This document shows positions 1-64,000 of a DNA stretch of 64,000 nucleotides, piece after piece. Below the pieces are notes generated by a model, which was given only the letters and a program-made list of their open reading frames with translations, was not told the origin of the DNA and searched no databases. The stretch covers positions 81,575 to 145,574 of the forward strand of contig NIVC01001282.1 in NCBI GenBank assembly GCA_002269645.1. Direction: 5' to 3'. The translations under genes and the position numbers were made by a program. Position 1 is the stretch's first letter, and every line of letters begins with the position of its first letter. Source of the stretch: Macrostomum lignano (Eukaryota).

Positions 1-479
1 CCATTATACAGAAGCAAATATGCAGCACCTGCTTGCATGCTTGCGGCACTTAGTACATGCAATTCACAGATAAGTAAGGTGTTTATCATATTAGATAACT
101 AATCCTAACATGCTAAACAACATTGATGGGCATAAGTATATCTTAACAGACATTAAATAGACACTCTTGTTATAGACTTTGTCAGAACTCCATACAATAT
201 TTCTAGCTTGCCATTAACTGCATTGTAGTACTAGAATTGTTGCAATAAGTATGCACAAGGAGTAAAACATTGAATATATTATAGCAGCAGTTGACTTCTT
301 TAAAAGTAGAACTCTGATAGAGTTGTTTGCTTAATCAATAGTTTGTAGTAAAATGGCTCTTTTTCATTTTCCCTTTATACAATTAAAACAAAAATAATCC
401 CTTTTGGAATAAATGTTAAAAACCTGCGGATGCGCGCTTTAGAAAAGAGTCAAACTATTTTACCGCACTTTAGGATTAT

Positions 480-790
480 TAGAGATGTTCCGAAAGATCT
501 GCAGTATCGTCAAAATCAAAATTTGCTAACTTTCCAAAATCAAAATTGAAATTTCTTGAAATCTGGTCAGAATTCAGAAAAACAAAGTTTAGTATAATCA
601 ACACTCACTTTTTTACTTTCAATTTACTGCTTAAGCAAAAAGTAATACATGTATATGTAGTAGAAAGTAGTTTATTTTTAGCGACTTTTTAGACACTACC
701 AAAATTTTCAAAATTTTTTTTGAAATTGAAATTTGCTCTAAAAAATTTCAAATTTTGGAAAATTGAAATTGAATTTTTGGAACATCTCTA
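480..790. mobile_element. MITE-like element with TAGAGATG termini (hAT-like)
   Basis: Perfect 13-bp inverted repeat TTAGAGATGTTCC (479-491) / GGAACATCTCTAA (779-791); AT-rich non-coding interior; flanking 8-mers match only 5/8, so no clean TSD. Confidence 0.5.
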
Positions 791-2133
791 AGCTTAATAA
801 ATTACGAGTGTATAAGTCCCTTCAACAGGGGTATTATACCCATTTCCATGTATATGTATTTGCTAGAGCAGCAGGCAGCAGCCAGTAAGAAAGGGCAGCA
901 TGCACGTAGGCGCTGCGCCTGTGCACGCGCTACGCTTTAGAAAAATTTCAAAAGTGCGCCGGACACTGTCCGCAGTTTTACAACTTTTTCCTATAGGGAA
1001 AATAATTATCCCATTTTTTGCATTAAAACAAAAAAGAGTAAAGACATTTAGCACAAAAAAAACAAAACTAGTATCTAAACTAATATTTTGCAAGGATTTA
1101 GTTTTTAAGAAAATGTACAATATTTGAGCACTATTATAGTGTGGCAAGTGGATGACACTATAATTGATAGACATTAAAGTTGAATGGAACATTTTGTACA
1201 TGAACTCTGCATGACCAATACTAGAACTATTACTTTATCCCTGGGCTGTTTTGCGTCATTTTTTTCCATCCTGGGTATGTTTTCTGGTTCCTTGCTCCTG
1301 GTCCTCCCACATCCCCTTGCTGTTTTTTTGTTTTCTTCCCATTCACTTCTTTGCTTTTCTATTAGTCTATCCCCTATGGCCTTTCCCTGCCTGGGTTTTA
1401 TCCAGGTATTGCCCCCATGCATTGGCGTATTTGTCTATCTAATATTTATACTCTGCAAATATTTTGTGTTTGGCATACCTTGTCTACCTACTTTATTTTA
1501 TTACATTTGGCATTATTAATTTGTCAACTAGTGCTTAACTCTCTTTAAGCCTTAGCCCCGCATCTCAGCACCTATGAAATCTTACTTGTCAAATAATTAA
1601 TCTCAAGTTTATTAACCTGCTATTTATTTCCATTAAATTACAATAATAATATCAGCACAAGCCATATTTATTTCTTTATTAATTAGTTAATCTGAGCCAT
1701 AGCCTATCTTGAGTTATTTGCCTATTGGGCATAAAACAACCAAACAGTTCTCATTCCAAAGAAAGCTCTAAGACTTCAAATGTTTTGTAATATGTAAATT
1801 ATGGTGGTGGCAGCTCTACCCTATTGATAGTAATCAGCTAAGCAAAAAATGTACATAATTATAGTATGAAAACTTTGGTGTTTAATATTTGAATGACTGT
1901 GCACAAAATGACCACTTGACTACAATTACAACTACCCTCCCCAGACTTAAGACCTTAGCAATCAGAGTAAAACAGAAGAAATTTGTTGTGATTTGTCTTA
2001 TGCCATTTTTTGGAATTATTAATGCAAATGCAATGCTAGCAAAAATTTTAAAGTTAAAACTGTCTTATCTCATTGGTGTCAACAAACCAATGAACTTACA
2101 AATCTATTTTTCTGCTACTAGCTCAATAGGACT

Positions 2134-2397
2134 CAGTAGCGTAGCCAGGAATTTCAATCGGGAAGGGGGCCCAAGTTGGTCTGGCTAGCCATGCCTTATA
2201 CCATTGCCACTTTTGATGTCATAGGTACTCATTTTGGTGCCGTAGGCATTTATTTGGTGCCACAAACACTCATTTTGACGCTGCAGAGACTCAATTGCCT
2301 CCTGGTTTTTAGTATCCACTGCGCCTAATCCTACCCCCCAGGCGATTAGGGGGGAGAGGCCACAGCCCCCTTGCCTCCTATCTTGGTTATGCCATTG
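2134..2397. mobile_element. Degenerate MITE (CAGTRGC...GCCAYTG termini)
   Basis: CAGTAGCGTAGCCAGGA versus TCTTGGTTATGCCATTG, 12/17 inverted match; G- and C-runs near the ends. Confidence 0.4.
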
Positions 2398-3111
2398 ATA
2401 GGATTTTGCTTTTAAAAACTGTCAATTATCAACTGCCACTAGCCAGGTTGGCAAGCTCTATTAGACTAGCTAGCTTTGCCATATGTTGCCCATATGTGAT
2501 TTAATTAAAAACTTTATCTAACCAAATCTCTTTTAGAATAAATTTTCAATTATATTGATTGGCCACAATTGGGCAAGATATTTTAGCTAGGCCTATACTA
2601 TTTTGTTTTTTTATATATTTAAAAATACTTGTTTAGCTTCTGCATTTAGTAGCACTTGCCAATGGCATAGGCCCTACTTAGCTAGGCCCCTTAGTATACC
2701 AAGGACTTAGGGTGGCTATGATAAGTTCCGGCATACTTGCAAACTATCCACAACCTGGGGCCCCTATGCTAGGACTAATCTGAGTCTGTCAGGCTTTAGA
2801 GCTATTTTTTAAGGCAATAAAACTATCATAGGCCTAGGCTATTAATATTATTGTAGCTTATTTAGGGTATAAAGTCTTCTAAAAGCCATTATATTCTATT
2901 TTTGCCATATTATCATAGGCCTAGTCTAAAAGAAAAATGGAAAATTCTAGTTTTTTTAATTCAATGCTAATATAAATTTAAATAAAAAATTAAAATAAAA
3001 GTGAAAATAAAATTAAATATTTTAAATAAGAGTCTGACTAATATTTTTAATGTTTATTTTTTTAGAAGTTTTTATTCTTTCTTTAACTTTTATTTTCTTT
3101 AAAAGTTATAT

Positions 3112-3355
3112 CAGTGGCACAATGCAAACAAGGGGTGGGGTGGTTGCCCCCCCCTTAGGTGGAGACCCAAAAAAATCAAACTGTGTTTATCACTTTAAAG
3201 TAGTCCTTTACTCCTTTTTGAATAATTAATAAATATATTATTACCCAATTTTTAAAGCAAGTTTTTGCCAAAAACAGAGCTACCTCTCCACCCCCTTCCC
3301 AGGACTTTACCCTCCAGAATCCACCCCAGTCTAAAAATTTCTGGTTGCCCTACTG
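3112..3355. mobile_element. Degenerate MITE of similar type
   Basis: Begins CAGTGGCAC, ends CTGGTTGCCCTACTG; internal G/C runs; GC-richer than the AT-rich flanks. Confidence 0.3.
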
Positions 3356-4126
3356 ATTATATAGGATTTCTATTTATAAAAAACTGATTAAAATTTTGCT
3401 ACACCCTACACACGCTACACTATACCAAACTTGAAGGCTAAACTAATGAACTTGGTCATTTATGTACACTATTATATGTGCACACCAATGTCGAACCTGA
3501 AAATGCCAAATGTATGCAGGATTTTTAATTCGAGGCAAAATATCAGAGTTGAATTTATAAAAAGTTAAAATTATAATTAGGCCTATAATGTCACGACGAA
3601 GTCCAGGTTTGTTAATTGCACGGCAAAGTTAGATGGCAATTTAAATAAGTAAGAAAACGACTCAACTTGAATTTTGTTTGAAGTTAATAATGTTTAAACA
3701 AATAAGAAACACACTTGCCTAACCCTAAAAAAATGCATACACGCATATTTAATTTAGAATAAAATTATTTCTACCTACTGACCTTTTTCTAGTTTTTTAA
3801 AAGATCTATTAATAAGATGTCAGATCAGAGAAAGCGTTTAGAGAATTTCTAATTGTGCTAAATATTGTTTGATACAGCCCTAACATGTTTCGATTGGCCT
3901 ATAAGGCGTACATCGCGCATGTTCGAATGCCGTTTATTAGACAGGCCAACTGTCAACACATGTCGCCACAACACTGTGTTGAGACAATCTACCTCAATGG
4001 CAATCTCGATAACTCGATCACAACAAATATATTATTTGTCATTACTGTAGCGGCGATAAAATCGGACCATTTTACATTATATGTAGTGTACGTAAATCCC
4101 GCTTTTTGTTGCTTTATTTTTTGTTT

Positions 4127-4229
4127 ATTTACAGCATTGCATTACCAATGAGAATGCAAGTGTTCTTAGTGTAAAAATATATTTACAGCATTGCATTACA
4201 AAATGAGAATGCAAGTGTTCTTAGTGTAA
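4127..4229. repeat. Direct tandem duplication of about 50 bp
   Basis: ATTTACAGCATTGCATTAC(C/AA)AATGAGAATGCAAGTGTTCTTAGTGTAA at 4127-4174 and 4181-4229. Confidence 0.85.
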
Positions 4230-4499
4230 GAATTTTTAGTTTTTGGATATTGCTTCGCCGGCTTTTGATTGCGCTAGCGTCATGTGCAGCACTTAACAGT
4301 CCGTCCGGAAAAATGTAGCGTTAAGGCTTAAAGTAGTTAAGCAAAATAAAAGCATTCCAAACAGTTAACGAAACCACCTCTTTCCCAAATGACGGTATTT
4401 TTTTAACAACTAATATCTGCTATTTTGCGGATAACTAATAAAGCGAATTTTTATTTACCTTCTTGCATTTTCATTGTGCAATGCAAAATCCTTGAATAA

Positions 4500-4640
4500 A
4501 TAAACTGTCACGAGATCTTTAACCACCCTACTGACGACCGTCTAGTCGGTGATACAGCAACTAAAATATGGCGCTTAGACGGAAGCACGGCGAGCTGTGC
4601 TGCTGCGCCGTCAGAACGTCTAGCATATATGTGTATGCCG
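4500..4640. promoter_or_regulatory. Possible housekeeping-type promoter (YY1-like and ETS-like motifs)
   Basis: Local GC/CpG rise in AT-rich DNA with AAATATGGCG and ACGGAAG; could serve RPS27 through an upstream non-coding exon. Inference only. Confidence 0.2.
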
Positions 4641-5872
4641 TGTGCAATGTGGCGATATTTTAAACGAAATATTAGAAAGCCTTGCAACCAAGACCAATGG
4701 CTGCAAAATGCCAATGTATGCCAACAAACTTTTTATTGCATACAAAAATATGCCAAAATAAAAATTAGAAATTACAACCAATTTTAACTGCTTCAAGTTT
4801 TAACTTTTTAAATTTAAACTTTCAATATTTAATAAATTAATGTCAATGAGTAAAAACAAGTAACTTTTTGCTAAACTGTATAAAATGAGTTTTTTAAACT
4901 ATTTTTGTTTTACTTTTAGCTTAGAAAAGTTAAACCTAGTTTTTAATTTAATTTTTCATTTTTAGAAATGCTGGGAGCTATTCCTTCTGATCAAAATTTA
5001 GCTAGGCCTACTGTAACTATTAGTGTTTCATAGTAAGGAATGGGGTCCATTTGCCATAGCCATAAAACTATAAGCAAAACTATGGCTTATTCTAATTCTC
5101 TAGGAAAGAATTAGGAATTAGTCTAGGAAACAAAATTTTTTGAATCAAGAAGATAACCTGGTACTTAAACAATTGCAAATTAAAGAAAAAGTAAAATAAA
5201 CACTTGATTGCTTTGTAAAATTATATTTCATCCTTTTTACAAAGTAGGGTAACAATACTTAATTGCTACTAAAAATACTAATATTAAACTTTTTCATATT
5301 AATAAAAGTTAATGTTTGCTAGTGTTTTATTGTACATTATTAGGCATAAACTATAAGTTTCTAAGTCTATAATACAGTTTATTTAAGTATCCTTGACTTT
5401 GTTTTACTTTTTGTTTCTAATATTTTTTATTTTTTGAAATTAATGATTACAGCTATGGGAATCTATGGAATGTGACAACAACTACCATATTTCCATAGTT
5501 CTAGCTATAAAAGCAGCTATCTACTATAGGCATATCCTGTAGCCATAGCTATAGCTGAACATTAGTAACTATGTACATGGAGACTGCCAAATATAAACTT
5601 AATGATTTTTATATGCTAATTGTATTTGTATAGATTGACAAGCTATTGAAACCCGCGGATTTTGAACCTGGGGAACTCCATTCCCTGGAATTGTTTTTGC
5701 ATATATTCTAAAATCTGAGGTAAAACTCAAACAAAAACTTGTTCCCTTGTTAATAGTTAGGATTAGAGTTAAACATAAAATAGTGTAAATTCATGTAAAA
5801 TTAGGATTTGAGGCAAACATTGATATTGTTGGCTGGGGTACTGCGCAGAATGTCAGACAAACTCTGGCCTCT

Positions 5873-7440
5873 ATGTACCTCTGCCTCTCCCTATGTCCTT
5901 TGCATCCTTTGAAACTTCATCTTCTTTTCTGTTTCCTATCTTCTCTCTCGTCTCTTCTCTCTATCCCCTCTTATGTGAGTTATCTCTTCTTTCTTCTCTC
6001 TTCTCTCGTCTCTTCTCTCTCTCCCCTCTTATCTCTTCTTTCTTCTCTCCTCTCTCGTCTCTTCTCTCATCTCTTCCCTCTCCCCTCTATTCTTTTCTCT
6101 CTCTTCTCCTCTCTTTGCTCTGGTCTCTGGTCTCTCATATCTCCTTTCTCCTGTTTTATCTTTTCTCATTTCTTTCTGCTCTCTACTCTCTCTTCCCTCT
6201 GCTCTCTGCTCTCTGCTCTCTCTTCCCTCACCTCTCTTCTCACTCCTTACTGTACCCTCTCTCAACACTTTCCATATCTCTACTCTCTCCTTTTTCCTCT
6301 CTTCTCTCAACTCTTTCCTCTCCTCTGTCCACTCTCTCCTCTCATCTCTCTGCTCTCTCCTATCCTATCTCTCTTCTCTCTCTTCTCTCCCCTCTTTCCT
6401 CTCCTCTCTCATCCTTTTCACCAATTTCCCCTGTCCTCTCAATTCTCTCCCTTCCCCTCCTCTCTCCTCACTCACTTCTCATCTCTCCCTTGTCTCCACC
6501 TCTCATCCCTTATTTCTTATCTCTCCTCTTTTCTCTCTACTTTCCCATCTCTCGTCTGTTTACTCTCGTTTCCGCTCTCTCATCTCCCCTCTCTTATCTG
6601 TCATCTTTACTCTCATATGTTCTCTCACTTCTCTCCCCTTGTACTCCTCTCTTTCCCCTTTTTGACTCAGGAGGACTCGATCCTTTCTTCTTTCTTCTCA
6701 TCTCTTCTCTTCTCTCTTCTATACTCTCTCCCTCTCTTGTCTTCTCTCTTCTCTCTCACTCTCCTCTCTCCTCTCTTATATCGTCTGTTCACTCTCATCT
6801 TTGCTCTCTCATTCCCCTCTCTCTTCTGTCAACTCTACTCTCCTCTCTATTGTGTACTCTTCTCTTTCCCCTCTTCTGACTCCTCTCTTTCCTTACTCCT
6901 CTCTTCTCTTCCCTCTTCTATACTCTTCCCCCTCTATTCTCTTTTCTTGTCTCTCCACACTCTGCTCTCTCTTCCTTCATCTCTCATCTCTACTCTACTC
7001 TCTCATATTTCCTTTCATCTCACTCATCTCTACAATCTTATCTCTTTCCTCTTTCCTCCTCTTCCCTTTACTCTATAATCTCTCCTTTGTCCTCTTTTCT
7101 TTCTTAACTCTCTCTCTCTCTCTCATCTCTATCTTCTCTCTTCTCACTCCTCTCTGTTCTCTATTCTCTATTCTCTTCTCACTCTTCTCTACTCTCCTCT
7201 CTCATCGATCCTCTGTCTCAGCTCTCCCTTCTTCTCTCTCCATCTTCTCACCTCTACTATTTCCTCTCCCTTCTCTCTCCCCTCCTCTCGCTTCTTCATC
7301 CCATATTATCTGCTCTCTCCTCAACCTCCTCATACGTCTCTCCTGTTATCTTCTATCTTTTCTTTTATCCCCTCTCGCCCCTCCTCCCTTTCTAATAGTC
7401 TATTCCTTTTCCTTTTCACTCTTATCTGGCCTGTACCCAT
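5873..7440. repeat. CT-rich (polypyrimidine) low-complexity tract, about 1.57 kb
   Basis: Almost entirely C/T on the + strand; the Ser/Leu/Pro/Phe ORFs here are compositional artefacts. Confidence 0.95.
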
Positions 7441-8139
7441 GAGCTGGATTCTTTATCTGGCCTTTGAGATAAAAATCTGCCGATCCCTGCTTCGAAAGCC
7501 AGTTTGTGGGACGTAGTACTATCATGGTTGTTATCATTTCTCATGCTTTAATCACGTCATCTTTCTGGTCAATTAGCAGCCCTGAGAGGAATTTGTATAT
7601 CTCCAGCTCCACCACCACAGTCTGCAGCAGTCTAACAACCATGGAAATACGCATTTCTTAGAAGGCCATTTAAATTTTTAAGTACCTTATGCGAATCTTA
7701 ATGTTAAAATTTTCATGGTGTAACTAATTTAGTAGGATTGCATTGTAATCAGTTATTAATTTTTCGATATTTTTACAAACCATCCCACATCGCCTTGATT
7801 TGCCATCCTTGTTCAACTGCTGCAGACTTGTCTATTCAGAGGACAGTGGTTTGAAATTGAATCTCTTGCTATTATTTCTATGCAAAAGGGTTTTCTTTTG
7901 TTTCCAATAACATGGTTTAACTAAGCCATCTAATCAGCCAAAAATGAGAAAAATTGTATTTGAAGTTTTCAAAATGCTTTTTTTACTAATAGGCCTAATG
8001 CTGCACATGACCATTTAAATAATCATTTAAAGAATCTGTGCATTACATATGCCACTGTCAGTTGCCATGATTCTAATTAAAACTAGCATTGTGTACACTC
8101 ATTCCACAGCTAAAAGTCGAAATAAAGCCATTGTAAGCC

Positions 8140-9400
8140 ATGCCTCTAGCAAGGGATCTGCTGCACCCATCGATGTCCCAGGAGAAGCGAAAGCACAAGA
8201 AGAAGCGTTTGGTTCAATCGCCAAACTCCTGCTTCATGGATGTGAAGTGTCCAGGTGAGACAGTTGGCTTTCCAGCTGAATCCTAACTGTAGAATCTGCT
8301 TTGTCTGTAACGACTCAAACGACTCTAATGCGATTTAGAGGCTACTGTTGAGTCACGAGTGCAAAACAGTCATCCAAGAGTTGTGTTAGCGCTTAACTTA
8401 CTACTGACTTAAGTAGACTAAACAGAGTTGTTATAAATGCGATTCTAATTCACACGAAAGTGGCGCAGATGCGCTTTAGACGCAACTCAGCGATTCTGCA
8501 GCGACTCCAGCACGACTCAGACACGACTCTACGGCCCCAGACTCGCAGACAATCAAAACGCCCCTGACGACTTTGGCGATTTGTACCGTAACATCACGTT
8601 GTTTTAGAGTCGTCTAGAGTCACTTCTTTCCTGTTTTACCTGTTGTTTCCTGCAACCACTCTGCGGGGACCGCAAGTTGACTCTGGGACGCTTCTTATTT
8701 ATTAGAGGCAGGGGGGTTGTGTGCACCCTGGCGCACTTTAAGCGACATAGGCACATAACCGGCGAGAGGCATTGCTGCCCATTCCGCCGACTCCCCTGAG
8801 CAGGCATACAAGCGCGCGGATACGTACGCAGGCACACACTCACACAGGAGTGTACAGCGGCCCTACTTTATATTATCGTTAGGCATGTACACTTCACTGC
8901 GCCTTGGGGGGTTGGCTCTCAAGGCCGTTAATTGCACGAGCAGAGCCAAGCCGAGATTCCAATTCAGCCCCAAATTAATGTGACTGCACTTGGAATCGAG
9001 CCTGGGTCGCTGGCACACCAGAGCAGCTGCGCTACCGCTGGGCTACGGCCTCCTGGGACGCTTCTTGGCCTGAGTACCGTATTCACCGGGTTTGTGCGAG
9101 TGCCAAATATAATTTTAGAGCTTGAGAAGATGCAAACTCACTGCCAGAATGCATAGAGTTTTGGAGCCGCCATGGAGAAAGCAACAAGGCAAAGTTATGC
9201 CACACTAATACATTAAGCCCAACAAACTGATCAGTGAACCACCGCTGTCCCAATTCGCAGGCTGCCTGAAAATCACCACGGTGTTCTCGCACGCCCAGAC
9301 TGTGGTTGTGTGCGCCGGCTGCAGCACTGTTCTGTGCCAGCCAACTGGCGGCAAGGCCCGACTGACCGAGGGCTGCTCGTTCAGAAATAAAACCTACTGA
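8140..9400 (+). CDS. RPS27: 40S ribosomal protein S27 (eS27), 84 aa, 2 coding exons
   Basis: join(8140..8254,9261..9400); [84 protein letters not shown]; four zinc-finger Cys; canonical phase-1 GT-AG intron. Confidence 0.98.
8308..8622. mobile_element. MITE-like GACTC-rich element (family C) in the RPS27 intron
   Basis: Ends GACTCAAACGACTCTAA / TTAGAGTCGTCTAGAGTC are inverted; segments recur inverted at about 51310-51430. Confidence 0.45.
8697..9052 (-). mobile_element. tRNA-derived SINE (family A), full length with TSD
   Basis: Minus strand begins GAGGCCGTAGCCCAGCGG (A box) ... GGCTCGATTCC (B box); perfect 14-bp TSD CTGGGACGCTTCTT at 8683-8696 and 9053-9066; related copies elsewhere in the window. 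Confidence 0.9.
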
Positions 9401-9440
9401 TTTGATCTTTGCGAGTATTGATACAATTAAATTGACATTT

Positions 9441-9446
9441 AATAAA
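9441..9446 (+). terminator. Polyadenylation signal of RPS27
   Basis: AATAAA 40 nt after the stop codon. Confidence 0.7.
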
Positions 9447-9877
9447 CATTCAATGCTACTGATAGTAGCCGTATGCGCTGGGTGATTTTGTCGCCAATAA
9501 ATTGTGTTTAGACTGGGGTTCTGGTATTGTGTCTGATTGACTGTAATTATTGTTCAATTTAATAATTATCTTCTGTTTGAAAGGAAATAAACGCATCAAT
9601 GCTGACTGGAGAGGAGAGATCAGAGGAAGAGACAGAGGCCAGTGAGCTGTTTTTGCGTCTTTCGTTCGTCTCCGCGGCGCGACCAGTTCAGTGAATTGAT
9701 CTGCGCACGGAGTTCCTGTTCGATCTTGGATTAAAAAAATCTATAAATTGTGCTTCTCTTGAATGCTAGTTGCGTTTGACTTCGTTATTTTATTTTAATA
9801 TCTCAGCTGGTTATATTCAGATATATCTGTAGTCTAAAGTTCCATGGTTATGATATAACCTTGGAGGATTTTGGGCT

Positions 9878-10022
9878 TTATTGGAGTCCTTCCTCACTAT
9901 CAAGCTGTATTGGAGTCCTTCCTCACTATCAAGCTGTATTGGAGTCCTTCCTGTCTTTATCTGGCTGTATTGGAGTCCTTCCTGTCTTTATCTGGCTGTA
10001 TTGGAGTCCTTCCTGTCTTTAT
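9878..10022. repeat. 31-bp minisatellite, about 4-5 copies
   Basis: Unit GCTGTATTGGAGTCCTTCCTGTCTTTATCTG. Confidence 0.9.
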
Positions 10023-10492
10023 GGGGCTGTAATGTCTAGGGATATGAATATTTTGTTTGCCTAAAGTTAAAAACCGGATTCATCGTATCGTACTACTGAT
10101 AAGAGTGTCACAAGTAGCAATATAGAGCGTAAGTGACGAGTCCCCATGACATCCGATTGGTCTAGTTAATCTTGGGCATAATCAAATTTGTTCGAGAATG
10201 CAATGGCACCTTGCTTGTCCCCCGGGGCAGCTGTGCTGTTACAGTGTTGTACGAGCGTATTCATTTGTGGGATATTTTTAGTCTGATTCTGATTTCTCTG
10301 TTTGCAATCCGATGTAGCCAGAAATTCGTGCTAATCTATAGACCTGTACCTTATCCCCTTAGGCAGAGCAGAACTGCAGAAGCGCTGATGTGATTTTCAT
10401 TGACTCAGCATTGATGTACAAGTACGTTGATAAATGGCTCAGTGATTTCCAACACCACTGCACTGTGCAGGTACATGCAGCTACAGAGGCAG

Positions 10493-11535
10493 GGCAGTCA
10501 GATGTCACTGACAGTCGAATGTCACTGATTGTCAATTCTCACAGGCAGTCAAATGTCACTGATTGTCAATTCTCACAGGCAGTCAAATGTCACTGATTGT
10601 CAATTCTCACAGGCAGTCAAATGTCACTGGCTGTCTAATGTCACTGACTGTCAATTCTCACAGGCAGTCAAATGTCACTGACAGTCGAATGTCACTGATT
10701 GTCAATTCTCACAGGCAGTCAAATGTCACTGACAGTCAACTGTCACTGGTAGTCTGCAAATGTCACTGACAGTCGAATGGCACTGATTGTCAATCCTCAC
10801 AGGCAGTCAAATGTCACTGACAGTCGAATGTCACTGATTGTCAATTCTCACAGGTAGTCAAATGTCACTGACTGTCAACTGTCACTGGTAGTCTGCAAAT
10901 TTCACTGACAGTCAAATGTCACTGATTGTCAGTTCTCACAGGCAGTCAAATGTCACTGACAGTCGAATGGCACTGATTGTCAATTCTCACAGGCAGTCAA
11001 ATGTCACTGACAGTCGAATGGCACTGATTGTCAATTCTCACAGGCAGTCAAATGTCACTGACAGTCAACTGTCACTGGTAGTCTGCAAATGTCACTGACA
11101 GTCGAATGGCACTGATTGTCAATCCTCACAGGCAGTCAAATGTCACTGACAGTCGAATGGCACTGATTGTCAATCCTCACAGGCAGTCAAATGTCACTGA
11201 CAGTCGAATGTCACTGATTGTCAATTCTCACAGGCAGTCAAATGTCACTGACTGTCAACTGTCACTGGTAGTCTGCAAATTTCACTGACAGTCAAATGTC
11301 ACTGATTGTCAGTTCTCACAGGCAGTCAAATGTCACTGACAGTCGAATGGCACTGATTGTCAATTCTCACAGGCAGTCAAATGTCACTGACAGTCGAATG
11401 GCACTGATTGTCAATTCTCACAGGCAGTCAAATGTCACTGACAGTCAACTGTCACTGGTAGTCTGCAAATGTCACTGACAGTCGAATGGCACTGATTGTC
11501 AATCCTCACAGGCAGTCAAATGTCACTGGTAGTCA
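10493..11535. repeat. 17/34-bp satellite with a 190-bp higher-order repeat
   Basis: Monomer about ACTGACAGTCAAATGTC; marker GGTAGTCTGC recurs at 10887, 11077, 11267, 11457. Confidence 0.95.
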
Positions 11536-12037
11536 AATTGCTGCCGTCAAATGCACGAGGACCGGCTGCACGATACATGGATACTATACTATTCAATATA
11601 AATCTATCTATGGGTTGTCTGGAGGCAGAAACTCTGTTTGATTGTGTTCTCTAATTAATTCTATGGGATAGAAAAATCTAATAATGTTTATATCTATTTA
11701 ACTTCTGCGTGAACATAAGGATGATGAGCTCAATTTTGGTGTCTTAATCCGTGTGTATAACATAGCGCTTCTCGCATTTTCCAATGTCAGAAGGCAGGCA
11801 AAAGTCGATGAGACACCTTGAGTCTCGGACCCATTAGAACGGCAGACTGTACCGCTCGAGATGGTCCATCAACGTGACTGCATCTGCAGTTTTAGTGCGT
11901 CAGTCAAAGTCAATTCGCTGTCCAATAAGAACCGAGAGTTGTTGCTGCGCGAGACAGGCTATAGAAGAGAGCAGGTCTGAGCAGGCGGCTTTCTAAGTCT
12001 TTTAGTCTGCATTACATTCGTCCTTTCGACCCCGAGC

Positions 12038-15000
12038 ATGTTCGTGTGGAGGTTGTGCAGCCTAATTCACAAGAGAAAGCTTCTTGTTGAAGAGGAGCGC
12101 CGGCTGAACCGCGTCAGCCAGGATCCGATCGCGATCGAGCAGTTTGTGAACGAATTTCGCAGACGGTGCAAAGCTAAGGAGTTGCAGTACGAGTTCAAGG
12201 TAGCTCTGAACTGTTCTTGAATAAGGAGCTGCTGTACCATTGGGGTCTGAAGCTGTGAGGAGATGCTGCAGGTGACTGAAGCTGTGAGGAGATGCTGCAG
12301 GTGACTGAAGCTGCGTGAGGAGATGCTGCAGGTGACTGAAGCTGTGAGAGGAGATGCTGCAGGTGACTGAAGCTGTGAGGAGATGCTGCAGGTGACTGAA
12401 GCTGTGAGATTCTGCAGGTGACTGAAGCTGTGAGGAGATGCTGCAGGTGACTGAAGCTGTGAGGAGATGCTGCAGGTGACTGAAGCTGTGAGAGGAGATG
12501 CTGCAGGTGACTGAAGCTGTGAGGGGTAGAGGACGAGCGACTTTTCATTTTTAAAAAGCAATCAAAGTTTTTTCAGGCCATCGAGCTCATCTCAGTTGGC
12601 GACAAGCAGTCGGTGAGTCCAATTTGAACCCATTTGATACGGCAAAAATAAATCTGTGGGAATATTACCCGAGTCTGGGACTTCTTTACAACGTGAATCT
12701 ATTTTTGTTGAAATTCGAGCCTCAAAACAGCAGGTAGAAAGCATCGCTGCTTTGTTAGAAGAGTGCAGCTCAGAAAAATCACTGGGATCACAGGGATATT
12801 TCTGTCACAAAGAGCCCCTCCGCCAGTGTCGCATTCCCACCTGAAATTCAGACGAAAATCCGCAGCGAAGGCAAGCACAAGATCGCTTTGGCTGCCAAGC
12901 GCGCCTGCAATCGAGCCAAGAACCTCACGGAACGGGTGCTGCCCTGTGAGTTGCGACAAAATTTGTCGGGGAAATTCCGAAAATACGAGCTAGCTTGCCA
13001 TATATTATCCCAAAATCCCAAATCGTCCCAAGCAAACTGACACGAGAATCGTTTTTCAAAGCCCATTTTCTGACGGCCGTCTTGCAGACGAACGCAACAT
13101 TGTCCATTTGGATCAGTATTTGGACCAACCCGCCGCCGACCCAGGCAACGACGCAGCCGCGTGTAGTCATGGCAACGAGCCGTATATCAACGCGAGCTGG
13201 ATTGACGTGAGCATCACGGATGCCAATGCTTTGTGCTACACACTTGGCTTTGTGTGAGAGTGTCCTGTTTTAAGTCGTTAATCAGATCAAGTAATTACTG
13301 AAAAATCTTCAAAGAGTGAGTCTGTTATAATTACGAGTATAACCACTAAACGGACAGACTCTATTATGCTTCAGAAGAAAGGCGCGCGATTTCGGTTTTG
13401 ATCTTAGGAGCAACACACTCGGGTTTGAGTTGTGAGGCGTCAATAATATGTTGAGAAACTCATTCACACTATATTATAGCCATAGGCGGAGAGTCGCGCT
13501 CTTGTGATTCTCCCTGACGCTTCTTCACTTCTAAACAGGAACTGGGCCACTGATGTATTGAGGACGTTGCCAAGACTCCCGTGCTATGAGGCTGCTCACT
13601 TATTAAAGAAATAATCGGTGAAGAGCTGATTAAGCATATCAGAATTTGACTTTGCACTGGCTACAGTACGAGCGTATATGCAGTGTGTGCAAGCATTGGC
13701 ATGTGATGTCAACTTGGATTTGTCTGGGTCTTCCTTACTGGTAGATTAAAAGGGTCCAACATGTTTGCCCCGTTGGTAACTTGTCCTCCAAATGTCTGTC
13801 CCGTGTTGTGTATTACAGCAAAATTACAGTGGAGAGGCTTGTACGAGCGTAGCCTAGTGGTTAGAGTGTCAGACTCGCGACTGATACGTCGTGAGTTCGA
13901 TTCTCGACCCACTTGGAAAAATTTGTGTCCTTGAGCAAGACTTTTAACTCTGCACTGCTTCAGTTCACCCAGCTGTAGAATGGGTGCCTGCATTAGCTGG
14001 GGTAATCGAGGCTGTGTGTGGCGACCCCCCAGTCCTTGGACTGAACAGCCGTACGCAGCCTTCAGATACGCCGCGCAATAGCTGCGGCTGAGCTGTCGGT
14101 TGCACATCTGCCCATTAGGACAGGTGTAATAAATTATTGTTCTTATTATGTGCATTACAAATATAAATGACAAATACGTTTTCAGCCGGTGTCCCAGATT
14201 AAAGACAGTATCATTTTGTTATTCGATTGTGGCAACAGGTGTTCATGGAGCCCCTCACAACCAAATTGGATTCCAGGGCTACAAGCACCCGAAGAAGTTC
14301 ATAGCAGCGCAAGGCCCGCTCTCCGCTACTAAAGCGGACTTCTGGCAGATGGTGTGGCAATATCAAGTACAGTGCATCGTCATGACTACCAACCTGTTTG
14401 AGCACGCCAGGGTATGTCTGATTCTGTGAGAAATGAGCTATAGGATGGCGGGAATTATTTGCACCAAGTCCAGTGGTTGGTATTCGAGAAAAGGAAAGCG
14501 AAAAGTTGAGTCCATATGGATTTAGCCGTGCTCAGGTCCGGGCACTTGACTTTACTCTTTCATGGTTTTGAGTTGAAGGCGCGGTTCGATCCGAGTCAGA
14601 GCTCAGCTCGTCACGCCGGACTTCAGAAGTGACAGGAGCTGCTAACTGAGCCATATGGTTTGCGCCAAGTCTGACTCCCGCTATTCCCCTGAGTATGTGG
14701 CCAGACTGCAGCTCTGTTAGAGACGACCGCAGAGTTCACGCAGCCCCAGAGACCGATTTGTCCTTCTCCGGTTAAAAAAATTTAGCCTTTCAATTTGCAT
14801 GAAAAAAATTCATTAATTCCTTTTGCCATTTCACATTTCTGGAAAATTCCTTCCGTCGGTGTTGCAACTCAAGAAAATCCATCAAACTTCTGGGCGAACT
14901 TCTTCAGCGCTTACTGCCTGGTCCTGAGTCTTGAGCACTCGCCCACCTCATGCCTGGATGACGTGTACAGTGTTTGTTTGCAAGAAAGTGGTTTTAAATA

Positions 15001-18000
15001 GACAGGTGCATCACAGAATAAGCTTCATATCAATGAGCAGATCACAAGACTCTAAGATAAGTTTCAACAATTAGAACAGTGTCGAACGGAGACGTTCGTC
15101 AGGCTTGGCTATAAGCTACACTCGTGGAACCCATCGATGCTGGAGGCAGAGGCTGCTTACGTTTTGTTACCGCGGAAGCAGTACTCCTGTAGTTTAATTG
15201 CCGCATCGCAACAATAAAAAGTTTCCACGATCTCATCGAATTCATTTATCAGCAACAGTGCGACAAGTACTGGCACAATGTCCACGCCATTTCATTCATC
15301 AGCACAATGTCCACGCCATTTCATTCATCAGCACAATGTCCACGCCATTTCATTCATCAGCAACAGTGCGACAAGCACTGGCACAATGTCCACGCCATTT
15401 CATTCATCAGCAACAGTGCGACAAGCACTGGCACAATGTCCACGCCATTTCATTCATCAGCAACAGTGCGACAAGCACTGGCACAATGTCCACGCCATTT
15501 CATTCATCAGCAACAGTGCGACAAGTACTGGCACAATGTCCACGCCATTTCATACTCATCAGCAACAGTGCGACAAGTACTGGCACAATGTCCACGCCAG
15601 ATTCAACAGCCTGGACGTCTGGCTTGACGAACTCTACTCAACAGCCGAATACGAGATGCGCCTCTTCAGGCTGCAGATGGTGAGCTGAAATCTTTGCATT
15701 TTTATCGAGCGTTACCAAATATGAAACAAAAACAATCGCTTCTGCCTGGGCGTCCAGGGCGAGGACAGCAGCCAGGCCAGGATCATCAGGCAGTTCCAGT
15801 TCAAGAACTGGAGTCACTTCGACACGCCGCTGCCAACCACCGTGGTTGAAATTCGGCGTAAAGTCAACGACTGGATGCGTGGCAAGGACGCGCCCATTGT
15901 GGTGCACTGCAGGTGCGGCCATTTTTTACCGCAGCTCGTCTTCATTTAATCAACGCACTTGCTCAGGGGCTTCAAACTAGTTAATTACAGTTTCTTCTTG
16001 TCAAAACATTTTTTTATGTTTTTGCCTGTCTTGTCTCAGCCTCTCAAGCGTGCGCCGAATGGTTGATCCGAGTTTATTCTTTGTCTTGTTGGCTTCGATT
16101 CCTCACGCCTTAGAGAGGCCCGGCAGTTAATTCGCAAATCCAAAGGGCTGGAAAGAGATTAGCCTACCCTTGCAGGGTAATCCTTTCTAAGACAAGGACA
16201 TTTAATCAGAAGGCTTCCATGCAGTTAATCAATGTAGTCGAAACAACTTATCATCAATTTTATCCTTCAACACTCTAGAATAGACTGCATAGATCATATT
16301 TGCTCAAAAAATCAGATGTCCATATATGGAAGTGCTTGTCCATGTTTAAGTTTTTAGTTTTAGGTTCTAGCTGGGGTAATTGAGGGTGTGTGTGGCGACC
16401 CCCGAGTCCTTTGACTGAACAGCCGTTCGCAGCCTTCAGATGCACCTCGCAATAGCTGGGGCTGAGCTGTCGGTTGCACATCTGCCTATTAGGGCAGGTG
16501 TAATAAATTATTATCATTATTATTAACAATCAAACAATCTTTGATGGTTTCACACTATCCACGTGAAACTATAGGGCCGCCATCGTTACATGTCCATCGT
16601 TGCATAAACAATAAATTTCGCAGCGACGGGGCCGGCCGCACGGGCACGTACATCTGCATCGACATCGAGATCAGCAAGGTGGAGAACGGCAAGCCAGTTG
16701 ACATTCTGCAGCAGACGCTGGCTCTGCGCAAAGCCCGATCAGGACTGGTTGGCAACATGCACCAATATCGCTTCATCTACGAGACAATCTGCAGCTTCAT
16801 CACCTGCCGGCCAACCACAATTAAAGCGTTTGAGTTTGCTCAACTGGTGGAGCGGATGTCGTCGGATGCGGCCGCAGCATCGTCGACTAACGCCGCAATA
16901 ATTTCGGCTAAGAAGAAAGCGGCAAAATTCACAGTAAGTTTGGATTCGTGCCTGCGTCTTTTCATAATCAAGGGCGAATAATCAAGAACGAGTCCCAGAT
17001 TATTGCAACTTATTACTACTGTTACTACGAATATTTTTGTTTGTTGTAACTGAACGGACTTATGCAGTTACAAATAGCCTAAGGGTACTTTCCATCAAAG
17101 TCAACGCATCGATTCGAAGTGCTTGACATTCAAGAGTCTTGATAAGGCCAGTAAATATAATACTACAGATTTCCTGGAAACAACCATTCAATTTTGCGAG
17201 ATCTTGTAATAATCTTCCATGTGTAATAAACCACTGAAACGAGGAGATACTCTATGGCAAAATCTCCTCGGCTTCGTCGTTTTTTTGTTGGTGGCGAATG
17301 CGGCGACTTGGATCGCGACATTCTGCTCGACGACGACGACGAAGCCTCGGAGATTCTGCATAGAGTATCTCCTCGTTTCAGTGGTTTATTACACATGGAA
17401 TTGTGGAATTTTTGTGCTAAAACCTCTGCTACATGGCAGGGGAGGGGCTGATGAATTCTAGAATTCTAAAAGGACCACGAAGGGGCCGCGTGATTTTATG
17501 GCTGATGCAGATGTCTGCTTGGATTCTAAGATAGAATGTCGGGAAACCTGGCCGCTCTCTTATCTCTGCTTAAAACCAGGGATTAACCCATTTTCTTCTG
17601 TGTCTCCTCACTCATCCGCCTACTTCCGCACTGCCAACTCGCAGCAGAACGGCTTCCAACTGGAGTTCGCCAATTTGACGGCCATCGTGAAGTCGCTCAG
17701 CGTCGGGGAGTGCGCCGGCGGGCATCGGGCCGAGAATCGGTGGAAAAGCCGGGACGTCATGGTGCAGCCGCGTCAGAGTCTTTAAATTGTTGCGCGCGGG
17801 TTGCCGGGCTTAAAGAGGCGGGCGGTGAGGGTGATCAGTTAGGCTGTGTCTGCGATGAGTTAGAGCTGGGTCTGGTAAGGTGCAAATTAAGCTAAGGTGT
17901 ACCAAATGAGTCTGTCTATAAAATTGTAAAATTGGTCAAAAGGCCAGACTTCAAACAAGTAAAAATTGAGCAATTTCGGAGCAAACACTAACCATGGATA

Positions 18001-21000
18001 TGCACTCTAAGGAAGAGGCTGGAGCGACACGCCATATTCACTTTGTGGAGCATCGGAGTAAATTTATTGATTTTTGATTCATCAATATCTCAGAGCATGC
18101 ATCACTGCCAAATTTCATTCCAAGGTCATGCAAAAAAGTGCAGCTTTAATGCTGTAGTAAAGTATCACTACTTTCAGCCAGGTGTATCAATTGAGTCCTG
18201 CCTGTGTCTACTAGGGGTTCAATTTATGTCTGATTACCGGGGTCAAATTAGGTCAAATTTTCCGTATCTGCCAGCGGATCAACTGCAAGTCACTTGTGTT
18301 TAGTTTGCACTTACTTGGGCTATAGACTGGGTTTCTAGGGTGAACCAGTCCGGTCAGCAGCTGTACGACTGCCTGCATGCACTCATATTTTCAGCGGAGC
18401 GGGCCAGACCCTACCTGCTGACACACGACTGCGCCTCAAGCACCGATTTCATCAATGCCGTGTACATCGACGTGAGCAATTGGTTTTATTTTTCTAGGAA
18501 CCACATGGAGGAACAGAAAACTCTGCTAACTGTCACCCACCGCAAAATTTCAGGGTCACACCAGGTCAAACCAGTACATTGTCACCCAGTGGCCGCTGCG
18601 GAACACGATATGCGACTTCTGGAAGCTGGTCAACGATCATCACGTGGCGGTGGTCGTGCTGCTTGTGGACTATTCCAATAGCTCAAGGGTGAATTGAAGG
18701 CTTGTTGTGTTGAATTTACATTTTACAGTGTTGAAATTTGCTTCAAACAATTACACTAATCAAACCTTTCTGAGACATCCGTAGGTACCGAAATACCAGG
18801 CATCTTTTGTCTGCAAAGTCTTTCCAGACTTTCATAACGCTATGACCCTGGCACACTTTAAGCGACATTGTCCCACAACCGGCAAGAGGCATTACTGTCC
18901 ATTCCGCCGACTCCCCTGAGCAGGCACACAGGCGCGCGGATACGTACGCAATCATACGCACAGGCACACACTCACACGGGAGTGTACAGCGGCCCAAACT
19001 TTATTTATCGTTAGGCATGTACACTTCACTGTGCCTTGGGGCTTGGGCCTCAAGTGCGTTAATTGCACGAGCAGAGCCAAGACGAGATTCGAATTCAGCT
19101 CCAAATTAATGTGTTATGGAAGCGAGCATGGGCTCTGTGCTAGACCACTGGGCTACCCCCCCCCCCCGCCTGTCGTGGGTTTTAGGTAGCAAAACTGACC
19201 TAGCAATGCAACACTAAATAATCAATAAATCATGGCACCTGCAACCCAACTCCCATCAATCAGAGCTATCCCAGATTCTGGCCGAACGCCAGGAACGAAG
19301 AGACTGGCTACGGCTCCGTCTACGTGATCCTGCAGGACCAGTTCAGCGTTGGCACCAGCATCCGGGTTCGCATGCACACGGTTGCCAAGGTGATCAGAAA
19401 AGAATGCCACCTAGGTTTTTGTGTGTATGCAGCGGAGCTTTAGCAAACCTTAAAGAGATTGCACAGACCAATTAAAATCCATGCACAGAAAGCCTAAAAC
19501 CAATGCAAGCCGCCGCCTTCGATCCTGAGCAGCAGGCAGGCAGTTGCAGCACCGGCCTCTCGCAGCGGGCCCGTCACGTGGCCTTTCTTTGCCTGGACGG
19601 CGCCAGCTGGCCGGCCGGAGCTCGCGCGCCCGCTTCCGGACACGGCCTGTTGGAGCTGGTCTGCCTGGCTGAGGAGACAAACCAAGCCATGGAGTGCACC
19701 AGCCCCATCCTGGTTGTGAGCAGGTGAGTAAAATGAGCTTTCATCTCGCTACAGTTGATTCCGGGGCCTGGGATCACCTAAGAGTCATTGATAGGGCATT
19801 TTTGCAACACATGAACACGTTTAAGTGTGACAATAAACTAACGATTGATTGCAAATTTTGCTTGATCCTTATTTGGATATTGAGAATTTCAAATTTTAAA
19901 AACAGTCGGCCGTATAGTTATGTTAAAAACAGCAACAAATACGTTGTCACCCTGTCAAAAGAGCCATGAAAGGTAAAGACAACGTCACAGCGTACAACAT
20001 CACAGGGGACAACGTCACAGGGGACAACGTCACAGGGGACAACGTCACAGGGGACAACGTGACAACGTCACAGGGGACAACGTCACAGGGGACAACGTCA
20101 CAGGGGACAACGTGACAACGTCACAGGGGACAACGTCACAGGGGACAACGTCACAGGGGACAACGTCACAGGGGACAACGTCACAGGGGACAACGTCACA
20201 GGGGACAACGTCACAGGGGACAACGTCACAGGGGACAACGTGACAATGTCACAGGAGATAACGTCGCAGGGGACAACGTCACAGGGGACAACAATTAGTC
20301 TGTTTATGTTAAGCAGTAGATTATTTTGATTAATTGGTGCATGATTAAGTTTACTGAGTAATTTCCTTAGACATTCGATCACTGACGCATCGATCGGCGA
20401 TCCGTTGATTCTCTTGCATCGACTCATCTGTCAGTCAAGAGTTGCAGAATCCGCGCAGCTGTTCAAACTGCTCCATGCTGAGGTTGTTAGTGAGCAGGCT
20501 CCAGCACTGCAGCCAGCCATCGTAGGGTTCAATTCCCGTTGTCAAGCACCGGCCTATCAACAGGTCATTGTGAATAGTGAGCCAAGTAGAGTTTGTTGTA
20601 CGTATCTTAAGGCTCAAATATTTATTGTTCAGCGTGGAACCGTTGAAAAAGGCCTGACTGTCAAAGCTGACACCGTTGAAGTTGATTCCGAAGCTGATGA
20701 CTTCCCCTCATGATGGCTTATGAGGGGAATCGCTGGGATGTCAAAGCTTTTCTGAGGCGTCAAGGCTTACCAGGGGGGGGGGGGGGGTAATTGCTGAGAT
20801 CTCAAGGCTGAGCGGTCGAAACCTACATGTAGTTTATTCAAAAAATTATTCCATTCTTTCCATTGGTTCCCCAATGGGGGCGCTGATTGCTAGTCAAATG
20901 CTGAATAAGTTGCATAACAGCTCCTATTGCTTACATTGGATTCGACATGAACTTTCCCTGGAAGAAGAAGGCAAATTTCTGTCCGTAGTAAAAGTGCTGG

Positions 21001-23281
21001 TAGAACCCCGGTGTCGATACTCTCACATAGGAACTGCTCGAGCCCGACAGACGGATTCCATCGACGCCATTCCGCTCGGAGATGTTCACTGGCTGGGCTG
21101 GGTACAGAGCCGGATTAGCGAGGTTTTTGAAGCCCTTCTTGAAGTTGTAGAACAGCTGAACTTTCGACCAGAAGCTGGGAGTTGCAGAAGTTGTCAAGTC
21201 AGTTGACCCAGTCGGCAGTTTTCGTCTGATGATCATCAGTTCGGCGTTGCACCTGCCAGCGTCAGCTGACTCAGATGGAAGACTGCAGCCTCCAGCCTCC
21301 AGCAGCCTCCACTGGCTGTCAGGTAGAGAGACATCCGGCACCCAGAGTCCAGTGTGCAGCGAAGTGCGCATTCGGAGTCGCTCGCCGCGGTCGCTGGTGG
21401 AGCTTCAGGCGGGACCGCAGGACAACCGCTGGTCACCAGCTCCAACGCGGCTGAGACGCTCTCGCTGCACCAGACTGAGCCGTCGCAGGTGACCAGAAAA
21501 AACAGGCAGCCAAGACAGGCCTTCATTTTACTTTGCTTCGTAAATTTTCAGTCGCAGTGAGTGGGTCGTCAGGCAGATCACAGGCTAACTCTCCTGAAAA
21601 TGTCTATTATGCATTTATGACATCCGGGGGGGTGGTTTTCTGCATTGTGTGCTCAATTACAATAGCGCACAACTTTCTCGTTGCAGTAATCATACCAACC
21701 CTGGTTCTAATCTAAAAGATAGTTGAAACGGCGCAAACTTTGCTTGATTGAAGCAAATATAGACTTGCAATGTTGACCGGGAGGAAAAACGTTTCTTAGC
21801 AAATTATAATGAAGAAAATTTGCTCAAGCAGGAAACAAAGTCACCTCATCCAGGAGTTTTTTCCAGGAGCTAAGTCAGTTAATCAGTTAGCAGCCAGAGG
21901 CTTGTGACCAACACGCTGTGCCTTTGAGGTTGGCCCTCATTGGCGTCAATCACACCGCCAATTTATGTGGCCCGAACCTCAAATTAATGTTGGCGCAAGA
22001 TTCCAAAGCAGAGCTCCCTTCCAAATGCAACGCCTGCCTTGCTTGGCTGTATCGCTCGCATTGCGTCTGCAAGATGCTTGCGAGAGCCCGCTGACAGATT
22101 TGTCAATATGAGAACAGCTTTTGCTTCTTAAATTTCACGAGTGCCATCAATCGAATAATGATCGATTTTTGTTTTGGTTTTCAAAATTCGTCTCCCATTC
22201 GAAACAGTAACGGCGTCTCTCGCTGCGGCCCGTTCTGCGTGCTGCACATGACCATGGACAAGCTGCGGTTTGAAGGCGAAATCGACATCTTCCGCGCGGT
22301 GGAGAAGGTGAAGCGGAACCGGCCGCAGCTGGTTGAAAATTCGGTGAGACTGCGCTCGTATGTGTGGCCGGCCTCTTCAATGCGAAAGCTTTACGACTTG
22401 TTAGTAGTGCTGACTTGACTAAACGAGTGCTGGGTTCTTAGCGTTCGTACATTGAAGAATTGGTTTGACTGAGTTCTTAGCGTGAGTACATTGAAAAGTT
22501 GGTTTGACTGAGTTCTTAGCGTGAGTACATTGAATAATTGGTTTGACTGGTTTCGGAGAGTGCGTACATTGAAAAGTTGGTTTGACTGGGTTCGGAGAGT
22601 GCGTACATTGAAGAATTGGTTTGACTGGGTTCGGAGCGTGCGTACATTGAATAATTGGTTTGACTGGGTTCGGAGCGTGCGTACATTGAATAATTGGTTT
22701 GACTGGGTTCGGAGCGTGCGTACATTGAATAATTGGTTTGACTTTGTTCGGAGCGTGCGTACATTGAAGAATTGGTTTGACTGGTTTCGGAGAGTGCGTA
22801 AATTGAAGGCCTGAATTGGCTTATGTACCTAATGGAGTTGGTTGGGTTGTGCTTGGGGCTCATGCAGATTAAAAAGATTTTGCTTTTTCCGAGCAAATTG
22901 TATCGCTCAAACTTCTTAGGCGCTACCCAAAACCCGCAGACGGAGTACGAGCTCTGCTTCAACCTGACCCGCCAGGCGCTGGGCTATTTCTACTCGGGTC
23001 GGCTGCAGATTCTGCCCGACCAGTCGCTGTGGCTGCAGCTGGAAGGCGAGAGCGGCGGGGTGCAGCTCGGGCTCGAAGGCGGCCTGCCGAGCCAAGTTGT
23101 CCGGCCGCGAGTTCGCGCCGCGCGTCCCGCCACGCTGGACGACTTCCGTTTTCCGGTGACGTCGAGACGCAACCGACGCAGGCGGAGGCGGCGCGCTGCC
23201 GACTTGGAGGGGACGGCGGCGGCATCGGGGGAGGCAGCTGCAGGCGTCGAGATTGAGACCGAGACGGCAGCGATGGTCTGA
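12038..23281 (+). CDS. Tandem-domain (D1-D2) protein tyrosine phosphatase, predicted pseudophosphatase, resembling the invertebrate Ptp36E type
   Basis: Exons: (12006 or 12038)..12199, 12577..12612, 12852..12945, 13088..13206, 14277..14411, 15563..15679, 15758..15912, 16624..16933, 17645..17771, 18395..18471, 18554..18688, 19264..19389 (3' edge uncertain), about 19489..19723, 22208..22343, 22940..23281. Motifs [38 protein letters not shown] (D1); [40 protein letters not shown] (D2). Phases agree except at the exon 12/13 junction. The Ptp36E resemblance is from memory and needs BLAST. Confidence 0.92.
12248..12522. repeat. 29-bp minisatellite in PTP intron 1
   Basis: Unit CTGAAGCTGTGAGGAGATGCTGCAGGTGA, about 9 copies. 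Confidence 0.95.
13845..14150 (+). mobile_element. tRNA-derived SINE (family B, CORE/MIR-like central segment), near full length
   Basis: A box TAGCCTAGTGG, B box GAGTTCGATTC, then GTGTCCTTGAGCAAGAC...CAGCTGTAGAATGGG resembling the CORE domain, and an AT-rich tail; copies at 16368, 27545 and 62660. Confidence 0.9.
15240..15599 (+). repeat. 50-bp (and 29-bp) tandem repeat made from the PTP exon-6 splice acceptor plus exon start
   Basis: Unit TTTCATTCATCAG|CAACAGTGCGACAAG(C/T)ACTGGCACAATGTCCACGCCA; 8 acceptor copies. Confidence 0.95.
16368..16525 (+). mobile_element. SINE family B, 5'-truncated
   Basis: Matches the 3' half of 13845-14150 (AGCTGGGGTAAT...CAGGTGTAATAAATTATT). Confidence 0.9.
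17215..17400. other. Long near-perfect inverted repeat (foldback) in PTP intron 8
   Basis: Arms 17215-17280 and 17336-17400; outer 42 bp perfectly complementary; 3 mismatches and 1 indel overall. Confidence 0.9.
18845..19156 (-). mobile_element. SINE family A copy
   Basis: Colinear with 8697-9052, with a rearranged tRNA head. Confidence 0.9.
19980..20290. repeat. 15-bp minisatellite
   Basis: Unit GTCACAGGGGACAAC, about 20 copies. Confidence 0.95.
20435..21526 (-). pseudogene. Nested antisense gene or pseudogene: signal peptide + PAN/apple-like + LamG (concanavalin-like) domain
   Basis: [16 protein letters not shown] signal peptide; [28 protein letters not shown]-like Cys pattern; LFYNF...[14 protein letters not shown] and FGINFNG...FFNG...LLIGR...[20 protein letters not shown] LamG-like; GT donor at 20934; frameshifts near 21270-21300 and 20704-20707; middle exon unresolved. 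Confidence 0.7.
22441..22808. repeat. 39-bp minisatellite in PTP intron 14
   Basis: Unit CGTACATTGAATAATTGGTTTGACTGGGTTCGGAGCGTG, about 9 copies. Confidence 0.95.
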
Positions 23282-23487
23282 AGTCCTTCTGGTAACTTAA
23301 GTTTTGACTTAATGAGCTCGTTTTTTTATTGTCCAAATCATTTTGAAAATATTTCTCAATCCCAAAATTTTACAAGCTCACACATTCAGATATCAGCACA
23401 CAGTTGATATCTGTGAAAATGAAAATAGCTATTGGTTTGAAACGTTGCGAAATTACTAGCATTGACAGTAGAAGCTAACAGACAAAG

Positions 23488-23853
23488 CTACAGCATTGAC
23501 AGCACAGCTACAGACATAGCTACAGCATTGACAGCACAGCTACAGACATAGCTACAGCATTGACAGCATAGCTACAGACATAGCTACAGCATTGACAGCA
23601 TAGCTACAGACATAGCTACAGCATTGACAGCATAGCTACAGACATAGCTACAGCATTGACAGCAAAGCTACAGACATAGCTACAGCATTGACAGCATAAC
23701 TACAGACATAGCTACAGCATTGACAGCATAGCTACAGACATAGCTACAGCATTGACAGCATAGCTACAGACATATTCATAGCTACAGCATTGACAGCATA
23801 GCTACAGACATAGCTACAGCATTGACAGCATAGCTACAGACATAGCTACAGCA
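23488..23853. repeat. 32-bp minisatellite
   Basis: Unit CAGCATTGACAGCATAGCTACAGACATAGCTA, about 11 copies. Confidence 0.95.
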
Positions 23854-24095
23854 TGTCAGGTCGACCCCAAAAATTTCCGACAAAATTTCAGAAAGAAAAT
23901 TTCGGAGCCATCAGGTTTTGTCGTACATTCAGTTAAATTCCGCGACGTCATGAGCATAAAAATTATTATTGCTTCATACGCTCATACCTACTCGCTTCTT
24001 TCATTCAGTAGCAATGATAGCGTTTGCTGCTTCGATTCTAATAAATATATTGTCAATTTTGCAATTTTTCATTAGTCGAATTACAGTAACAAATT

Positions 24096-24763
<668 letters not shown>

Positions 24764-25467
24764 GTTGCTCTGACAGACAAGAGAATCTGGGAGATTAACA
24801 GGCCAGGTGCGAGGCGGATTAGACGCCTGTGGCAATTGGATTGAAAGAAGACGATTCAAATAATTAGCATTTTGTCCCGGCTGAATTATCCAGAGCCTCC
24901 GTCAGAGCAGCCAATGAAAGGATTAACAGTGCCTGGATTTTTATTACTTTGCCTGTTAGCCGGGGCAGCGAGCACGCGACGCCGTGTCAGCTTAAAAAGG
25001 AAAGGAAATTAATTCAGGGTAGAACAGGGGGAGGTTAGGGAGCTGGGGAAGGCGGGAATTTATTCCCATCGCGTGACTACTATTGAGGCAATAGAATTTC
25101 AATTTCATTCTGGGCTTCGCTTTCGCCTCTCCCACTGTCTCAAGTAATCAGCCATTGGGATTTTCGCGATCCCGCACTGCTGAAACTGTGTCCGCGACAT
25201 CGCTTACCTGCATCCTGATTAGCCCGACTTACGCCTGCCTCTTCAATTTAGGGACGGCTGCAGTGTCAACTGCTTTCAGTGTTACTGCCAGGTTTCACTC
25301 AGCCCGTTACTTTGCACCCTCTGTAGTAGCGCTGGTCTGACCTGCTCATGTCTGCCATCTGCCATCTCTGCTCCTTGCTGCAGCAATGTCTTCTTGTGGC
25401 TCCCTTTGCCGCTGTTTATCCGGCTTTCAGTGTGTCTCACGCTGCAGTGTCAGACCTCTGCTTTCTT

Positions 25468-25772
25468 ACTCCCTCCCCCTGCCCCCTCTCCCCTCTCTCC
25501 TCTCCCCTCTCTCCCTCTGCCCTCTCTCCCTCTCTCCCCTCTCTCCCTCTCTCCCTCTACTCTCTCTCCCTCTCTCCCTTCACTCCTTCTCTCCCTCTCC
25601 CCTCTCTCCCTCTCCCCTCTCTCCCTCTCCCCTCTCTCTCTTTCTCCCTCTCCCCTCTCTCCCTCTCCCCTCTCTCTTTCCCCTCACTCCCTCTCATCTC
25701 TCTCCCTCTGCCCTCTCCCTCTCTCCTCTCTCTCCTTCTCTCCCTAGGTCTCTCTCTCTCTGCCTTCCCTCT
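25468..25772. repeat. CT-rich low-complexity tract
   Basis: CTCTCC-type polypyrimidine run. Confidence 0.95.
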
Positions 25773-26145
25773 TTATCTCTGCAATGATTGTAACACAATT
25801 GCTGAAATCAATAAAGCAGAGGAAATCAATATAAGCTCGTACAATGAAGCGCAGGAAGCTTCCAGGTTGAATTCTTTCACCCCATAAAACCCGTAAAGTG
25901 TAGGGTTTCGCATTGTGCATTTATTTTGCAGTGGACAACGCAGCAAAGAGCTTCATGCTGGCTTTGGTGCGATGCAGTTCTAGAAATAAAATGAAAGTCT
26001 GGATGATCGACGGGGCTGAGAGGTTGTCAATCAAATGTGAATATTGTGAAAATACGATTCTTTTAACCTTAGTTCTCTTTAATTTGTTCAGAAATCCTGC
26101 GTCTCACTTTTACCTGTCCTTCCTTACATCTCCAGTCTTCAGTCT

Positions 26146-29100
26146 TTAGTCAATTCTTTTGTAGAACATTAAGCCATCGCCGAAGACTCCAGTGCAGGTT
26201 TCCAGCGTCATTAAAGCTCCATCATCATCATCATCGTCTCCATTTGGGTGCCAGTTCAGCCAGTTGGTTCCGCTCCTGACGCATCTGAGCAGTACCGTGG
26301 GCAATGAGCAGCTCTCATCCCATTCGCTGTTGAGTTTAACAATGGCAAACAGTCGGAATGTTGCTGCAGTAACTTCTGAGCTCCAGCTGTTCTGCAGTGA
26401 ATTAGTGCATTTAGGCAGACTTTGAATTTTTATGAGCATGTTGTAGTCATTTGGTTTCTATATGATCTATGCAACTGCCTCTATGATCTATGGAACTGTC
26501 TATATGATCTATGCAACTGTCTATATGATCTATGCAACTGTCTACATGATCTATAGAACTGTCTATATGATCTATGGAACTGTCTATATGATCTATGCAA
26601 CTGTCTACATGATCTATAGAACTGTCTATATGATCTATGGAACTGTCTATATGATCTATGGAACTGTCTATATGATCTATGGAACTGTCTATATGATCTA
26701 TGGAACTGTCTATATGATCTATGGAACTGTCTATATGATCTATGGAACTGTATATATATGATCTATGGAACTGTCTATATGATCTATGGAACTGTCTATA
26801 TGATCTATGGAACTGTCTATATGATCTATGGAACTGTCTATTGATCTATGGAATCGTCCATTATACTCTCTTCCTCACCGATCTCTCCTCCCCCAAAAAG
26901 TAGCCCCGCTGCGCCGGCAGTTCAATCACCGGATCCGGCTGAACGTTAAAAGAAATTGTCGCAGCCGCCAGAATCAAATTTTCTGGCGCCAAGAAGTCGA
27001 AATCGGATGAGGCGTCGCCTTGTTGCTGGGCGCGTGACAGAGTCCAGCTGAGCAGCCGCTGAGAGTTCACTGACTGCTCGCTTGACCAGCTGGGGTCGCC
27101 GATTCTGTCTAAGCGAATGATTCTATATCCTGCACTGCCGCAGTTAAATCCGAGGTTAGGGTTAGGGCTAGGGTTAGGGTTAGGGCTAGGGTTAGGGTTA
27201 GGGTTAGGGTTAGGGTTAGGGTTAGGGTTTCTCCGAGACTCAGCTCTGCAAAGCTGTTGAAGTCGCAATAGAAGCAGGCTTAGACAACGAACGGGATCTG
27301 AAAGTCGGGTTGGTGTGTTAAACTTCATTTTTGGATTTGTTTGCTAGCTTGCAGTAGCCTAGCTTGTCCGAAAAAATATGATTTATTAATTCTCACCTCT
27401 GAGTAGTTCGTCAATGTTAAAACTTTCGTCAGCTTCTTCGTCGCCAGCCGGCGAGTCCAGAATCTGCCGACGAAGATCTCGGAGCTCCCGAAATTTCGGT
27501 ATGAAAATGTCTCTGCGGTGCAAGCGGATCGAAATGTGTGATTTTTTATTACACCTGCCCTAATGGGTTGATGTACAAGCGGCTGAAGTACGGCTGCTCA
27601 GTCCAAGGACTGGGGGGGTCGCCACACACACCCTTAATTACCCCAGCTAATGCTGGCACCCATTTTACAGCTAAGTGAACTGAAGCAATGCAGAGTTTAA
27701 GTTTCTTGCTCAAAAGGCACAAAATTGTTTCGATTGGGTCAAGAATCGAACCCCCGACCTTTCAGTCATGAGTCTGACGCTCTAACCGCAACTAAATACG
27801 TGAGCAGATTAACAAAACTTTAGTCTAAAAAAATCGACCTGCTGCTGCAACTCAGAGAGAAGCTTCATCTCAGCACGCAGACCGAACAACGCCCTGCCCT
27901 CAGGGAAGCCACAGTGAGGCTTCCCTGAAGCCCCCCACCCCCATTTTAATCCCAATTCTGTTTTCCTCTCTAAAATTCGTCAGCTCTCGAAGGCCTTGAA
28001 GTGTTTTGAAGACTCGGACAAGGTAAAGCCGAAATCCGCGGATTTGAAACGGACGAATTGCGGAGTGATGGAGCGAGACAGATGGGAGATGAGCCGTGAT
28101 TGATTAGGCTCGAGCTTAAGTCCAAATGTCAGATTGCTCTTGAAAAAAAAGATATTTGTTGGCAATGTTATCGATAGCCATTGAAGAGTGCGCCTGCAGA
28201 ATCCACGGCCTCATCAGTCTGATCAGACCTGATATATTGAATCTAGTTTGATCTATCGAACCCTGATCTATTGAATCTAGTTTGATCTATCGGACCCTGA
28301 TCTATTGAATCTAGTTTGATCTATCGGATCCTGATCTATTGAATCTAGTTTGATCTATCGGACCCTGATCTATTGAATCTAGTTTGATCTATAAGATCCT
28401 GATCTATTGAATCTAGTTTGATCTATCGGATCATGATCTATTGAATCTATTCAGATCTATCAGATCCTGATCTATTGAATCTAGTTTGATCTATCGGATC
28501 TTAATCTATTGAATCTAGTTTGATCCATCGGACCCTGATCTATTGAGTCTAGTTTGATCTATCAGACCCTGATCTATTGAGTCTAGTTTGATCTATCAGA
28601 CCCTGATCTATTGAGTCTAGTTTGATCTATCGGACCCTGGTCTATTGAATCTAGTTTGATCTATAAGATCCTGATCTATTGAATCTAGTTTGATCTATCG
28701 GATCATGATCTATTGAATCTATTCAGATCTATCAGATCCTGATCTATTGAATCTAGTTTGATCTATCGGATCTTAATCTATTGAATCTAGTTTGATCCAT
28801 CGGACCCTGATCTATTGAGTCTAGTTTGATCTATCAGACCCTGATCTATTGAGTCTAGTTTGATCTATCAGACCCTGATCTATTGAGTCTAGTTTGATCT
28901 ATCGGACCCTGGTCTATTGAATCTAGTTTGATCTATAAGATCCTGATCTATTGAATCTAGTTTGATCTATCGGATCATGATCTATTGAATCTATTCAGAT
29001 CTATCAGATCCTGATCTATTGAATCTAGTTTGATCTATCGGATCTTAATCTATTGAATCTAGTTTGATCTATCGGACCCTGATCTATTGAGTCTAGTTTG

Positions 29101-31988
29101 ATCTATCAGACCCTGATCTATTGAGTCTAGTTTGATCTATCAGACCCTGATCTATTGAGTCTAGTTTGATCTATCGGACCCTGATCTATTGAGTCTAGTT
29201 TGATCTATCAGACCCTGATCTATTGAGTCTAGTTTGATCTATCAGACCCTGATCTATTGAGTCTAGTTTGATCTATCAGACCCTGATCTATTGGATCTAT
29301 TCAGATCCATCGGACCCCTGATCTAGTGAATCTGTTTTGATCTATCAGACCCTGATCTATTGAATCTATTCAGATCCATCGGACCCCTGATCTAGTGAAT
29401 CTGTTTTGATCTATCGGATCCTGATCTATTTAATCTATTCAGATCTATCGGGTCCTAATCTATTGAATCTATTCAGATCTATCGGACCCTGATCTATTGA
29501 ATCTGTTTTAATCTATCGGACCCTGATCTATTGAATCTATTTTAATCTATCGGACGCTGATCTTTTGGAAGCCTATGACTAATCTTGCTCTACTCAACTA
29601 AAGCAACGCCCCTCGTATAATGCCTCACCAAGGACCACTAGAAGTTACGACCTTCGGTAACGGTAGCTCCTAGTGGTCCTTGTGCTTTACATTGCCTCAT
29701 TAGACCGTTTAAAGTACTTTTGAACCTTAGGCTACAGGCGGCTCTTCCGCTGCTGGCGTGACAAAGCTTCCTCCCAGAAAATCCGTTTTCTCTGCAATTC
29801 TCGCCCACTCAATTAGCTTTAATAACCAGTGGCTTCAATCACGGCCAAATGGCATCAGCTGTTGAGTTGAGTTGAGTTCAAGTGAAGAGGGGAGTTGTTT
29901 GTCAATAGAAAGTGCGTGACTAAAGGGTTTCATTCTGTAGTGGAGTCAAGAAAACTGTAAAAAGTAGAAAATGCGAAGTTCAGAGACCACACGATGGAAG
30001 TGATGTTAAAAGTTGTGTTGAATGTTGAATACATGGGTAGACAGGAGAGTAAGAGGGAGAGAAAGAGAGAGGGAGAGAGAGGGAGGGGGGAGATAAGAGA
30101 GGGTAAAAGTGAGAGAGAGGGAGAGAAAGGAAGAAAGTTAGAGGGGAAGAGTGGAGGAGAGAGGGGGAGGGAGAGAGGCAGAGAGATAGTGAGAGAGAGA
30201 GGGAGCATTAGGGAGAGAAAGGAAGAGGGGCGGTAGAGAGAGGGAGAGAGAGGGAGAGAGAGAGGGAGAGAGGGAGGGAGAGGGAGGAAGAAAGAGAGAG
30301 GCAGGGAGAGAAGGAAAGAAAAGGGAGAGACGGAGAGAGAGAGAAGGAGAGAGGGAGAAAGGGAGAGAGAGGGAGAGACTGGGAGAGAGGGAGAGAGGGG
30401 GAGAGAGGGAGAGACTGGGAGAGAGGGAGAGAGGGGGAGAGAGGGAGAGACTGGGAGAGAGGGAGAGAGAGGGAGAGAGGGAGGGAGAGGGAGGAAGAAA
30501 GAGAGAGACAGGGAGAGAAGGAAAGAAAAGGGAGAGACGGGAGAGAGAGAGAGAGGGAGAGAGAGAGGAGAGAGTGAGGGAGAGAGGGAGAGAGAGGGAG
30601 GAAGAAAGAGAGAGACAGGGAGAGAAGGAAAGAAAAGGGAGAGACGGAGAGAGAGAGAAGGAGAGAGGGAGAGACTGGGAGAGAGGGAGAGAGGGGGAGA
30701 GAGGGAGAGACTGGGAGAGAGGGAGAGAGGGGGAGAGAGGGAGAGAAGGGTAGCTTTAGAATTAAAGAAGGAATGTACCCTAGTTCTCCAACAATGTCCA
30801 GCAATGCTGCAACCCGACCCAATTGTGAAACTCCAATTAGCAAACTGCTCTGCAGCGTGAGCGCAACGAGCAAAAATATTTAGCTATGCTAAACATCCAT
30901 TAAGACAAAGAGCGGATTATAAATAAGTTCCTGCGCTGAGCTCTTCCGCCCAGTTTCTAACCCGCATCTGTGCTAATTAATTATTAATTAGGCGTATAAC
31001 ACCCTACCCCATAGGAAAGAGGGGCAGGACAAGCATTGGAAAGCACGTGGCCTCTTCAGTGCGCCTGCAACTCGTATGAGCTGTGAGCCTCGATCGTTGG
31101 AATGGAAATTGGACTCAAAATCTGCTGAATCATTCACGCCTGCTCAGCTGTTCGAGAGTGCCGGAGCATTTCGGGTTGCATCTGTGTGTTCGAGCTGACG
31201 ATGCTAATACGACGTACTTTAATTGGCTACCGGTAGACCTGACAGGCTGACAGTTGCTCCGGAACCCCACCTGACAGGCTGCGGAACCCAACCTAACAGG
31301 CTGCGGAACCCAACCTGACAGACTCCGGAATCCAAACCTGACAGACTCCGGAACCAACACCTGACAGACTCCGGAAACAACACCTGACAGACTCCGGAAC
31401 CAACACCTGACAGACTCCGGAACCCAACCTGACAGGCTCCGGAACCCCACCTGACAGGCTCCGGAACCCAACCTGACAGGCTCCGGAACCCAACCTGACA
31501 GGCTGCGGAACCCAAACATGATAGGCTCCGGAACCTCACCTGATAGGCTCCGGAACCAACACCTGACAGGCTCCGGAAGTCACTCACCCAGCACGCCGGA
31601 CTCCAGCAGCAACTTGGATCCCCTGCTGTCGCAAGCAGGAAAAGTCGCCCCTACATAGCAGGGCCACCAGCAGGCAGTCGACCAGGTCGCCAGCCTGCGT
31701 CGCCGTCTTGGTGGCCTCGTCCAGCGGGTTCACCACCATCCGGATCGTCTCGCCCGCGCCGCGCTGCTCGCAGCAGCCGGTGAATTTGTACAGAGCCGCC
31801 TCGCCCTCCGAGATAGCCACGACTGATGCGGCGGCGCCATCGGCCGACGAGCGCACGCCGCAGGCGTCTCCAACCACGCCGAATCCGGTGGCGGTGACCA
31901 GCGTTTGCCGCAGTCGAGTCACGGAGCCGCTGGAATTTCCGGCTCTACTGGCGCAACCGGGAACTCGAGTCGACGAGCGCGAGTCCAT
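26146..31988 (-). CDS. Uncharacterised 4-exon protein of about 338 aa, no recognised domain
   Basis: complement join(31588..31988, 27397..27512, 26879..27129, 26146..26391); canonical GTGAG donors and CAG acceptors; phases 2, 1, 0 agree and give one open frame; GC-rich codons. Extra internal or 3' exons cannot be excluded. Confidence 0.7.
26460..26852. repeat. 21-bp minisatellite
   Basis: Unit TATGATCTATGGAACTGTCTA, about 18 copies. Confidence 0.95.
27154..27229 (+). repeat. Interstitial telomeric repeat (TTAGGG)n
   Basis: About 12 units with two CTAGGG variants, inside an intron of the minus-strand gene. Confidence 0.95.
27545..27792 (-). mobile_element. SINE family B copy with an internal deletion
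   Basis: Reverse complement of the 13845-14150 family. Confidence 0.85.
28240..29560. repeat. 34-bp satellite with a 272-bp (8-mer) higher-order repeat
   Basis: Unit GACCCTGATCTATTGAATCTAGTTTGATCTATCG; variant ATAAGATCC at 28391, 28663, 28935. Confidence 0.95.
30040..30748. repeat. GA-rich (polypurine) low-complexity tract
   Basis: Almost entirely G/A on the + strand. Confidence 0.95.
31235..31578. repeat. 22-23-bp minisatellite starting 10 nt past the exon-1 donor of the minus-strand gene
   Basis: Unit CCTGACAGGCTCCGGAACCCAA. Confidence 0.95.
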
Positions 31989-32797
31989 TGAGCAGATCGC
32001 TGGCTGTTGCCGCGAAATTTCGTCCGTTTTTATCTTCTATTTTACAGCCAATCATTCCTGCTTAATTCGTGCCCAAATTGCACTACTTAGAAAATGTATG
32101 AGTAGCATCAAGCGGACATGACAATAAAAAATTACGAGATGCATTAAAAATGTCATCGAAATGCGTTGAAAATCGTGAGTAATTTTGTGAAATAGCGCTG
32201 GTTTAGACCCAGACTGACTGGCTGGGGGCAACACGAAAGCAGAGCGTGACGCAGCCGTCAGTGTCAATGCAGGATTGGGCAGGAAATGCTTTTGCTAGCA
32301 TCAGCTGCATGTGTGTTCTCTCCGCCCCCTGTTCGATCCGTCATTTCCGGTGTTGTGTCACAGTTTTTCGGGCCCGAAATCTGGACAAGGCATCGATAGG
32401 CCTGCGAGTGTTCGTTTTGCTCGCTCCACACGACAGCGGAGATTTCTGCTTTCTCGGATACAAGCGACAGCCGCAGATGTGTCTGACCACATGTGATTAC
32501 AGCAGATTAATTGCATGCATAAAGTCTGTAGTAACGGTATAAAATTTACCTATGCAGGTGTTCGCGTAGACTGAACACTGCTGAGTCACGCGCCGCACTC
32601 CATCGCAAATGTCAGCATCGAGGGAAAAAAATTTTATGCTTTCAAAAAATGGCATTTCTAAACAGGATTTTATTTTTGACATCTAAAATTGCTCTGAGAG
32701 TTTTTCTTGGGTCACCCCGCGTTTTAGACTGCATTTTAGTTGCGATTTATGCGTACCTCTGGACTGTTTCCCACTGCCAAATGGGTTCCCAGAGTGT

Positions 32798-33411
32798 CTA
32801 ATGGGAGTGAACTGCAGGTGTCTCCAGTGTGCCAAGCCTCTTCCTAATGGGAGTGAACTGCAGGTGTCTCCAGTGTGCCAAGTCATATCCTATGGGAGTG
32901 AACTGCAGGTGTCTCCAGTGTGCCAAGTCATTTTCTACGGGAGTGAACTGCAGGTGTCTCCAGTGTGCCAAGTCATTTCCTACGCGAGTGAACTGCAGGT
33001 GTCTCCAGTGTGCCAAGCCTCTTTCTAATGAGAGTGAACTACAGGTGTCTCCAGTGTGCCAAGTTATTTCCTACGGGAGTGAACTGCAGGTGTCTCCAGT
33101 GTGCCAAGTTATTTCCTACGGGAGTGAACTGCAGGTGTCTCCAGTGTGCCAAGTTATTTCCTACGGGAGTGAACTGCAGGTGTCTCCAGTGTGCCAAGTT
33201 ATTTCCTACGGGAGTGAACTGCAGGTGTCTCCAGTGTGCCAAGTTATTTCCTACGGGAGTGAACTGCAGGTGTCTCCAGTGTGCCAAGTTATTTCCTACG
33301 GGAGTGAACTGCAGGTGTCTCCAGTGTGCCAAGTTATTTCTAATGGGAGTGAACTGCAGGTGTCTCCAGTGTGCCAAGTTATTTCTAATGGGAGTGAACT
33401 GGTGTCTCCAG
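32798..33411 (+). repeat. 45-46-bp satellite, left array (about 13 copies)
   Basis: Unit GGGAGTGAACTGCAGGTGTCTCCAGTGTGCCAAGTTATTTCCTAC. Confidence 0.97.
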
Positions 33412-34147
33412 TCAGTCCCCAGATCGCTAGGAGTGGATACCCTGTGGGTCAGGTTTCATCGCTATATGTTTAGAGAACGAACTGCAGCCAAAATTCGCAC
33501 GGGACAGAAGCTGTGCAGACGGAAATCTCAGACCTGCACTGCAGTCTGCCCCCTGGAACCCAGCAGATCCTGATCTGTTCTCATCATTCTTTTCTGATCT
33601 TTTGCCGTCTTAAAGAAAATCGCTTTGAAAGACACGAAATGCTTTTAAATGTGGAAAAGTCAGTCTGTCTGTCTGCACCGAGTTTGTTGGTAACCCCCCC
33701 CCCACCCTGTGCACCCAGACAGATTCTTCTGGCCGCAGAAATCTGCTGCGCATTTTCTTTGCAGATTAGCGGCCAGGCCAGGCCACACAGAAAGTGGGGG
33801 AAAAGGCCAAATAAACATTGTGGCTGACATTGATTTGGGTCAGCGGCGGCAATAAAAGGCTGGGCCTCTCTATCCCCCCTCACCCTTGCTGCTTGTGCAG
33901 CAACAGCAGAGCTACCTGTGTCTGCAAGTCGCTGTTCTACTTTTAACAACAAAAACAGCAGATTATTAACTTTGCTGATGTGACCAGACTGCAGCTTTAG
34001 GCCAGGATCCGAACTTAAGCTTATAAAATAGCTTGGAGCCTGTTGAGAAATCCATTGAGGTCCTGAACTCGAATTGCCGTGCTGACGTAACATTACATCC
34101 CGAATAATCAGTGCAATTAATTGCGGCTTAACACAACTGTAGAAATC

Positions 34148-35192
34148 AGTTCCCTCCCATTAGAAAGAAGCTTGGCACACTGGAGACACCTGCAGTTCCC
34201 TCCCATTAGAAAGAAGCTTGGCACACTGGAGACACCTGCAGTTCCCTCCCATTAGGAAGAAGCTTGGCACACTGGAGACACCTGCAGTTCCCTCCCATTA
34301 GAAAGAAGCTTGGCACACTGGAGACACCTGCAGTTCCCTCCCATTAGAAAGAAGCTTGGCACACTGGAGACACCTGCAGTTCACTCCCACTAGGAAGAGG
34401 CTTGGCACACTGGAGACACTTGCAGTTCACTCCCACTAGGAAGAGGCTTGGCACACTGGAGACACTTGCAGTTCACTCCCACTAGGAAGAGGCTTGGCAC
34501 ACTGGAGACACTTGCAGTTCACTCCCACTAGGAAGAGGCTTGGCACACTGGAAACACCTGTAGTTCACTCCCATTAGGAAGAGGCTTGGCACACTGGAGA
34601 CACCTGCAGTTCACTCCCATTAGGAAGAGGCTTGGCACACTGGAGACACCTGCAGTTCACTCCCATTAGGAAGAAGCTTGGCACACTGGAGACACCTGCA
34701 GTTCCCTCCCATTAGAAAGAAGCTTGGCACACTGGAGACACCTGCAGTTCCCTCCCATTAGAAAGAAGCTTGGCACACTGGAGACACCTGCAGTTCCCTC
34801 CCATTAGAAAGAAGCTTGGCACACTGGAGACACCTGCAGTTCCCTCCCATTAGAAAGAAGCTTGGCACACTGGAGACACCTGCAGTTCACTCCCACTAGG
34901 AAGAGGCTTGGCACACTGGAGACACTTGCAGTTCACTCCCACTAGGAAGAGGCTTGGCACACTGGAGACACTTGCAGTTCACTCCCACTAGGAAGAGGCT
35001 TGGCACACTGGAGACACTTGCAGTTCACTCCCACTAGGAAGAGGCTTGGCACACTGGAAACACCTGCAGTTCACTCCCATTAGGAAGAGGCTTGGCACAC
35101 TGGAGACACCTGCAGTTCACTCCCATTAGGAAGAGGCTTGGCACACTGGAGACACCTGCAGTTCACTCCCATTAGGAAGAGGCTTGGCACAC
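34148..35192 (-). repeat. Same 46-bp satellite in inverted orientation, right array (about 23 copies)
   Basis: Unit CTTGGCACACTGGAGACACCTGCAGTTCACTCCCATTAGGAAGAGG is the reverse complement of the left unit; a GAAACACC variant recurs 506 bp (11 units) apart. Confidence 0.97.
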
Positions 35193-36301
35193 TCAGCCAA
35201 CCGTGTATTTGTTCTTACATGACCACAATAAATAGGTGAGCACATATTAGAACCAGCAAGTATTCGTGGCAACAACTTATAATTAAGATTGTTGCAAACT
35301 AAACAACACGTGTTTCAACAAGTCCTCTTCTATGAGGGGGGGGGGGGTTCGTTGCCCCGCGATTATAATTTCTGCTTTCGCAGACCCCTGGGCAAGAGCG
35401 AGTGAATTCAACATTAAGCTTGAATGCTTGTAACTTGAATAACCTCGGAGAGAGTTGAATGCGGACTGCGCAAGCAAAGCAAATTAAGTTGGAAGAGCAA
35501 AGAGCTGCTCAGTAGGCAGACGGCGAGAGAGTGACGGGCTGGCTACGCCGGGCGGCTGGCGGCCGAAGGAAAAAGCAGCGCGCCTCAATGTACATTGCTT
35601 TCCACAAGCCTTCCTCTCCCCTCCATGCTGAAGTCCCTTCACAAGCGGAAAGTACATTCATTCGTCTTATTTGACAGATTCCCACTGGCTCCTGTCTGCT
35701 CTGTGTCCCAAGCTAGGGAAGAAGCTTCCCCTTTTTTTGCTCCAATCCTTTCCCACGGCTCCCAACCCGCCCCTCAGTCTGCAGGTCGCGTCCGCCTTCC
35801 CTTAGCCTGTCTCTATTCTGAATGGCCCGGTCGACACAGCTTTTTCAACACAGGGCTTGGTTTGGGTTTGTCGCCAGCTTGAGGGTGAGAGATGGGAGAG
35901 AGAGAGAGAGTGGAGGGAGAGTATAAAGTACGCTCCCTCTATCCACCCAGCCAAAATAGCATGTGATCCCCCTGCAGCCCGCACCCCAAATCGTCGGGCA
36001 CGAGTATAGAGCGCTCTAATTTTCCAGAACATACCAAGCAGTAGGATAATATACTTTTTTACTGTTTTCGATTTCTATTCAACGCACAAGAAGGTTTCTG
36101 TCTTCGTCAACTCGCTGCACTTCGTTCGCCTCGACGAGAAACAGAGTGATACAGACAGAGCAGAGCGCCCTTCAAGTTTTCATTGGCCACGCGCCCGCAC
36201 ACACTAAGCCAGGCTTCAGCCAGTTTAAAGGCTGGACAGTGGAGCCTAGAATTCCGGCGCGCAAAATAATACAGTTATTCGTTGGACGACTCTTCGCCGC
36301 A

Positions 36302-46723
<10,422 letters not shown>

Positions 46724-47000
46724 GACCAGCTGCCATCAACAATGGAATCCGTCTTTTCTTTCCAAGAGCTCAATCCCTCATTGCCAGCCCCGCTATCCCA
46801 GTGAATCAATTAGCTTGAACAATATTGAGCTGGTAACTGCAGTCTTTACCGAAACTTCGATGAGGAAACAGGATAAATTTATGCGCGAGTTCAGAATTAT
46901 GACTTGACCCACTGTTTACAGGCAATTTTCTACTCATGTAGAAAAAGCATTATACCGATTGCTACCAGTTTTGGCTTCTACCAGATTTTAAAACAACTGA

Positions 47001-47413
47001 ATGGGCCACTCAGGCATATACACTAAGTAAAAACAGCTCTCTACTTTCAGTTCAGTAGCAATGAAGAATATATAAGCTATTTTTTAAAAATAAAGGCGGC
47101 TGAAATTACTTTGATAAGTTTAGAAGCCCAAGCTTGCAGGCGTAAACAACTTTGCTAATTGGTTTAGCAGTAATGTACATTAGCGATTAGCTAGTCCACT
47201 GATATGTACATGGCAGCTTTAGGGTGGGAATTCCGAGAAAGGCAATAAAAATGGGGGGGCGGGGGGTAGTGTGAAAAACGTGTTAGGAGGGTTTAAGCTG
47301 GAGGTAAGAGCCAATAAAATGAGCCTCGGCTTTAAAAATACATTAAAATGCTTCAGTTTAACTTACTACTGAACTGACAGTAGCTTACACGCAAATGTGT
47401 TGAGTGGCCCATC
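47001..47413. mobile_element. MITE-like element with GGGCCACTCA termini
   Basis: ATGGGCCACTCA ... TGAGTGGCCCCAT; its last 95 bp or so are duplicated at 46195-46290. Confidence 0.55.
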
Positions 47414-48889
47414 TAGTTATTCTGGGATCTGTGGCTTCTACCGGTAAAGCTTTATTTGCCCGCTCTAATTTCTGCCACATTGACATTCGCAGCACTCGAC
47501 ACTTACATACTGAATTATCATACGCTTTCCTCCTGCTGCCCTCAATTCAAGTGTATATAATAGAGCGCAAAAGATTAGCTTACTTAGGTCAGCAGTGTGC
47601 GTACATTCACACTGTACATGTACATTGCGCGCTGGAGATCCAAGGGCGCAGTGTTAGGGGTAGCCCCTCACCCCTAGAACGATACCAGTAGAATATAAAT
47701 CACGAGGGAGGCTCGCGAGCGCACAGACTACAGCTTGAATAAACACGAATGTACATTTAATGTACAGTGCGCGAAGCCGCTAAAGATAAGGGGGTCGGAA
47801 AACAAAAGTTTGCCTTTCCCAATCCGCACGCCTGGAACCGACTGAATGTACATTGAATGTGTATAAGAAGTGATTCAGAAGGAAAAGTTATAACAACTCT
47901 ATACACAAGAGTTCATAAATCGTATTCATTTTGAATCCAACACTTTTTTTCCGTAGATGCTATGTAATTTGTCTCAGTCAGGTTTGTTGCTGGCAATACA
48001 TTTTCAACTATGTATGTACTCCAATCGTTAATTTTGTGAATGTACATCTCCACTTAGTCTGCGGTTCTCATATTGATACCAATGCTCGTACAAGCTTGTT
48101 AATTAATTATAATATTTGCTTCGTATTTTCCGTGCATGAAGAATGGGATTTTCTCATTGCAATGATGACGTCATTGTCAAGTGTTTTGCTTAGTACTCGA
48201 AGTACGTAAATTCATGAATCGTATATAATCATTAAACGAGCTGAAATCAGACATTTTCCACTACTGGCTACTGACAGTAGCATACTCCGACTGCGACTAC
48301 ACATTTCGTGACAAGATAAAAACTAAATAGAAATATTGTGATTTTACGAGTAGTGAATTCAGGGAATTTATCCGCCGCCAAGCTGCAAGCAACAGTTAAA
48401 GAAACAACAGCAATCTATTTGTTAATACGCGAAACGAACACAGAACCGACAGGTAGGCATATAAATATATAAATCTTAAAAACACAGATGCCAATAGTAA
48501 GAGAATTTTAAAATTGCCAATGAAGCATGCAACTGCACAAGTCCTGCATTAGGCTGAACAAAATTAAATTTCCTTTTAAAAGAATCTTCAACATTTTTAA
48601 TCCAGTCGCGAATGTGCGCATAAAATGTTGTGTACAAGCTCAGAAACAAACATTAACAGTAGCGCAGTTCAAACAGATCTAAATTAGTAATAATAGTAAT
48701 TAATTAACAATAAAGCTATTCATTATATACTGGAACACAACAGCCGGGTCAATACTGACAGACAGTCAAAACGCGAACAATTCAACGACAAAAATTTACG
48801 CAGAGATCAACAATTGAATATTGCACACAGGATGGCCTTTCGCGCGGGCCGGGTTCTGTGGAACCAGTCAGGCCTCTGAGACGCTCTTG

Positions 48890-58223
<9,334 letters not shown>

Positions 58224-59200
58224 TAGACTTATTTGCTAAAATTAAATGCTAGGGCCTAATAATATAAATAAAATTAAAAAGTTAGACTATGACAAAGAAA
58301 TCATTCTAAATAATAGGATGGTCTCAATGAGTTGGAGATGTCAAATTGTCAAATGTCGAATTAAAAGTATAAAATTACAAAAAATTGCACTTCACTCCCT
58401 GAAGTCTTGTTTCTTGAAGTTTAAATTAAATGCAATGTAAGTGTTAACTGTTAAGCGATTTATTACTTATTTTTTAAGCCAAACTTTGTTTATAACATAA
58501 ATTTCTAATACTTTAATCTGTGTAACTTTACTAGTGAGTTTTGTATCTTTAAAAGTAAACTATAGTCGTGGTGAACCGGCAGTGTAGTGGTAGTGGGTAG
58601 TAGGTGCAGCCAGGTGAAGGATATTTATGGAGTAACTTAGTATTTAGCTCAGATAAAACAGCTTGTTTGGCCAAATCAATTTCAAGATCTATTTTATTAA
58701 ATTTTTTTAAAAACAAAACGATGTCCTTAGCAAATAAATATTAACGTAAAGACTTCAAATATAGACTCTAGAACTACAAGACCTCGTATAGTATATTAGA
58801 TAACGTGATCGTGATAGTTGCGGAGTTGTCGAATGTGATTCACTGAAAATATATAATTTAAATTATATTTGGAATATTCTCTGTCTTAAATAATCACATA
58901 GAAACACAAAACCAGTGTTAGAGTATGCACTTTAGTTTTCCTCTCTGAGTTTTAAAGGTAATAAAAATGTAAAATTCGTTTAAACTAAACGCACGTTTCA
59001 TGCACGCCGGGGTGCCAGTCATTCGTATAATTTCATTAAATGGACAGCTTGTCAATTAAGATTAGTTTCGCGACGTGTCCAGAGTCCATCTTAACACCTC
59101 TAACCGTTATTATGTTTAGGGCACTTAATTTAGGGTTTAGGGGTATACGCGAGCGTATCTCGATCATGTACATCCCTCAATAAGAATTTTCGACTAAAAG

Positions 59201-59424
59201 TTGACTAGAAGTCATCTTGTGCAAGCTTAAAACTTGTCTAAAAGTTATCTAAAATATGACTTGATCTTGACTTGAAACTTGCTAGAAATTGTCTAGATGT
59301 TCGCGAAAAGTGACTTTTGAAAGTCAACTTCCAGACAACTGCAAGTCACTTAGGAAAGTTACTAATAGTTGTCTTTTGATGACTTAAGTCATCTTGAGCC
59401 AATTCGAAGATGACTTTTAGTCAA
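59201..59424. mobile_element. MITE-like foldback, about 225 bp
   Basis: TTGACTAGAAGTCATCTT versus AAGATGACTTTTAGTCAA, 17/18 inverted match. Confidence 0.5.
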
Positions 59425-60510
59425 TAATTTTTATTCTGGATGTATAGATATCGTGTATCGTGTATCGTGTAACTTCTATACTTTTCACATGGTGACCCAT
59501 ACATATGCATGTAGTCCTGTTCTTAGAAACAGCTACGTAGGTCAGTGAATTGTTAGAGGACCAGTCCGAAAGCCAATCAAGACAGAGAGTGAGCCATGGC
59601 AAACGACCTTGGAGCTGGCATATACACATGTATCGTGTTACCGACCTATAATTTGGACTCTATTTAAGCCCGTGATTTAAGCTAAGGATTTTTCTCCCGG
59701 TTTCTACCAATGAAGATCCCTATTTTTTGCTCCCAACTCCCGCGGTTTATTGTGTCGATGCTGTCTACGGATACGAGTATTGAGCTTTTCGCTTCCGGGA
59801 CTCCAAATAAAATTTGAGTCCAGACCAGAGTCCACTGCGCGGGAGCCGTACTGGCTGTGACATCGACAATACCAGCAGATCGCTCTGGCAGAGCGTCATC
59901 GATCCTACTGGAAGCGATACTATGCATGCAGTTCCGGCTTCATCAAGCCAGCAGTGACGGCTTACACCGGAGGATCAGCAGCATAAGGGTTATCGCACTG
60001 TGACACACTAAGAATGGGGGTCGAACTTCAGCTGTCCGGAGACTGGCAATAGTACTTTAGCAGCAGGTCCGTATAGAGCTTTGCACCAGGCCCGAATGCT
60101 ACCTTTAGAATTCCTTCAGTTAGGGCAGCTCGTCTGTAACCAGAGGCCTGTAGCGACGCAGCTTCTACATGTATCTGTCCATCTACCATCCACGGAGTCC
60201 AGGCAACGGGACGGAAAAAAGGATGCGGATGCTACATGTATGTGGAGGCTTATTTCCTCATCTCTTTCTTCAATGTGAAAATAAAAAGAGCCACTTATTT
60301 CCTTGTTCGCTTGTTATATCTGCGATACAAAAGCAAGACTTTTTTGCAGAAACAAAGTTACCGTGTCAAAAGTTCAGACGAGTTTAAAGAAAAAATTCCT
60401 TTCCTGGTATTATCGACTAAAATTACTTATGCAAGACATTGAAGTTTAGGCGTGACATACCACTACTTATGCTAAAAAAACAATTTTCTAAGACATCTCT
60501 ACCGAAGTCT

Positions 60511-61056
60511 TCAAGAGTCTTCTATCTGAAGGAAGGCGAACTCTTCCTTATTTTCATGGTGCTTGAGCACTCTAGGGTACTTGGGTGCGGTGGTGTAGGC
60601 GCTCCATCTCTGCGCTTTCGCATTGCCGCACTTCTCCTTCTTCTCGCCTGGGCAGGGCTCGTTGCACTCGCTGTCGTCCCTCTTCTCGCTGGTCTCCAGG
60701 AACGACTCGCAGAAGCACTTGTTTCCGATGAGGCCCATGTACTTGCTGCCAGTGGGATAGCAGTGATCGTTGCAGAGGGACAGACGGATGTTCTGGTACT
60801 CCATGGCAGTGTGGTGCGCTTCGCCCGGATAGCAGCCTTGGTACTCTACGATCATTTTATTCTTTGGCGGACCAGTGAAGAATGTTTTTATCTCTGAAAG
60901 GAAGTCACGATTAGGTCGATTTTTATCTTGAATGTTGGCGGAACTATGTTTTGCGGTGAATTACAGAACTCATAATTACTCACTTTTAGGACATCCTTCG
61001 ACAGATATGAACATCGCACCTAGGCAGATCAGAAGAGCTGACGCGGTAAATTGCAT
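60511..61056 (-). CDS. Secreted single-WSC-domain protein, copy 1 (151 aa)
   Basis: complement join(60984..61056, 60511..60893); signal peptide MQFTASALLICLGAMFISVEG; WSC pattern YQGC...LCNDHC...YMGLIGNKCFC...ECNEPCPG...KCG with 8 Cys; 90-nt phase-1 intron. Confidence 0.9.
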
Positions 61057-61373
61057 CCTTGTCGATCCGTGATTCTGAAAGTACTTAATTGCGGTGCCAA
61101 ATTTGATGCCCTTTTAGAGCTCCAGAAATACTGATTTGCCTGAATTTTGCAAAGTTTGTTTTGGCAGGGGCGAGCGAGCAAGGCTGTGGACATAGAGTGT
61201 CCCAGAGGGCACAGCGCCTGAGGCTATGTCTATGATAATGCGAACAGGCCCGCGTAGCTGAGCTGATAATCGGTTGAGATTGTTTGAAGTCGTGCGTATA
61301 TTGCCGCCGCTTAAGTCGTTCTTGTCTAATAACACGAGTTGAGACAAAGCTTTGAATTCAACGCATACCGGAG

Positions 61374-61862
61374 ATGAAGTTCGTTTCGTCAGTCCTGTTG
61401 ATTTGCTTCTGCAGTGCGATGATCTGCTCCGTCGAAGGATGTCCAAAAAGTAAGCACCCGGGATTTATCTAACCTGATCTATCTAACTTTTTCTGCATTG
61501 ATTTGCACCTAAGCCGTTTCCATCCAACTTATTTTTTAGAGATTAAAACATTCTTCGCCGGTCCAGATAAAGTCGAAATAAAAGTAGAGTACAAGGGCTG
61601 CTTTCCTGGAAAGGCGCACCACACTGCCATGGAGTACCCGAACATTCGCATAGCACTCTGCAACGATCACTGCTATCCCACTGGCAGCAAGTACATGGGC
61701 CTCATCGGAAACAAGTGCTTCTGCGAGTCGTTCCTGGAGAATAGCGAGAAGAAGGACGACAACGAGTGCAGCGTACCGTGTCCCGGCGACGAGAAGGAGA
61801 AGTGCGGCGATGAGAAGGCGGAGCGATGGAGCGCCTACACCACTGGGCCCAAGTATCCGTGA
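61374..61862 (+). CDS. Secreted single-WSC-domain protein, copy 2 (132 aa)
   Basis: join(61374..61449, 61540..61862); signal peptide MKFVSSVLLICFCSAMICSVEG; same 8-Cys WSC pattern; 90-nt phase-1 intron. Confidence 0.92.
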
Positions 61863-62659
61863 AGTACTTCCTTCCTACTTCCATGAAGACAAACTCGGTG
61901 ATAACCACTACAATTAGCTTTTTGTAAGCAGACTTTAGAGCTCTTTGTTACAATGTAAGCATGCGAACATTTCTTTCAACGGCCTGAAAAAGCAGATCTT
62001 TGCTTTTGCTTTCGACTCCCGTACGCATTAGCTGAAATTCTGTTAAACAGAATTACTCAGTCAAGGTTTTACAGTAAACTGCCTTTGTACATGTACATGT
62101 ACAAGTATCGTAATAGTAAATAAAATAAGAATGCGAAGAGAGGGACAATAATGCATATTTGCATTGACTTTTTCTTTCAATTCAAGTTAAGCAGTGGCAC
62201 GACTGAATGCACCAATCTGCTCCCTACGCCACAAACTGTTTGGCAAGAGGATTTAAAAACAACAATAAAAAGAAAATGCGTCCTCCCGGAAGGCTGAGTG
62301 AACCCCTGGGGCACCGTGGGGGTCAGCGAGTAGGCGTTCGACGTTCTTGCGACGCGAGTGCGCGTTAGCATGTCCTCAATTTGTTTTCCGCACCTTCTGC
62401 CCGGTTTGCGCAGCAGTACGGCTTGGCGCGAATGATTTGGCCTGTCAGAGTCGCCGACGACATAAAGTCACTTGAACTGGTCAGAGGATGTCTCGGGGAA
62501 GTTCTGATGGGGAAATTTCTCAATGCCAATCAGGAGCTGGTGCAGGGGCCAAGAAAACCGTCGATTACATGATCTGATTGAGCAGCTTTGCAAACGCCGA
62601 AAGTAGATGCTCTTTTCTGAAATTGATGCTCTTCAAGCCTTGGTGCTCTTTGTTTTGAT

Positions 62660-62938
62660 AATTATTTATGATCACACCTGCCCTAATGGGCAGATGCGCA
62701 ACCGACAGCTCAGCCGCAGCTATTGCGCGGCGCATCTGAAGGCTGCGTACGGCTGTTCAGTCTAAGCACTGGGGGGTCGCCACACACACCCTCAACTAGC
62801 CCAGCTAATGCTGGCCCCCATTTTACAGCTGGGTGAACTGAAGCAATGCAGAGTTAAGAGACACAAACTGTTCCGAGTGGTTCGAGAATCGAACTCCGAA
62901 CCTTCAGTCGTGAGTCCAACGCTCTAATCACTAGGATA
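62660..62938 (-). mobile_element. SINE family B copy
   Basis: Reverse complement of the 13845-14150 family from tail to tRNA head. Confidence 0.9.
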
Positions 62939-63082
62939 AAAGCTCCATTCCTTATGTTGTAACAAAGTCATGAAAAAAGTTGTTTTACTTTTTCAGCAAA
63001 TATTTTATTTAAACCAGTAATTGGTGACGCCTTGTCTGTCCGGTCATTAGTGCTCAACATTAAGGATCTGGCACTTTTCTCA

Positions 63083-64000
63083 TTGCGTTCTCATGGCACA
63101 CTACGAGCTAAAAGGCTGTGGCGGAGTTATCAACCGATGCAGGGCCTCGACTTGAACCTGGGTGTCTTTGTCTCTGGACTCTGCGCCGCCGCGGTGGACG
63201 GCGAGCCACAGCAGCAGCAGCCCATGGTTGTGGTAGCAGTCTCTTCGCGGCGACCCGGACCCATCTCTTCGATGGGACACGACTGCTACCCGTACAGGCC
63301 CCACACCGGTCTCGGACCCGGCCCGTCAGTGGTGGCCGTGGAGTGCCTCTTTCCAACCTCAGCCAGTGTCTGCCATTGTCAACACCTGCAGCTGGCGCCT
63401 CAGCCGCTCCAGGGACATAGAAAGCAACCCCGGCCCCGGCCCTGCCGCCACCTCTGCCCGCTGCGCCCACTGCGCGCGGGCTTTGCGCTCCGGGGCCTCC
63501 GGTCTGACTTGCGCCGCCCCTCACTGCAATAACAGCTGCCACCGTCAACCCTCCTGCAGCGGAATCCGCCGTGCTTAGTCGTCTGCCACCTGGTTCTGCC
63601 ACCTGCACCGGACCACCGTCGAACCTCCGCTCTCGGCCGAACCTACTGGAGCTGCTAGTGCACTTCCTGCTCCCATTGCGGCGGCCAACTCCGCAGGGGG
63701 CCCGCCACCTTCACTGTGCACATGACGGCTGCAACGCGGCCTGTCATTGCGCTTGCAGAGGGTCCTCGTGGTACCGGCGCAACGCTTCTTGGCGGTGCCC
63801 GTCTCACAAGCCGGCGGCCGCGACCCGGACCTTTCACGGACGCCCGCGGCCCGTCTCGACGGCCGCCCTGCCGCCCCCCCCCCGACCAACTGCTGTCTTT
63901 GTCACAAACGCATTCGGTCCAACACCGTGTCCCTCCGCTGTGTCACCTGCAGTCGTACCCGCCCAAAAAAGCCTGCGCTGGCTCCATCGGATCAAAGCCA
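63083..64000 (+). mobile_element. Decayed 5' end of a non-LTR retrotransposon (CR1/L2-type) with a 2A-like peptide and PHD fingers, running off the window
   Basis: DIESNPGP at 63414-63437, then CAHC...CAAPHC...CH...C...WFCHLH, a second partial finger (CAHDGC...CH...WRCPSH) and a third (CCLC...CVTC); in-frame TAG at 63576 and frameshifts. APE and RT are not visible, so the class is inferred from architecture; the 5' boundary is uncertain. Confidence 0.7.

Follow-up and report, generated by a model that had tools for sequence, protein, structure and literature searches.

At the end of Macrostomum lignano contig NIVC01001282.1 (contig 1282), we identified two divergently transcribed genes, A and B, which are probably two of the three members (A, B, and B') of a family of secreted single-WSC proteins that evolve in concert and serve as extracellular binding modules. 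Both lie in the 64,000-nt stretch of DNA analyzed here (the window), which is the end of this contig, and both have existing GenBank annotations, BOX15_Mlig006630g1 for gene A and Mlig029139g1 (BOX15_Mlig029139g1) for gene B. The two GenBank models were built from RNA-seq assemblies as separate models on opposite strands, and the protein translated here from gene B was 100% identical to that of BOX15_Mlig029139g1. A tblastn search detected no further WSC copies within the window besides A and B. In window coordinates, the locus is laid out as follows.

60511-61056, minus strand: gene A, 151 aa in the window contig
60984-61056, minus strand: gene A exon 1, with the ATG and a 21-residue signal-peptide-like N-terminus (MQFTASALLICLGAMFISVEG), then CPK; ends in phase 1
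60894-60983, minus strand: gene A intron, 90 nt, GTGAGT..TTTCAG, phase 1
60511-60893, minus strand: coding part of gene A exon 2, N-terminal arm and WSC domain, followed in the window contig by a 20-aa tail
61057-61373, no strand: spacer, 317 bp between the start codons
61374-61862, plus strand: gene B, 132 aa
61374-61449, plus strand: gene B exon 1, with the ATG and a 22-residue signal-peptide-like N-terminus (MKFVSSVLLICFCSAMICSVEG), then CPK; ends in phase 1
61450-61539, plus strand: gene B intron, 90 nt, GTAAGC..TTTTAG, phase 1
61540-61862, plus strand: coding part of gene B exon 2, N-terminal arm and WSC domain, TGA stop
61863-62127, plus strand: 3' flank of B, inside the segment duplicated between B and B', approximately 81% identical

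The coordinates and translations bore out the first-pass annotation of this DNA, which had described two inverted, head-to-head paralogs of two exons each, with 90-nt phase-1 introns and start codons 317 bp apart. Its remark that the intron layout is the same holds for length and phase in the window, but the equal length is coincidental, as the introns measure 97 nt (A) and 94 nt (B) on the homeologous contig 19. Alignment of the A intron with the B intron was not possible, and the likeness between the two genes is bound to the exons, with inverted-repeat arms at 60575-60857 and 61576-61858 (87%). Downstream of gene B, an AATAAA at 62119-62124 likely marks the end of the 3' UTR as a putative poly(A) signal.

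The A/B pair, including its 317-bp spacer, recurs on two other contigs, 746 and 19. Contigs 1282 and 746 are 98 to 100% identical in this region, and contig 19 is a homeologous, 5%-diverged contig. On each of contigs 746 and 19, a third copy, B', a segmental copy of approximately 1 kb of B, lies 5 to 9 kb from the pair, and the B' of contig 1282 falls past the contig end, outside the window. The pair that had been noted earlier is therefore repeated on three contigs, but it belongs to a trio and is not the whole family.

A copy number of this kind could in principle stem from assembly duplication, from a decaying pseudogene pair, or from exons of a larger gene, a reading that we consider highly improbable. 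It draws on the redundancy of the assembly at contigs 1282 and 746, on a fused 195-aa model in an older assembly, and on the frameshift of gene A at its last codon in the window. The last 20 residues of A are present solely in the window contig, where the C run at 60575-60577 lacks one base relative to the other two A copies, so the tail results from a 1-nt homopolymer indel; on contigs 746 and 19 the A ORF ends in KYP-TAG after 131 aa, with the TAG corresponding to window positions 60572-60574. Against this reading, 72 of 393 coding positions distinguish A from B, and their introns and flanks are unrelated, which rules them out as assembly duplicates of each other; the pair is also present on the 5%-diverged homeologous contig. 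No ORF is broken among the eight copies over the three contigs, and all evolve under purifying selection (dN/dS well below 1). Each gene has its own signal-peptide start and stop codon, and the B/B' duplication unit is compact, at approximately 1 kb. Given the separate opposite-strand models derived from RNA-seq and the eight intact copies under purifying selection, A and B are not pieces of a longer multi-domain transcript.

Both proteins exceeded the curated gathering cut-off of the Pfam WSC profile PF01822 (27.8 bits), with 42.3 bits (E 9e-11) for A and 44.5 bits (E 2e-11) for B over profile positions 1-81 of 82, in line with their earlier identification as WSC-only proteins. The N-termini of A and B, in which a hydrophobic core is followed by V at -3, G at -1, and then a cysteine, look like signal peptides when judged by rule. 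Along with the WSC match and the separate RNA-seq gene models, this agrees with the earlier description of small, stand-alone, secreted proteins. The mature proteins would be approximately 12.4 kDa, with nine cysteines each, and no N-glycosylation sites were found in A or B. Eight of the cysteines (mature C24, C44, C48, C63, C65, C80, C84, and C92) were invariant in 33 aligned domains, namely A and B plus 31 foreign WSC domains, and they presumably form the WSC disulfide set, with a predicted pairing into four disulfides. The ninth is mature residue 1, which opens the arm motif CPKKIKTFF and is conserved in A and B; it would be lost if the signal peptide were cleaved one residue later, or it may simply be free. 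A and B differ at 23 of 110 mature residues, and 10 of these differences alter charge, which matches the previous observation that charged surface residues differ between the two. The pI is 7.0 for B, 8.4 for the 110-aa mature A ending in KYP (the form on the other two contigs), and 7.7 for the 130-aa mature A of the window.

The AlphaFold model had a mean pLDDT of 81, with low confidence (pLDDT 56 to 66) in the 20-residue arm that precedes the WSC domain in exon 2. Foldseek returned seven matches at E ≤ 0.001, all of them WSC structures (7PZ2, Kremen 5FWS-5FWV, and 9N3U), and PAN/Apple domains appeared only after these, with E near 1. The predicted structure fits the WSC fold, with a PAN/Apple-like core and a long C-terminal loop around it. 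In this loop, the CGG motif, whose importance in WSC domains has been described previously (PMC9024836), reads CGD in B and CGN in A; the C and first G are invariant, and the second G position also varies in a few foreign domains (CGS, CGA, CGK, and CGN). The first WSC loop is approximately six residues shorter in A and B than usual.

The best structural match was Saccharomyces cerevisiae Wsc1 (7PZ2; TM 0.70 to 0.79, E 3e-7), which was also the best PDB sequence match and has the same eight-cysteine pattern. Wsc1, however, is anchored in the membrane and senses cell-wall stress, with a Ser/Thr-rich stalk and a transmembrane helix, whereas A and B are free, predicted-secreted domains with 23 to 24% identity to it, CGD or CGN in place of its CGG, and a shorter first loop. 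The WSC domain of Kremen1 (5FWS), an animal domain, has the same fold as the A/B model (TMq 0.67, rmsd 2.0, E 2e-5), but it lies between the Kringle and CUB domains of a receptor and contacts Dickkopf, while A and B have no other domains. The glyoxal oxidase WSC domain 9N3U was matched by the model as well. The closest foreign sequences by score were secreted bivalve multi-WSC proteins (Magallana gigas K1QKY9, named "putative fungistatic metabolite", Mactra, and Mytilus) and fungal WSC lectins, at approximately 30% identity per domain; these carry 3 to 22 tandem WSC domains, compared to one in A and B. A 114-aa Ostrea edulis protein, LOC125674894, shares with A and B a signal-like hydrophobic N-terminus and a single WSC domain, although it is an uncharacterized model, approximately 28% identical and lacking the CPKKIKTFF arm. 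This oyster RefSeq model, with one WSC domain only, softens the earlier generalization that animal WSC domains are usually part of larger proteins.

Whether such a domain binds glycans or proteins bears on what A and B might do. The WSC literature records both glycan-binding and protein-binding domains, and Serendipita indica WSC3 (SiWSC3) is a beta-glucan-binding lectin. A and B could contact proteins in the manner of Kremen and Dickkopf, as a secreted ligand, a decoy, or a matrix component and not as lectins, which we consider somewhat unlikely. In the Foldseek comparison, the match to the Kremen WSC fold nearly equals that to Wsc1; the Wsc1 structure paper describes no apparent glycan pocket and emphasizes contacts between proteins; and a single domain does not provide the multivalency that, as the same paper suggests, the binding of long-chain glucan may require. 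On the other side, there is no known candidate partner protein, and in the other solved or assayed contexts that we found, WSC domains occur on carbohydrate-acting enzymes or as a glucan-binding lectin. Since the Wsc1 domain has no apparent glycan pocket and the Kremen WSC domain binds protein, glycan binding is no safe default for WSC domains, and the label "lectin" is not assured for A and B.

The only sequences that matched A and B beyond the approximately 30 to 40% identity of foreign WSC domains were these M. lignano proteins themselves. The search covered 1.84 billion representatives and 5.8 billion clusters, from databases in which other Macrostomum protein sets are absent, and within that scope the family appears so far to be confined to M. 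lignano. For other WSC paralogs in M. lignano, a word-indexed search returned A and B types only, a profile search returned short foreign proteins only, and the best 150 matches of an exhaustive search were all multi-domain foreign proteins.

The clearest evidence that the three genes evolve in concert came from the comparison of B and B'. From ATG to stop, intron included, they are identical at 488 of 489 nt (89 of 90 in the intron on contig 746), whereas their flanks show 65 differences over 372 nt and are about 80 to 85% alike (Fisher P 3e-24 compared to 1/489 in the gene). The contig 19 copies of B and B' have in common a 94-nt intron of their own and five substitutions. Near-identity through the gene and its intron, set against the diverged flanks, indicates that B and B' are homogenized by gene conversion, separately in each subgenome. 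Independent duplication of B' in each subgenome was rejected as an origin of these copies: the B/B' flanks are 15 to 20% diverged, compared to 4 to 9% between subgenomes, and the B' copies share derived changes.

A similar signal was found between A and B, in an identical core of 28 codons (LCNDHCYPTGSKYMGLIGNKCFCESFLE) that belongs to a perfect inverted repeat with the following arms.

60693-60777, minus strand: A arm of the 85-nt perfect inverted repeat, codons LCNDHC..SFLE; putative gene-conversion tract
61656-61740, plus strand: B arm of the 85-nt perfect inverted repeat

The core had been called near-identical; it proved fully identical, and the identity is not confined to the protein but extends over 85 nt of DNA. 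There were 0 differences at its 84 positions, compared to a pS of 0.56 outside it; zero synonymous difference in the core has a P of 2.5e-6, and none of 100,000 permutations gave the observed run. As the identity is at the DNA level, it points to a conversion tract and not to selection on the protein alone. Codon bias was also considered for the identical core and set aside, as the codons of the tract are mixed and the pS outside the core already includes any bias. Silent and intronic identity, sharp boundaries, and a closer likeness of B to B' within than between genome copies, by which conversion is recognized, were all present.

Outside the core, A and B had a pN of 0.15 and a pS of 0.56 (P 1e-10), and 2 nonsynonymous changes were counted between subgenomes compared to 10 synonymous ones. 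These substitution patterns indicate that A and B are under purifying selection outside the conversion tracts. Synonymous divergence between A and B outside the core was approximately 0.8 to 1.5 depending on the region, and introns, spacer, and UTRs could not be aligned. A and B are an old inverted duplicate, and B' is a younger copy of B.

We then considered the spacer, from which the first-pass annotation had derived a shared promoter. Three elements lie within it.

61196-61373, plus strand: B-proximal upstream block, also present on the B' copies at approximately 85% identity, with a TATA-like GTATATTG at approximately 61294-61301
61233-61238, plus strand: first TGATAA, present at all three A/B loci; the two B' copies have TGGTAA
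61264-61269, plus strand: second TGATAA, present on contigs 1282 and 746 and in the two B' copies; contig 19 has TGAAAA

The earlier proposal of a co-regulated pair of lectins for pattern recognition in gut or mucus, read here as one bidirectional, GATA-driven promoter controlling both genes, is one that we consider unlikely. The genes do stand head-to-head, the spacer has a length of exactly 317 bp on each of the three contigs, with approximately 94% identity to that of homeologous contig 19, and the distance on all three contigs, as measured on start codons, fits the <1 kb between start sites that defines bidirectional pairs. This conservation, however, is no higher than that of adjacent noncoding DNA between subgenomes. 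No motifs common to the A-proximal and B-proximal halves were found above chance (the shared k-mers were self-palindromes and one 7-mer), and B', which has approximately 180 bp of the B-proximal half but neither the A-proximal half nor an A partner, still has an intact ORF. The head-to-head arrangement thus stands, while for the "shared promoter" the 317-bp spacing is the sole ground; the block at 61196-61373 is likely an autonomous promoter of B. Both TGATAA sites are present where they had been reported, on the plus strand, with two in 317 bp compared to the approximately 0.12 predicted from the window density, and at least one TGATAA lies upstream of every B-type copy. As a regulatory signal the pair is weakly supported: neither site is kept across all copies, the motif was chosen post hoc, and across the entire window it is less frequent than expected (25 found compared to approximately 40 expected). 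The beta-glucan-binding lectins among fungal WSC proteins favor a lectin role, but a gut, mucus, or epidermal site is conjectural, and the prostate gland is where many small WSC transcripts of this species have been documented.

A different site of action, compatible with the same molecular picture, is the seminal fluid, with A, B, and B' made in prostate gland cells and passed on at mating; we regard this as possible, but tentative. The prostate-limited transcripts of M. lignano are dominated by WSC proteins (Weber et al. 2018); several of those given there are 486 to 660 nt long with one WSC-sized alignment, and they match the oyster "putative fungistatic metabolite" kind of protein, of which one ranked second in our A/B search. 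Another study lists a prostate transcript, RNA815_80.4, with two WSC domains (Arbore et al. 2015), and a resemblance to WSCD2 is reported for Mlig-pro46 and "several other" candidate seminal-fluid proteins (Patlar et al. 2019). The prostate-limited WSC transcripts (Mlig-pro4, 5, 11, 38, 46, 49, 63, and others; Weber 2018, Patlar 2019, Arbore 2015) share with A and B the species, a small predicted-secreted product, one or two WSC domains, and similar oyster and fungal best matches. Their gene identifiers differ from those of A and B, and the likeness is one of description. Among Mlig-pro1-76, the identifiers of A, B, and B' are absent from the 18 knocked-down candidates that carry Mlig_3_7 identifiers (the other 58 have RNA815 identifiers without sequence). 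The five Mlig gene identifiers (Mlig006630, Mlig029139, Mlig023815, Mlig027703, and Mlig034511) were mentioned neither in the literature full texts searched nor in the supplements of PMC5816591, PMC7336406, PMC5946080, PMC12896417, and PMC5730564. Strong purifying selection is unlike what is usually reported for seminal-fluid proteins, although compatible with such a role, and the prior drawn from the WSC-rich prostate set is a soft one.

Under the favored reading of a concertedly evolving family of extracellular binding modules, each gene is an independent two-exon unit, in which a signal-peptide exon is joined across a phase-1 intron to an exon for the arm and one WSC domain. The 317-bp spacer would most likely comprise two core promoters approximately 150 to 200 bp apart. 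The mature proteins would leave the secretory cell and bind a glycan or glycoprotein extracellularly, and the ninth cysteine could link them by disulfides into homo- or heterodimers, which would give the multivalency that lectins with several WSC domains owe to their tandem arrangement. A more specific and speculative proposal, which we consider quite improbable, is that the compact spacer drives A and B together and that their N-terminal cysteines link the two products into a covalent heterodimer, a two-headed binder with one basic and one neutral subunit. Recurrent conversion would then preserve identity in the cores that face the ligand as the charged residues around them diverge, and the targets of the dimer could be sperm, eggs, or microbes, either at mating or on mucosa.

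A, B, and B' would make up an ordinary lineage-specific family, and nothing in them overturns present understanding. The locus is a clean, small case of mosaic gene conversion among inverted and direct paralogs in a genome that was duplicated recently. WSC modules are extracellular and widespread, but poorly understood, and a flatworm that is open to transgenesis and RNAi and has minimal, one-domain secreted versions would make it easier to ask what the domain binds in animals. If expressed in the prostate, these genes would extend the WSC-rich seminal-fluid repertoire of a model of sexual selection.

Two small secreted single-WSC-domain genes, A on the minus strand and B on the plus strand, are arranged head to head in the window. 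Splicing of the evident exons re-derived the exons, the 90-nt phase-1 introns and the 317-bp spacer, and the coordinates and anatomy proposed in the first-pass annotation were correct. Its observation is confirmed and sharpened; its interpretation, a co-regulated lectin pair on a shared promoter with a possible gut or mucus role, is only partly supported. The gene features are as follows.

60984-61056, minus strand: gene A exon 1
60894-60983, minus strand: gene A intron, 90 nt, GTGAGT..TTTCAG
60511-60893, minus strand: gene A exon 2 (A product, 151 aa)
61057-61373: spacer between the A and B start codons, 317 bp
61374-61449, plus strand: gene B exon 1
61450-61539, plus strand: gene B intron, 90 nt, GTAAGC..TTTTAG
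61540-61862, plus strand: gene B exon 2 (B product, 132 aa)

The two introns, each of phase 1, lie at the equivalent position, just past CPK, and tblastn detected no additional WSC copies in the 64-kb window. Protein A is BOX15_Mlig006630g1, protein B is 100% identical to BOX15_Mlig029139g1, and UniProt labels both proteins "WSC domain-containing protein." Over its final 12.6 kb the window matches the end of contig NIVC01001282.1 without a difference. Since the GenBank gene models of GCA_002269645.1 were built from RNA-seq-based transcript assemblies (PMC5730564), A and B are transcript-supported as separate units. An older M. lignano assembly holds a fused model with 1.5 copies of protein B (UniRef100_A0A1I8H3X3; P0153, 195 aa), which is probably a mis-assembly or mis-annotation.

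The head-to-head arrangement recurs, its spacer again exactly 317 bp, on the near-identical contig 746 (pair 98-100% identical to the window) and on contig 19, from the other subgenome, whose gene region is ~95% identical, consistent with the recent genome duplication published for M. lignano. Both contigs carry a third copy, B', which encodes the same protein as the respective contig's B; on contig 746 it lies 8.5 kb past B with its orientation unchanged, and on contig 19 it is inverted, at 5.2 kb from B. B' is out of view in the window because contig NIVC01001282.1 stops 2.1 kb after B. The neighbors are a GRK-like kinase gene on the A side and, past B', a 441-aa TIR_2-domain gene (B' and the TIR gene, outside the window: L003 18986-19474; L001 3459-3951; L002 14888-17301). 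All gene copies on the three contigs are intact (8/8). The C run at 60575-60577 in gene A has three Cs in the window versus four on contigs 746 and 19, and this one-base shortening removes the TAG after ...KYP and extends A by 20 residues (affected site 60572-60577). The indel, which falls in a homopolymer in an assembly made from long reads, is the sole difference between the window and contig 746 across ~880 bp; the short run is either an assembly error of the long-read homopolymer type or a minor allele.

Minisatellites are very abundant in the window. The GRK-like kinase gene (about 50555-58223, minus strand; RGS and protein kinase domains) has introns full of them, with units of 35 nt (52972-53707), 22 nt (54154-54913), and 24 nt (56142-56754). 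A 39-nt unit forms a 3-kb array of 78 copies with 96% matches (40235-43270) and a second array nearby (38721-39370), and there are (TCTA)167 at 24096-24763 and (AGAC)107 at 43786-44214. On the plus strand, an unbroken 490-aa ORF at 36146-37618 codes for a protein with leucine-rich repeats (LRR_8, E 1.5e-30), and an ORF at 16541-16981 aligns with the C-terminal portion of a protein-tyrosine-phosphatase catalytic domain (E 6e-12) and is presumably a single exon of a larger gene.

The WSC identity of both proteins held up: each spans the Pfam PF01822 profile and scores 42-44 bits, where the curated cut-off is 27.8. In an alignment of A and B with 31 foreign WSC domains, the eight family cysteines and the following glycine were invariant, while A and B had a first loop ~6 residues shorter than the consensus, YMG for the consensus YAG, and CGD (B) or CGN (A) for CGG. 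An AlphaFold model built with this alignment as input (mean pLDDT 81) had seven significant PDB neighbors, every one a WSC structure: yeast Wsc1 (7PZ2; E 3e-7, TM 0.70-0.79), Kremen in four crystal forms, and a glyoxal oxidase WSC module. By a rule-based call, both N-termini look like signal peptides (a short n-region, a ~14-residue hydrophobic core, then a cysteine preceded by G at -1 and V at -3), and no second hydrophobic segment or N-glycosylation site was found in either protein. Mature B and mature A in its KYP form, ending at the normal TAG, have 110 residues (12.4-12.5 kDa), with a pI of 7.0 for B versus 8.4 for A; the window's mature A with its 20-aa tail has 130 residues and a pI of 7.7. 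Between the 110-residue forms there are 23 differences, 10 of which alter charge, in line with the differing charged residues described earlier. The mature proteins have nine cysteines apiece; the ninth is mature residue 1, in a 20-residue arm that opens with the motif CPKKIKTFF, which A and B have in common, and that is disordered in the model.

An exhaustive search of 1.84 billion representatives returned no close relatives outside M. lignano. The best foreign matches were large proteins in which 3-22 WSC domains stand in tandem (~30% identity per domain) from a diplonemid, bivalves, and fungi. A 114-aa oyster model has a hydrophobic signal-like N-terminus and one WSC domain, as A and B do, so that their WSC-only architecture is not unique. 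A and B are lineage-specific members of a known domain family, previously annotated and uncharacterized. Glucan-binding WSC modules include SiWSC3 and that of a Trichoderma exoglucanase, the Kremen module binds a protein, Dickkopf, and the Wsc1 structure is reported to lack an apparent glycan pocket; multivalency was suggested as possibly important for binding of long-chain glucan (PMC9024836). The mechanism we prefer is that A and B act as secreted binding proteins, which could gain valency through disulfide dimerization via the ninth cysteine.

No expression records for the A, B, or B' gene ids were found in the M. lignano literature searched. WSC-type best matches were reported for ~26 of 76 prostate-limited seminal-fluid-candidate transcripts, several of them short and single-domain (PMC5977470), a prostate transcript with two WSC domains had been described earlier (PMC4490696), and Mlig-pro46 and others resemble WSCD2 (PMC6953679). 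This richness makes it possible that A, B, and B' are prostate-made seminal-fluid proteins, although none of them is among the 18 candidates for which current gene ids exist, and we hold this only tentatively. The remaining probability, apart from a gut or mucus role, goes to other secretory cells.

The two TGATAA sites noted earlier are present in the spacer (61233 and 61264). Two per 317 bp exceeds the local-density expectation, but the motif was picked after being seen; across the window TGATAA is not enriched (25 observed versus ~40 expected). The first site is TGGTAA in both B' copies, and the second is TGAAAA on contig 19. The M. lignano literature lowers the prior for gut or mucus, and a GATA-driven role there is improbable. 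Between subgenomes the spacer is about as conserved as flanking non-coding DNA, which makes its conservation a poor guide to function. The 178 bp nearest B (61196-61373) moved along with B' and is still ~85% identical; the A-proximal half was not carried. B thus probably has a self-sufficient proximal promoter, and A and B form a bidirectional pair by positional definition alone. No mirrored motifs beyond chance were found between the spacer halves. A 7-bp inverted repeat near the spacer center (GACATAG..CTATGTC, 61190-61196 and 61225-61231), not above chance, is retained on contig 19 and missing upstream of B'.

B and B' belong to one duplicated segment, which reaches about 180 bp upstream and about 265 bp downstream of the coding region. 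On contig 746 the ATG-to-stop stretch, with its intron, shows 1 difference in 489 positions, versus 65 in 372 aligned positions of the adjoining flanks (Fisher P 3e-24), and on contig 19 both carry a 94-nt intron particular to that contig and five substitutions absent from contig 746. As the B/B' flanks diverge by 15-20%, compared with 4-9% for B between subgenomes, the duplication predates the subgenome split; derived changes are common to both B' copies. The pattern is one of gene conversion, with B and B' homogenized independently in each genome copy.

The "near-identical core" noted earlier for A and B was found to be an 85-nt exon stretch without DNA differences (60693-60777 and 61656-61740; codons LCNDHC..SFLE), for which gene conversion would account. 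Outside it, A and B differ at 56% of synonymous and 15% of non-synonymous sites; the probability of zero synonymous change in the tract was 2.5e-6, and so long a run occurred in 0 of 100,000 permutations. A on contig 19 has one later change within the tract. Neither introns nor spacer nor UTRs could be aligned between A and B, indicating that the inverted duplication is old and the conversion patch recent. With a dN/dS of ~0.15-0.2 outside the tract (P 1e-10, non-synonymous changes fewer than expected) and 2 non-synonymous versus 10 synonymous changes between subgenomes (A and B pooled), A and B are maintained genes, not decaying duplicates. The A/B/B' family is a neat case of mosaic gene conversion.
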